NCBI RefSeq assembly: GCF_964194155.1
Contig: NC_135901.1
Location: forward strand, 17,670,001 to 17,734,000
Reading direction: 5' to 3'
DNA length: 64,000 nt
Source of the DNA: Cetorhinus maximus
Taxonomy: Eukaryota
Positions within the stretch are counted from its first letter, which is position 1. Each line of letters opens with the position of its first letter. A program made the position numbers and the translations under genes. The notes beneath the pieces were generated by a model that saw nothing but the letters and a program-made list of their open reading frames with translations, was not told the DNA's origin and made no database searches. This document shows positions 1 through 64,000 of the stretch, piece after piece.

Positions 1-12349: not shown

Positions 12350-13705
12350 TGGTCCAAGATAACTTAAGCAAGGACATATTTGCATTGGAAGCAGTTCAGA
12401 GAAGGTTCACTCGGCTGATTCCTGGAATGAGAGGCTTTGCCTCATGAGGAAAGGTTGAGCAAGGCTGGTCTGTATTCATTGGAGTTTCGAAGAATGAGAG
12501 GTGATCTTATTGAAACCTGTAAGATTCTGAGGGCACTTAACAGGGTGGATCCTGAGAAGGCTTTTTCCCCTCATGGGAGAATATGGAACAAGGAGGCACA
12601 ATTTAAAAATAAAGGTTTTCAATAAACTTGACTGAGATGCGGAAGACTGAGGTGAGGAGAAATTTCTTCTCTCAGGCATCTATTAGTCTGTGGAACTCTC
12701 TTCCCCAGCAAGGAGTGGAGGTCTGGTTATTGAATAGATGCAAAGTTGAGTATTGCTAAAAAAAAAAGGGACATGTTGAAGCTTTTCATCTTGCACTGAA
12801 CAGGACAGCTGGCAAGAATATCAATATAAGGGGAAAACAACGATATATACTGTATGCAAAGCGAGTGCTGATTGCTTGGCAAGTGGGCTCTGATTGGTAG
12901 AGGCATTGCCATGGAGAATACACCAGTGATAGTGACTGACAGTTAACTGCCAAGCATTGCAAACAGACCATACCCAACCAGCCTGCGTTTGCAAAGCTCA
13001 AAACAATGTCCAATATCAGATGTGATTCCGTGATTGGACAACATTTGCTAAATAATCGTCAGTGTGCTAAAAATTACATTGACAACCAATTTAAGATTCT
13101 TAGTTGGGCTTGCAGTGTGGTGCATTTGCATGTACTGGAAGCTACATATATTAATAGGGCTCTGTTCTTTGCAGACAGAAAAAACAAGTACACACATTGT
13201 GCCTGTTTTAGCTAAACAAAATAAGTGACAGCCATTTGCTGACTCATTCCTCAGGACAATGCCTTGACCAATCAGGGTCAAACTGTCTGGTTCAAATTTC
13301 AAACAATGCTTGGCAGTTAACTGTCAGTCACCATCACTAGTGCATTTTGCATGGCAACGCCTCTACCAATCAGAGTCCACTTGCCAACCAATCAGCATTC
13401 TCTTTACAAAAAGCATATATAGTTGTTTTTCCTTACATTGGTATTCTTGCGAAGTGCCCCGATGAGTACAAGACGAAAAGCTTCCACATGTCTCTTTTTT
13501 CAGCAACACTCAAGTTCTGTACTACCAACAGACTAATTGAGACTGAGTTAGACAAATTTTTCATCTAAGCATCAAAATGAGGTGCGGGCAGTGCAGTTAA
13601 GACCACAGTCAGATCAGCCATGGTCTCATTGAATGGTGCATCATGCTCAATGGGCCGACAGGCCAACTCCTGCTCCGAGTTCTGATGTTCTTATTCTTAT
13701 GTTGT
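12350..13705 (+). mobile_element. CR1 3' fragment split by a Penelope-like element
   Basis: ALEAVQRRFTRLIPG...RRMRGDLIET at about 12380-12560; tail resumes near 13545. Confidence 0.75.
12745..13535 (+). mobile_element. Penelope-like element remnant with inverted pseudo-LTR
   Basis: Peptide SVIGQHLLNN...FKILS...LHVLEATYIN resembles a GIY-YIG C-terminus; about 12745-12960 is an inverted copy of about 13304-13513; hammerhead-like core ccgatgag...cgaaa at about 13459-13478. Confidence 0.75.
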
Positions 13706-13709
13706 TAGG

Positions 13710-14240
13710 ATGGCAGCGCGTGCGCCCAGCAGCACATTGCCCTTCAAACGATGGCGGTAATTAACCCGGGACAGTCGCCATCTCCTGTGCGCAGTGCGAG
13801 AATAAAATCAATGATTTTCTCTCCTGGTCACCGGTGCCCTGAAGCCCCGCCCATGCTCTGTTCCGTCACCAAGACGGCCACTGAATCAAGATGGCGACCA
13901 TTAAACTGGGCCTATTTCCGGGAAAAAGCCCCAGAGCTGAAAACGCGGGACTTGCAGAGTCTTATTCCCGATTTGCGGCCTACGTCAGGTGTTTATGAAG
14001 CCGCCGCTCCCTCCTGACGCCGACTCCCGGCTCCCGGCTCCATTTCTCCCTCCGCCCCATCGACTCTCACCCGCTTAAAAAATCCTCTCCAGCACTCTCT
14101 GGACTCTGATCAAAGTGACACTGCGCATGCTCCGGATACAGTCCAGCACTGCGCCTGCGTACTGGGCTCCTGGAGTGTTAATAGGGCACATTCACAACCG
14201 CAGGGAATGTTGGGTAACAGCAGCGCCATTGCATCCCCAG
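13710..14240 (-). promoter_or_regulatory. CpG-island promoter and first exon, probably of the ZNF gene at 7124-8329
   Basis: ctgcgcatgctcc and ctgcgcctgcg (NRF1-like) at about 14120-14160; gatggcgg / aagatggcg (YY1-like) near 13750 and 13890; reverse complement is homologous to 51242-51370. Confidence 0.6.
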
Positions 14241-14723
14241 AGGGAAAAGAAAATAATTGAGATCAATAAATAAAAAGACACACATGAATCCTCGTGAATA
14301 GATGCTCTTCCATACTCAAATTGCTCAAAGTGATTTAAACTGCTTCTCTCTTGTAGGAATGCACTGAGTTTTTAAAGCTTTTGCCACTTGTTCCCATGTC
14401 TCCCTTCTGCCCTGAAGGTGCTGATTCTCGCGACGTTCAATCCCATAGTCACTGGTTCCTCTCTCCATCACGGGATGAGGAATATTCACTGTTCTAAAAG
14501 AACAGATGAAAATCACTTCGCCCATCATGCTTGTGCTGGCTCTTTGGAAAATCTATCCAATTAATTCCACAGCCCTGCTGGCACTGTCAGAACAATGTAT
14601 ATCCACTGCAGTGATGCAGGAGGTGAATGGAAAAGCTTTTTCAGTTGGGTGCTTCTCAGGCACATTCACCTCCAAGGAAAGATCACTGGCCCAGTGTACT
14701 GAGCCAATATCAAGCGTTCACTG

Positions 14724-14923
14724 CAAAAACAAAAATACCTGGAAAAACTCAGCTGGTCTGGCAGCATCTGCGGAGAGGAACACAGTTAACGTTTCGAGTC
14801 TGAATGACCCTTCAACAGAAACGTTAACTGTGTTCCTCTCCGCAGATGCTGCCAGACCTGCTGAGTTTTTCCAGGTATTTTTGTTTTTGTTTTGGATTTC
14901 CAGTATCCACAGTTTTTTGCTTT
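14724..14923. mobile_element. Short Penelope-derived foldback insertion with 16-bp TSD
   Basis: Inverted arms at about 14724-14790 and 14820-14890; tatcaagcgttcactg at 14708-14723 and 14924-14939. Confidence 0.8.
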
Positions 14924-15139
14924 TATCAAGCGTTCACTGGTTAGTTAAGCCCATAGAGTACCTGGTAGAGTTTATTACAATAATTCTGCACACCCCACAT
15001 ATCACAGTGACATTATTAATAAAGCCCAAGTTAAGGGAGTATCCCTAGTGGGATGGAGTAGATTAATTATTGAGTTACAAAGCAAAGGCATTAAAAGATT
15101 GCAGCCTCACAACTATCAGTTGTCTGTGATGTTGCAGTA

Positions 15140-18100
15140 TGAGGTGAGAGTGACTGCCCTTGACATCAAGGCCGCATTTGACCGAGTGCGGCATCAAGGA
15201 GCACTAGCAATATTGGAGTCAATGGGAATCGGGGGAAAACTCTCCACTGTATTCACAAAGGGAAGGAGACAAAAAAAAGGCCAGTTAGCTTAACCTCCCT
15301 CACTGGGATAATGTTAGAGTATATTATAAAGGATGTAATAGCAGAGCATTTAAAAATGCATAATATAATCAAGCAGAATCAGAAAGGCTTCATGAAGGGG
15401 AAATCATGCCTGACAAATTTATTACAATTCTTTGAGGAGATAACAAGCACGATAGATAAAGGGGAACCAGTGGATGTAATATATTTGGATTTCCAAAAGA
15501 TGTTTGATAAGGCACCACACATAAGACCACTTATTAAGATAAGAGGTCATGGTGTTGGGGGTAGTATATTAGCATGGATAGAGGATTGGCTAACCAATAG
15601 AAGACAGAGAGTTGGGATAAGGGCTGCATTTTCAGGATAGCGACCTGTAACTAGTAGAGTGACACATGGATCATAAGAACATAAGAAATAGGAGCAGGAA
15701 TAGGCCATTCAATAAGATCATGGCTGATCTGCTCCAGGCCCCAAGTCCTCTTTCACGCCAGCTCCTCATAGCCCTCAATTCCCCGGTATTTCAAAAATCT
15801 ATCCACCTCCTCTTTAAATACTTTCAGTGATCTACCCTCTACAACTTTCTGGGGTAGAGAATTCCAGACATTCATTACCCTCTGAGAGAAGAAATTCCTA
15901 TGCATCTCGGTTTTAAAGACACCTTATTCTGTAACTATGTCCCCTAGTTCGAGATTCCCCCGCTGGTGGAAACATCTTCACAACATCTACCCTGTCAAGC
16001 CCTCTCAGAATTTTTTATGTTTCAATAAGATCACCCCTCATTCTTCTAAACTCCAATGAATAAAGGTCTAACCTGTTGGGCCGTTCTTGATAAGTCAACC
16101 CCTTCATGTCAGACATCAGCCGAGTGAATCTTTCGGAACTGCCTCCAATGCCAGTATATCCTTTCTTAAATACGGGGACCAAAACTGTACACAGTACTCC
16201 AGGTGCAGCCTCACCAACACCCTTTACAGTTGAAACAAGACTTCCCTATTCTTAAACTCCAACCCTCTAGCAATACAGACCAAAATTCAATTTGCCTTCC
16301 TAATTGCTTGCTGCACCTGCATGCTAACTTTTTGTGTTTCATGCACAAGAACACCTAAATCCTTCTGTGCTGCACTTTTTTGGAGTCTGTCTCCATTTAA
16401 ATAATAGTTTGCCTTTTGATTCTCGCTACCAAAGTGCATAACCGCACACTTTCCTACATTAAACTCTATCTGCCAAGCTTTTGTCTACTCACTCAGCCTA
16501 TCTATATCCCCTTGAAGATTCCTCATGTCCTCACCATAACGTGCTCTCCCACCTATTTTTGTATCTTCAGCAAGTTTGGACACATTACACTCTGCCCCCT
16601 CCACCAAGTCATTAATATAGATCATAAATAATTGAGGCCCTCGGACTGATCCTTGTGGCACTCCACTAGTTACGTCTTTCCAACCTGAAAAAAGACCCAT
16701 TAATCATGACTCCCTGTCTTTTGTGTGTTAACCAATCCTCAATCATTACCCCCAAATATCGTGAGGTCCCATCATGAGCAATAATCTTTTATGTGACACC
16801 TTGTCGAATGCCTTCGGAAATCTAAATACACTAAAGTTACCCTTTATCAACTCTGCTTATTATATCGTCAAAGAACTCTAGAAAATTTGTCAAACATGAT
16901 TTTCCTGTCACAAAACCATGTTGACTCTGTTTGATTGCGTTCAGCTTTTCTCAATGTCCTGCTATTTCTTCCTTAATAATGGAATCTACCTTTTTTCCCA
17001 GCTACAGATGTTAGGTTGACTGGCCTATAGCCTATAGTCCCTCCCTTCTTGAACAGGGGCATCAGGTTAGACGTTTTATAATTCTGCTGGGACCCTCCCA
17101 GAATCCAGTGAGTTCTGGAATATTTCGACCAATGCCTCCACTATCTCTGCAGCCACTTCCTTTCAGTGCTGGGGTCACAATATTTTACAATATATATTAA
17201 TGACGTAGATGTGGGAAGTGAATGTACTATCGCCAACTTTGCAAATGACAGAAAGATAGGTGGGAAGGCAAGTGGTGAGGATGACACAAAGGATCCACAG
17301 TGGGATATAGACACGTTAAGTGAGTGGGAAAAAAAAAACTTGGTACGTGGAATATAATGTGGGAAAGTGTGAGATGATGCATTTTGGCAGGAAGAAAAGA
17401 GGAGCTGAATATTATTTAGATGGTGAAAGACTGCAGAAAGCTACAGGGATTTGGGAGTGCTCATGCATGAGTCCCACAAAGCTAACATATCAGTTCAGCA
17501 GGTAATAGGGAAGGCAAATTGAATGTTGGCCTTTATTTCAAAAGGAATGGAGAGTAAAAATAGGGAAGGCTTGCTAAAACTATACAAGGCACGAGTTAGA
17601 CCACACCTAGAATACTGTGAACAGTTTGGTCCCCTTATCTCAGGAAAAATATAAAGGTATTGGAGGCAGTCCAGAGAAGGTTCACGAGGTTGATCCCGGG
17701 TATGGAGGGATTTTCTCATGAGGAGAGGTTGAGTAGGTTGGGCCTGTACTCATTGGGGTTTAGAAGAATGAGAGGTGACCTAATTGGAACGTATAAGATT
17801 TTTAGAGGACTTAACAGAGTAGATACTGAGAGGTTGTTTCCCCTTGTAGGGGAGGCTAGGACCAGAGGGCATAATCTCAGAGCAAGGAGTCACCCATTTA
17901 AAACAGAGATGAGGAGGAATTATCTTCTATAAGAGGATAGTGAATCTGTGGAATTCTTTACCGCAGAGAGCTGTAGAGGCTGGATAATTAAGTATATTCA
18001 AGGCTGTGATAGACACATTTTTATCAGCAAGGGTAATGGGGAAAGGGTAGGAAAGTGGAGTTGAGAATTGTCAGATCAGTCATGATCTCATTGAATGGCG

Positions 18101-19211
18101 GAGCAGACTCAATGGGCTGAACGGCCTACTTTCTCTCATACGTCTTGTGGTCTTATGGTTGGAGTCATACCTAGCACAAAGGAAGATGGTTTTGGTGGTT
18201 GGAGGTCAATCAACTCAGCTCCAGGACTTCACTGCGGGAATTCCTAAGGGTACTGTCCTCGGCCCAACTATTTTCAGCTGCTTCATCAATGACCTTCCTT
18301 CCATCATGAGGTCAGAATTAGGGATATTTCTGATGATTGCACAACGTTCAGCACCATTTGCAACTCCTCAGACACTGAAGCAATACATGTCCAAATGCAG
18401 CAAGACCTGGACAATATCCAGGCTTGGGCTGACAAGTGGCAAGTAAAATTCGCACCATAAAAGTGCCAGGCAATGACCATCTTCAACAAGAGTGAACCCA
18501 ACCATCGCTCCTTGATGTTCAATGGCATTACCATCACTGGATCTCTCGCTATCAGCATACTGTGGGTTACCATTGGCCAGTAACTGAACTGGACTAGCCA
18601 TATAACTACTGTGGCTACAAGAGCAGGTCAGCGGCTAGGAACTCTGTGATGAATAATTCACTTCCTGACTCCCCAAAACCTGTCCAGCATCTACAAGGCA
18701 CAAATCAGCAGTGTGATGGAATATTCCCCACTTGCCTGGATGTGCAGCTCCCACAACACTCAAGAAGCTTGACACCATCCAGGACAAAGCAGCCTGCTTG
18801 ATTGGCATCCCATCCACAAACATTCACTCCCTCCACCATCGACTCACAGTAGCAGCAGTGTGTACCATCTACAAGATGCACTGCAGGAATTCACCAAGGC
18901 TCCTTAGACAGCACCTTACAAACCCACGACAACTGCCATCTAGAAGGACAAGGGCAGCAGATAGATGGGAACACCTCCCCCTAGAAGTTCCCCTCCATGT
19001 CACAGACTTAGAAATATATCACCGTTCTTTCACTATCGCTGTGTCAAAATCCTGGAACTCCCTTCCTAACAGCACTGTGAGTGTCTCTACATTACATGGA
19101 CTGCAGCAGTTCAAGAAGGCAGCTCACCACCACCTTCTCAAGGGCAACTAAGGATTGGCAAAAACGCTGACCCAGCCAGCGAAGCCCACATCCCATGAAT
19201 GAATAAAAAAA
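15140..19211 (+). mobile_element. Three-level nested LINEs: family B (+) containing CR1 (+) containing CR1 (-)
   Basis: Family B breaks after ggaaaactctccactg (about 15249) and resumes ggttggagtcatacc (about 18157), contiguous in the copy near 37640; the inner CR1 breaks at ggatca (about 15673) and resumes tcagtgctgggg (about 17163). Confidence 0.8.
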
Positions 19212-19419
19212 TACAAGGACCATATGAGACTTCTGCTGTGTCTTTACTTCCCCATGACAGCCAATGTATCCTATTAAACACCCACCACAATATTTAGCCC
19301 AGAAAGCTGAGGTTATTATGATCACAGCCCTTCAAGGTGTTACTGAGAGGACCGCCAACTATTCTGAAAGCTCCTTTATTTGTAACTCCCTCATTGTAAA
19401 CCTACTTCTCCAGCAACAA

Positions 19420-21080
19420 AAACACAGCCTTTCCACAGCAAAAAGGAAAACTCTCACCCACCATTTCAAACTCTGAATGATTTGAGATATTGCTGGTAAG
19501 TGACCAGGACAAGTTGCTATTTGTAAGGTGAAGGTGCATTAGCGGCAGGGGTTAGTGAAGAGGGTGATGGTAATAACCAGGCAGACTGACTCACTAGGAA
19601 AGCTGCTCCAGAGGGGATTCCTTGCGATCCACCCAAAATGCAATCATTGTGATTATGGCCAAAGAGGCCAGGCACCATAGGAAAGACTTTCCCTCATCAC
19701 TCACAGCAAGTAAGGTCTCTCCCATTATACATGATACGAACATATGAATTAGGGGTAGGCCACTCGGGCCTGCTCGGCCATTCAATAAGATGATTGGTGA
19801 TCTGATCGTGGCCTCAACATTCCTATCACAATAATGGCTCTAATTTGAATTGGGTCACACCTTAATTTCTTAGAAAATAATTACTTTTGTTTATGGATCA
19901 AATTGGGGCACGTTTCTCTTTCCTTGAGTTCTCAATGCACCAGGACGTCCATTACCACCTGAACCTGTGTCTCATCTGTGTCCAAATTAATCCAGACCTG
20001 TGAAATGCAAGGTCCCAATGGACATGTGCCATCTGAATGATGTTCCCTGGAAAATATTGCAGTTTGATTATACAGGCCTATTACACACAGTAAAAGGAGG
20101 GGACCAGTATATACCCTGGTAGTTATAGATATGTTTACATGGTGGATTGAAGCTTTCCCTGTCTGTATAAATGATGCAGTCACCTACAGCTAAAACTCTG
20201 TGGGAACAAATCTTTACTAGATGGGACTTTCTGAAAAGGATAGAGAGTGATAATTGTTCTCATTTCACAGCAGAGGCAATACAGCAGCTGTGTCATCTTG
20301 TGGGTGTGGAACAACATTTCTGCATCCCCTACCGCCCAGACTCTAGTGGGATGGTCAAGATGTTTAATCACTCTGGAGAAACGACACTGAAAAAGCTGTC
20401 ATGAACGGAGCTGATGATCTGATCAAGCCCAATGACTGGGTCACTGCCTCGCCTGGTGTCTTAATGACCATTCACTCCACTCCTGTTCACTCCCCGGTCA
20501 CAGCTCATCTTAGCTCATGACAGATTGGTCAATCCAGATCGTGCGTCCCACCGGGTCCCACACCCCATGGCCACTCAACAGACTCAGGACCAGTTTCTCC
20601 AGAACCTCCAACAAACCTCAGCATTCTCCCTGCTACAGGCAGTGGAGAAGATGGTGCTGCCCATCTCAACACATCCAGGGAGAAACACCCCACCTGTTAC
20701 ATTAACTGTTCAATGGGAGATGAAGTCATGTTAAGAACATTGTTAAACGGGGTCGGTCTGGGGGGCTACTTGGGATGGTCCATATGACGTTCAACATAAA
20801 TTGGGAGAAACAAGTCTTAGATTGAGTATTCAGTAACAAGAGAAGGAAACACAATATCTGTGTTACCATGGAGATCAGTGTAAACAGTAAAAAATGGAAA
20901 GGTCAGATAACTAGACGGAGAATAAACGCTGTGTTTGATTTTATCCAACAGGAACAAAATGTATATGGTCATCGTGCTCCTGGATTGTGTCCAGGTTGAA
21001 GTTCTGTTCCGGTCGTATGATCCTCCCCCAGATTGTCCTTTCTGAGCTCCAGCCAGGCGATGTTAAACACTCAGGTGGGA
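19420..21080 (+). mobile_element. Degenerate retroviral/Gypsy-type pol remnant (RNase H and integrase) with possible spliced env start
   Basis: Translations WKILQFDYTG, YTLVVIDMFTWWIEAFP, RWDF..RIESDNCSHFT, PYRPDSSGMVKMFN match the integrase DDE core; acceptor ttttatccaacag followed by an ATG and a hydrophobic stretch near 20951. Confidence 0.7.
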
Positions 21081-21257
21081 AAGATAAAAATCTACAACAA
21101 TGTGTTTAACACAGCTGATTTATTTGATATATAACCAGAATATTAAACTTCAGTGCAATTATTATCGGCAGAAAGGAACACCAACTGTCAGAATGAACAT
21201 GGTCCAGTCCTGAATGTGATTAACTGCAGCAATAACAGCAGAATCCAACCCCTGCAG

Positions 21258-21764
21258 TCACTTGTGTACTCGCTGGTGCCTCACCAGGTGGGATGACTGA
21301 GTGAACCCTTTCCCACACTCAGAGCAGGTAAACAACCTCTCCCCAGTGTGAACTTGCTGGTGTCTCAGCAGATGGGATGAATGGATGAATGCTTTCCCAC
21401 AGTCGGAGCAGGAGAATGGTCTCTCCCCAGTGTGAACTCTCTGGTGGGCCAGCAGGTGGGCTGACTGACTGAATCCCTTCCCACAGGCAGAGCAGGTGAA
21501 CGGCCTCTCCCCAGTGTGAACTCGCTGGTGTATCCGAAGGTCGGATGAATTAATGAATCCCTTCCCACATGTGGAGCAGGTGAATGGCCTCTCCTCAGTG
21601 TGAGTGATTTGGTGCCTTAGAAGGTCGGATGACCGAGCGAATCCCTTTGGGCACATGGAACAGGGGAACGGTCTCCCCGCAGTGTGAGTGTGTCGATGAG
21701 TTTCCAGCCAGGATGAGTATTTGAATCCCTTCCCACAGTCCCCACATTTCCATGGTTTCCCCAT
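21258..21764 (-). CDS. C2H2 zinc-finger protein, 6 fingers
   Basis: Open [17 protein letters not shown]...HQRVHK*; decayed fingers and leader upstream at 21765-22110. Confidence 0.8.
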
Positions 21765-22124
21765 GGTGCGGGCATCCTTGTGTCTCTCCAGGTTAGGTGA
21801 TCAATTAAAGCCTTGTCCACAAACAGTACACGTGTACAGTTTCTCCTCACTGTGAATGGTATGATGCTTTTTCAGGCTGTGTAACTGGTCAAAGCTCTTT
21901 CCACAGTCAGTGCACTGGAACACTTTCACTCGAGTGTGTGGGTGTCTTTTCCAGTCACGTTGATGCTTGAAATTGTTTCCTCAGACAGAATTGACAAACA
22001 TTTCTCCTTCTACATTCAAGGGCCGATGATATTCAGGTCCTGATGAATTGAGTGGCTCTGACAGATCTTGATAATTGGTTTTAGTTTCCCTTTGACACCC
22101 CAAGCCTGTAAAAAGAGTTTACAT

Positions 22125-25100
22125 AGAATTACACAGAAAATATAGAATAGAAAGAGGCCATTGGACCAACTAGTGTGTGCTGGTGTTTACACTCCACATG
22201 CTTCCCCTTCCATTCCATCTAACTCAGCTCAGTCTTTCAGTTCATCTTTCTATTCCTTTTTCTCTCATGTACTCATCTAGTTTCCTTTTGAAATTATCTC
22301 AGCTTTTTGCCATAACCACTTCCTGTGGTCGTGAGTTCCACTTTCTAACCACTCTGAGTAAACATATTTCTCCATATTTCCCTATTAGATTTATCAGTAA
22401 CTATCTTGTATTTCTGGCTCCTAGTTGTGGATTCTCCAACAAATGGAAACATTCTCTCCACATCTACAAGGTCCCAAATGGCAGACTGGGCAGAAAAATA
22501 AAAACTCATGGGATCCCAGAGATAGTTACAAGTTGAATCCAAAATTGCCTCAACAGCAGGAAGTGATTATGATGGTCGATGGGTGGTATTTTGTGAATGG
22601 AAGGCTGTTTCCAGTGGGGTTTCACAGGGCTCAGTATTGGCTCCTTCATTCCTGGTTTGTATGACTGAGTCAGACCTAAATATGAACAAACAAATTAGGA
22701 GCAGGAGTAGGCCACTCAGCCCCTCAAGCCTGCTCTGCCATTCAATAAGATCATGGCTGATCTGATTGTAACCTCAACCCCATATTCCTGCCTACCCCCG
22801 ATAACCTTTCACACCCTTGTTAATCAAGAATCTATCGAGCTCTGCCTTAAAAATATTCAAAGACTCTGCTTCCACTGTCTTTTGAGGAAGAGAGCTCCAA
22901 AGACTCACAACCCTCTGAGAGAAAAAATTTCTCCTCATCTCTGTCTTAAATGAGTGACCCCTTATTTTTAAACGGTGACTAGATTCTCCCACAAGAGGAA
23001 ACATCCTCTCCACATTCACCCTGTCAAGACCCCTCAGGATCATAAACGTTTCAATTAAGTCACCTCTCACTCTTCTAAATTCCAGTGGATACAAGCCTAA
23101 CCTGTCCAGCCTTTCCTCATAAGACATTCCTGATATTAGTCTAGTAAACCTTCGCTGAACTGCTTCCAATGCATTTACATCTTTCTTTAAGTAAGGAGAT
23201 CAGTACTGTACACAATACTCCAGATGTGGTCTCACCAATGCCCTGTACAACTGAAGCATAACCTCCCTACTTTTGTAATCAATTCCCCTCACAATAAATT
23301 CTAACATTCTATTAGCTTTCCTAATTACCTGTTGTACCTGCACACCAGCCTTTTCTGGTTCATGCACTTGGACGCCCAGATCCCTCTGAATCTCAGAGCT
23401 CTGCAATCTCTCACAATTTAGATAATAAGCTTCTTTTTTATTCTTCCTGCCAAAATGAACGATTTCACATTTGCCCACATTATACTCCATTTTCCAGATC
23501 TTTGCCCACTCACTTAACCTATCTATTTCACTTTGTAGCCTACTTACGACCACTTCACAATTTACTTTCCTACTTATCTTTGTGTTGTCAGCAAATTTAG
23601 AAACCATTGCTTTGGTTCCTTCATCCATGTCATTTATATAAATTGTAAATAGGCGTGGCCCCAGCATTGATCCCTATGGCACACCACTCATTACATTCTG
23701 CCAACCAGAAAAAGACCCATTTATGCCAACTCTCTGTTTCTTGTTAGCTAGCCAATCTTCTATCCATGCCAATATGTTACCCCCTACACCAAGATCTTTT
23801 ATTTTCTGTAATAACCTTTGATGTGGCACTTTACCAAATGCCGTCTGGAAATCTAAGTACAGTACATCCACTGTGTCCTCTTTATCCGCAGCATATGTGA
23901 GTCCTTCAAAGGACTCCAATAAATTGGTTAAACGTGATTTCCATGTTGACTCTTCCTGATTGCCTTGAATTATTCTAAGTGCCCTGCTATAACATTGTTA
24001 ATAATAACGTCTAATATCTTCCCTATGACAGATGTTAGGCTAACTGATCTATAGTCTCCTGCTTTCTGTCTCCCTCCCTTTTTGAATAAAGGAGTTATAT
24101 TTGCTATTTTCCAATCTAATGGACATGAACAGGAAGTTTGCTGATGATACAAAAATGGTTATGTGTTTGATAATGAGGAAGAAAGCTGTAGGGAAAACAA
24201 GGCAAAGGATTACATGATAAATGGAAAGGATACTGAGAATTGTAGAGGAACAGAGAGATCTTGGAGCCTGAAGGTAGCAGGACAGGTAGATATGGTGATT
24301 AAGAAAGCCTACAGGATATTTACCCCTATTAGCCAAGGCATAGAATATAAGAGCAGTAAGGTTCTGCTTGAACTGCATAAAACACTAGTTAGGCCAGAGC
24401 TAGAGTACTGTGTACAGTACAGGAAGGATGTGATCGCACCAGAGAGAGTACAGGGGGGATATAAGAAGATGTGTCAGGAATGGAGAATTTTAGCTCTGAG
24501 GTAAGATTGGATAGGCTGGGGTTGTTTTCTTTGGAGCAGAGGAGGTTGAGGGGAGACTTAAAGGAAATGTATAAAATTATGAGGGGTTTAGATAGATTGG
24601 ATAGGAAGGCACTATTCCCTTTGGTTGAGGGGTCCATAATGAGGGGAAAGAAGTAGGAGGTATAGAGGGGATATGAGGGAATTCTTTTTCACCCAGAGGG
24701 TGGTGGGGAGCTGTAACCCGCTGCCTGAAAGGATGGTAGATGCAGAAACCCTCATAACATTTAAAAAGTGTACATTAATGATCTAGACATGAATCTAGGA
24801 GCAATGATCAGTAAGTTCGCAGATGGAATGAAAACCAGTGGTGTGGGAAATAGCGAGGAGGGAAGCTTTAGACCAAAGGACAATATAGATGGGCTATCAG
24901 ATGGGCAGAACAGTGGCAAGTGGAATTTAATCCTGAAAATGTGAGGTGGTGCATTTTGGGAGGACTAACAAGGCAAGGGAGTACATGAGAATGATAGGAC
25001 TTTAGGAAGTAGAAAGGATCAGAAGGACCTTTGTGTGCATGTCCATAGATCTTTGAAGGCAGCAGGACAGGTGTATAACGTGGTTAAGAAGGCATATTGG

Positions 25101-25830
25101 ATATTTGTCTTTATTAGTCAAGGCATTGAATACAAGAGCAGGGACATTATGATGGAGCTGTATAAAGCATTAGTTAGGCCACATCTGGAGTAGTGTATGC
25201 AGTTCTGGTCGCCACACTGTAGGAAGGATATGATTGCACTGGAGAGGGTGCAGAGGAAATTCACCAGGATGTTGCCTAGGCTGGATGTTTCAGCTATGAA
25301 GAGAGACTGGATAGGCTGGGATTATTTTTCTTAGAACAGAGAAGGCTGAGGAGGGACCTAATTAGGGTGTACAAAATTATGTGGGGCATAGATAGGGTAG
25401 ATAGGAAGAAACTTTTCCCCTTAGTGGAGGGTCAATAACCAGGGGGCATAGATTTAAGGTAAGGGGCAGGAGCTTTAGAGGGATTTGAGGAAAAATCTTT
25501 TCATCCAGAGGTTGGGGGTTATATGGAGCTCACTACCTGAAAGGGTGGGAACCCTCAAAACATTTAAGAAGTATTTAGATGAACATTTGAAACGTCATAG
25601 CATACAGGGCTACGGGTCAAGTGTTGGAAAATTAGATTAGAGCAGATAGGGGCTTGATGACTGGGGTAGACATGATAGGCCAAAGGGCCTGTTTCTGTGC
25701 TCTATGGCTCTAGGTATTTGGATGTACACTTGAAGTGATGTAACCTGCAAGGCTACGGACCAAGAACTGGAAATTGGGATCTGGCTGGATGACTACTAGT
25801 TGGTCATCACGGACACGGTGGACTGAATGA
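22125..25830. mobile_element. Cluster of CR1 fragments in both orientations, including a CR1 nested in a CR1 (about 24770-25710)
   Basis: RT motifs on - (22690-24120) and + (24125-25830); host sequence catttaaaaagt resumes as gtatttggatg near 25712. Confidence 0.8.
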
Positions 25831-26254
25831 ATTGCGACATGGACAACAAACTTTACCCAAAACTGGGACTGTAACTCTCACTAATAACACAGCTCAACGG
25901 TTTGCCCATTTTAGCTGCCAAGTATGTTTATTTAAGCACACGAGGTAATTTGCCTGCATAGAACAAATTCTTCAACATTCCCAATGAGATCGATGTAATC
26001 ATTAAAAGATGGAAAGATCATTAAAAGTTTCCCTGTCTCTCTAATATCTGAAATCTTTGCCCACAGACATTTCACCTTCAACATTCAAAGGGCGATGACA
26101 TTCAGGTCCTGATGAATCGAGTAACTCAGATCATGACATGATATTTGGTCTGAGGTTCCCGCTTGGGAATCCTCCTGTTCTAACTCCTGTAAAAGGAGTT
26201 TCCAGGGAAGTTTCACTGCGAGTCTAGGATAGAAATTCACATCTTTTCTTCCTG

Positions 26255-26690
26255 CATGCGGTCCCAGGATGGCCGCGCCTGCGCCCTGCCGCTATAAAGA
26301 TGGCGGCTGCGCATGCGCTAGGCTGCACATTATCCCTATAAAGATGGCGGCTGCTAACCTGGACCTGTCACTGGCAGAAACATCAACAGTGTCGGGGCCC
26401 TCGGTGTAAACAACGGATTGTATCAAAAGTACTGGAACAGACTTCTCACCCTCCGGACGCTTTTTGAATGATGGCGGATAAGGAGACCCAGAATGCTCCG
26501 CGCGAGTGAATACGCCCTATCTCCATCAGAAGGGCCGTAACGCGCAGGCGCGGGAAGGCCCCGCCCCCGGAAGCCGCCTGATTGCGCGGAGCATGCGCAG
26601 TATGGCTCCAGGCTGAGCGCAGCCTCAGTGAGAGTGACGAGGCTGCTGGAGTCTGAATGGGAGCGGCCGGAACAAGGAATCCTGTAGGAG
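26255..26690. promoter_or_regulatory. Probable bidirectional CpG-island promoter between divergent ZNF genes
   Basis: Two AAGATGGCGGC (YY1-like), GCGCATGCGC and GAGCATGCGCA (NRF1-like), ccccgcccc and ccggaag (ETS-like); ZNF ORFs lie on - to the left and + to the right. Confidence 0.65.
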
Positions 26691-26869
26691 CTGTTAATCC
26701 ATTTCACACAGACAGATACTTTTAATTTATGATGGGCTTATAGGAGTCAGTAGCAAGGCAGCTCATATTGCCAATCCCCTGTTGCCTGTTGAGAAACTGA
26801 TGGTGGGTTTTGTTCTTGAACCGCTGCAGCCCGTGTGGTGAAGGGGCTTCCACAAAACTGTTAGGTAAG

Positions 26870-27335
26870 GATGGGATGAAGCATTTAAGTTATGAAGAGA
26901 GGTTGGATAGACTTGGGTTGTTTTTGTTGGACAAGAGAAGACTGAGGGGTGACCTGATCGAGGTGTACAAGATTATGAGGGGCATGGACCGAGTGGATAG
27001 GGAGCAGCTGTTCCCCTTAGTTGAAGGGTCAGTCACAAGGGGACACAAGTTCAAGGTGAGGGGCAGGAGGTTTAGGGGGGATGTGAGGGAAAACTTTTTT
27101 ACCCAGAGGGTGATGACGGTCTGGAATGCGCTGCCTGGGAGGGTGGTGGAGGCGGGTTGCCTCACATCCTTTAAAAAGTACCTGGATGAGCACTTGGCAT
27201 GTCATAACATTCAAGGCTATGGGCCAAGTGTTGGTAAATGAGATTAGGTAGGTAGGTCAGGTGTTTCTCACGTATCAGTGCAGACTCGATGGGCTGAAGG
27301 GTCTCTTCTGCACCACGTGGTTCTGTGATTCTGTG
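26870..27335 (+). mobile_element. CR1/HER1-like LINE 3' fragment
   Basis: SYEERLDRLGLF...RRLRGDLIEVYKIMRG; tail gtgcagactcgatgggctgaaggg. Confidence 0.85.
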
Positions 27336-27365
27336 ACTGAGAGGATCTTCATCCAGTGATGAAGC

Positions 27366-27674
27366 AACAGTGATGTGTGTCCAGATCTGTAACATTGACT
27401 TACATTTATAACGGTGATGTGTGTCCAAGTCTGTAACATTGACTTACATTTATAACGGTGATGTGTGTCCCAGTCTGTAACATTGACTTACATTTATAAC
27501 AGTGATATGTGTCCCAGTCTGTAGCATTGACTTACATTTATAACAGTGATATGTGTCCTAGTCTGTAACATTGACTTACATTTATAACAGTGATATGTGT
27601 CCTAGTCTATAACATTGACTTACATTTATAACGGTGATATGTGTCCAAGTCTGTAACATTGACTTTCATTTATA
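27366..27674. repeat. 44-bp minisatellite, about 7 copies
   Basis: Unit aac(a/g)gtgat(g/a)tgtgtccNagtctgtaacattgacttacatttat repeats every 44 bp from 27366. Confidence 0.95.
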
Positions 27675-28460
27675 TAGCGCCTTTGCTGTAATCAAACATT
27701 CCAGGGTGTTTTATGGGAGTTTTGCAAAGCAACATCTGACACCAGGACACACGGAGATATCAGGGAAGAAAGTCAAAAGTTTGGTCAAAGAGGTAGGTTT
27801 GAAGGAGTGTCTTAATGAGGAAAGTAAGTTACAGAGATGGAGAGATTTCATGAGGGATATTGTGATTTTTTGCCTTTGGCCAAGCCATGAACACTGAAGG
27901 AACTGAAAATGGGGATGCTGAAGAGACCGGAATTATAAGAGCACAGAGATCTCAGAGGGCTGTGGGGCTGGAGGAGATGACAGAAATAGGGGTGGGCAAA
28001 GCTTTGGAGAGATTTGGAAACAGATGAAAGTTTTAAGATTTGAAGCACTGCTCAACCTGAAGCCTAAGTAGCTCAGTGAGCCTAGAGTAGTGAAGGGTAG
28101 CAGAGTTTTGGATGATCTCAGCTTTACAGAGAGGTTGAATGTGGGATGAATTAGAATAGTCAAATTTAGGGAGTGGAGTGGATGAGAGTTTCAGAAGCAG
28201 ATTAGCTGACTCAGGGGCAAAGCAGGTGAGGTTACTGAGGTGGAAATAGGCGGTGTTCTGTGGTCAGGAGATCAGCTGGGGGGGAAACATGACACTGAGA
28301 TTGTGCCCAGTCTTGTCCAGCCTGGGACAGTTTCCAGGGAGAGGAATGAAGTCAGTGGCGATGGAATAGTTTAGAGCGGGGACTGAAGACAATGTCTTTG
28401 GTCTTCACGATATTTAACTGGAGGAAATTTCTGTTCATCCAGTACTAGGAGTCAGACAAG
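27665..28460 (-). mobile_element. Old L2 LINE fragment
   Basis: Reverse-strand L2 3' end (catttatatagcgcc); inverted paralog of 9580-10800. Confidence 0.7.
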
Positions 28461-28980
28461 TCAGGACGGTTTCAACTTGGAGGGGAACTTGGAAGTGATG
28501 GTGTTCACATACACCTGCTTCTCTGGTCCTTCCAGCTGGTAGAAGTTGAGGGTTTGGAAGTTTCTGTCAAAGTTTAGGTTGTTGTGGATATATAAAATCC
28601 CTCTCCTTTGCCCCCCAATGCTCCCACATCTCAATGTCTGCCTGTTCTCCCTTAGAAGCCAGCGTCCAGGTCCAGATGAGATGGTGGGTCCCTTTCCCTG
28701 AAGGACATTAGTGAACCAGTTGGGCTTTTATGACAATCCAGCAGCTTTCATGGTCACTTTTCCCTAGTGCCGGCCCCACAAATTACCAGATTCATTCAGC
28801 TCAATTTCACAATCTGCCTTTGTGGATTCCCTCACTCACTCCTTTTTCTCTGTTTTAAATCAATTTCACAGGGTATTAGAGGGGAAGAATTTACAGTCAG
28901 GAAATTCAAACCCAACATCACTTCAGGATCTAACAGAGTTGCACGATTTATCATAACCTGAATATTGTCGGATTTTGAAC

Positions 28981-29688
28981 ATGGAAGGAAAAAACACCAT
29001 TCACAGTTGGGAGAAACCGTACACGTGTTCTGTGTGTGGACGAGGCTTCAACCGATCATCTGACCTGTCGAGACACAAGCGCAGTCACACTAAGGAGAAA
29101 CCCTGTAAATGTGAGGACTGTGGGAAAGGATTCAATTTTCCAGTTCAGCTGGAATCTCATCGGCGCAGTCACACCGGGGAGAAGCTGTTCGCCTGCTCCG
29201 AGTGTGGGAAGGGATTCACTCTGTCATGTAACCTGTTGGCTCACCAGCGAGTTCACTCTGATGAGAAACCTTTTAAATGCCCAGACTGTGGGAAGTGCTA
29301 TAAAAGTTCTGGTGAACTGATGCGCCATCAACGTATTCACACTGATGAGAGGCCATTCAGATGCTCTCGGTGCCATACTGGGTTCAGGCAATTATCTGAC
29401 CTCACTGTACACCAGCGAGTTCACACTGGAGAGAGGCCATTCACCTGCTCCGAGTGTGGGAAGGGATTCACTCAGTTAGCCAACCTGCTGACACACCAGC
29501 GCATTCATACTGGTGAGAGGCCATTCACCTGCTCCTTGTGTGGAAAGGGATTCACTACATTATCCAACCAGCTGGAGCACCAGCGAGTTCACACTGGGGA
29601 GAGGCCATTCACCTGCACCGTATGTCAGAAGGGATTTGCTCACTCATCCACCCTGCTGAGACACCAGCAAGTTCACAAAGATGCATGA
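28981..29688 (+). CDS. C2H2 zinc-finger protein, 8 fingers
   Basis: ATG 28981 [23 protein letters not shown]...HQQVHKDA*; acceptor tttcacag ends at 28871. Confidence 0.88.
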
Positions 29689-29953
29689 GAACGCCACCAT
29701 CTTCATGTTTCCCACCAAGCCCCACGCCATCCTGACTTGGAACTATATCGCCGTTCCTTCACTGTCACTGGAAGAAAATCCTGGAACTCCTTTCCTAACA
29801 GCACTGTGGGTGTACCTATCCCACATGGACTGTAGTGATTCAAGAAGGCAGCTCACCAGTACCTTCTCAAGGGAAATTAGGGATAGGCAATAAATGCTGG
29901 CTGAGCCAGTGACACCAGCGACACCCACATCCCATGAACGAATAAGTAAAAAA
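29680..29953 (+). mobile_element. Family-B LINE tail inserted at the ZNF stop codon
   Basis: Matches 1820-2066; begins right after ...gttcacaaag; the ZNF 3' UTR resumes near 29960. Confidence 0.75.
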
Positions 29954-30779
29954 ACTTAAATAGTGCTTGAATTTTGCTGTTAATCACACTTAGAACTGAA
30001 CTACGTTCCTAGTTTATTTCTGCTGATGTAAATGAACTCCAGCCCAGTTATAGGGATTAATATTCTGGATAAAAGTTAAATAAATCAGCTTTGTTTTAAA
30101 TACACAATTTGTTGAGTCATTTTAATATCTCTAACATGTTAGCTCCTTTTGAATTGCTCTCCTTCTCCTCTGTCTCCTCCATCCTCACCCCCAACAAAGT
30201 GCTCATGGAGGAGCAGCTCATGGTCTTCTTTGTCACTAAAATTGAGACAATCCAACCGGCTGCCTCTGTTGTTTCCCTCCCTTCCCCTAACCTACTGGGC
30301 CAAACCTCCCCTAAAGTTCCCCTTATACCGAGCTCTGAACTCACATCTTCCTCTAGTTTCTCTCCCACCTCCCTTCATGCCCTCTCATCTTGTCCATGAG
30401 ACACACCTCCTGCTCCATTGACACTATTCCCCCTAAACTACTGACTGCATAACCTCTCCATGGGAAGATAATGCAGTGGATTCGGAGCTCTCTTCTGCCC
30501 AGCTCTGATCTAAGAAGCTGCAGCTACACTGGAGATATTTATATTTAACTTGTTCACCACATTCATCATCTGGCCCTGTTCAAACCATAACCACAAGGAT
30601 ATCTGTGTATTGTTCTGAGTGTGACATAAGGCTGTGTCACTATTACACACAGGTACCATTTCCTTGGTTCACATCTCCATACAATGACCAGCTCTTTACA
30701 CATCCCCTTCCACGCTCAAATCAACATCACAAATACAGATTATCTGTTCATTATCAGATTGCTTGTGGGATCTTGCTGG

Positions 30780-31170
30780 TTCCTCAAATCCCCACTAAAC
30801 CCCCTGCCCTTTATTTTCAATCTATGCCCCCTGGTTATTGACACCACCACTAAGGGGAAATGTTTCTCCCGGTCTATGCCCCTCATTATTTTGTACACCT
30901 CTATCAGGTCCCCCCTCAGCCTTCTCTGCTCGAAGGAAAACAACCCTCGCCTATCCAGTCTCTCTTCATAGCTGAAACGCTCCAGCCCAGGCAACATCCT
31001 GGTGAATCCCCTCTGCACCCTCTCCAGTGCAATCACATCCTTCCTCTAGTTTGGTGACTAGAATTGCACACAGTACTCCAGCTGTAACTTAACTCACATT
31101 GTATGCACTCTAACATAACCTCCTCGCTCTTATATTCTGTGTCTCGGTTAATAAAGGCAAGTGTCCCATA
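30780..31170 (-). mobile_element. CR1 fragment
   Basis: ALERVQRGFTRMLPGL...RRLRGDLIEVYKIMRG on the minus strand. Confidence 0.8.
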
Positions 31171-31351
31171 TGGGGTGGGGTGGAGACAGGCGACATTATG
31201 GAGATTAAAATATCTGGTGTTAGTGATGGTGTGGATATGTGGTCAGAAACTTATCTTGGGGTTAAATCTGACACCAGGATTGTGAACAGTGTGGTTGAGC
31301 CTCAGACAGTTCCCAGGGAGAGGGATGCACACGGCCGTTATGGAACAGAAT

Positions 31352-32289
31352 TTTCCAGGCTGATCAAATCCACAAGGGAGACTTGGCCAAACTATCACAA
31401 TGATTTTTCTATTTGCATTTGTTACAAGGAGGCTTGTGCACTGAAGTCAGAAGTAATGAGTCCACGGCCACCTTCAGAGATTTTAAAGATTAATTTAAAG
31501 TATTTATTAACTTTAATAAAAACTTAAGAAAATAAAAATAAGAAAAAACTTAAACACACACACACAAAATCACGGTTACACAGTTACTTAATCTTATAGC
31601 ATTTCGCAAAATTCATACTTAACCAGACTACCAACTACACACTTCCTTTAAGGCAACAGCCCAAATAGATTCCCAATTTATAATGACATTCAATACTATT
31701 ACCACAAGCACCCACTCAACAGTGAAATTCCAAAGGCTTTTAACACAACCTTGGTTACTGGAACAGCAAACTTCTGGAGGGTAGCTAGAGGCTCCCCCCA
31801 CCCCCCAAGTCTGTTTCACACGTTGCACCTTTCAAGGTCTCACATGGCCATACCCCACACAACCTTCCATCCTTCTTTAAATATATTTTATACCTTTTGA
31901 TTTGTAAATCCCATTGTTTCTCTTTCAAAGTTACTTTTCCCAGAATACGAAAATCTTTCACGTTGTTATTATGGCCAGCACTTCTGGGAAAAACAAATGC
32001 AATCGCTTTGCCTGACTTGTCAGTTGTAGACATTACACCATCGCGTTGAAAATCAAACAACTCCTTTATCTAAACATGTAAATTACCTTCACACCTTATC
32101 CACCGAGACCTCATTCCAGCTCACTCATCCCCATTTCAAATGCTTCTTTTACACCTCACTCCTTTGATAATTTAAACCTTGCAGTCTAATTGTCTTTAGT
32201 TAATTAAATTAGCCACACACACAGAACCATAAGCTTGCTTTACAATATCCCACAATAATATTAGAAAAAAATCTGATAGTTCCTTGACA
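31352..32289 (-). mobile_element. Probable solo LTR or LTR-like insertion within an L2 fragment
   Basis: Minus strand reads TGTCAAGGA...AATAAA...TCCTTGTAACA (TG..CA with short inverted ends, 31420-32289); interrupts L2 sequence that resumes near 32290; TSD unclear. Confidence 0.45.
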
Positions 32290-33000
32290 ATTCGAAGTGG
32301 TGGCTGAAGACAATAGCTTTGGTCTTCCCAAACTTTGATTGGAGAAAATTCCTGCTTATTCAGTACTTGGTGCCAGATAAGCAGTTTGATAATTTAGTAA
32401 CAGTGGAGGAATGGTGGTGAGGTAGAGCTGGGCATTGTCAGTGTACATGTGAAAACTAACACGGTGCTTTTGGGTGATGTCACCTAGTGGCAGCGGGTAG
32501 ATGAGAAATAGGAGGGGCCAAGGATAGATCCTTGGGGGACACCAAGTTCAAGGACTTTGTAGAGAAAAGGGAGTTTGGAGATGGGGTGGTAGTTTGTAAA
32601 GATGGTGGGATAAAGGTTTGTTTCTTCTCAGGAGGGTGATGGTGGTGGATTTTAAGGCAAGAGGGACAGATAGAAAGAACCATTAACAATATCAGCTAAC
32701 ATAGAGAAAATGGATGGTCAGCAGTTTCGTGAGAATAGGGTCAAGGCAGCAGAACGCAGGTCTCATTGACAAGATGAGCTCTGAGAGGGCAAGAGGGGAG
32801 AGAGGGGCGAAACTGGAGAAAAACAGGTTCAGGGCAAGGGGCAGGGGGGAAGCTTTAGAAAGAGTTTGGCCCGGTGGGCCAGTGGAAGGAGGGAAGCAGC
32901 TGATCGGATTGTCTCAATCTTAGTGACAAAGAAGCTCCATGAGCTCCTCACACTTGTTGTTGGAGGTGTGGATGAAGGAGACAGAGGAGAGGGAGAGCAC
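32290..33000 (-). mobile_element. Old L2 LINE fragment downstream of the ZNF gene
   Basis: Reverse-strand RT-like sequence; homologous to 3280-3485 and, inverted, to 30110-30460. Confidence 0.65.
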
Positions 33001-33164
33001 TTCAAAAGGAACTAATTTGTGTTAGAGATATTAAAAAGACTCAACACGGTGCAAGTTTAACACAAAGCTGATTTATTTGACTTTATCCAGAATATTAATT
33101 GGACTGGAGTTTATTAACATCAGCAGAAACAGACCAAATGGACACAGTTCAGTCCTGGATGTGA

Positions 33165-34304
33165 TTAACAGAAAAACCCAATCACTTGTGAACTCGCTGA
33201 TGTTTCAGCAGTTTGGATGAGGTTATGAATCCCCTCCCACACTCGGGGCAGCTGAATGGCCTCTCCCCAGTGTGAACTCGCCGGTGTCTCAGCAGGGAGG
33301 ATGTGGTTGTGAATCTCCTCCCACACTCGGGGGCAGCTGAATGGCCTCTCCCCAGTGTGAACTCGCCGGTGTCTCAGCAGGGACGATGTGGTTGTGAATC
33401 CCCTCCCACACTCAGAGCAGGTGAATGGCCTCTCCCCAGTGTGAGTGCGCTGGTGTGTTAACAGGATGGATAAGCGAGTGAATCCCATCCCACACTCTGA
33501 GCAGGTGAATGGTCTCTCCCCATTGTGAATTCGCTGGTGTACAATGAGTTGAGATGATTGTCTGAACCCAGTCCCGCAGTGAGAGCACCTGAACGGTCTC
33601 TCATCGGTGTGAACACGTTGATGGATCATCAGGTCCCCGGAACTTTTAAAGCACTTCCCACAGTCTGGACATTTGAAAGGTCTCTCGTCAGTGTGAACAC
33701 TCTGGTGATTCAGCAGGGTGGATGCGTTAGCAAATCCCTTCCCACACTTGGAGCAGGTGAATGGGCTCTCCCCAGTGTGAATTCGCTGGTGAACAGTGAG
33801 GTGAAATAATGTCTTGAACCCAGTCCCACAGTGCGAGCACCTAAATGGCCTCTCATCAGTGGGAACACGTTGATGGGCAGTCAGTTCCCGGGGACTTTTA
33901 AAGCACTTCCCGCAGTCTGGGCATTTGAAAGGTCTCTCGTCAGTGTGAACTCGCTGGTGTGTCAGCAGGGTGGATGAGCGAACAAATCCCTTCCCACACT
34001 CGGAGCAGGTGAACGGACTCTCCCCAGTGTGAACTCGCCGATGTTTCAGCATGCTGGACGAACAAGTAAATCCCTTCCTACACTCAGGGCAGGTGAACGG
34101 TCTCTCCCCAGTGTGAATTCGTTGATGATTTTCCAGCTCTGATGGGTAATTAAATCCCTTCCCACAGTCCCCACATTTCCACAGTTTCTCCCTGTTGTGA
34201 CTGCATTTATGTTTCAACAGATTAGATGATCGGTTGAAGCCTCGTCCACACACAGAACACGTGTACGGTTTCTCCCCACTGTGAACGGTGCTTTTTCCTT
34301 CCAT
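33165..34304 (-). CDS. C2H2 zinc-finger protein: about 11 in-frame fingers plus 2 lost to a frameshift
   Basis: ATG 34304 [23 protein letters not shown]...; extra G in a G-run near 33330 shifts the frame; the ancestral HK-stop is at about 33182. Confidence 0.8.
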
Positions 34305-34829
34305 GTTCAACTTCCGATGATATTTGGGTGACGATAAGCTGGGCAACTCTGTCAGATCCTAATGTGATGTTTGGTTTCAGTTTCCCAACTGCAAATCCTC
34401 CCCTTCTAATACCCTGTGAAATTGATTTAAAACAGAGAAAAGGGAGTGAGAGAGAAACCACAAAAACAGGTTGTGAAATTGAGCTGAATGAATCTGGTAA
34501 TTTGTGGGGCCGGCACCAGGAAAAAGTGACCATGAAAACTGCTGGATTGTCATAAAAACCCAACTGGTTCACTAATGTCCTTCAGGGAAGGGAATCTGCC
34601 ACCCAGTCTGGGCCTACACAAGGCACCGGCCTAGATGGGAGAAGACAGGAAGAGAGAGAAGGGTCAGGGTGGGAGAGGGAAGGGTTGAAAAAGAGGGATT
34701 ACAACTCAACCAGAATTTTGACAGAAAATCAAAACCCTGAACCTCCACTACCTAGAAGGGCCAGGCTGGGAGGTGTGTGTGAACACCATCACCTCCAAGT
34801 TCCCTTTCAACTCACACACCATCCTGACT

Positions 34830-35695
34830 TGTCTGACATCCAGTACTGGACGAACAGAAATTTCCTCCATTTAAGTATTGGGAAAACCAAAGCCATTGTC
34901 TTCAGTTCCCACTACAAACTCCACTTCCTGGCCACCGACTCCATCTCTCTCCCTGGTAGCTGTCTGAGGCCAGACCAGTCTGTTCACAACCACTGGGTCA
35001 TAGTTCACCCAAAAATTAGCTTCAAACCACATATATGCATCATCACTAAGGCCGCCCATTTCCATCTCAGTAACATCGCCCGACACTGCCCAACTCCCTG
35101 CTCATCCTTTCCTGAAACTCTCATCCATTCTTTTGTCACCTCTAGACTTAACAATCCTGACCGGCCTCCTACATTCAACCTCCCTGTAATCTTGAGGTCA
35201 CCCAAAACTCTGCTGTCTGTGTGCTTACTCGCACCAAGTCTTGTTCCCCCATCACCCCTGTGCTCACTGACCTATAAAGGCTCTGGGTTAAGAAGCACCT
35301 AAATTTTAAATTCCTCATCCTTATTTTCAATTACCTCCATGGCCCCTCCCTATCTCTGTAATCTCCTCCAGCCTCACAACCCTCTGAGATATCTGCGCTC
35401 CACTAATTCTGACATCCTGAACATTCCCGATTTTAATTGCTCCACCTTTGGTGGTCGAGCTGCCAAAGCCAAAAGCTGTGGAATTTCCTCCCTAAACCTC
35501 TCTGTCTCTCTACCTCACTTTCCTCCTTTAAGATACTCCTTAAAAACTATCTGTTTGACCAAACTATTGGTCAAATGCCCTAACATCTCCTTATGTGGGT
35601 TTCGTGTTAAATGTTGCTGTATAACACTCCTGTGAACACACATTGGAATGTTCTATTACACGAAAGGCACTATATAAATACACATTGTTGCTGTT
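34830..35695 (+). mobile_element. Old L2 LINE 3' fragment (paralog of 9580-10800)
   Basis: LHLSIGKTKAIVF...HFHLSNIAR...ETLIHSFVTSRLN. Confidence 0.75.
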
Positions 35696-36844
35696 GATTT
35701 CGGCATATATCACTGTTCCTTAATCATTACTGGGTGAATAACCTGTAACATTGTGGGAGCACCTTCACCACAGGCTGCAGTGGTTCAAGAAGGTCAAACA
35801 TCATCTTCTCCACAAGTAAGTGGAGATGGGTAATATCAGCTGCTGGTCTTGTTAGTGAAAGGTCAGGGAGTGGGACTAACTCTTGCTCTTGCAGAGAGCC
35901 AGCAGGGGCACGATAGGCTAAATGGCCTCTGGCTGTATTGTAACCATTCAATGATTCTATGACTCAATGAAAAAGGACCAACACTGGAGGCCAGGGACCA
36001 ACTTCAGCCATCAATGTCAACCCTGCAACAAACCGGCTCTTAACTGGTCCGTCTGTGTTTCCAGATTCAGTTCTGTGAACAACGCCTGCAATAAAATAAT
36101 AGCAAAATACTGCAGCTACTGGAAATCTGAAACAAAAAGAGAAAATTCTCAGCAGGTCAGACAGTAACTGTGGGGAGAGAAAAAAAGTTAGTGTTTCAGG
36201 GTGTGCAGAATGAACTATGGGAAGTAAAACTGCTGCAGAATTTGATGGTCAATATAAACTCAGAAACAGAAGAGAAATGGACGACAGCACAGGAAAAACA
36301 ATTCCTGACCATGAAAGATACTATGGGAAGATAAAGCTGGAAAGCCAGCAGCACGTGGTTGGGCGATGGGCAGTGGTAGAAACCTCATTTAGACGCAGTT
36401 GGTAGAAGTAACAGTAAAATACTGAACATAACTAAAACACACCCATTATTAGAGACAGAGGAAGTTAGACAATGGCAGAGAGATGATCAGGGAGGGCAGT
36501 GGTGAAATAGAGCAATGGATGGACATGGGTTCAGATCCACAGTAAAGGAGCCACACCAGCCTTAGAGCCATGGAACCTCTCACAGATAACAGGGAACAGC
36601 ACTAAAAGCTCTAAATTGTAGAGGAATGGTCAAAAATACTCACCTCTGAACCAATTTCAGTTTTCAATATTAAAATATTCCACTGGAGCCGGCAGCTGGA
36701 AAGATATCAGAAACACTGGAGTCAGAGAAAAATCTCCCAGTTGAGTAAATACCCAGGGAGCGGGGGTGATGTCACTGAGCAATTGTTAGTGTGTGATGAC
36801 ATCACAGAGACGAACACAGAACATCTGGGTCTGTGCAAACCAGT

Positions 36845-38845
36845 GATCACCACACATTATGAAGGATGTGAGGGTCCTTGAGAGGGTGCAGAGGAGATTT
36901 ACCAGAATGGTTCCAGGGATGAGGGATTTTAGTAACAATGTTAGGTTGGAGAAACTGGGGTTGTTCTCCTTGCAGCAAAGGAGGTTGAGGGGAAAACTGA
37001 TAGAGATGCAAAAGTTTATAAAAGGTTATAAAAGATAAAGTTGAAGCATTTGCCACAATCTTCAGCCAGAAGTGCCGAGTGGATGATCCATCTTGGCCCC
37101 TTCCGGAGGTCCCCAGCATCACAGATGCCAGTGCTCAGCAAATTAGATTCACTCCACGGCTGAAGGCACTGGATAGTGCAAAAGCTATGGGGCTTGACAA
37201 TATTCCAGCAATTGTACTGAAGACTTAGGCTCCAGAACTTGCCTCGCCCCTAGCCAGGCTGTTCCAGTACAGCTACAACACTGGCATCGACCCAGCAATG
37301 TGAAAAATTACCCAGGTATGTCCTGTACACAAAAAGCAGGACAAATCCAACCTGGCCAATTACCACCCCATCAGTATTTTCTCGATCATCAGTAAAGTGA
37401 TGGAAGGGGTCATCAACAGTATTATCAAGCGGCATTTGCTTAACAATAACCTGCTCACTGACGCCAAGTTTGGGTTCCACCAGGGCCACTCGGCTCCTGA
37501 CCCCATTACAGCCTTGGTTCAAACATGGACAAAAGAGCTGAACTCTGATGATGAGATGAGAGTGACTGCATCATGGCAGCATTTGACCAAATGTGGCATC
37601 AAGGAGCCATAGCAAAACTGGTGTCAATGGGAATCGGGGGGAAACTCTCCACTGGTTGGAGTCATACCCAGCACAAAGGAATGTGGTTGTAGTTGTTGGA
37701 GATCAATCATCTCAGTTCCAGGGCATCACTGCAGGAGTTCCTCAGGGTAGTGTCCTAGGCCCAACCATCTTCAGATGCTTCATCAATGACCTTCCTTCCA
37801 TCATAAGGTCAGAAGTGGGGATGTTCGCTGATGATTGCACAATGTTCAGCACCATTTGTGACTCCTCAGATACTGAAGCAGTCCATGTTCAAATGCAGCA
37901 AGACCTGGACAATAGCTTGGGCTGAAAAGTGGCAAGTAACATTCGAGCCACACAAGTATCAAGCACTGACAACCTCCAACAAGAGAGAATCTAACCATCG
38001 CCCCCTGACATTCAATGGCATTACCATCATTGAATGCCCCGCTATCAACATCCTGGGGATCGCTCTTGACCAGAAACTGAACTGGACTAGCCATATAAAT
38101 ACAGTGGCTACAACAACAGGTCAGAGGCTAGGAATCCTGTAGCGAGTAAGTCACCTCCTGACTCCCCATAGTCTGTCCACCATCTACAAGGCACAAGTCA
38201 GGAGTGTGATGGAATGTTCCCCACTTGCCTGGATAAGTGCAGCTCCCACAACACTCAAGAAGCCTGACACGGTCCAGGACAAAGTAGTCCACTTGACTGG
38301 CACCATATTCATAAACATTCACTCCCTTCATCACCAATGCACAGTAGCAGCAGTGTGTACCCCATCTACAAGATGCACTGCAGGAATTCACCAGGGTTCC
38401 TTAGGCAGCACCTTCCAAACATGGCTGGTACCATCTGGAAGGACAAGGGCAGCAGGTAGATGGGAACACCACCACCTGGAATTTCCTTTCCAAGTCACTC
38501 ACCATCGTGACTTGGAAAAATATCGCTGTTCCTTCACTGTCACTGGGTCAAAATCCTGGAACTCCCTTCCTAACAGCACTGTGGGTGTACCGACAGCACA
38601 TGGACTGCAGCGGTTCAAGAAGGCAGCTCACCACCACCTTCTCAAAGGCAACTAGGGATGGGCAATAAATGCTGGCCCATCCAGCAAAGCCCACATCCTG
38701 TGAATGAATGAAAAATACATAAGGTATTAGCTAATCATAAAAGTATCACAGACACAGATTTAAGATTTAGGGTAAGATCTACAGGGGGAATGTGAGGAAG
38801 AAATTTCACACATTGAGTGTTAATGAGCTGGAACTCAATGCTTAA
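36845..38845 (+). mobile_element. Family-B LINE RT fragment (37030-38715) nested in a CR1 fragment
   Basis: GVPQGSVLGPTIF...MFADD; CR1 sequence on both sides. Confidence 0.8.
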
Positions 38846-39024
38846 ACTCAAAGACCGATAATATCCAGGTCCTGATGAATCGAGTGACTGGAGTCAGATC
38901 TTAATATGATCTTTGCTTTGAGTGGCTGTGTGTAAATCCTCCCCTTCCAATTCCCTGTAAAAGGAGTTTCCAAAACCCATCCCTGTCAGTCCAGGATAGA
39001 AATGCACAACATGCTCTCCTCCTG

Positions 39025-39450
39025 CTGACAGGGATGACCGCGCATGCGCCCTGCTGCACATTAACCCCGCTCAAGATGGCGGCCGTTAACCCGGGCCTTT
39101 TGCTGGAGACGCGATCCCGCAGCCTTCGCCCCACAGATAGTTTCTTATTTTGGGTTCAGAGCCGCATCGAGTGCTTACGAACGTTCCCCGTCCACCCACC
39201 GGCTCTATTTCTCCCTCCACTCCGCCCTTTATCTTACCTCCTGTGGATCCGACAAACAAGCCTCCATCCACCGCCATTACCCGCACTGCGCACGCTCCAG
39301 ATCACAATGTCTGGTGGATTGACGGAAAATCTGGACCAATAGGAAGAAGGGACGGAGCTGGAGGTCCGATCGTGAGCGTGTGATCGTCCAACCAATCGGA
39401 GTGAATGAGGGGCGGGGCTGAATCCGGATGTCCCTCATTGGCTGAAACTC
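39025..39450 (-). promoter_or_regulatory. CpG-island promoter, probably of the ZNF gene at 33165-34304
   Basis: cgcgcatgcgc near 39040, aagatggcggc near 39073, two CCAAT boxes and ggggcgggg at about 39335-39420. Confidence 0.65.
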
Positions 39451-39674
39451 TGCATCATTTGAAAGCTGACTTGTCACAACCTCCAGGAGAAAACTGGACC
39501 TTTCTGTTTGTGGCTTTAAACAGATGAAACCCTGTGGGTGTGAAGCATACGTTTCAACATTTGTTAATGAAATGTGGGAACATGATGAAACAATGCTCAA
39601 ACAATTCATGGGCTGACTTAAATGAATAACTGGGGAGACAGGTACTGTTAACATTAAAACAAGGAGACAAGCCA

Positions 39675-39750
39675 GGTGTCAGCTGTGGCTCAGTTCATAG
39701 CACCCTCGCCTTTGAATCAGAGGGTTGTGGGTTCACGTCCCACTCCTGGA
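39675..39750 (+). mobile_element. tRNA-derived SINE head
   Basis: A-box tggctcagt and B-box-like gggttcacgtccc; related sequence on - at about 59385-59465. Confidence 0.55.
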
Positions 39751-39802
39751 AAAACCAAGAACTGTGATTGTACTCGAAAGAAGTTGGTCTAGGACAGGTT
39801 CA

Positions 39803-39870
39803 GCCTCTTGGCTAAGATCAAGTGTAGTATCTGTTCTTATCTCGGCCTCTTGGCTAAGATCAAGTGTAGT
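39803..39870 (+). pseudogene. RNU2: Two tandem U2 snRNA 5' fragments (U2 nt 12-50, then nt 7-37) forming the leader of Tx1 copy 1
   Basis: gcctcttggctaagatcaagtgtagtatctgttcttatc followed by (tc)tcggcctcttggctaagatcaagtgtagt versus U2 ATCGCTTCTCGGCCTTTTGGCTAAGATCAAGTGTAGTATCTGTTCTTATC; one T>C change in each piece. Confidence 0.93.
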
Positions 39871-39887
39871 GTTGCAGGGGCGACACC

Positions 39888-41450
39888 ATGGTCCTGCCAT
39901 GGCAAGGTCGGGATGGAAGGGCGAAAACCAATCGCAATCCGAATTCATACCGTGGGTTACCTATCACCGTCCGAGTCACGGTGAACCACAGCGACGAAGG
40001 AGGATCACCTATGGATCGGGGCTTCTTCACCAGGAGGATCCTGTTGAAGGCGTGCGGCTTCCAAGCTACGGAGATCTTCACCCTGCACGACTCCCGCAAA
40101 GGTGGTTATTTTGACGTGACGTTCAAGCAAGTGGCAGACTGCGTCCGGCTCCTGAGGGTGTTCGAGGAGAAGAGAGACCTGCCGGAGATGAAGATCCTGA
40201 CGGCGGAGCCGCACTTTTCTCTGCCGTTGCAACGGGAACGTGAGGTGATGGTGCATGTGTACAACCCCTTCGTCCCTGTCGCCGATGTGGTCACCTTCCT
40301 CACCAGGTACTTCGATAAGGTGGGGAGCGGCACTGAGATTCGAGACGACTTGGGGATCTGGACAGGCAAACGCCTGTTTAAGGTCACGCTAAAGACCGAT
40401 GGTAAGGGAGCCATTTTCCACCCTCCTTCCAGTTTCGCTATCGGGGGAAACCGTGGCTACCTGGTCTACGCTGGGCAACCCAAGCATTGTCGCTCATGCG
40501 GCAAGGCTGGTCATGTGGCGGCCAACTGCAGCGCCTCCCTCTGCAAGATCTGCAAACAGGAAGGGCACCAGACAAAAGACTGCAAACAGGCCAAGTGCTG
40601 CAACCTGTGTGGCGAGGCAAGTCACCTCTACAGGACCTGCCCCAAACGCTGCCGTACTTACGCACAGGCAGCCAAAGCCGACCACGGGGAAGCAGAAGAA
40701 ATGTTCCGTGTCACTCCAACCACCAAGGCCCCCAGGGAGCTCAACGGGACAAAGGAGGACACAGAGAGAGACAAGGTGGAGAAAGAGATTGAGGCAACAG
40801 AGAGCCAATCAACAGCACTACCCCCTGAACCTTCCAGTCCTCAGGACAGCGAATCAATGGAGGAGGAGGCAGCAGTGGAAAAGCAGCAGGGGGAGTGGCG
40901 GACGGTGAAGAACAAGAAAAGTAAGAGGGAGCGAAGAAGAAGCAAAGGCGTTTCCCAGAGAAGCGGCAAGAGGCGTCTCCCATCCGACACGGATGACAAG
41001 GGCAGCAGCTCTTCAGATGAGGAAGTGCCAGAGCGGCACCGACAGAAGAGGCGGCAAAGCTCCAGGGCGTTGGAGGACGAGACACCCGAGCTCCAGAAAA
41101 TTGGAGACAACAAGGAGACCAGCGCACCCCAACTTGGCCTGCAACCTGAGGAGGCCAGTGCACCACAGCCCCTGGAATCTGGGAGCAGTGAGGCAATCAT
41201 CGCACCCCAGCTCCAGGAAGCCGGGAACAGCAACCCCCCAGAGGGGGTGAGTTTTGGAGAAGCTTCTCCAGCAAAGGTCATCTCAAAATCCGCTCACTAC
41301 GTGAACCTCCAGATGCCACTGGAGCAGAACACGGCCAAGGAGATCTACCTCAGCCCATCCAAAGTGAAGGAATTTGAGCTCACTACGGGTATGAAGGAGC
41401 AGACTAAAGGTCTGGGACTCTCAGAGACAGTGGGTTTGGTAGGAGAATAA
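39888..41450 (+). CDS. Tx1 ORF1 (ZCCHC3-like N-terminal RNA-binding region plus three CCHC zinc knuckles)
   Basis: CRSCGKAGHVAANC, CKICKQEGHQTKDC, CNLCGEASHLYRTC; basic and acidic disordered C-terminus; 520 aa. Confidence 0.9.
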   Translation: MVLPWQGRDGRAKTNRNPNSYRGLPITVRVTVNHSDEGGSPMDRGFFTRRILLKACGFQATEIFTLHDSRKGGYFDVTFKQVADCVRLLRVFEEKRDLPEMKILTAEPHFSLPLQREREVMVHVYNPFVPVADVVTFLTRYFDKVGSGTEIRDDLGIWTGKRLFKVTLKTDGKGAIFHPPSSFAIGGNRGYLVYAGQPKHCRSCGKAGHVAANCSASLCKICKQEGHQTKDCKQAKCCNLCGEASHLYRTCPKRCRTYAQAAKADHGEAEEMFRVTPTTKAPRELNGTKEDTERDKVEKEIEATESQSTALPPEPSSPQDSESMEEEAAVEKQQGEWRTVKNKKSKRERRRSKGVSQRSGKRRLPSDTDDKGSSSSDEEVPERHRQKRRQSSRALEDETPELQKIGDNKETSAPQLGLQPEEASAPQPLESGSSEAIIAPQLQEAGNSNPPEGVSFGEASPAKVISKSAHYVNLQMPLEQNTAKEIYLSPSKVKEFELTTGMKEQTKGLGLSETVGLVGE

Positions 41451-41460
41451 ATGCTTTAAT

Positions 41461-44400
41461 ATGGGTTTAAAGATTGTATCCATAAATGTGCGTAGCATTA
41501 AATCTACTACGCGATGTGTTGCGACCTTGGACTACCTAGCCAAGGTCAAAGCTGACCTGTTGTTTCTGCAGGAGTGTGCGATACCGCACCTCAGCTCCTA
41601 CAGGCAATGGTCACGATGGTGGTCCCACGGGCCATCGATCTGGTCGGGCGGAAACGACTCTCGTTCCTCCGGCCTGGGTATTCTGCTGCGGGGAGGCAAC
41701 TTCACCGTCTCCGAGGTCAAGGAGGTGGTGGGAGGGCGACTCCTGGTAGCAGACGTAATGTACAAGAACGCTCCACTCCGGTTAATAAACGTGTACGGCC
41801 CGGCACAAGGGGCTGAGCGGCTGGAGGTTTTTCAGCAGCTCCCACTGCTGCTGGCGACCTCCAGGCCGGTCATTCTGGGCGGGGACTTCAACTGCATCAT
41901 CGATGCGGCTGGACGATCCAGCAGGGCCGGAAGCAGATTGGACGCTACGTCCAGATCCCTGATGGAAACAGTTAAGGATGCCAAGCTGCACGACGTCTTC
42001 AGCAACCCTGCAGACGGAGCGCAGCGTAGATACACCTGGTCGCGGCCAGACGGGTCCATTCGTTCCAGGATAGACTTCCTGTTTGTGTCCCGTGCATTCA
42101 CAGTCAGATCCACCGACGTCAAGCCGGTGTTCTTCTCTGACCACTGCCTCCTACTGGCGGACTGCCACTTGGAGGAAGACCTGAGGGTGGGCAGGGGGGC
42201 ATGGAAGCTAAATGTGCAACTGCTGACCCCAGAGAACATTGAGGAGCTCAAGAGGGAGTACAAAGGTTGGAGAACCGTGAAACCCCTCTTTGAGTCCCTG
42301 ACACACTGGTGGGAAGTGATCAAGGGAAGCATCAAGAGGTTTTTCATCCGCAAAGGCACCCAGAAAGCTAGAAAGGAACAGAGGGAAATGTCCCGACTCC
42401 AGGAAAAGATGCAGAATCTGCTCCGGCTGCGGTCGATGGGGGTCGATGTCAAGGAGGAGCTCCAAGAGGTGAAGGGCCAGCAAGCCTCGCACTTTGCCTC
42501 GGAGGCCTCCAAGATCATCTTCCGTTCCAGAGTCCGCTCCGTGGAGCAGGATGAGACGTGCTCACGTTTCTTCTTCCAAAAGGTACACAGAGAGCGCTCT
42601 GTGATCAGCAGCCTGAAGGAAGAAGACGGCTCAGTAAAGTCATCACGGTCCGACATTCTGAGGATCAGCAAATCCTTTTATGCCGGTCTGTATGACGTGA
42701 AGCCCACGGACAGCACGGCCTCCCAGTCCTTCCTGTCCTCTATCACGGAGGTCTTAGACCACAGTACGCGGGAGAGCCTAGACAAACCGCTAACTCCTGA
42801 CGAACTGACTAAGGCCCTCGAGTCCTTCGAGAAGAGTAAAACCCCCGGAAGCGACGGCCTGCCGGCGGAGTTGTATTCGGCTCTGTGGGACTTGATCGGC
42901 CCAGACCTGCTAGAAGTGTACGAGAGTATGCTCCTGGCCGGCAGCATGTCAGAATCCATGAGGAAAGGCATCATCACCCTCATCTACAAGCACAAGGGGG
43001 AAAGGGAGGAAATTAGAAATTGGCGACCCATTTCACTGTTGAATGTGGACTATAAGATTCTGTCCAAGGTCATCGCCAACCGGGTCAAATCCGCTCTGGA
43101 ATTGGTGATTCACCCTGACCAGACCTGCTCTGTGCCAGGCAGGAAGATCTCTGACAGCCTGGCGCTGCTCAGGGATACGATTGCCTATGTACAGGACAGG
43201 GGTGTGGATACCTGCCTCATCAGCTTGGATCAGGAGAAGGCCTTTGACAGAATATCGCACACCTACATGGGGGATGTGCTCTCCAAAATGGGCTTTGGGG
43301 AGGGAATTCGAAATTGGATCCAACTGCTCTACACTAACATCAGTAGCGCAGTCTCAATCAATGGGTGGGAAACAGATAGCTTTCCGATTAAATCTGGAGT
43401 CAGGCAGGGCTGTCCTCTCTCGCCTGTCCTTTTCGTGTGCTGCATAGAACCCTTTGCCGAGTCCATCAGGAAGGATCCGGGCATAAGAGGAGTGACGATC
43501 CCAGGCAGTGGAGGCACTCAGGTAAAAGCCTCCCTGTACATGGACGACGTCGCCGTCTTCTGCTCGGATCCGCTGTCGGTGCGCAGACTGATGCACGTCT
43601 GCGACCAGTTCGAACTGGCCTCGGGAGCCAAGGTAAATCGTGGGAAGAGCGAGGCCATGTTCTTTGGGAACTGGGCTGACCGATCCTTTGTCCCCTTCAC
43701 TGTCAGGGCTGACGGCCTGAAGGTGCTGGGGATATGGTTCGGAGGGACCGGGGCATGCGTTAGAAACTGGAAGGAGCGAGTGGCTATGGTGAAAAGGAAA
43801 CTGGGCATGTGGGAGCGACGCTCCCTCTCCATTGCGGGTAAGAACCTGGTCATCAGGTGTGAGGTACTCTCGCTGTTGCTGTACGTGGCGCAGGTCTGGC
43901 CCATTCCACACTCCTGCGCGATGGCGATCACTCGAGCCATCTTCCGCTTTATCTGGAGGTCGAAAATGGATCGTGTCTGCAGGGACGCGATGTACAAGCC
44001 TCTAGATAAAGGGGGAAAAAACGTGCCCAACATCGCCCTCATACTGATGGCCACCTTTGTGTGTGGCTGCATCAAGCGGTGCGTAGACCCTCAGTACGCA
44101 AACACCAAGTGTCACTACGTGCTGAGGTTCTACCTGTCCCCGGTGTTGCGAAGGATGGGTCTGGCCACGCTGCCGCGGAACGCTCCAAGTAGTTGGACCG
44201 CACCGTACCACCTGTCCCTGGTGGAAAAATTTATGCAGAAAAACACCTTTGACCACAAGTCCATCAGGCAGTGGTCAGCACGTAACGTCCTAGAGGCCCT
44301 GAGGGATAAGGAGAGGGTGGACCCTGTGGGATGGTTCCCCGAGCAGACTGTCAAAGTCATTTGGCAGAATGCCTCATCGCCAGAACTTTCCAACAAGCAC

Positions 44401-44868
44401 CAAGACGTAGCTTGGCTGGTGGTGAGAAAGGCCCTCCCCGTCAGATCCTTCCTACACGCCAGGAGTCTCACCCCCTCTGCACGATGCCCTCGAGGTGGCT
44501 GTGGTGGGGAAGAGACCGTTGTTCACCTCCTTGTGGATTGTGCCTTTGCAAAGAAAGTCTGGAGAGAGATGCAGTGGTTGCTGTCGAGGTTCATCCCGAG
44601 CAGTTCTGTGACACAGGACTCTGTGCTCTACGGGCTGTTCCCAGGGACACACACCGAGACAAACATCGACTGCAGCTGGAGGATCATCAACTCGGTGAAA
44701 GACGCGCTTTGGTCTGCCCGAAACTTGTTGGTCTTCCAGCACAAAGAGTTGTCCCCGACCGATTGTTGCGGACTGGCACAATCCAAAGTCCAGGACTACG
44801 TGCTGAGGGACGCACTAAAGCTTGGGGCAGCTGCCGCAAAGGCGCAATGGGGAAGGGTCGCTGTCTAA
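41461..44868 (+). CDS. Tx1 ORF2: APE endonuclease, reverse transcriptase, C-terminal zinc finger
   Basis: SINVRS, LFLQE, GGDFN, SRIDF, FSDH; NWRPISLLN, LDQEKAFD, GVRQGCPLSP, YMDD; CPRGGC...HLLVDC; 1135 aa uninterrupted. Confidence 0.97.
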   Translation: MGLKIVSINVRSIKSTTRCVATLDYLAKVKADLLFLQECAIPHLSSYRQWSRWWSHGPSIWSGGNDSRSSGLGILLRGGNFTVSEVKEVVGGRLLVADVMYKNAPLRLINVYGPAQGAERLEVFQQLPLLLATSRPVILGGDFNCIIDAAGRSSRAGSRLDATSRSLMETVKDAKLHDVFSNPADGAQRRYTWSRPDGSIRSRIDFLFVSRAFTVRSTDVKPVFFSDHCLLLADCHLEEDLRVGRGAWKLNVQLLTPENIEELKREYKGWRTVKPLFESLTHWWEVIKGSIKRFFIRKGTQKARKEQREMSRLQEKMQNLLRLRSMGVDVKEELQEVKGQQASHFASEASKIIFRSRVRSVEQDETCSRFFFQKVHRERSVISSLKEEDGSVKSSRSDILRISKSFYAGLYDVKPTDSTASQSFLSSITEVLDHSTRESLDKPLTPDELTKALESFEKSKTPGSDGLPAELYSALWDLIGPDLLEVYESMLLAGSMSESMRKGIITLIYKHKGEREEIRNWRPISLLNVDYKILSKVIANRVKSALELVIHPDQTCSVPGRKISDSLALLRDTIAYVQDRGVDTCLISLDQEKAFDRISHTYMGDVLSKMGFGEGIRNWIQLLYTNISSAVSINGWETDSFPIKSGVRQGCPLSPVLFVCCIEPFAESIRKDPGIRGVTIPGSGGTQVKASLYMDDVAVFCSDPLSVRRLMHVCDQFELASGAKVNRGKSEAMFFGNWADRSFVPFTVRADGLKVLGIWFGGTGACVRNWKERVAMVKRKLGMWERRSLSIAGKNLVIRCEVLSLLLYVAQVWPIPHSCAMAITRAIFRFIWRSKMDRVCRDAMYKPLDKGGKNVPNIALILMATFVCGCIKRCVDPQYANTKCHYVLRFYLSPVLRRMGLATLPRNAPSSWTAPYHLSLVEKFMQKNTFDHKSIRQWSARNVLEALRDKERVDPVGWFPEQTVKVIWQNASSPELSNKHQDVAWLVVRKALPVRSFLHARSLTPSARCPRGGCGGEETVVHLLVDCAFAKKVWREMQWLLSRFIPSSSVTQDSVLYGLFPGTHTETNIDCSWRIINSVKDALWSARNLLVFQHKELSPTDCCGLAQSKVQDYVLRDALKLGAAAAKAQWGRVAV

Positions 44869-45103
44869 GACCTTTCTACCACAGCGCACCGAGAGACTGG
44901 GAACTGTTTAGAGCCCCTCGGGCTGTACAGATCAAAATGAAAGGCTGTAAATGATTGTAATATTGTTTGTACTGATGCACCTGGTGATACATTTTGTAAA
45001 AGTTTAACCTGGATTGTACCCTTGTAATGTTGTTTTTGAAATGGTTTTGAATGTGATTGAAGATTTTTTATGAATAAAGTATATTTTTACAAAAAAAAAA
45101 AAA

Positions 45104-45116
45104 GGTTCAGGAGAAT
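45104..45116. repeat. Target-site duplication ggttcaggagaat between the two Tx1 copies
   Basis: Same 13-mer at 50371-50383; partial aggttcag at 39796-39803. Confidence 0.9.
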
Positions 45117-45143
45117 CTCGGCCTTTTGGCTAAGATCAAGTGT
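45116..45143 (+). pseudogene. RNU2: U2 snRNA 5' fragment (nt 7-34) forming the leader of Tx1 copy 2
   Basis: tctcggccttttggctaagatcaagtgt is an exact match to canonical U2. Confidence 0.9.
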
Positions 45144-45158
45144 TGCAGGAGCGACACC

Positions 45159-46721
45159 ATGGTCCTGCCATGGCAAGGTCGGGATGGAAGGGCGAAAACC
45201 AATCGCAATCCGAATTCATACCGTGGGTTACCTATCACCGTCCGAGTCACGGTGAACCACAGCGACGAAGGAGGATCACCTATGGATCGGGGCTTCTTCA
45301 CCAGGAGGATCCTGTTGAAGGCGTGCGGCTTCCAAGCTACGGAGATCTTCACCCTGCACGACTCCCGCAAAGGTGGTTATTTTGACGTGACGTTCAAGCG
45401 AGTGGCAGACTGCGTCCGGCTCCTGAGGGTTTTCGAGGAGAAGAGAGACCTGCCGGAGATGAAGATCCTGACGGCGGAGCCGCACTTTTCTCTGCCGTTG
45501 CAACGGGAACGTGAGGTGATGGTGCATGTGTACAACCCCTTCGTCCCTGTCGCCGACGTGGTCACCTTCCTCACCAGGTACTTCGATAAGGTGGGGAGCG
45601 GCACCGAGATTCGAGACGACTTGGGGATCTGGACAGGCAAACGCCTGTTTAAGGTCACGCTAAAGACCGATGGTAAGGGAGCCATTTTCCACCCTCCCTC
45701 CAGTTTCGCTATCGGGGGAAACCGGGGCTACCTGGTCTACGCTGGGCAACCCAAGCATTGTCGCTCATGCGGCAAGGCTGGTCATGTGGCGGCCAACTGC
45801 AGCGCCTCCCTCTGCAAGATCTGCAAACAGGAAGGGCACCAGACAAAAGACTGCAAACAGGCCAAGTGCTGCAACCTGTGTGGCGAGGCAAGTCACCTCT
45901 ACAGGACCTGCCCCAAACGCTGCCGTACTTACGCACAGGCAGCCAAAGCCGACCACGGGGAAGCAGAAGAAATGTTCCGTGTCACTCCAACCACCAAGGC
46001 CCCCAGGGAGCTCAACGGGACAAAGGAGGACACAGAGAGAGACAAGGTGGAGAAAGAGATTGAGGCAACAGAGAGCCAATCAACAGCACTACCCCCTGAA
46101 CCTTCCAGTCCTCAGGACAGCGAATCAATGGAGGAGGAGGCAGCAGTGGAAAAGCAGCAGGGGGAGTGGCGGACGGTGAAGAACAAGAAAAGTAAGAGGG
46201 AGCGAAGAAGAAGCAAAGGCGTTTCCCAGAGAAGCGGCAAGAGGCGTCTCCCATCCGACACGGATGACAAGGGCAGCAGCTCTTCGGATGATGAAGTGCC
46301 AGAGCGGCACCGACAGAAGAGGCGGCAAAGCTCCAGGGCGTTGGAGGACGAGACACCCGAGCTCCAGAAAATTGGAGACAACAAGGAGCCCAGCGCACCC
46401 CAACTTTGCCCGCAACCTGAGGAGGCCAGTGCACCACAGCCCCTGGAATCTGGGAGCAGTGAGGCAATCATCGCACCCCAGCTCCAGGAAGCCGGGAACA
46501 GCAACCCCCCAGAGGGGGTGAGTTTTGGAGAAGCTTCTCCAGCAAAGGTCATCTCAAAATCCGCTCACTACGTGAACCTCCAGATGCCACTGGAGCAGAA
46601 CACGGCCAAGGAGATCTACCTCAGCCCATCCAAAGTGAAGGAATTTGAGCTCACTACGGGTATGAAGGAGCAGACTAAAGGTCTGGGACTCTCAGAGACA
46701 GTGGGTTTGGTAGGAGAATAA
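45159..46721 (+). CDS. Tx1 ORF1, copy 2
   Basis: ATG at 45159 gives 520 aa; about 5 aa differ from copy 1. Confidence 0.9.
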   Translation: MVLPWQGRDGRAKTNRNPNSYRGLPITVRVTVNHSDEGGSPMDRGFFTRRILLKACGFQATEIFTLHDSRKGGYFDVTFKRVADCVRLLRVFEEKRDLPEMKILTAEPHFSLPLQREREVMVHVYNPFVPVADVVTFLTRYFDKVGSGTEIRDDLGIWTGKRLFKVTLKTDGKGAIFHPPSSFAIGGNRGYLVYAGQPKHCRSCGKAGHVAANCSASLCKICKQEGHQTKDCKQAKCCNLCGEASHLYRTCPKRCRTYAQAAKADHGEAEEMFRVTPTTKAPRELNGTKEDTERDKVEKEIEATESQSTALPPEPSSPQDSESMEEEAAVEKQQGEWRTVKNKKSKRERRRSKGVSQRSGKRRLPSDTDDKGSSSSDDEVPERHRQKRRQSSRALEDETPELQKIGDNKEPSAPQLCPQPEEASAPQPLESGSSEAIIAPQLQEAGNSNPPEGVSFGEASPAKVISKSAHYVNLQMPLEQNTAKEIYLSPSKVKEFELTTGMKEQTKGLGLSETVGLVGE

Positions 46722-46731
46722 ATGCTTTAAT

Positions 46732-49700
46732 ATGGGTTTAAAGATTGTATCCATAAATGTGCGTAGCATTAAATCTACTACGCGATGTGTTGCGACCTTG
46801 GACTACCTAGCCAAGGTCAAAGCTGACCTGTTGTTTCTGCAGGAGTGTGCGATACCGCACCTCAGCTCTTACAGGCAATGGTCACGATGGTGGTCCCACG
46901 GGCCATCGATCTGGTCGGGCGGAAACGACTCTCGTTCCTCCGGCCTGGGTATTCTGCTGCGGGGAGGCAACTTCACCGTCTCCGAGGTCAAGGAGGTGGT
47001 GGGCGGGCGACTCCTGGTAGCAGACGTAATGTACAAGAATGCTCCACTCCGGTTAATTAACGTGTACGGCCCGGCACAAGGGGCTGAGCGGCTGGAGGTT
47101 TTTCAGCAGCTCCCACTGCTGCTGGCGACCTCCAGGCCGGTCATTCTGGGCGGGGACTTCAACTGCATCATCGATGCGGCTGGACGTTCCGGCAGGGCCG
47201 GAAGCAGATTGGACGCTACGTCCAGATCCCTGATGGAAACAGTTAAGGATGCCAAGCTGCACGACGTCTTCAGCAACCCTGCAGACGGAGCGCAGCGTAG
47301 ATACACCTGGTCGCGGCCAGACGGGTCCATTCGTTCCAGGATAGACTTCCTGTTTGTGTCCCGTGCATTCACAGTCAGATCCACCGAGGTCAAGCCGGTG
47401 TTCTTCTCTGACCACTGCCTCCTACTGGCGGACTGCCACTTGGAGGAAGACCTGAGGGTGGGCAGGGGGGCATGGAAGCTAAATGTGCAACTGCTGACCC
47501 CAGAGAACATTGAGGAGCTCAAGAGGGATTACAAAGGTTGGAGAACCGTGAAACCCCTCTTTGAGTCCCTGACACACTGGTGGGAAGTGATCAAGGGAAG
47601 CATCAAGAGGTTTTTCATCCTCAAAGGCACCCAGAAAGCTAGAAAGGAACAGAGGGAAATGTCCCGACTCCAGGAAAAGATGCAGAATCTGCTCCGGCTG
47701 CAGTCGATGGGGGTCGATGTCAAGGAGGAGCTCCAAGAGGTGAAGGGCCAGCAAGCCTCGCACTTTGCCTCGGAGGCCTCCAAGATCATCTTCCGTTCCA
47801 GAGTCCGCTCCGTGGAGCAGGATGAGACGTGCTCACGTTTCTTCTTCCAAAAGGTACACAGAGAGCGCTCTGTGATCAGCAGCCTGAAGGAAGAAGACGG
47901 CTCAGTAAAGTCATCACGGTCCGACATTCTGAGGATCAGCAAATCCTTTTATGCCGGACTGTATGACGTGAAGCCCACGGACAGCACGGCCTCCCAGTCC
48001 TTCCTGTCCTCTATCACGGAGGTCCTAGACCACAGTACGCAGGAGAGCCTAGACAAACCGCTAACTCCTGACGAACTGACTAAGGCCCTCGAGTCCTTCG
48101 AGAAGAGTAAAAGCCCCGGAAGCGACGGCCTGCCGGCGGAGTTGTATTCGGCTCTGTGGGACTTGATCGGCCCAGACCTGCTAGAAGTGTACGAGAGTAT
48201 GCTCCTGGCCGGCAGCATGTCAGAATCCATGAGGAAAGGCATCATCACCCTCATCTACAAGCACAAGGGGGAAAGGGAGGAAATTAGAAATTGGCGACCC
48301 ATTTCACTGTTGAATATGGACTATAAGATTCTGTCCAAGGTCATCGCCAACCGGGTCAAATCCGCTCTGGAATTGGTGATTCACCCTGACCAGACCTGCT
48401 CTGTGCCAGGCAGGAAGATCTCTGACAGCCTGGCGCTGCTCAGGGATACGATTGCCTATGTACAGGACAGGGGTGTGGATACCTGCCTCATCAGCTTGGA
48501 TCAGGAGAAGGCCTTTGACAGAATATCGCACACCTACATGGGGGATGTGCTCTCCAAAATGGGCTTTGGGGAGGGAATTCGAAATTGGATCCAACTGCTC
48601 TACACTAACATCAGTAGCGCAGTCTCAATCAATGGGTGGGAAACAGATAGCTTTCCGATTAAATCTGGAGTCAGGCAGGGCTGCCCTCTCTCGCCTGTCC
48701 TTTTTGTGTGCTGCATAGAACCCTTTGCCGAGTCCATCAGGAAGGATCCGGGCATAAGAGGAGTGACGATCCCAGGCAGTGGAGGCACTCAGGTAAAAGC
48801 CTCCCTGTACATGGACGACGTCGCCGTCTTCTGCTCGGATCCGCTGTCGGTGCGCAGACTGATGCACGTCTGCGACCAGTTCGAACTGGCCTCGGGAGCC
48901 AAGGTAAATCGTGGGAAGAGCGAGGCCATGTTCTTTGGGAACTGGGCTGACCGATCCTTTGTCCCCTTCACTGTCAGGGCTGACGGCCTGAAGGTGCTGG
49001 GGATATGGTTCGGAGGGACCGGGGCATGCGTTAGAAACTGGAAGGAGCGAGTGGCTATGGTGAAAAGGAAACTGGGCATGTGGGAGCGACGCTCCCTCTC
49101 CATTGCGGGTAAGAACCTGGTCATCGGGTGTGAGGTACTCTCGCTGTTGCTGTACGTGGCGCAGGTCTGGCCCATTCCACACTCCTGCGCGATGGCGATC
49201 ACTCGAGCCATCTTCCGCTTTATCTGGAGGTCGAAAATGGATCGTGTCTGCAGGGACGCGATGTACAAGCCTCTAGATAAAGGGGGAAAAAACGTGCCCA
49301 ACATCGCCCTCATACTGATGGCCACCTTTGTGTGTGGCTGCATCAAGCGGTGCGTAGACCCTCAGTACGCAAACACCAAGTGTCACTACGTGCTGAGGTT
49401 CTACCTGTCCCCGGTGTTGCGAAGGATGGGTCTGGCCACGCTGCCGCGGAACGCTCCAAGTAGTTGGACCGTGCCGTACCACCTGTCCCTGGTGGAAAAA
49501 TTTATGCAGAAAAACACCTTTGACCACAAGTCCATCAGGCAGTGGTCAGCACGTAACGTCCTAGAGGCCCTGAGGGATAAGGAGAGGGTGGACCCTGTGG
49601 GATGGTTCCCCGAGCAGACTGTCAAAGTCATTTGGCAGAATGCCTCATCGCCAGAACTTTCCAACAAGCACCAAGACGTAGCTTGGCTGGTGGTGAGAAA

Positions 49701-50139
49701 GGCCCTCCCCGTCAGATCCTTCCTACACGCCAGGAGTCTCACCCCCTCTGCACGTTGCCCTCGAGGTGGCTGTGGTGGGGAAGAGACCGTTGTTCACCTC
49801 CTTGTGGATTGTGCCTTTGCAAAGAAAGTCTGGAGAGAGATGCAGTGGTTGCTGTCGAGGTTCATCCCGAGCAGTTCTGTGACACAGGACTCTGTGCTCT
49901 ACGGGCTGTTCCCAGGGACACACACCGAGACAAACATCGACTGCAGCTGGAGGATCATCAACTCGGTGAAAGACGCGCTTTGGTCTGCCCGAAACTTGTT
50001 GGTCTTCCAGCACAAAGAGTTGTCCCCGACCGATTGTTGCGGACTGGCACAATCCAAAGTCCAGGACTACGTGCTGAGGGACGCACTAAAGCTTGGGGCA
50101 GCTGCCGCAAAGGCGCAATGGGGAAGGGTCGCTGTCTAA
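46732..50139 (+). CDS. Tx1 ORF2, copy 2
   Basis: 1135 aa, intact; about 10 aa differ from copy 1. Confidence 0.97.
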   Translation: MGLKIVSINVRSIKSTTRCVATLDYLAKVKADLLFLQECAIPHLSSYRQWSRWWSHGPSIWSGGNDSRSSGLGILLRGGNFTVSEVKEVVGGRLLVADVMYKNAPLRLINVYGPAQGAERLEVFQQLPLLLATSRPVILGGDFNCIIDAAGRSGRAGSRLDATSRSLMETVKDAKLHDVFSNPADGAQRRYTWSRPDGSIRSRIDFLFVSRAFTVRSTEVKPVFFSDHCLLLADCHLEEDLRVGRGAWKLNVQLLTPENIEELKRDYKGWRTVKPLFESLTHWWEVIKGSIKRFFILKGTQKARKEQREMSRLQEKMQNLLRLQSMGVDVKEELQEVKGQQASHFASEASKIIFRSRVRSVEQDETCSRFFFQKVHRERSVISSLKEEDGSVKSSRSDILRISKSFYAGLYDVKPTDSTASQSFLSSITEVLDHSTQESLDKPLTPDELTKALESFEKSKSPGSDGLPAELYSALWDLIGPDLLEVYESMLLAGSMSESMRKGIITLIYKHKGEREEIRNWRPISLLNMDYKILSKVIANRVKSALELVIHPDQTCSVPGRKISDSLALLRDTIAYVQDRGVDTCLISLDQEKAFDRISHTYMGDVLSKMGFGEGIRNWIQLLYTNISSAVSINGWETDSFPIKSGVRQGCPLSPVLFVCCIEPFAESIRKDPGIRGVTIPGSGGTQVKASLYMDDVAVFCSDPLSVRRLMHVCDQFELASGAKVNRGKSEAMFFGNWADRSFVPFTVRADGLKVLGIWFGGTGACVRNWKERVAMVKRKLGMWERRSLSIAGKNLVIGCEVLSLLLYVAQVWPIPHSCAMAITRAIFRFIWRSKMDRVCRDAMYKPLDKGGKNVPNIALILMATFVCGCIKRCVDPQYANTKCHYVLRFYLSPVLRRMGLATLPRNAPSSWTVPYHLSLVEKFMQKNTFDHKSIRQWSARNVLEALRDKERVDPVGWFPEQTVKVIWQNASSPELSNKHQDVAWLVVRKALPVRSFLHARSLTPSARCPRGGCGGEETVVHLLVDCAFAKKVWREMQWLLSRFIPSSSVTQDSVLYGLFPGTHTETNIDCSWRIINSVKDALWSARNLLVFQHKELSPTDCCGLAQSKVQDYVLRDALKLGAAAAKAQWGRVAV

Positions 50140-50399
50140 GACCTTTCTACCACAGCGCACCGAGAGACTGGGAACTGTTTAGAGCCCCTCGGGCTGTACA
50201 GATCAAAAGGAAAGGCTGTAAATGATTGTAATATTGTTTGTACTGATGCACCTGGTGATACATTTTGTAAAAGTTTAACCTGGATTGTACCCTTGTAATG
50301 TTGTTTTTGAAATGGTTTTGAATGTGATTGAAGATTTTTTATGAATAAAGTATATTTTTACAAAAAAAAAGGTTCAGGAGAATGTCATAATTCAGAATA

Positions 50400-50505
50400 A
50401 CACAGACTCTGAAGAAGAGTCAACGGACTCGAAACATTAACTCTGTCTTTCTTTCCGCAGATGCTGTCAGACCTGCTGTATTTTTCCAGAATTTTTTGTT
50501 TTTCT
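50400..50505 (+). mobile_element. Short Penelope-derived repeat with hammerhead-like core
   Basis: CTGAAGA-a-gagtc-aacg-gactc-GAAAC at 50409-50435, then the gatgctgtcagacctgctg tail. Confidence 0.6.
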
Positions 50506-51239
50506 TACAGACTACAAAGGAACAGCTGATCTCAAAGATAATCTTTTGCAGTATGCGTGGAGGGGATCAGCTGAATCAGGTTTAAAGGGGTGAAATGATA
50601 TTTTTTCTAGATTGGACAATCACATTAAAATCTGCAACTCAGACGGGACCATGGATTATTGCAGATTTCCATCGGTGCATTATTCCAGGAAGCCTTAAAA
50701 TCATACGGACAGTATTTCAGAACCAGGGTTCCAACTACACGGGGGCAACGGGCAATTTCACCCCAGAAAAGCCCGCAAAAAATCAATCACAGGGACAGCC
50801 ACTATAAGAACAACCTTTGTCGGAGGCAGAATCTGTGAGCAGGAGCTCATCCAGTCGCAATGCAGAATCCCAACTGCTGGGGTGCTGGGTAATTGTGAGT
50901 GGAAAATATATTTTTTGTGATTACTTTGTGGTTATGGGATTGAAACTTTGACCATAGACCAATCAATAAAGATCAGAACCAAATGATAAAGAAAGACCAA
51001 TGCACGGAACTTCCATTATACAGCAGAAGGAAGGGGAATGGGCATTTGTGAAGAATTTACAGCAAGTTAGTTGAACATGACTTGCCCTTAACACGTTTGA
51101 GCTGGCTTGAGATATGTTTAAATCACTTCAAGAAATGGAACATGGCAGAGCACCCATTTACTAGGATTTACGTGTGATTTTTCTTTTTATTTGTTCACGA
51201 TTGGGTAGCAGAAAATTGTTTTCGTTCTCTGTTTTGTGT

Positions 51240-51680
51240 TTCAATGGCACCGCCGATACCCACAATCTCCTGCGTGTGTGAAAGTGCCCTAGTCACTGTA
51301 CAGGAGCCCAACGCGCAGGCGCAATGCTGATGATACCTGGAGCATGCGCAGTGTCAGTTTGCTCAGAGCCCTGGGAGTGCGGGAGACGCGAGTGAGAGTC
51401 GCTGAGGCGGAGGGAGGAGCGGAGCCGGGAGCCGGGAGCCGGGGTGGGACCATTGATTATTGCAATTTCATCCAGAAACACCCGGTTAGGCCGCAATCCC
51501 GGATCACAGCCTCCATGACCCGTGTTTGCAGCTCCGGGGTTTCTTCCCGGTGACAGAGCCGGGTTCAGGGGAAGAGGCTCCGGAGCGGGAGATTCAGAAA
51601 CTGCGGGGAGATCGCGGGCCGCCCGGGGGCTCAGAAACTGGTGGGACGGACTCAGGGTCCGGGTAAGACCCACCTGGGAG
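51240..51680 (+). promoter_or_regulatory. CpG-island promoter and first exon of the ZNF locus at 52 kb
   Basis: gcgcaggcgca and ggagcatgcgcag (NRF1-like); donor-like gg|gtaaga near 51662; paralog of 14100-14230. Confidence 0.65.
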
Positions 51681-52357
51681 GGTCCCCCCTCCTGTGTCCC
51701 TCCCGGCGGCAGCTGGGATCCCGCCTGAGACCCTGAATCAGAGACACAGGAGCTGGAGAACTGAACCCAGGCAGAGGAGAGGGAGGGAGAAAACTGGGAG
51801 TGGAGGAAAGAAATGCTGGAGATGGTGAGATGGGCTTGGATTTCAGCCCAGGGAGGAGGGAGAGTGTGTGGGACGGGGATTTACAGCTTTGGGGGAACAA
51901 GAGAAAAAAGGATGTTCCATAGAAACTAGAATTGTCTGTTCAGAATTTCTGTCCTGGATTTAAAGTGATGACTTTTGTAAACTCGTTTTACAGGGTATGA
52001 AACGGAGGTGACTGGCAGACAGAAAACGCAAAGCAAACATCACATCAAGATCTGTCAGAGGCACTGAATTCATCAGGACCTGAGTATCATCAACTTTTGA
52101 ATGTGGAAGGAGAAATATTTGTCTATTCTGTCTTTGGGAAAGGATTTCAAACATCGGTGTGACTGGAAAAGCCTCAACACACACACACACCCGAGTGAGA
52201 GTGTTCCAGTGAATTGACTTTGGAAAAAACTTTAAGCAGTTACATAGTCTGCAAAAATATCGCACCATTCACAGTGGGGAGAAACTGTTCACGTGTTGTG
52301 TGTGGACAAGGCTTCAACTAATCGTCCAACCTGGAGAGAGACAAGGACCCCCACACC

Positions 52358-53521
52358 ATGGAGAAACCATGGAAATGTATGGACTGTGGGAAGGGATTCA
52401 ATTTCCCATCCCAACTGGAAGTTCATCGGCGCAGTCATACTGGGGAGAGACCATTCACCTGCTTTATCTGTGGGAAGGGATTCACCCATTTGTACAACCT
52501 TCGGACACACCAGCGAGTTCACACTGAGGAGAGGCCGTTCACCTGCCCTGTGTGTGGGAAGGACTTCACTCGGTCATCCCACATTGTGACACACCAACTT
52601 GTTCACACTGATAAGAGACCATTTACATGTCCTGACTGTGAGAAGAGTTTTAAATGCAGAAAAGATCTGCTGATACATCAACGTATTCACACTGGGGAGA
52701 GGCCGTTCACCTGCTCCGTGTGTGGGAAGGGATTCATTCAGTCATCCCACCTTCTGACACATCAACTTGTTCACTCTGATAACAAATTTTTTAATTGTTC
52801 TGACTGTGACAAGAGCTTTAAAAGCAAAAAGGATCTGCTAACACATCAATATACTCACACTGGAGAGAGGCCATTCACCTGTACCAACTGTGGGAAGGGA
52901 TTCAGCCGTCCGTCTGCCCTATTGAATCACCAGCGAACTCACACTGGGGAGAGGCCGTTCACCTGCTCTGACTGTGGGAAGGGATTCATTAATTGATCCA
53001 ACCTTCTAATACACCAGCAACTTCACACAGGGGATAGACTGTTCACCTGCTCTGACTGTGGGAAGGGATTCACCCGTTCATCTAACCTTCTGACACATCA
53101 GCAGGTTCACACTGAGGAGAGACCATTCACTTGCTCTGTGTGTGGGAAGGGATTCACTCGGTCATCCAACCTATTGAATCACCAGCGAGTACACACTGGA
53201 GAGAGGCCGTTCACCTGCTCTGTGTGTGGGAAGGGATTCACTCAGTTATCTAACCTGCTGACACACCAGAGCATTCACAGTGAGGAGAGGCCATTTACCT
53301 GCTCTGTGTGTGGGAAGAGATTTTCTCATTCATCCTATCTGCTGAAACACCAGCGAGTTCACAGTGGGGCGAGGCCGTTCACCTGTAATGCCTGCGGAAA
53401 GGCATTCACTCAGTCATCACACCTGCGAACACACCAGTGGGTTCACAAGCGACTGCAAGGTTTGGATTCTACTCCTGTTGATGCTGTTAATCATACCAGG
53501 ACTGAACCATGTTCATTCTGA
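52358..53521 (+). pseudogene. C2H2 zinc-finger gene (13 fingers) with one in-frame nonsense codon in finger 8
   Basis: ORFs 52358-52996 and 53138-53521 share a frame; a single TGA at 52994-52996 separates them; could encode a 7-finger product. Confidence 0.8.
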
Positions 53522-54864
53522 CTGTCCTGATCTGTTGATGAGGTTCAATATTCTGAATAAATGTGAAATAAATCAGCTTTGTTTGTATATTTTTGTTTTT
53601 CCCCACCTGAGTGTTTAACATCACCTGGCGGGAGTCAGAAAGGACAATCTGGAGGAGGATCTTACGGTAGGAACAGACTTCAGCCTGGACACAGTCCATC
53701 AGGGTCACACTGAGAGAGCCCTAAACAACACTTTGGTCTTTCTCATCTTTCTTCACTGACGGCACAATCCCCATGTGGGTGAATCCTGAGGTGTGTAAGA
53801 AATGTGTCTCAGCTGCTCTCTTCCATGGTTCAGAGCTCCTAGACACAGAACAGAAGGCACTTTTACAACTGGGTTTAGAGTCAGGATGAACAACGGTGAA
53901 TGCTGGAAACATGCTGCCAAATCAAAGGTTGGTGTAAAATTGTGATCTGTTCCTGACTGAAAGTGAAACAGCAGGTTTAAGTTTCCAGATGGAAAATGGT
54001 TCTTAATAAGTCTAAAATGTTTCAACGTGTTTGTGTGTCAGTCCCGAGTCGCTGAATCGAAACCTGCTGAAATTTATTGGGTTAAAATCTGCATTAAACT
54101 AGAAGCTGGAGGATTTCACAGGAGGCTGTTAACTGCTGGGACAATAATACAGCAGTTTGATTCCCAGATAAAGAACGACCTGCAGCGTATGTCCAAGAAT
54201 TCCCAGTTTTATTGTTGTGTGCTTCCCACACACTGTCCTTTTAAATATACCTCACTCCTACCAGCCTTTAACTATCAGAAAGGTAACAGAGAAAAGGCTG
54301 AAGCTGTGTCTGCCCCTTTAACTTCACAGTGTCAGGACCCCTTCTGTCCCTTTAAGAATGAGTGACGTGTTCAGCTGAAGATTCCTATTGGTAGTTTTCT
54401 GGGCGGTTTCCTTATTTTGATCATTCCCGGTGAGCCTTGGGTGTATGAACCCGCCCTGTCCCTGGGTGCGCCACCCCGCGCCAACCCAACCCACCCCCAG
54501 ACACACAAGCCCGCCCCGTTCCTGGGCGCGCCAACCCACCCTGTCCCCAGGTGTGTGAACCTGCTCTATGTGGTACTCGCCTGTGGGCTCTCGTGTTTCT
54601 CTCCATCTCGTTGATTCTGCTCCTTCTGCTTGAAGTTGCTGTTTGTGATTTTATTATCTGGAAGTTTAACAGTAACGGTATTAACCAATGTTATGGTCAA
54701 ACTGTTGATGTAAAATGTCACCTTCGCTCCTTAAACATTTTAGTAGCAGCTTGGTTACAGTGACAACACTGATTTCAGGATCTCTAAATTGTGGATTTCA
54801 CCTTCAGAACCTGAGCATGTTGACCAGGCTTCTAACCTCATGATGATATTCAAAATCTGCAATT

Positions 54865-55130
54865 GAGAGCTGGTCTCAGTGATAGTGTCCATGAAATTAT
54901 CATTGATTGTTGTAAAAACCCATCTGCTTCACTAATGTCCTTTATGGAAGGAAATTTGCCATCCTCACCTGGTCCGGCCCACATGTGAGGCCAGACCCAC
55001 AGCAATGTGGTTAACTCTTAACTGCCCTCTGAAATAACCGAGGAAGCCACTCTGTTCAAGAGCAGTTAAGGTTGGGCAACAAATGTTGGCCTTGCCAGTG
55101 ACACCCACATCCCATCAAAGAATAAAACAA
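54865..55130 (+). mobile_element. SINE sharing the family-B LINE tail
   Basis: aaaacccatctg..cactaatgtcc body and cccacatcccat...aataaaa tail. Confidence 0.75.
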
Positions 55131-55719
55131 AATATATTTTGCATGTGAAGATTTAATCATTTCAAGCATAAATTTAATCTCATTGACAGCTATCAGCAGC
55201 TATTAACTCTGTTATGTATTTGATAGTTAAAGGCTGGTAGGAGTGAAGTATATTTAAAAGGACAGTGTGTGGGAAGCACACATCAATTTCTAATGACTCT
55301 AGTGTTATGTGGGTAATATTTGTGTCGAAAGGATGGGGCGAATCTTGTAACAATCTCCCAGAGATTAACTGGGATTGAGGGGCAAGACTAAAGATGAGCA
55401 TTAGTGCACTGTACTTTACACTACTTAGTGACAAACCCTGTTGTGTTAAAGTTTACTAATTCACACTGGTGTAGTACTGAGTCAATTGCTCAGATTGATT
55501 TTTAATGTTAAGGATTATTTTCCCTGCAGGATTTTCTATTTAGCTTCCACCTGACCCACTGATGGTGTCAGACAGAATTTAGAACTGTCTCCTCAGTTGA
55601 ATGGACTGCTGCAGGATCCTAATGGTATCCAATTAAAAATCTATTTTCTGGTTAACAGGCACAACTGAAACCAGCTCAACACAAAATAGTGTGTGTGAGT
55701 GTGTGCGCGCACACACTCG

Positions 55720-56705
55720 AGGGTAGCAGTGGAAGGATGCTTTTCTGAATGGAGAGCTGTGACTAGTGGAGTTCCGCAGGGATCAGTGCTGGGACCTTTG
55801 CTGTTTGTAGTATACCTAAATGATTTGGAGGAAAATATAACTGGGCTAATTAGTAAGTTTGCAGACGACACTAAGGTTGGAGGAGTTGCAGATAGTGAAG
55901 AGGATTGTCAAAGGATACAACGGGATATAGATCGGGTGGAGACTTGGGCGGAGAAATGGCAGATGGAGTTTAATCCAGACAAATGCGAGGTAATGCATTT
56001 TGGAAGGTCTAATACAGATCGGAATTATACAGTAAATGGCAGAACCTTAAGTGCATCGACGGGCAGAGAGATCTGGGTGTACAGGTCCACAGGCCACTGA
56101 AAGTGGCAACGCAGGTGGATAAGGTAGTCAGGAAGGCATATGGCATGCTTGCCTTCATCAGCAGGGGTATTGAGTATAAAAGCTGGGAAGTCATGCTGCA
56201 GCTGTGTAGAACCTTGGTTAGGCCACACTTGGAGGTTTACCAGGATGCTGCCTGGTCTGGAGGTTATTAGCTATGAGGAGAGGTTGGAGAAACTCGGATT
56301 GTTCTCACTAGAGCGACGAAGATTGAGGGGCGACTTGATAGAAGTTTACAAAATTATGAGTGGCATGGACAGAGTAGATAGTCAGAAGCTTTTTCCCAGG
56401 GTGGAAGAGTCAATTACTAGGGAACATAGATTTAAGGTGAGAGGAGAAAACTTTAGAGGAGATGTGCGGGGCAAGTTTTTTACGCAGAGGGTAGTGAGTG
56501 TCTGGAATTCGCTGCCAGAGGAGGTGGTGGAAGCAGGTACGATAGTGGTGTTTAAGAGGCAACTTGACAAATACATGAATAGGATGGGAATAGAGGGATA
56601 TGGACCCCGGAAGTGCAAAATGTTTTAGTTTGACAGGCAATATGATCGGCGCAGGCTTGGAGGGCCGAAGGGCCTGTTCCTGTGCTGTCCTTTTCTTCTT
56701 TGTTC
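55720..56705 (+). mobile_element. CR1 LINE 3' fragment
   Basis: GVPQGSVLGPLLF...FADDTK...RRLRGDLIEVYK. Confidence 0.85.
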
Positions 56706-56961
56706 TTGTGTTAATGTGTCTGATTGTGAACGCATCATTCTTCACGTTTGCAATGTATTTCCTGAAGTAATTATCTCCAGAAAGTATTTTAGTCCTTTAT
56801 TTCCATTTATTCCAAATGTAATATCTTTGCAAATCTTTTAATAGCACTGACAATTATCTGGAACCCATTCTCTGGGGTGCTGCTGTTTAGAAAACAATCT
56901 CACACTGACCATTCAATTACCAATATGAGCACATCTGTCCCCAAACTCACTTCACCTCTCG

Positions 56962-57125
56962 AGTCCATATGACTTCTTCAGAGCGTACAGTCTTCTTCAG
57001 TCATACGGACTCAAAACGTTAAAGCAGCATCCATCTCCACAGATGCTGTCAGACCTGCTGAGTTTTTCCAACATTTTTTGTTTTTATTTCAGATTTTCAG
57101 CATCCGCAATATTTTGCTTTTATTT
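56962..57125 (+). mobile_element. Short Penelope-derived insertion with imperfect TSD
   Basis: cacttcacctctc / cacttaacctctc flanks; inverted core at the 5' side; gatgctgtcagacctgctgag tail. Confidence 0.6.
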
Positions 57126-60100
57126 CACTTAACCTCTCTCCTCTCTCTGTCAGACACTAAGTCACTTAATCTCTGTTTCAGAGAGCGCCTAAACTCACTT
57201 AGGTTCTTTCTCAGAGAGAGAGAAAAAACTTAACACACTTAACCTCACTTAGCCTCTCTTCTCTGTCTGAGGCAGTGCTCAATGTACAGAGAGTCATTCC
57301 CCTCTCTCTCTGTTTCTCTCTCTCACTCTCAGACAGGCCTCGATTCACTTTAACTCTCCTATTTTTTGATAACTGTTTTTGGGCAAAATTATTTATTTTA
57401 TATAATTTCCCCTTATTTCTCCAAAGCATAACCATCTGCTTGTTTCTCCCTTCAGTGAATATGTTTAAACCCCAAATAAGCTCATCTGTTTAAATCTTTA
57501 AATTGGGAATGGAGGTGAATGCAATGCTGAGACTGGCAGCAATCTGTGTGGTTGTTCTTGATGCTGTCAGAGTGAGTTCACCCTCACAGGCAGGAAGACT
57601 GTTCTCGGAGATAACATGAAACTGACACCTGCTGTTTCATTCTCAGGAAACACAACTTCCGGTTTCTCTGCTGCTGGTTCCTAACCACACATCTCACTTC
57701 TGAGCAGAAAATAAATCCAGGGGCTACAGTCGGGTGAGAACATCTGTCAAGGCGGCCTATATCTGGCCACAGAGTCAGGGCAGAGTCACACAGATCACAT
57801 TGCGGTGACATTTACAAATAAGCCTGTTGTTTCTGTTCAGAGTCTCCATTCCCGGACATATGTGGCTGTATCTGTGGATCAGTCACTGAGTTCCCTCTGC
57901 TCTCCATAGCCAGGAACTGATAGCCTGCTCCTTTCCATTTTATATCATTCTCTCATATCATTCTGTATTCCTTGCTTCCTCTATTTCTCAGCTTTATCTC
58001 TCACCACCTCATCTTTCTGTTTTTCTAAGTGTCTCAGTTTTTCTCTCAGTTTTTGTCTCTCCTTTCCTCTATATCTCTCTCGATGTCAGTGTGTTCCTGT
58101 TTAATTTAGATGTTCAATATCATGAAGGGTTTTTGATTGATTAAAGAAGGAAAAATGGTGAAAGGCAGAAAATGCTGGAAGCATTTGGTCTGGCAGCATC
58201 TGTGGACAGAGAAACAGATTTAAGGTTTCCAGTCCGACATCACTCTTCTTTTGAGCAGGAAAAACAGGGGTTGTCCTTCTTAGATCAGAAAAGTTCAGGG
58301 GGAAATTTAATGGAGGTGTTCAAAATGAGGAAGGATTTGTGATAGTGTCGATAGGGAGAAACTGTTTCCAGGAGCAGGGGGGTTTGTAACCAGAGGACTC
58401 AGAGATTTAAGATATTTGACAATAGAACCAGAGGGAGTGATAAAGAGAACATTTTTATGCAGTGATTTGATGTGACCTGGAATGCACATACTGACAGGGG
58501 GTTGGAAGCAGATATAATAGCTACTTTCAAAGTGAATTGGATCAGTACTTGAAGAGGGAATAATTGGCAGAGTTATAGTGAATGGGACTAATTGGACGGT
58601 TCACTCATCTTTGTGACATTCTGAATTTTCCTCTCCTGAGGTTTTAACATTTGATCTTTTCAATCATAATGTGTCTCAAACAGAAGATTTAAAACATTAG
58701 TTTCTACGAGCTGTCAGATCTGTTTCCTGTGTGTCTGTGTAACTCGGGAACTGCAGGCAAGGGTGAGAAGGAACCGATTCTTTTCAGTTCCTCTAACAGG
58801 TGCACCGTCACTTCAGATACCAGAAATCTCTCGAGTTCCCCATGTCGTCATTGCCCTCCCCTTGGGTATAACAGCTCTCAGTCAGGTGGAGTCAGTCACA
58901 CGTGTCTCTGTCATGACATTTCCACTCCTATTTTATCACACACCTCCCTGTGACACTCACAATAACACAGACACCCAAATATCATTGCTTCCTTACACCT
59001 TGTCCTCCTATTACAATCGAATCTTTACTCGGCCTCTTGTCTCCCTTAATGTAAGATTACCTGTAGTTAAAGCCACCTCTGTTATTAAGAACTGGAATTG
59101 GCCTTTGTGATTATTTTTACACCAGACGCTAGTTGGCCTCGCGTGCTGCAGTCATAACTCCCTTCACAAACCCAAAGAGGAAGAGGTTGTTTTTTAATGA
59201 GTGGGTGGACACCTCAAACCTGCAATCATGTCCCAGAAATCTCTGCCTTGCTGGATGGAGCAACTGCCCAGGATTGTCCCGTCTGTCATTCCCTTCACTC
59301 CTTCTGAGTCTAAGAAAATATCCAGCAAAAGAACAGAGACTCCCATTTATAATGACACCAGGCGCATCAGCTTAGATGATGTGGTTGGGTCTCTGGAGAG
59401 GGCTTGAACCCACATCCTTCTGACTCGGGGTGAGTGCGCCACCAAGTAGTCAATGTTGACGTCAGTTCATATTCCACTAGACCATGTCTGTGTTATTACA
59501 TTCAACCCCATCCCATTCACATTGCATTGATCCTTGGCTCTGTTATTAGGGATTACATTGGCAACACATTGATATCATATTATATCAATAGACCATGACT
59601 GACTCACACTGCTATATGAGACCTAATCTTTGGTTTTGGTGCACTAGATACTGATTGTATTATCATCACTTTGGATCCAATGATGAATTCACTAACACAC
59701 TGCAACCTGACTCTTATTATTGGAACAAACACTGTATTTGTTACACTCAAAGTGAGCCAAACCTTTGCTGTTCTTCCTTCGGGCCCCATCTGCACTCTTA
59801 CTGTATCAGACCCTGTGTGTTATTGTTACACTTATACTCTGCAACTGTTATTATTAAAAAATAACCTGCCTTTTATTTCAGTTCTGGTGTCCGACTTTAT
59901 TATTATCATTGGAAACATTTTTCCTGCCAGTTTTCAACTGGAACTTGTTTCTGGTATTTGATTGTCACATTTCCATGTTTTTAACTTTATTATTTAGTCT
60001 ATATGTGAATTTCCTCATGTAAGTCACACTGTAATTCAGCCTTTGGTCTGAAAATTCGTTTCTTGAGTAAAATACCGTTATTATAGCTCACAGTATAGGA

Positions 60101-60669
60101 TCATAAGCTCAGAATTACCACTTGGCAGGGCACAGGTGGGTAAACAGTGACTGGGATTGAACCTCACCATCACACAGCACCTTCACAAAAGAAAGGGAGA
60201 AAAATCTGAGTGTTGCATCCCTGCTGATGGGCCATATTCTACCACCTGAAGCATTCTGGGTAGCATCATCTGCCACTGTCTTCAGATGGTACAGGGGCTA
60301 AAGGAAGGTGTTCAGCTCATCATGTTTGTACCAGCTCATTAGTGTAGCTATCGAATTAGTCCCACTCCCCTGCTCTTTACTCCTAGACTTGGATATTTCT
60401 TCTCTTCAACTATTTATTCAATTCTCCCAAGAATGTTGCTGTTGAATCTGCTTGCAGCACCCTTTCAGGCAGTGCATTCCAGATCACAAAAACACACAAC
60501 TTAAAAAAGATGTTCTGAAATCTGTGTCCTCTGATTAGCTATTTTTCTGCTAGTGGAGACCCTTCCTCTTTCTTTAGTTTGTCAAAGCCGTTCATGATTT
60601 TGAAAACTGCTATTGTATCTTTTTTCTTTCAGACTGCTGCAGTCCATGTGGTGTCAGTTCTGAGCATTT

Positions 60670-60895
60670 TAAGAGTCAACCATATTGCTGTGGGTCTGAA
60701 GTCATATGCAGGCCAGACCAGGTGAGGATGGCAGATTTCCTTCTCTGAAGGACATTAGTGAACTAGATGGGTTTCTATGACATTTGAAAAGGACTTCATG
60801 GTCATCTTGAGATTTGGTGGGTTTTGAACCCAGCATCCAGAGCATGGGTCTTTGGATTACTAGTCCAGTGACAATACCACGATGCCACCACCTCC
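60670..60895 (-). mobile_element. SINE within CR1 fragments (about 60290-61080)
   Basis: Reverse complement of the SINE body plus tRNA-like head. Confidence 0.65.
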
Positions 60896-61259
60896 ATTTT
60901 TGACCCTCTGCTCCAAGGAAAACAATCCCAGTTTTTCCAGTCTCTCCATATAACTGAAGCCTCTTATCCTTGGTACCATTCTAGTAAATCACCTTCTCTA
61001 AGGCTTTGAAATCCTGTTTAAAGTTTGATGCTCAGAAATGAATATAGCACTCCAACTGAGGCCTAACAATTGATTTATAAAATCAGTATTAACTCATTTA
61101 ACATAAACACACTCAAAATAAACTGTTGAAAATCTGCACTAAGATATCGCATGGAGGAGTTCACAGGAGGCTGTTAACTGCTGCTGCAGTTGTGTAACTG
61201 ACATTCGATCCGCAGATAAAGAAGATAACATTGTGGTTATCCATTGACAATCCCTCATG

Positions 61260-61680
61260 TCAGGGATGATTCTTTTTTGTTGATGACTGGGTGGAAGTGA
61301 GATGTCAGTGTTAGCTGTGGGTTCAGAAATGACTAATGAGCCCTATTTTAGCCTTGCAGGCTCTCCCAACAGTGAGGACATGGGGGTTGTCAGCCAGTGG
61401 AGTTGGTGGTGGATTGTTGTCATGAGCAGCTGACCTCTCTGTTTGTCTCTCTCAGTGGCTGCTCTTGTTGATTGAAGCGTTTTTGGATGATGAATCGCCA
61501 TTTTGGAGGCGATTGGGAATCTGCTTCCCAAGTGTTTATGTTGATAGAGCAGAATGTCACAGAGGCTTTGAGATTGTCTTTGAAAAGTTTCCTTTGGCCC
61601 CATGTGAAGGGCCTTCCTGGTGTAGCTCTGAGTACAGCACCTGTTTGTCAATCTGAATTCAAGCATTCTGATGACATGCC
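61260..61680 (-). mobile_element. RTE-clade LINE 3' fragment
   Basis: Frameshifted minus-strand peptide resembles the RTE C-terminus (QVLYSEL..G....G...FKDNLK...TWE). Confidence 0.5.
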
Positions 61681-62146
61681 CATAGTGGTTACATTACTGG
61701 ATTAGTAATCGAGAGGGAATAATGATCTGGAGATGTGAGTTCAAATCCCATCACAACAGTTAGAGATTTTAAATTCAGTTAATTTAATAAATCCGGAATA
61801 AAAATCTACTATAAAAGCTGTTATCAGTGATTATGAAATGAATGCATTGTTACAAAAGTCCAACTGGTCCCCTGACATCCTCGAGGAGCGGAAATCTGCC
61901 ATCGCAGCCTTATCTGGTCTTCAGGTGACTCCAGACCAACAGCAATGTGTGCTTTGAACCTTTGACCCTTTAAAACGGTGCATAAGCCACTTGGTCATAT
62001 CAAAACCGCTCAGAGAAAGTAAAATTCAATTGGATCGCAGCGGTTTGGGAAGGCAGGTCACCATCACATTCTCAAGGGCAATTAGGGATGGTAATAAATG
62101 CCCGCATTGCCAGTGACACCCATATCCTGTGATGAATGAAAAAAAA
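61681..62146 (+). mobile_element. Near-full-length tRNA-derived SINE
   Basis: Head tagtggtt...gagttcaaatccc, body and family-B tail ending tgaatgaaaaaaaa. Confidence 0.7.
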
Positions 62147-62559
62147 GGAGCTGCAGCCTGTTTCCAGGTTTCTCTGTGTTATTGGTGTGTGACAGCATAA
62201 CTAAAAATGCACAACCAGAAATATCCACGAGACAACAATCCTGACAGTTACTCACTGAAAGGATTCACTGAGTCACCCCATCTGCTGAGTTCACATTTGA
62301 CTGGAGGGATTGGATTCCGCGTCATTGCTGCTGTTTCGATAAAACTTTGGGGGATTTGCAATTCACCATCAATTCCCTTCTTTTTGGTGGATAATGGAGG
62401 TTCTGTGCTCTTGGGCTTCTGTATAATTTGGTTGCTAATTTTATTGAGTGCCCAACACTCGCCCCAATCCCCACATCGTTGCAAAAAAAGGACTCACGAT
62501 TCACCAATTAGGCCACTCGATGGTGAGGACTTTACCCAGCATCCCCCGCGGTGGGGAAT

Positions 62560-63060
62560 GTCCCCTATCCCCACCACAGGAGAGCAGTGCGCAGGCGCAG
62601 TACCGCCCAGTGTTTGGAGCATGCGCCATAATGGCGATGCGGAGTCTTCTGTCTCTCTTGTCTCCAAACCGGTAATGAAGTGAAAACACGGAGGGAGCGA
62701 TGGAGGCGGCGGGAGGACAGGGTTTCTAAACACCTCGTAAACGCACCAAACGTCGAATAAGACCCTGAGATACTCCCGTTTGCAGCCCGGTTCTTTTTTC
62801 CGAACAAGTTCAAGTTAACGGCAACAGAAATGAACAGTTCTGTTGAAGGGTCATGAGGACTCGAAACATCAATTGTGCTCTTCTCCGCCGATGCTGGCAG
62901 ACCTGCTGAGTTTTTCCAGGTGTTTCTGTTTTTGTTTTGGATTTCCAGCATTCTCAGTTTTTTGTTTTTATTCAAGTTAACGGCTGCCATTTTGGTTGAT
63001 CGGGGAGCAGAGCGCATGCGCGGACGTCCGGATGCCACAACAGGGAGTGGGCGGGGCTGC
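62560..63060 (+). promoter_or_regulatory. CpG-island promoter and first exon of the ZNF locus at the window end
   Basis: tgcgcaggcgca, gagcatgcgcc, gccattttg (YY1-like), gcgcatgcgc. Confidence 0.6.
62823..62970 (+). mobile_element. Short Penelope-derived insertion with 14-bp TSD inside the promoter region
   Basis: ttcaagttaacggc at 62809-62822 and 62971-62984; ctgttga-agggtc...gactc-gaaac core. Confidence 0.8.
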
Positions 63061-63520
63061 AGGGGGGAATCATTTCCCAACTGGGTCCCAGTGCCCGGGG
63101 GTTGCTCTTAAGCGCAACACATTTTTAAACAGCTTCACCCAACCCCAGGCTGCGGGTGATGTTTGCAGCCTACAGAAGTCTATGGGCCATGTATATATTC
63201 ATTGTGAGAGGTTGCAGCCCCTGTATAATTATCTGAAGGTCTGCTCCTCAATGTCTGGTCACACTTCAGACCCAGGCTCCTAATCGTTGTCTGCCCAGTG
63301 TGGAGGGGACTGGGTACATCAGAGGATCTTGTCCTAGAGCTGCTCTTCAGCGTGGTTACAACTTGTAGATCTAGGGTGGGTGGGACCCTCTGGCTGCGTG
63401 TCAGTCTTCTATGGTCTTGCCTGCGCCCTGGTGGCCAGGGCCAGCAAGGATGCAGTGTCCATCCATATGGTTGATGCCTCCCAGAAACAGTGGGCACCTC
63501 AGAGTGCAGAGTGTCTCATA
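63060..63520 (+). mobile_element. Old Tx1/L1-like ORF2 C-terminal fragment
   Basis: Peptide VCSLQKSMGHVYIHCERLQPLYNYLK resembles a Tx1 C-terminal zinc finger. Confidence 0.45.
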
Positions 63521-63718
63521 GTCACTGCAATTAACATTGTGGTTTACTTGTGAAAATACCATTTGCTTTTTTTGCCTTTTGGTGCTTCTTTTAGTTTGAT
63601 TTAGATCACATGTTTGGAAGACAGAGAGAGAAAAAGATTGCATAGAAACTAGAATTGTCTGTTTTGAATTTCTAACATGGACTGATAGAGATACTGACAC
63701 TATCAACTCTTTCTGCAG

Positions 63719-64000
63719 GATATTAGAAGGAGATGATTTGCACAGGAAACTAATCAAGCATCACATCAAGACCTCTCAGAGTCAGTCGATTCATCAGGAC
63801 CTGAATATCATCAGCCTTTGAATGTGGAAGGAGAAATGTTTCTCTGATCTGTCTGTGGGAAAAGATAACAAACATCAGTGTGACCAGAAAAGCACCGAGA
63901 CACACACACCCGAGTGAGAGTCTTCCAGTGCACTGACTGTGGAAAGATCTTTAACCAGTTACACAGCCTGAAAAAACATCACACCATTCACAGCGGGGAG
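63719..64000 (+). other. Start of another ZNF exon (leader plus decayed fingers), runs off the window end
   Basis: Acceptor ttctgcag; homologous to 51993-52280; ...FQCTDCGKIFNQLHSLKKHHTIHSGE. Confidence 0.75.

Follow-up and report, generated by a model that had tools for sequence, protein, structure and literature searches.

Keno-type LINE copies with U2 snRNA leaders within and outside the U2 genes of Cetorhinus maximus

Two element copies at one target site

The window, a stretch of 64,000 nucleotides from the Cetorhinus maximus assembly (contig NC_135901.1), holds two intact LINE copies of the Tx1/Keno type, arranged head-to-tail at one shared nick in non-U2 DNA. The insertion lies about 400 bp from a stretch with CCAAT and GC boxes, inside a zinc-finger gene cluster. 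The features are as follows:

39675..39783, + strand: SINE-like repeat directly upstream of copy 1; the same family is found at U2 37/38 elsewhere
39796..39803, + strand: left target-site duplication of copy 1, 8 bp (AGGTTCAG), recurring after the poly(A) of copies 1 and 2
39804..39841, + strand: distal U2 piece of copy 1, U2 nt 13-50, C16 allele, 38/38 against U2 gene L065
39840..39870, + strand: proximal U2 leader of copy 1, U2 nt 7-37 (C16), 31/31 against U2 gene L065; Rfam U2
39874..39907, + strand: U1 snRNA relic of copy 1, U1 nt 12-31 followed by 44-57, 16/20 and 10/14 against U1 gene L249
39888..41450, + strand: ORF1 of copy 1, 520 aa, two ZCCHC3-type RNA-binding domains and CCHC knuckles (PF23057, PF23058, PF00098)
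41461..44868, + strand: ORF2 of copy 1, 1135 aa, AP-type endonuclease, reverse transcriptase and zf-RVT (PF03372, PF00078, PF13966)
44869..45103, + strand: 3′ UTR and poly(A) of copy 1, AATAAA at 45073-45078
45103..45115, + strand: inter-copy target DNA, 3′ duplication of copy 1 and 5′ duplication of copy 2 (13 bp)
45116..45143, + strand: U2 leader of copy 2, U2 nt 7-34 (T16, short junction), 28/28 against U2 gene L053
45145..45178, + strand: U1 relic of copy 2, from the alignment (register offset between copies 5271), with the ORF1 ATG at 45159
45159..46721, + strand: ORF1 of copy 2, 520 aa, intact open reading frame
46732..50139, + strand: ORF2 of copy 2, 1135 aa, intact open reading frame
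50140..50370, + strand: 3′ UTR and poly(A) of copy 2, from sequence
50370..50382, + strand: right target-site duplication, 13 bp, with non-U2 host DNA beyond

The closest solved relative of ORF2 is human L1 ORF2p. Rfam matches to U2 were obtained at 39794-39889 (38.4 bits, E 3.5e-4) and 45110-45203, and leader identities were scored against the genome's own U2 genes. The preliminary description placed U2 5′ sequence about 17 nt upstream of the ORF1 ATG in both copies, and this was confirmed: in copy 1 the leader ends at U2 nt 37, as had been stated, with the ATG 17 nt further on, and copy 2 is likewise headed by exact U2 sequence. The distal and proximal U2 pieces of copy 1 are joined via a TC microhomology, while nt 33-34 of the copy 2 leader represent microhomology between U2 and the element. 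The 3′ flanks were correctly described as non-U2, with U2 nt 1-6 and the U2 3′ half absent. A decayed U2 locus, considered there as an opposing explanation of the flanks, is ruled out by unique flanking DNA and clean duplications. The distal U2 piece of copy 1, the separate insertions at the same nick and the U1-derived ATG region had passed unnoted.

Since the two copies are 99.35% identical, they could be regarded as a single insertion, either duplicated in tandem at the DNA level or doubled as an assembly artefact. However, they are separated by 34 differences, against a mean of about 21 per 5.2 kb in this young family, and each copy is nearer to copies elsewhere (copy 1 differs from L188 on C9 at 8 positions). 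Their leaders also differ, as do their own target-site duplications (8 bp in copy 1, 13 bp in copy 2), and trains of insertions at the same nick are common: on C1 they account for 19 of 100 3′ ends, where 0.3 would be expected. Tandem duplication of one insertion as DNA is ruled out by the differences, leaders and duplication lengths, and a single origin of either kind is extremely improbable. Copy 2 is likely the older insertion, and copy 1 would have followed it from another source.

U2 leaders and insertions within and outside U2 genes

A U2 leader was present in all 40 dispersed full-length copies sampled, these being the best 40 of 1,199 candidates, a sample that favours copies matching copy 1 without a difference along 200 nt. 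The junction between U2 and the element was long (nt 37) in 32 of them and short, by a 5-nt slip, in 8, and target-site duplications were common at such copies, as the preliminary description had anticipated. None of the 40 leaders extended upstream of U2 +1, nor were U2 promoter words found upstream of any of them. Among 16 outermost leaders starting at U2 +1 in non-U2 flanks, 11 have a G at -1 (binomial p 3e-4), where U2 genes carry C, and some of these G also belong to the target-site duplication.

Copies within U2 genes, with the promoter upstream and U2 38+ downstream, had been proposed as masters and were indeed found. Out of 50 promoter-bearing U2 loci, 21 are intact and 19 carry a full-length copy joined seamlessly at the Keno site (37/38), while 2 contain the SINE and the remaining 8 a truncated or different insertion; unplaced contigs may duplicate alleles. 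Interruption of 29/50 such genes represents a heavy load on an essential gene family. Both ORFs are intact, and U2 38+ follows the poly(A), in all 18 U2-resident full-length copies read to the end. In type-A U2 genes, T16 is present in 21/21 intact, truncated or SINE-bearing loci and C16 in 6/16 seamless full-length loci (Fisher p 0.003 vs other loci). The incoming leader overwrites the host U2 allele, and the element in this way drives the exchange of U2 alleles.

Genome-wide, 3,582 element 3′ ends were found, as opposed to 876 junctions between poly(A) and U2 38-52, 38 of them on C1-C25, so the element is not strictly U2-specific. The U2 junction pattern occurs at one of the first 100 3′ ends on C1, and one further case, with an interrupted poly(A), was found in L315. 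The off-target dispersal proposed in the preliminary description does occur, but not as a rarity: a U2 38-52 flank is missing from about three quarters of the 3′ ends, making dispersal the commoner state. Dispersed flanks include several recurrent repeats, and no strict off-target consensus emerged from 19 sites (two of them doubtful), which show a weak preference for pyrimidine^A, often ^ATC. Both ORFs are intact in 35/36 dispersed full-length copies. Dispersed and U2-resident copies form one gene pool, with no fixed differences between 38 and 17 copies, respectively, and with 36/50 sites variable in both. Many dispersed haplotypes, including those of the window, are 28-30 differences away from the nearest U2-resident copy among those compared (permutation p for dispersed vs resident copies 0.059), which leaves room for further masters, perhaps located outside U2 genes. 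The four-gamete test gave a recombination signal in 694/1,225 site pairs, and neither leader allele nor junction type gave a signal against the tree of element bodies (p 0.51 and 0.37), in tests weakened by heavy recombination.

Some insertions carry U2 sequence from beyond the Keno site. All 20 sampled junctions on C1-C25 contain 15-59 nt of U2 followed by more element sequence, belonging to a truncated copy, and not a full U2 gene. Such U2 38-5x segments with a downstream truncated copy on dispersed copies can be traced to U2 genes; the particular source loci of the 20 junctions were not found among the loci compared, which covered only a minor part of the 838 cluster junctions. Two of the insertions, L267 (C6) and L270 (C8), have a common junction together with private variants and different flanks. 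L146/L278 represents a single insertion, flanked by a 15-bp duplication, that contains a double U2 leader and U2 38-57, while L255/L256 on C3 holds U2 38-187 plus gene flank.

Double U2 leaders like that of copy 1 are present at other dispersed loci. Their distal ends lie at U2 36-53, and duplications at U2-resident insertions run from 38 to 41-57, the two ranges mostly overlapping. The distal piece of copy 1 (U2 13-50) likely represents the 5′ part of U2 from the source gene together with a 38-50 duplication, or else a template switch to U2 RNA, the latter origin taken alone being plausible but less probable. No source for this double leader was found among the 50 promoter-bearing U2 loci, and comparable junctions that are not seamless were seen solely at U2 copies lacking a promoter (L150-L152, L157) and at a truncated one (L094).

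A proposed cycle and its alternatives

Taken together, these structures suggest, with a probability of about 0.85, that a Keno-type LINE residing at U2 37/38 is read from the U2 promoter and reinserts into U2 genes and, far more often, elsewhere. To judge from footprints left in the DNA, transcription would most likely start at U2 +1 from the snRNA promoter. The promoter would drive a capped U2(1-37)-element RNA from masters with intact ORFs, and the extra G before U2 +1 may be a copied cap. These chimeric RNAs, whose formation and retrotransposition the preliminary description had proposed, would insert back into U2 genes and, more frequently, at loosely similar sites genome-wide. Within U2 genes, the leader may pair with U2 1-37 and so yield seamless 5′ junctions, in the manner of R2 at 28S (cited in PMC4494074). 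Dispersed copies would mostly lack a promoter and be dead ends, and tandem trains could form by re-use of the same nick.

Alternatively, the U2 head could be a permanent 5′ UTR captured once, with an internal promoter, for example in ORF1, so that every full-length copy could act as a master and residence in U2 genes would be incidental. The junction, invariant apart from the 5-nt slip, the dispersed haplotypes without a close U2-resident match and the U1 relic, which shows that a head can become fixed, agree with such a scenario. However, the whole 54-nt leader comes from snRNA, and snRNA genes have their promoters upstream of the transcribed part (PMC4494074, introduction). The transduced U2 38-5x segments and the junction common to two chromosomes point instead to U2 genes, and double leaders include U2 past nt 37, which is missing from the head itself. 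The identical private U2-like 5′ UTR envisaged as a counter-case in the preliminary description was also not found, as the leader varies with U2 alleles and exchanges them with U2 genes. Altogether, fixed capture is improbable. A further possibility is that some dispersed copies lying behind host promoters, as in the window, are also transcribed and spread, next to dominant U2-resident masters. The dispersed haplotype groups without a close resident match and the largely intact ORFs of dispersed copies would fit such mixed sources, yet read-through from host promoters should give leaders running past U2 +1 into shared upstream sequence, which none of the 40 do, and we consider this unlikely, with some chance left to it.

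It could also be proposed that the main leader arises by template switching, with the reverse transcriptase moving onto free U2 snRNA as each insertion is completed. Recurrent U1/U2 heads, including those of SINEU, are ascribed to template switching in PMC4494074. Moreover, the family contains chimeras with tRNA (L268 and L300) and U6 (L309). U2 pieces up to nt 86-92 lie ahead of the SINE in L232 and L235, and L236 is a retrocopy of U2 1-45 that has a poly(A). The element's reverse transcriptase thus switches onto small RNAs, and single extra U2 pieces need not be read-through. Still, jumps occurring anew at each event predict variable junctions, whereas 40/40 are at nt 37 or its 5-nt slip, and the distal ends of double leaders are mostly within the range of U2-resident duplications, making this origin of the main leader highly improbable.

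U1-derived sequences and related elements

The claim that the element has almost no 5′ UTR of its own holds to an even greater extent than stated, as the remainder is U1-derived. The 17-nt stretch between U2 and the ATG, the ATG itself and about seven codons stem from U1 snRNA, the ORF1 ATG of copy 1 corresponding to U1 26-28. Among 20 U1-type heads sampled from 130 matches, 17 lead into ORF1 of older subfamilies, 73-88% identical, and intermediates with U2 followed by U1 heads were found in L233 and L237. A relative with 98% identity is placed before U1 39-164 in L047, the only such insertion seen. A large family with a complete U1 head and the young A19C variant was not found, there being one exact match and 130 for the looser pattern. 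By its sequence relics, the element likely lived earlier in U1 genes, and an earlier U1-gene phase may have been followed by a switch to U2. It is reasonably probable that this living, promoterless LINE runs on borrowed snRNA promoters and that it began in U1 genes, took its ORF1 start codon and first codons from U1 and then moved to U2 genes, where its masters now occupy more than one third of the promoter-bearing loci, overwrite alleles and seed thousands of dead-end copies. The switch would have turned sequence of a spliceosomal RNA into the start of a protein, and, if true, this scenario would supply a missing mechanism for the transcription and the repeated snRNA heads of SINEU and of U1/U2-headed Tx1 elements.

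R2 is a promoterless element of 28S rRNA genes, co-transcribed with its target, whose target-derived 5′ RNA aids precise 5′ junctions. It relies on Pol I and on self-excision by a ribozyme, and stays site-specific. In contrast, the element described here likely keeps a capped host start and disperses widely.

Keno elements (KenoDr1, Keno-1_SSa; Tx1 clade; Kojima and Fujiwara 2004) insert 37 nt into U2, according to PMC6136364, PMC4640811 and PMC4494074. The present element shares with them an ORF2 with AP-type endonuclease and reverse transcriptase, a separate RNA-binding ORF1, the U2 37/38 site (PMC6136364), with U2 38+ as 3′ flank in 18/18 U2-resident full-length copies here, the same 3′ target TCTGTTCTTATCAGTTTAAT and tandem insertions in U2. 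No named Keno/Tx1 reference was present among 48 homologues, and "Keno-type" here refers to domains and insertion site. Keno is described in these papers as U2-specific, whereas about three quarters of the 3′ ends of this element lie outside U2, its U2 leader travels with it and its ORF1 start is U1-derived. Utopia, as far as the consulted text of PMC4640811 goes, uses the same U2 site and has reptile families with relaxed specificity and insertions outside U2, but it belongs to a different clade with a restriction-like endonuclease, in place of which our element has an N-terminal AP-type endonuclease, and no travelling U2 leader is reported there.

Further precedents are the crocodilian Tx1-Mar elements with U1/U2 heads (Tx1-2_Crp, Tx1-2B_Crp, Tx1-4_AMi, Tx1-11_Crp) and SINEU, described in PMC4494074. 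Tx1-Mar is related to Keno and has 5′ ends derived from U1 or U2, to which snRNA heads have been added repeatedly. It forms tandem insertions with a duplication sandwiched between the copies and resides outside snRNA genes. Autonomous copies with such heads are found here as well (U2 heads in 40/40, U1 heads in 17/20 on older copies). However, Tx1-Mar is old (85-91% to consensus), and no snRNA-gene masters are described for it, whereas our element is young, its masters are intact and lie behind U2 promoters, and its passage from U1 to U2 heads can be followed in a series of copies. Tx1-Mar targets Mariner-N4; the flanks of our element show the weak pyrimidine^A preference and several recurrent repeats. 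Whether crocodilian U1 heads include the ORF1 ATG may already be visible in Fig. 1B of that paper. Kojima (2015) treats the transcription of snRNA-headed retroposons as an open question, snRNA promoters being outside the RNA; a young system makes the answer traceable in DNA, through masters under snRNA promoters and copies recording their source gene. For the active source-to-copy cycle and the host switch, no description was found in the literature searched.

The SINE family found upstream of copy 1 is inserted at U2 37/38 and, elsewhere, in tandem with the LINE, and is therefore likely its passenger. Neither ARAGORN nor Rfam detected a tRNA origin, hence the term "SINE-like". Frequent insertion of several RNAs at one nick bears on how LINE integration is completed. 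SINEU is a short non-coding retroposon with an snRNA head, while the copies studied here are 5.2-kb autonomous elements. The junction of U2 1-47 with the 3′ UTR in L104, a would-be SINEU, was absent from the 40 dispersed copies scored, and a SINEU-like unit of U2 13-37 plus 3′ UTR was seen once, in L094.

The element pair and same-nick trains

In regard to the two Keno-type copies lying in the C2H2 zinc-finger gene cluster that the window represents on C24 of the 4.0-Gb genome, their U2-headed structure was confirmed, with leaders of U2 7-37 (copy 1, allele C16) and U2 7-34 (copy 2, allele T16), and all U2 pieces of the window are 100% identical to U2 genes of the same genome. In both copies, ORF1 (520 aa, ZCCHC3-type RNA-binding domains and CCHC) and ORF2 (1135 aa, AP endonuclease, RT and zf-RVT) are intact, ORF2 giving partial matches to shark proteins. 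Their layout is as follows:

Copy 1 (ORF1 ATG at 39888), left to right: 8-bp duplication, U2 13-50, U2 7-37, 17 nt, ATG, body, poly(A)
Copy 2 (ORF1 ATG at 45159), after the poly(A) of copy 1: 13 bp of target, U2 7-34, body, poly(A), the same 13 bp, host DNA

With 34 differences between them, against a family mean of about 21, the copies therefore represent two insertions at a single nick, forming one same-nick train. The distal U2 piece of copy 1 may be a template switch, since switches to tRNA and U6 occur with this RT as well. A CCAAT- and GC-box-rich stretch some 400 bp upstream of the pair (39300-39450, paralogous to 2202-2432) is likely a zinc-finger gene promoter, which would place the pair inside a zinc-finger transcription unit, in sense orientation. 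Downstream of the pair, the ORF at 52358-52996 appears decayed upstream of its own ATG. Perfect long inverted repeats at 14755-14858 and 9919-9997 lie behind spurious miRNA matches, the former arising from a repeat present there in both orientations, of which a further copy lies at 50433-50541.

Among the first 100 3' ends on C1, a neighbour within 5.6 kb is found on the same strand for 19 and on the opposite strand for none, with 0.3 expected. Nine such clusters were read: six show a duplication of unique DNA sandwiched between different RNAs (full, truncated, SINE, tRNA, U6), two targeted U2 +1 of an older leader, and one is a U2 38-57 transduction. Since off-target sites show only a weak preference (pyrimidine^A, often ^ATC), trains would arise by re-use of an unsealed nick. 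Chimeras formed by template switching inside element insertions include, according to Rfam, an intron-containing tRNA, a tRNA and a full U6 snRNA (loci L268, L300, L309). A SINE-like family (window 39675-39783; L099, L100, L213, L217, L232, L235, L305, L307) is found at the U2 37/38 site and in LINE trains, as well as dispersed with U2 heads reaching nt 86-92, and is likely both a passenger of the Keno-type LINE and an incipient SINEU-like chimera. The U2 gene at L094 (G000:C535) contains a SINEU-like unit under a U2 promoter, in which U2 13-37 is fused to no more than the final 180 nt of the element.

Resident elements and dispersed copies

Two U2 promoter types were found, and searches with each of them plus U2 1-37 collected 50 distinct promoter-bearing loci, among which unplaced contigs may repeat alleles: 21 are intact, 19 carry a seamless full-length element, eight a truncated or other insertion, and two the SINE-like repeat. 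Seamless full-length insertions join at nt 37 (or 32/34), while truncated ones retain a duplication of U2 38 to 41-57. Insertion site and 3' target are the same as described for Keno in PMC6136364. Type-A genes have T16 in all 21 loci keeping their own 5' end and C16 in 6/16 seamless full-length loci (Fisher p = 0.003). The incoming leader replaces the host U2 sequence in these genes, so that it belongs to the mobile RNA and would pair with the U2 target.

Type-B genes (L082, L084, L088, L092; arrays on C2812 and C516, L043-L051) are often intact, with a second U2 copy 105 nt downstream that lacks a promoter, in many cases has G25C, and carries the element. The array unit reads U2 1-37, element, U2 38-191, 105-nt flank, with elements piling up behind a working U2 in front. 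In two intact U2 genes (L088 and L089, G000:C30), the nick position is changed by T37A, possibly an escape variant of the target site.

Genome-wide, there are 3,582 exact matches to a 23-nt motif of the 3' end. Poly(A) followed immediately by U2 38-52 occurs 876 times, 38 of these on C1-C25 and the remainder from C29 onward, where the U2 clusters are located; these are not 876 independent insertions, as many cluster junctions belong to periodic arrays. A U2 leader heads all 40 dispersed copies scored from the 1,199 candidates of a 5'-end search, a sample that favours copies matching copy 1 exactly over 200 nt. The junction is long (nt 37) in 32 of them and shows a 5-nt slip in eight, U2 promoter words upstream of the leader are present in none of the 40, and most have target duplications of 6-22 bp. 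Both ORFs are intact in 35 of the 36 readable to the end. A 44-bp satellite-like repeat often hosts dispersed copies (L011, L019, L023, L030, L041, L146, L149, L165, L169; window 27322-27718), and two further recurrent repeats host others (L025, L033, L159, L162; L200, L209); all three could possibly be secondary target families.

A probable U2 source of dispersed copies

The preliminary description proposed that the element is transcribed as a U2-element chimera and then retrotransposed off-target. Resident masters and duplication-flanked dispersed copies were both found, and DNA evidence supports this interpretation with a probability of about 0.85. The outer ends of leaders lie at U2 +1 or inside it. 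Of the 16 outermost leaders that begin at U2 +1 with non-U2 DNA beside them, a set excluding promoter-flanked, array, poly(A)-preceded, inner-leader and older-subfamily rows, 11 have G at base -1, the position at which C stands in U2 genes (p = 3e-4). Some of the 11 G are part of the target duplication too. A G at this position is the expected trace of a copied cap. All 20 chromosomal poly(A)-U2 junctions sampled from the 38 continue through a short U2 piece into more element sequence, one via a tRNA, which is how tandem insertions within U2 genes are arranged. Furthermore, L267 (C6) and L270 (C8) have both the junction and private variants in common, within different flanks; a 15-bp duplication encloses L146/L278 as a single insertion, which has a double U2 leader at its front end and U2 38-57 at its rear end; and in L255/L256, U2 38-187 and its gene flank were transported to C3.

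No fixed differences separate dispersed from U2-resident copies; of 50 variable sites, 36 vary in both groups, and recombination among the copies is strong. Against a U2 source stand the many dispersed haplotypes without a close resident match (p = 0.059) and the switching of the RT to tRNA and U6 as well; among the U2 loci examined, none was the source of the sampled junctions or of the double leader of copy 1. An alignment of 55-61 copies shows strong mosaicism, with 38% four-gamete pairs at distances below 200 bp and 59% at distances above 1 kb, which suggests that masters undergo conversion or that RNA template switching takes place. Silent ORF1 variants make up 18/31 of shared versus 7/40 of private ones.

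Keno insertion into U2 (PMC6136364), Utopia with relaxed specificity (PMC4640811) and crocodilian Tx1 with U1/U2 heads (PMC4494074) are already known. In the openly accessible papers searched, no description was found of masters under snRNA promoters that feed dispersal, nor of a U1-to-U2 switch or a U1-derived ORF1 start. The present family makes the question of transcription and head acquisition in snRNA-headed Tx1 elements directly testable.

A U1 relic at the ORF1 start

Sequence from the end of U2 through the 17 nt and the ATG into the first codons of ORF1 aligns to U1 genes of the same genome (U1 12-31, 16/20; U1 44-57, 10/14). A U1-type head ending in ACCATG gave 130 matches, and 17 of the 20 read, a selection leaning to heads nearest the relic, continue into ORF1 sequences of older subfamilies that share 73-88% identity with the young family. 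Aligned heads form a series starting with U1 1-34 joined to U1 41-57, followed by a 6-nt deletion, then by intermediates with U2 1-54 or 1-47 in front of U1 (L233, L237), and ending in the young U2 1-37 form. At L047, U1 39-164 together with its gene flank directly follows a relative of 98% identity. The nick there falls 38 nt into U1, near the distance of 37 nt found for U2. Judging from these heads and the one U1 site seen, we infer that the element moved from U1 to U2 genes.

No upstream ATG is present in the leader. The U1-derived start context (window 39885-39891) is ACCATGG in the young family versus ACCATGA in the older ones, the former being the stronger initiation context by the Kozak rule. 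Another older-subfamily copy (L158, G000:C29:14416173) has a double U2 leader at a different ORF1 position, without the U1 stub, and is possibly an independent U2 capture.

Follow-up and report, generated by a model that had tools for sequence, protein, structure and literature searches.

A doubled U2 snRNA leader on a Keno-type LINE of Cetorhinus maximus as a probable scar of insertion into a U2 gene

We analyzed a 64,000-nt stretch of the Cetorhinus maximus genome (assembly GCF_964194155.1, contig NC_135901.1, positions 17,670,001 to 17,734,000; "the window"), in which a young, intact Keno-type LINE carries two pieces of U2 snRNA at its 5' end. This doubled head probably records a rare insertion into a U2 gene that was completed by end joining, was probably transcribed from the U2 promoter, and was then copied to the window site. 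More generally, the snRNA pieces at the head of this LINE were likely left behind when ancestors inserted into U1 and U2 genes, and they were added occasionally and not at every jump. By itself, the doubled leader in the window exemplifies a mechanism already described in 2009; what is new is the layered U1/U2 history, the in-gene intermediates, and the use of U1 genes as targets.

Two full-length LINEs lie head to tail in the window, copy 1 at 39803-45103 and copy 2 at 45116-50370 (Table 1). Their bodies are 99.35% identical (34 mismatches in 5220 nt), ORF1 (520 aa) and ORF2 (1135 aa; AP endonuclease, reverse transcriptase [RT], and zf-RVT) are open in both, and the site into which they inserted is not a U2 gene. 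A sequence-only reading of this DNA had described the head of copy 1 as U2 nt 12-50 followed by nt 7-37, with 2 nt common to both, and an exact match to L074, a U2 gene in this genome that is intact and has its promoter, bears it out; both units carry C at nt 16, as L074 does. Rfam detects U2 over 39794-39889 with 38.4 bits (E value, 2.2e-6) against a gathering score of 46, and a scan of the whole window gave no match at the gathering level. Copy 2 bears only one leader, which spans U2 nt 7-34 and has T at nt 16 (read by eye). The 13-bp target site duplication (TSD) around copy 2 (45104-45116 and 50371-50383), which the same reading had equated with the stagger implied by the doubled leader, is real, but the TSD of copy 1 itself measures only 6-8 bp. 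Both TSDs start at the same base, and thus copy 2 was likely inserted before copy 1, which took a regenerated nick site. Elsewhere, the window holds arrays with an 84-nt period on both strands (53-604, 7129-8268, 21179-21814, 28831-29720, 33187-34454, and 52297-53493), presumably of the kind found in C2H2 zinc-finger gene clusters, judging from the period, and a tandem repeat of about nine 44-nt units at 27322-27718. The first five bases of the TSD at 45104-45116, together with the preceding A, match U1 nt 39-44 of gene L338, which could be chance; the SINEU-3 TSD quoted in the accessible text of PMC4494074 begins like the same TSD, which could likewise be chance.

Table 1. Features of the two LINE copies and their surroundings (positions within the window)
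Feature	Position	Strand	Remarks
Short repeat resembling a SINE, immediately upstream of the target site	39674..39786	+	94.7% over 113 nt to the L156 copy
Copy 1 upstream TSD, 7 bp	39797..39803	+	Final base doubles as U2 nt 12
Outer leader unit, U2 nt 12-50	39803..39841	+	Includes nt 38-50 beyond the nick site; exact match to L074
Inner leader unit, U2 nt 7-37	39840..39870	+	Standard J37 leader; exact match; same junction in promoter-bearing U2 genes
U1 snRNA remnant, U1 nt 12-34	39874..39896	+	20/23 identical; holds the ORF1 start codon
Copy 1 ORF1, 520 aa	39888..41450	+	ZCCHC3-type RNA-binding domains and CCHC knuckles
Copy 1 ORF2, 1135 aa	41461..44868	+	AP-type endonuclease, reverse transcriptase, zf-RVT
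Copy 1 poly(A) tail	45091..45103	+	
13-bp TSD between the copies	45104..45116	+	
Copy 2 single leader, U2 nt 7-34	45116..45143	+	J34 type; T at nt 16
Copy 2 ORF1 and ORF2	45159..50139	+	Both open
Copy 2 poly(A) and downstream 13-bp TSD	50362..50383	+	

Searching with the exact leader-element pattern identified 1107 leader-bearing copies genome-wide, with two junction types, J37 and J34; ~97% of them have a single leader. The doubled leader is nonetheless not unique to copy 1. Gap patterns, together with a reading of all U2(20-40) matches, revealed a doubled U2 leader on a young element at 30 loci, representing ~25 events, and this frequency of ~30 per 1107 is a lower bound, the patterns being exact. 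Seventeen of these loci are dispersed with outer units ending at nt 40-57, eight are dispersed with ends at nt 33-39 and little or no duplication, and five are in arrays. Chance or other-repeat matches were dropped from the pattern searches (5 of 19 in the search for the window junction; 3 of 20 and 5 of 5 in others). No doubled leader was present among 49 unselected copies, no copy with three U2 units was seen among the flanks read, and the only match to the window junction, U2(50)/U2(7), in the assembly is the window itself. A G at the 5' end reflects the RNA cap. Among dispersed leaders, 20 of 49 start at U2 nt 1, often preceded by G (several of these G residues may belong to the TSD), as expected for a capped RNA.

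Doubled leaders are scattered over the element tree and do not follow the phylogeny, a comparison that the earlier reading had named as a test: the doubled state requires 22 changes versus 23.0 for shuffled labels, with 172 of 500 shuffles as low. This tree (117 rows, 1350 nt of ORF1) has low resolution and mosaic bodies, and three internally deleted rows that form long branches in it were omitted from the neighbor ranking. The rows closest to copy 1, separated from it by 3-4 differences, are J37 copies with a single leader. Almost all dispersed doubled copies have a private junction and no sibling, and no parent-progeny or sibling pairs emerged, same-junction partners ranking 14, 15, 37, 39, 60, and 72 of 118. 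Older related families, with both U1 and U2+U1 heads, have doubled U2 leaders too (L046/L091; L232, L248, L249, L253, and L335), indicating that stacking recurs in parallel.

Insertions that still lie within U2 genes reveal how the leader is handled at the target. Two U2 promoter types were found, with 12 and 37 matches, plus one variant (L274); one of the 37 second-type matches is a dispersed copy carrying 14 nt of promoter. The 49 promoter-bearing U2 loci comprise 21 intact genes, 18 full-length insertions, 6 truncated insertions, 2 SINE insertions, 1 stacked insertion, and 1 complex locus (L174). All 18 full-length single insertions have one precise leader, with nt 38 onward not repeated, and none (0/18) has a stacked leader. 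Truncated insertions behind the U2 promoter retain U2 to nt 46, 47, 48, 51, 51, and 52 (6/6), and the two SINE insertions retain it to nt 42 and 53; array units carrying one truncated type have instead lost the target to nt 25. Some U2 loci duplicate each other, so the P values reported here overstate the case.

The proposed first nick at U2 37/38 agrees with the 3' sides of these insertions: in both the arrays and the promoter-bearing loci, U2 resumes at nt 38/39 after the element tail. At L294, U2 resumes from ~nt 59/60, marking a second U2 nick site where the same 5-base motif recurs. Of the precise insertions, half (9/18) have the J34 junction, which lacks nt 35-37, indicating that the junction follows the RNA and not the nick. 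Dispersed TSDs range from 5 to 19 bp with a median of 13 (36 of 49 unselected copies with a TSD). Two calls (L107 and L125), inflated by tandem neighbors, were dropped, and the 11 copies without a call yielded only tandem neighbors, 3' transductions, or nothing when longer duplications were sought. Thus, the second nick downstream of 37/38 that had been postulated exists, but its fixed 13-nt stagger is not supported. This variable second nick leaves a trace only where the cDNA lacks a leader that could pair with the gene, and the leader number normally resets to one. As candidate proof that cDNA overwrites the target we considered C at U2 nt 16, present in 6 of 15 full-length inserted promoter-B genes and in 0 of 12 intact ones. 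This was rejected, since L296 joins promoter B to the flank of the other array and recombination can also explain the pattern. U2 variants were noted as well (L072, L078, L047-L049): most promoter-A genes have C at nt 16, two have A at nt 37, and some array leaders have C at nt 25.

As the earlier reading had it, the DNA copies suggest an inserting RNA that already carried a U2 leader. Stacked leaders also occur within snRNA genes. L274, behind a U2 promoter, reads U2(1-40)+U2(14-37)+truncated element; in gene arrays, U2(1-54)+U2(7-34) is found in three units and U2(1-36)+G+U2(1-37) in two. Inside the target gene, a TSD followed by duplicated upstream target is seen in array units L047-L049, L274, and L416. 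We propose the following route. The RNA would start at snRNA +1 and carry U2 nt 1-37 or 1-34, as suggested by the 1107 leader-bearing DNA copies. The endonuclease would nick U2 at 37/38 and, judging from the scars, again at a variable position 5-21 nt downstream. In the usual case, the U2 end of the cDNA would pair with the 5' part of the gene's U2, leaving one precise leader and no duplication. In a few percent of events, microhomology would join the cDNA end at the second nick to give U2(1-x)+leader, the arrangement seen inside genes. Transcription of such a stacked locus and its reinsertion with a slight 5' truncation would give the window structure.

Several observations argue for this two-step route. 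On young leaders, 18 of 18 outer units terminate within nt 40-57, compared to 3 of 12 element-free U2 retrocopies (Fisher P = 1.5e-5, treating loci as independent; all 85 exact U2(20-40) matches, from 75 distinct contexts, were read), and a gap-pattern search of nt 56-72 revealed no outer end there, nor did any coincide with the 3' end of U2. The doubled copy L268 carries U2(38-57) and a truncated element behind its tail, indicating a U2-embedded source locus for its RNA. The tails of L106, L115, and L268 are followed by U2(38-55/57) and a further element; U2-embedded loci with TSD scars thus get transcribed and reinserted. The dispersed copy L265 reads U2(12-57)+U1(14-48)+U2(1-34)+element; its outer pieces end just past the nick site of each gene, and the variants in its U1 piece are those of gene L349. 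Against the two-step route stand the lack of a parent locus, of siblings, and of any stacked full-length insertion behind a U2 promoter, as well as the outer ends, whose median of 46 falls somewhat short of the 50.5 for ends kept in genes (Mann-Whitney P = 0.04, hand-compiled lists), and the eight further loci whose outer units stop at nt 33-39.

The chief competitor, which we regard as unlikely, is a one-step template switch during insertion, in which RT would have jumped from the end of the element RNA to free U2 snRNA at nt 50 via the 2-nt overlap. This is the explanation given for 26 doubled U1 heads on SINEU-2 (Kojima 2015, accessible portion of PMC4494074). It would account for the private junctions of the dispersed doubled copies, for the single-leader J37 copies closest to copy 1, and for the absence of the predicted parent, U2(1-50)+U2(7-37)+element, from the assembly. 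A free RNA template is harder to reconcile, however, with outer ends that all fall at nt 33-57, where the second nick lies, when 9 of 12 element-free retrocopies run past nt 57; with the same stacks in DNA behind U1 and U2 promoters (L274 and L416); and with L265, which would need two jumps, each landing beside that gene's nick site.

It is very improbable that the two units arose by a local accident, whether RT slippage along one RNA, a tandem duplication that followed insertion, or a landing in an existing dispersed U2 fragment: the C at nt 16 common to both window units would fit, as would short partial duplications of the leader start at L027 and L138, but the outer unit holds nt 38-50, absent from the leader, inner and outer U2 alleles differ in L009, L038, L039, and array units, and the TSD encloses both units with no U2 after the tail. 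Least credible of all is a ratchet in which each passage through a U2 gene adds one unit with a fixed 13-nt stagger, so that units count generations; the geometry is right for copy 1, the median TSD is 13 bp, and fixed layers (U1, U2 1-43, and U2 1-54) separate subfamilies, but as a rule it is refuted by the precision of the full-length in-gene insertions, the ~97% of copies with single leaders and absence of triple U2 from the flanks read, the shuffled-label result, and the spread of TSD lengths. The idea of a pedigree of insertions survives on a longer time scale, as fixed U1/U2 layers.

On that longer scale, the same kind of end-joined insertion, in U1 genes, likely gave the element its U1 head and ORF1 start codon before its return to U2. 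The match of window 39874-39896 to U1 has a score of 34, which none of 2000 shuffles reached (maximum, 29), and the ATG of ORF1 is U1 nt 26-28. The first 30 of 227 matches to a U1 5' motif were mostly older relatives beginning at the U1 5' end, the rest being U1 retrocopies; across their first 1.4 kb, these relatives share 84-94% identity with the window element, and Rfam confirmed U1. In alignment, the subfamilies are graded from U1(1-~57, with a 6-nt gap) through a further 6-nt loss to U2(1-54)+U1, then U2(1-43)+U1 remnant, and finally J34 and J37. The U2(1-43)+U1 remnant group consists of seven copies with a fixed leader that includes nt 38-43. ORF1 and ORF2 trees (50 rows, and 47 rows after 3 with short matches were dropped; midpoint root) place the young U2 lineage within the U1-headed grade and older U2-headed families outside. 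By this placement, the young U2-headed lineage would be nested in U1-headed ancestors, and the order of host genes was probably U2-U1-U2.

U1 genes are real targets of this LINE family. Among 30 loci with the U1 promoter motif, 11 are interrupted by an element or SINE (an earlier, tighter pattern gave 8 matches). At L368, the promoter is followed by U1(1-34), an old element, a tail, and then U1 from nt 37; at L416, a U1 promoter precedes U1(1-~45), U2(4-43), and an element. The U1-gene insertions at L407 and L420 are in the opposite orientation. A 3.6-kb array on C14, considered as a U1 gene array, was rejected as a satellite holding an element fragment: at G000:C14:24.55-24.68 Mb (L328-L334), the 3.6-kb satellite contains a U1-headed element fragment, and some units also contain a young truncated LINE.

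Some insertions leave an intact snRNA gene in front. In seven of nine cases, the 3' flank of an intact promoter-A U2 gene continues directly into a leader that begins at U2 +1 and lacks a promoter, followed by the element, tail, U2(38-end), and flank. This geometry is that of a 258-bp duplication, repeated in 5.5-kb arrays with 303 flank-to-U2 junctions, versus 49 promoter-bearing U2 loci. At G000:C30:4.29-4.39 Mb and C29:4.25-4.34 Mb (L050-L057 and L288-L291), at least 16 promoterless U2-LINE units of 5.53 kb lie behind one intact U2 gene. At L384, a single young element sits between two identical 582-bp copies of U1(32-end)+flank, and L385 has the same arrangement with ~785 bp, in tandem. 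The 258-, 582-, and ~785-bp cases are three independent insertions with a distant second nick that left an intact snRNA gene in front. L344/L422 were listed with L384 and L385 for long duplications that leave an intact U1 gene in front. The intact gene in front was presumably selected for, with spread by unequal crossover. Readthrough, "target-restoring" RNA, in which every jump would bring along intact U2, flank, and leader, was rejected as the main source of the promoter-A U2 arrays: none of the 303 junctions is on contigs C1-C28, the first 100 of them are all on C29 and C30, and only L009 shows 3-6 nt of array flank.

The SINE-like repeat upstream of copy 1, for which neither ARAGORN nor Rfam made a call over 39674-39786, also occurs with TSDs in promoter-bearing U1 and U2 genes (L277, L278, L415, L420, and L423). 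Dispersed U2-headed SINE chimeras (L156, L236, L244, and L267) have heads ending at nt 52, 57, 86, and 93. The repeat is likely an incipient SINEU-like element that was probably mobilized by this LINE.

Taken further, these data open up a broader scenario that we offer tentatively and consider possible without favoring it: a promoterless LINE may have borrowed snRNA promoters and shuttled from U2 to U1 and back to U2, each switch being fixed as a 5' layer and U1 sequence now serving as the start of ORF1; SINEU and Tx1-Mar may have been born by a DNA route and not by template switching; and rare, very long duplications with an intact gene in front may have been selected, seeding arrays behind U1 and U2 genes. 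The in-gene intermediates offer a DNA-level route for the SINEU/Tx1-Mar heads, which were published as template switches. Precise, truncated, and stacked insertions behind U1/U2 promoters, open ORFs, and copies more than 99% alike make testable both the transcription of snRNA-headed elements, which Kojima left open in 2015, and the origin of their stacked heads. The 5' end resembles the homology-primed type of R1 and R2, in a vertebrate LINE with an AP endonuclease. A change of host gene is recorded in the element's 5' end, and a host RNA has been turned into a start codon.

Keno, from the 2004 work of Kojima and Fujiwara, is reportedly a U2 gene-specific Tx1-clade LINE. The window element shares with it two ORFs, an AP-type endonuclease and RT, and a poly(A) after which U2 resumes at nt 38/39, where PMC4640811 (accessible text) places the Keno and Utopia insertions. 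Its specificity is looser: the first 49 leader-bearing matches fetched were all (49/49) outside U2 genes, and U1 genes are also hit, whereas in PMC4640811, in the same portion, the U2 entries include Keno and Utopia, and the sole U1 entries are Dada DNA transposons. Among 48 homologues, none was a named Keno or Tx1 element; the best were unnamed amphibian proteins 46% identical, and short matches to shark proteins reached 72-76%. A search of a literature collection with few subscription papers found neither a report of LINE insertion into U1 genes nor one of Keno leaders being stacked. Utopia, with its restriction-like endonuclease and single ORF, does not match the window LINE. Its arrays in Phytophthora, as far as the accessible text describes them, likewise have intact U2 upstream of inserted elements, but lack the 5' U2 fragment and were read as deletions (PMC4640811); here, in contrast, the leader is kept, and the duplication (258, 582, or ~785 bp) is visible on both sides. 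Long duplications are also known for L1, whose TSDs exceed 100 bp in up to 10% of events in HeLa cells (excerpted text of PMC5223499).

In crocodilians, SINEU and the Keno-related Tx1-Mar have stacked U1/U2 heads ascribed to template switching, with transcription left open (Kojima 2015, in the available part of PMC4494074). To that extent, the two systems share recurrent U1/U2 pieces at the 5' end, variable end points, and microhomology; here, however, the intermediates exist in DNA behind snRNA promoters. SINEU is also short and noncoding, while the window element is a 5.2-kb coding LINE. For R2, heteroduplex formation yields uniform junctions, ~5-10% of insertions have tandem 28S duplications, and variant junctions are passed on, so that with time the element can grow at its 5' end (Eickbush et al. 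2013, accessible sections of PMC3774820). Uniform junctions and the model of inherited 5' extension match the LINE studied here, as far as those sections go; R2 differs in having a restriction-like endonuclease and a ribozyme-cut 5' end, whereas here a captured layer supplies the ORF1 start codon.

The closest parallel is R1 of Drosophila. For melanogaster-type R1A in 28S rDNA, 75% of insertions are precise and the rest have a TSD plus duplicated upstream target; the TSD before the duplicated target reaches 17 bp, all truncated insertions have TSDs, precise insertions have a small target deletion, and non-target insertions carry a target piece (Stage and Eickbush 2009, available text of PMC2718515). 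On that description, both elements are AP-endonuclease LINEs; R1 RNA carries upstream target, and the DNA copies suggest that the RNA of the LINE studied here would do so too. Full-length insertions are mostly precise here too (18 precise, 1 complex), and 6 of 6 truncated ones keep TSD-type U2. The systems differ in that the target here is a Pol II snRNA gene, with a leader starting at the gene's +1, that two host genes alternate, and that the rearranged junctions themselves are found retransposed genome-wide. The doubled leader in the window is thus likely an R1-type "insertion site rearrangement" that has itself been retransposed.

Follow-up and report, generated by a model that had tools for sequence, protein, structure and literature searches.

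Two head-to-tail copies of one 5.2-kb non-LTR retrotransposon occupy 39.8-50.4 kb of the 64-kb stretch of Cetorhinus maximus DNA analyzed here ("the window"), which is a cluster of C2H2 zinc-finger genes, and they very probably arose by two integrations of different source lineages at a single nick. The initial annotation had proposed two independent insertions at the same nick rather than a tandem duplication, and this proposal is supported by the junctions, by the signature of purifying selection between the copies, by the residues of the gene models P0318 and P0324, and by the 5' head of another gene model, P0316. There are no N characters in the window and no gap at the dimer.

Structure of the two copies

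Both copies lie on the plus strand and start with pieces of U2 snRNA, whose positions we numbered by hand against a U2 gene. Copy 1 opens with an extra 5' U2 fragment of ~38 nt (39804..39841; U2 nt 12/13 to 50), which reaches 13 nt beyond the published Keno insertion point and overlaps by 2 nt the copy's own head, encoded together with a 17-nt leader at 39840..39887 (U2 nt 7/8 to 37); both fragments carry C at nt 16. It continues with ORF1 (520 aa, 39888..41450), which contains two ZCCHC3-type RNA-binding domains and zinc knuckles, with ORF2 (1135 aa, 41461..44868), which contains an APE endonuclease, a reverse transcriptase (RT) with the YMDD motif and a zinc-binding C-terminus and is free of stops and frameshifts, and with a 3' UTR (44869..45103) that includes AATAAA and an A13 tail. 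Copy 2 has a short head with leader (45117..45158; U2 nt 8 to 34, with the canonical T at nt 16), ORF1 (520 aa, 45159..46721), an intact ORF2 (1135 aa, 46732..50139) and a 3' UTR (50140..50370) with AATAAA and an A9 tail.

The Pfam matches comprise the first and second RBD_ZCCHC3 domains, Exo_endo_phos, RVT_1 and zf-RVT, with zf-CCHC slightly below the cut-off. The endonuclease aligns with solved L1 endonucleases (E 3e-8), and its hairpin loop is similar to the loop in the structure entry 2v0r, which we take to be a Tx1L loop graft. Thus, the element has the architecture of the L1/Tx1-type non-LTR retrotransposons, with zinc knuckles in ORF1 and the APE, RT and zinc-binding C-terminus in ORF2, and, as in these elements, a poly(A) tail after AATAAA and a target site duplication are both present. 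The region of ORF1 that matches both Pfam RNA-binding domains named for ZCCHC3 spans 39888-40670 in copy 1 and 45159-45940 in copy 2. Human ZCCHC3 is reportedly a repressor of L1, and an origin of this protein from an ORF1 of such a kind would fit the Pfam matches.

Junctions and genomic context

The initial annotation described the order target, copy 1, A13, target, copy 2, A9, target, and every feature of this layout is present in the sequence. The 13-mer GGTTCAGGAGAAT occurs exactly twice in the 64 kb, at 45104 and 50371, directly 3' of the A-runs of 13 and 9, so that both poly(A) tails stop at the identical target base. The best reading is a target duplication of 14 nt, AGGTTCAGGAGAAT, whose first A would merge with the poly(A) tail. 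Its central instance (45103..45116, plus strand), which shares the first A with the tail of copy 1 and the last T with U2 nt 7, forms the spacer between the copies, which is therefore the locus's own duplicated target; the right instance (50370..50383, plus strand) runs on into the right flank, and on the left the first 8 letters of the motif are found (39796-39803, plus strand), the last of them common to U2 nt 12. Accordingly, at each 5' junction the outermost base fits the target and U2 equally well, as a 1-nt microhomology. A relaxed search for GGTTCAGGAGAAT with up to 2 mismatches returned 13 matches, 2 of them exact (shuffled mean 2.8); we considered the surplus of 2-mismatch matches as a sign of further target sites and rejected it. 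No second match to the sequence around the nick occurs within the window, which thus reveals no repeat target comparable to Mariner-N4.

The dimer lies in a spacer of ~1.2 kb between two head-to-head CpG-island promoters, and the nick lies ~400 and 820 nt from the two islands, which head divergent zinc-finger genes. On the left, the island and first exon (39000..39445, minus strand; CpG o/e 0.93-0.97) are accompanied by CCAAT, GC-box and NRF1-like motifs and a minus-strand donor motif at 39233, and presumably belong to the leftward gene with 11 zinc fingers encoded on the minus strand at 33.0-34.5 kb. On the right, the promoter and first exon (51200..51750, plus strand; o/e 0.64-0.79, donor motif at 51661) precede a plus-strand array of 13 zinc fingers (52.2-53.5 kb). 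This latter array is broken by an in-frame stop (52994-52996), at which the ORF 52358-52996 ends, and the fingers go on to ~53440. Two repeat-like sequences adjoin the dimer. An interspersed repeat at 50408-50510, starting ~40 nt right of the nick, has 8 alignments of at least 58 nt elsewhere in the window, two of them inverted around 14818, and at 39685-39750, ~50 nt left of the nick, there is a tRNA-like SINE-head sequence, recognized by eye, with a weak match at 59395-59426.

Two probable source lineages

The differences between the copies that had been listed initially, i.e. leader length, U2 variant, leader junction and poly(A) length, are all confirmed, and the estimate of about 15 amino acids turns out to be exactly 15 (5 in ORF1 and 10 in ORF2). 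The 5203-nt bodies differ by 33 evenly spread substitutions (0.63%) and no indels. The heads and leaders differ by the extra ~38-nt U2 fragment of copy 1, by T/C at U2 position 16, by 5 nt at the head-leader junction and by one substitution in the leader. Of the 32 differences in coding sequence, 17 are synonymous, compared with 9.0 expected on average under a neutral model that matches the CpG, transition and transversion classes (P=0.002), and dN/dS between the copies is 0.27-0.35. The copies are therefore separated by purifying selection, and neutral divergence is rejected at P=0.002.

Near-identical relatives (97-100%) are found among C. maximus gene models on five scaffolds of differing length. 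P0318 and P0324 have the copy 1 state at 3 of the 4 covered diagnostic sites of ORF1 and the copy 2 state at one. As a Heterodontus outgroup agrees with copy 2 at positions 411, 417 and 418, T411 and L418 of copy 1 are derived states, and they are also found elsewhere. P0318 and P0324 possibly represent a single locus that entered the assembly twice, and both may descend from an earlier state of copy 1. P0316, a more diverged and older copy on another scaffold, carries U2 nt 2-34 in frame into the leader, which corresponds to the short head of copy 2 (match score 48, against a background maximum of 39 among 423 proteins), as well as the R81 of copy 2. P0325 agrees with copy 2 at all 4 sites, but as the two may be the same copy, we did not take it as independent support. 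These four (P0316, P0318, P0324 and P0325) are automatic gene models and were compared as proteins only. The models of P0318 and P0324 do not stop where ORF1 ends but go on with 10 residues from the middle of ORF1, which suggests a second same-strand copy of the family downstream at that locus, possibly another tandem.

Formation of the dimer

We propose that the dimer was formed by two target-primed reverse transcription events, in which the RNAs, of two lineages within a single young Tx1-type LINE family of sharks, would have been primed at the same bottom-strand nick. By duplicating its target, the first insertion would have restored the site, at whose nick the second RNA could then prime, with the 5' ends resolved at +14 in one event and at +8 in the other, each with 1-nt microhomology. 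The U2 piece is a head of the family. The extra U2 fragment of copy 1 may date either from the history of that lineage or from the integration itself, and may stem from a template switch or from co-transcription with a U2 gene. Either order of insertion yields exactly the present sequence; it is somewhat more likely that copy 2 came first and copy 1 second, into the upstream duplicate, by analogy with R1, whose new copies enter the upstream duplicate (PMC2718515, in the excerpt available). Two insertions in rapid succession in one cell would be indistinguishable from this scenario.

Among the other explanations, the one that survives best, although we regard it as quite unlikely, is that each haplotype carried a different insertion at this nick and that the two alleles became a tandem through unequal crossover within the 14-nt duplication or were merged in the assembly. 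Such a join fits the sequence equally well. However, the joint shares only 14 nt, no duplication of the flanks of the dimer was detected within the window, there is no assembly gap, and the 33 evenly spread differences should have allowed long reads to phase the copies. Moreover, were this improbable join real, two independent insertions would still be required and only the tandem would be secondary or false. Hence, neither a haplotype join nor an unequal crossover, the outcomes named initially as refuting the claim, would undo it, as they would still need two alleles with different 5' junctions at one nick.

Local duplication of a single insertion by unequal crossover, followed by divergence in place, with one copy later remodelled or altered by gene conversion, is very improbable. 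Crossover at the target duplication also gives head-to-tail copies with the duplication between them, and conversion from other family members could bring in variants of another lineage. Nonetheless, under this scenario the 5' junctions should be identical and the duplication should be the same in all three places, whereas four junction features differ; it is at odds with the rejection of neutral divergence (P=0.002); and features of each copy occur at other loci. Finally, a single integration, by a jump of the RT between two RNAs or by retrotransposition of a ready-made dimer, is hardly credible even though template jumping has been invoked for the 5' extensions of SINEU (in the accessible part of PMC4494074) and the double head of copy 1 indicates template switches in the family, since the spacer is the locus's own target, and such a sequence would come neither from a jump between RNAs nor from a dimer made elsewhere.

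Twenty sequencing runs were also considered; 16 contain part of the stretch and 4 contain at least half of it (share up to 0.74, one sample), and they were not used as evidence.

Probable reuse of one nick

The two independent insertions had been taken to imply either sequence-specific recognition of a non-U2 target or a strong hotspot. The non-U2 site stands, while strict specificity is not required. Without any preference, 6e-5 same-site pairs would be expected (for 1000 copies in a 4-Gb genome, both values assumed). With a 6-mer preference at the frequency observed in the window (40 in 128,000 positions), the expectation rises to ~0.2 same-site pairs per genome, an estimate that depends on ~1000 recent copies and on assumed genome size and copy number. 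Reuse of the nick thus does not call for a long recognition site and is best ascribed to a short preference of the endonuclease just downstream of it (AGGTTC-like), in the probably accessible spacer between the two CpG-island promoters. The ~1.2-kb spacer probably represents accessible chromatin, and the proximity of the nick to two CpG islands suggests that accessibility is a real co-factor; the 6-mer preference and open promoter chromatin could together explain the reuse.

The motif hints at an AGGTTC preference conserved from sharks to crocodilians, as judged from one site compared post hoc with one published motif. U2 itself carries GTTC at nt 42-45, at another distance from the Keno nick. 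A search with the 3'-end pattern for further junctions gave 0 matches in metagenome contigs and 0 in viral contigs, and the best segments of the related loci (80 metagenome and 4 viral) are 25-47% identical, too distant to inform on the target of the shark family. U2 is found in 1 of these 84 loci, as an intact gene.

In 3 of the same 84 loci, a U1 snRNA abuts distant L1/Tx1-like elements 3' of ORF2 (L001:6094-6146, L078:2622-2674 and L066:3783-3939). L001 and L078 adjoin the 5' end of U1, L001 with the intact U2 gene upstream, and in L066 the U1 sequence follows an A14 run and is joined at about its nt 20. On the basis of these arrangements, the three elements are possible U1-targeting LINEs. 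For U1, only Dada-U1 is listed in the available portion of PMC4640811 (2015), and our literature search for other U1-targeting LINEs found nothing further.

Family affiliation

Relatives in other sharks and in rays are ~60-85% identical. Searches with the full-length ORF2 protein gave matches of at most 51% identity, none of them named Keno, and a search of representative proteins returned shark fragments. In the RT tree (72 rows), a group of 4 shark sequences (SH-aLRT 100) is sister to a mainly amphibian group (99); this tree was calculated with a quick search only, after 4 rows had been dropped for short RT coverage, and it includes no verified Keno, Tx1 or Tx1-Mar reference. The sole Tx1 label among the RT relatives is an automatic name of a Danio protein (P0029, 39% identity). 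The relatives in Pleurodeles (NDU88_007924-007953 and 005298-005304) and in Siphateles (LOC143713526, -527 and -529) have adjacent locus tags, which suggests clustered or stacked copies in both genera.

Neither a shark Tx1 family with a U2 head nor the target of the dimer is described in the literature that we searched; as Repbase and most subscription papers were outside this search, this is weak evidence of novelty.

A tentative dual-target reading

It is tempting, albeit doubtful, to consider the family as a living dual-target escapee from Keno that borrows promoters and inserts both in U2 genes at nt 37/38 and in non-U2 sites with a GTTC core. Since the 5' UTR is only ~45 nt long, an outside promoter is probably needed. 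The extra fragment of copy 1 runs to U2 nt 50, past the copy's own head, which points to a U2-like gene or RNA with C16 as the template. If the family had both targets, transcription from a U2 promoter of a source copy inserted at nt 37/38 with a 13-nt duplication (nt 38-50) would give the head of copy 1; this duplication would be the counterpart of the 14-nt one at the shark locus, and the shared C16 would mark the host U2 gene. The GTTC core, which lies close to the nick on its downstream side (at U2 nt 42-45; AGGTTC in the shark and in the crocodilian Mariner-N4), would then have been kept from sharks to crocodilians. A template jump onto U2 RNA at the 2-nt microhomology, as proposed for the extensions of SINEU-2 (available text of PMC4494074), would give the head of copy 1 as well. 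If the dual-target reading is true, rebuilt targets let copies stack, and the P0318 and P0324 models hint at more stacks.

The transcription of snRNA-headed retroelements and the sequences recognized by their Tx1-type drivers were left open in the part of Kojima 2015 (PMC4494074) that was accessible, and these drivers have decayed in crocodilians. A pair of intact copies that hardly differ, with open reading frames and a defined target, opens both questions to experiment. In addition, a dimer placed between two zinc-finger promoters could change how these genes are regulated, or its own transcription could start from them.

Comparison with known systems

According to the excerpts of PMC4640811 and PMC6136364, Keno elements are Tx1 LINEs specific for U2 genes, with the insertion point at U2 nt 37. 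The shark element resembles them in being APE-type and U2-associated, and the own head of copy 1 ends at nt 37. On the other hand, the head extends only to nt 34 in copy 2 and in P0316, and both copies reside in a non-U2 site. We considered Keno as the identity of the element at this locus and rejected it, as neither of the two copies is in a U2 gene or has U2 nt 38 onward as its 3' flank.

The crocodilian Tx1-Mar elements are Tx1-type and cluster with Keno, and some of them have U1 or U2 heads (Tx1-11_Crp: U2); snRNA-headed elements of crocodilians are described as having repeatedly added snRNA pieces at the 5' end with short homologies, and tandems of SINEU-3, mobilised by Tx1-Mar, sandwich a duplication and were read as sequential insertion (all from the available text of PMC4494074). 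The U2 head of both shark copies and of P0316 parallels the U1/U2-derived heads of some Tx1-Mar families, and the duplication expected for SINEU-3 starts with AGGTTC, the same first six letters as that of the shark (PMC4494074, same excerpt). However, the crocodilian copies are 85-87% identical to their consensus while the shark pair is intact and 0.63% apart, and the crocodilian target is the Mariner-N4 transposon, whereas the shark site is not repeated in the window (PMC4494074, as available). Thus, double insertion around a target duplication is already known, also for snRNA-headed elements mobilised by Tx1 LINEs, on the same partial text of PMC4494074. By itself it is expected for a site-preferring LINE, and the shark locus is of value because its copies are young and intact and its site is defined.

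Titles cited by PMC4859970, of which a part was available, refer to human retrotransposons that reused one site. Double insertion yields dimers of transposable elements in Drosophila, including P elements (10.1101/158386, in excerpt), and in tandems of the Drosophila R1 element the copies are separated by a 14-bp target duplication (PMC2718515, in excerpt). As far as these excerpts describe them, the Drosophila dimers and R1 tandems share with the shark dimer the head-to-tail arrangement, the target duplication in between, and distinct 5' ends that mark independent events; the shark junction has the locus's own duplication and distinct 5' ends, as is typical of dimers formed by double insertion. 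The difference from R1, on the same excerpts, is that the latter uses the multicopy rDNA target, whereas the dimer described here was formed by a vertebrate Tx1-type LINE at an apparently single-copy site.
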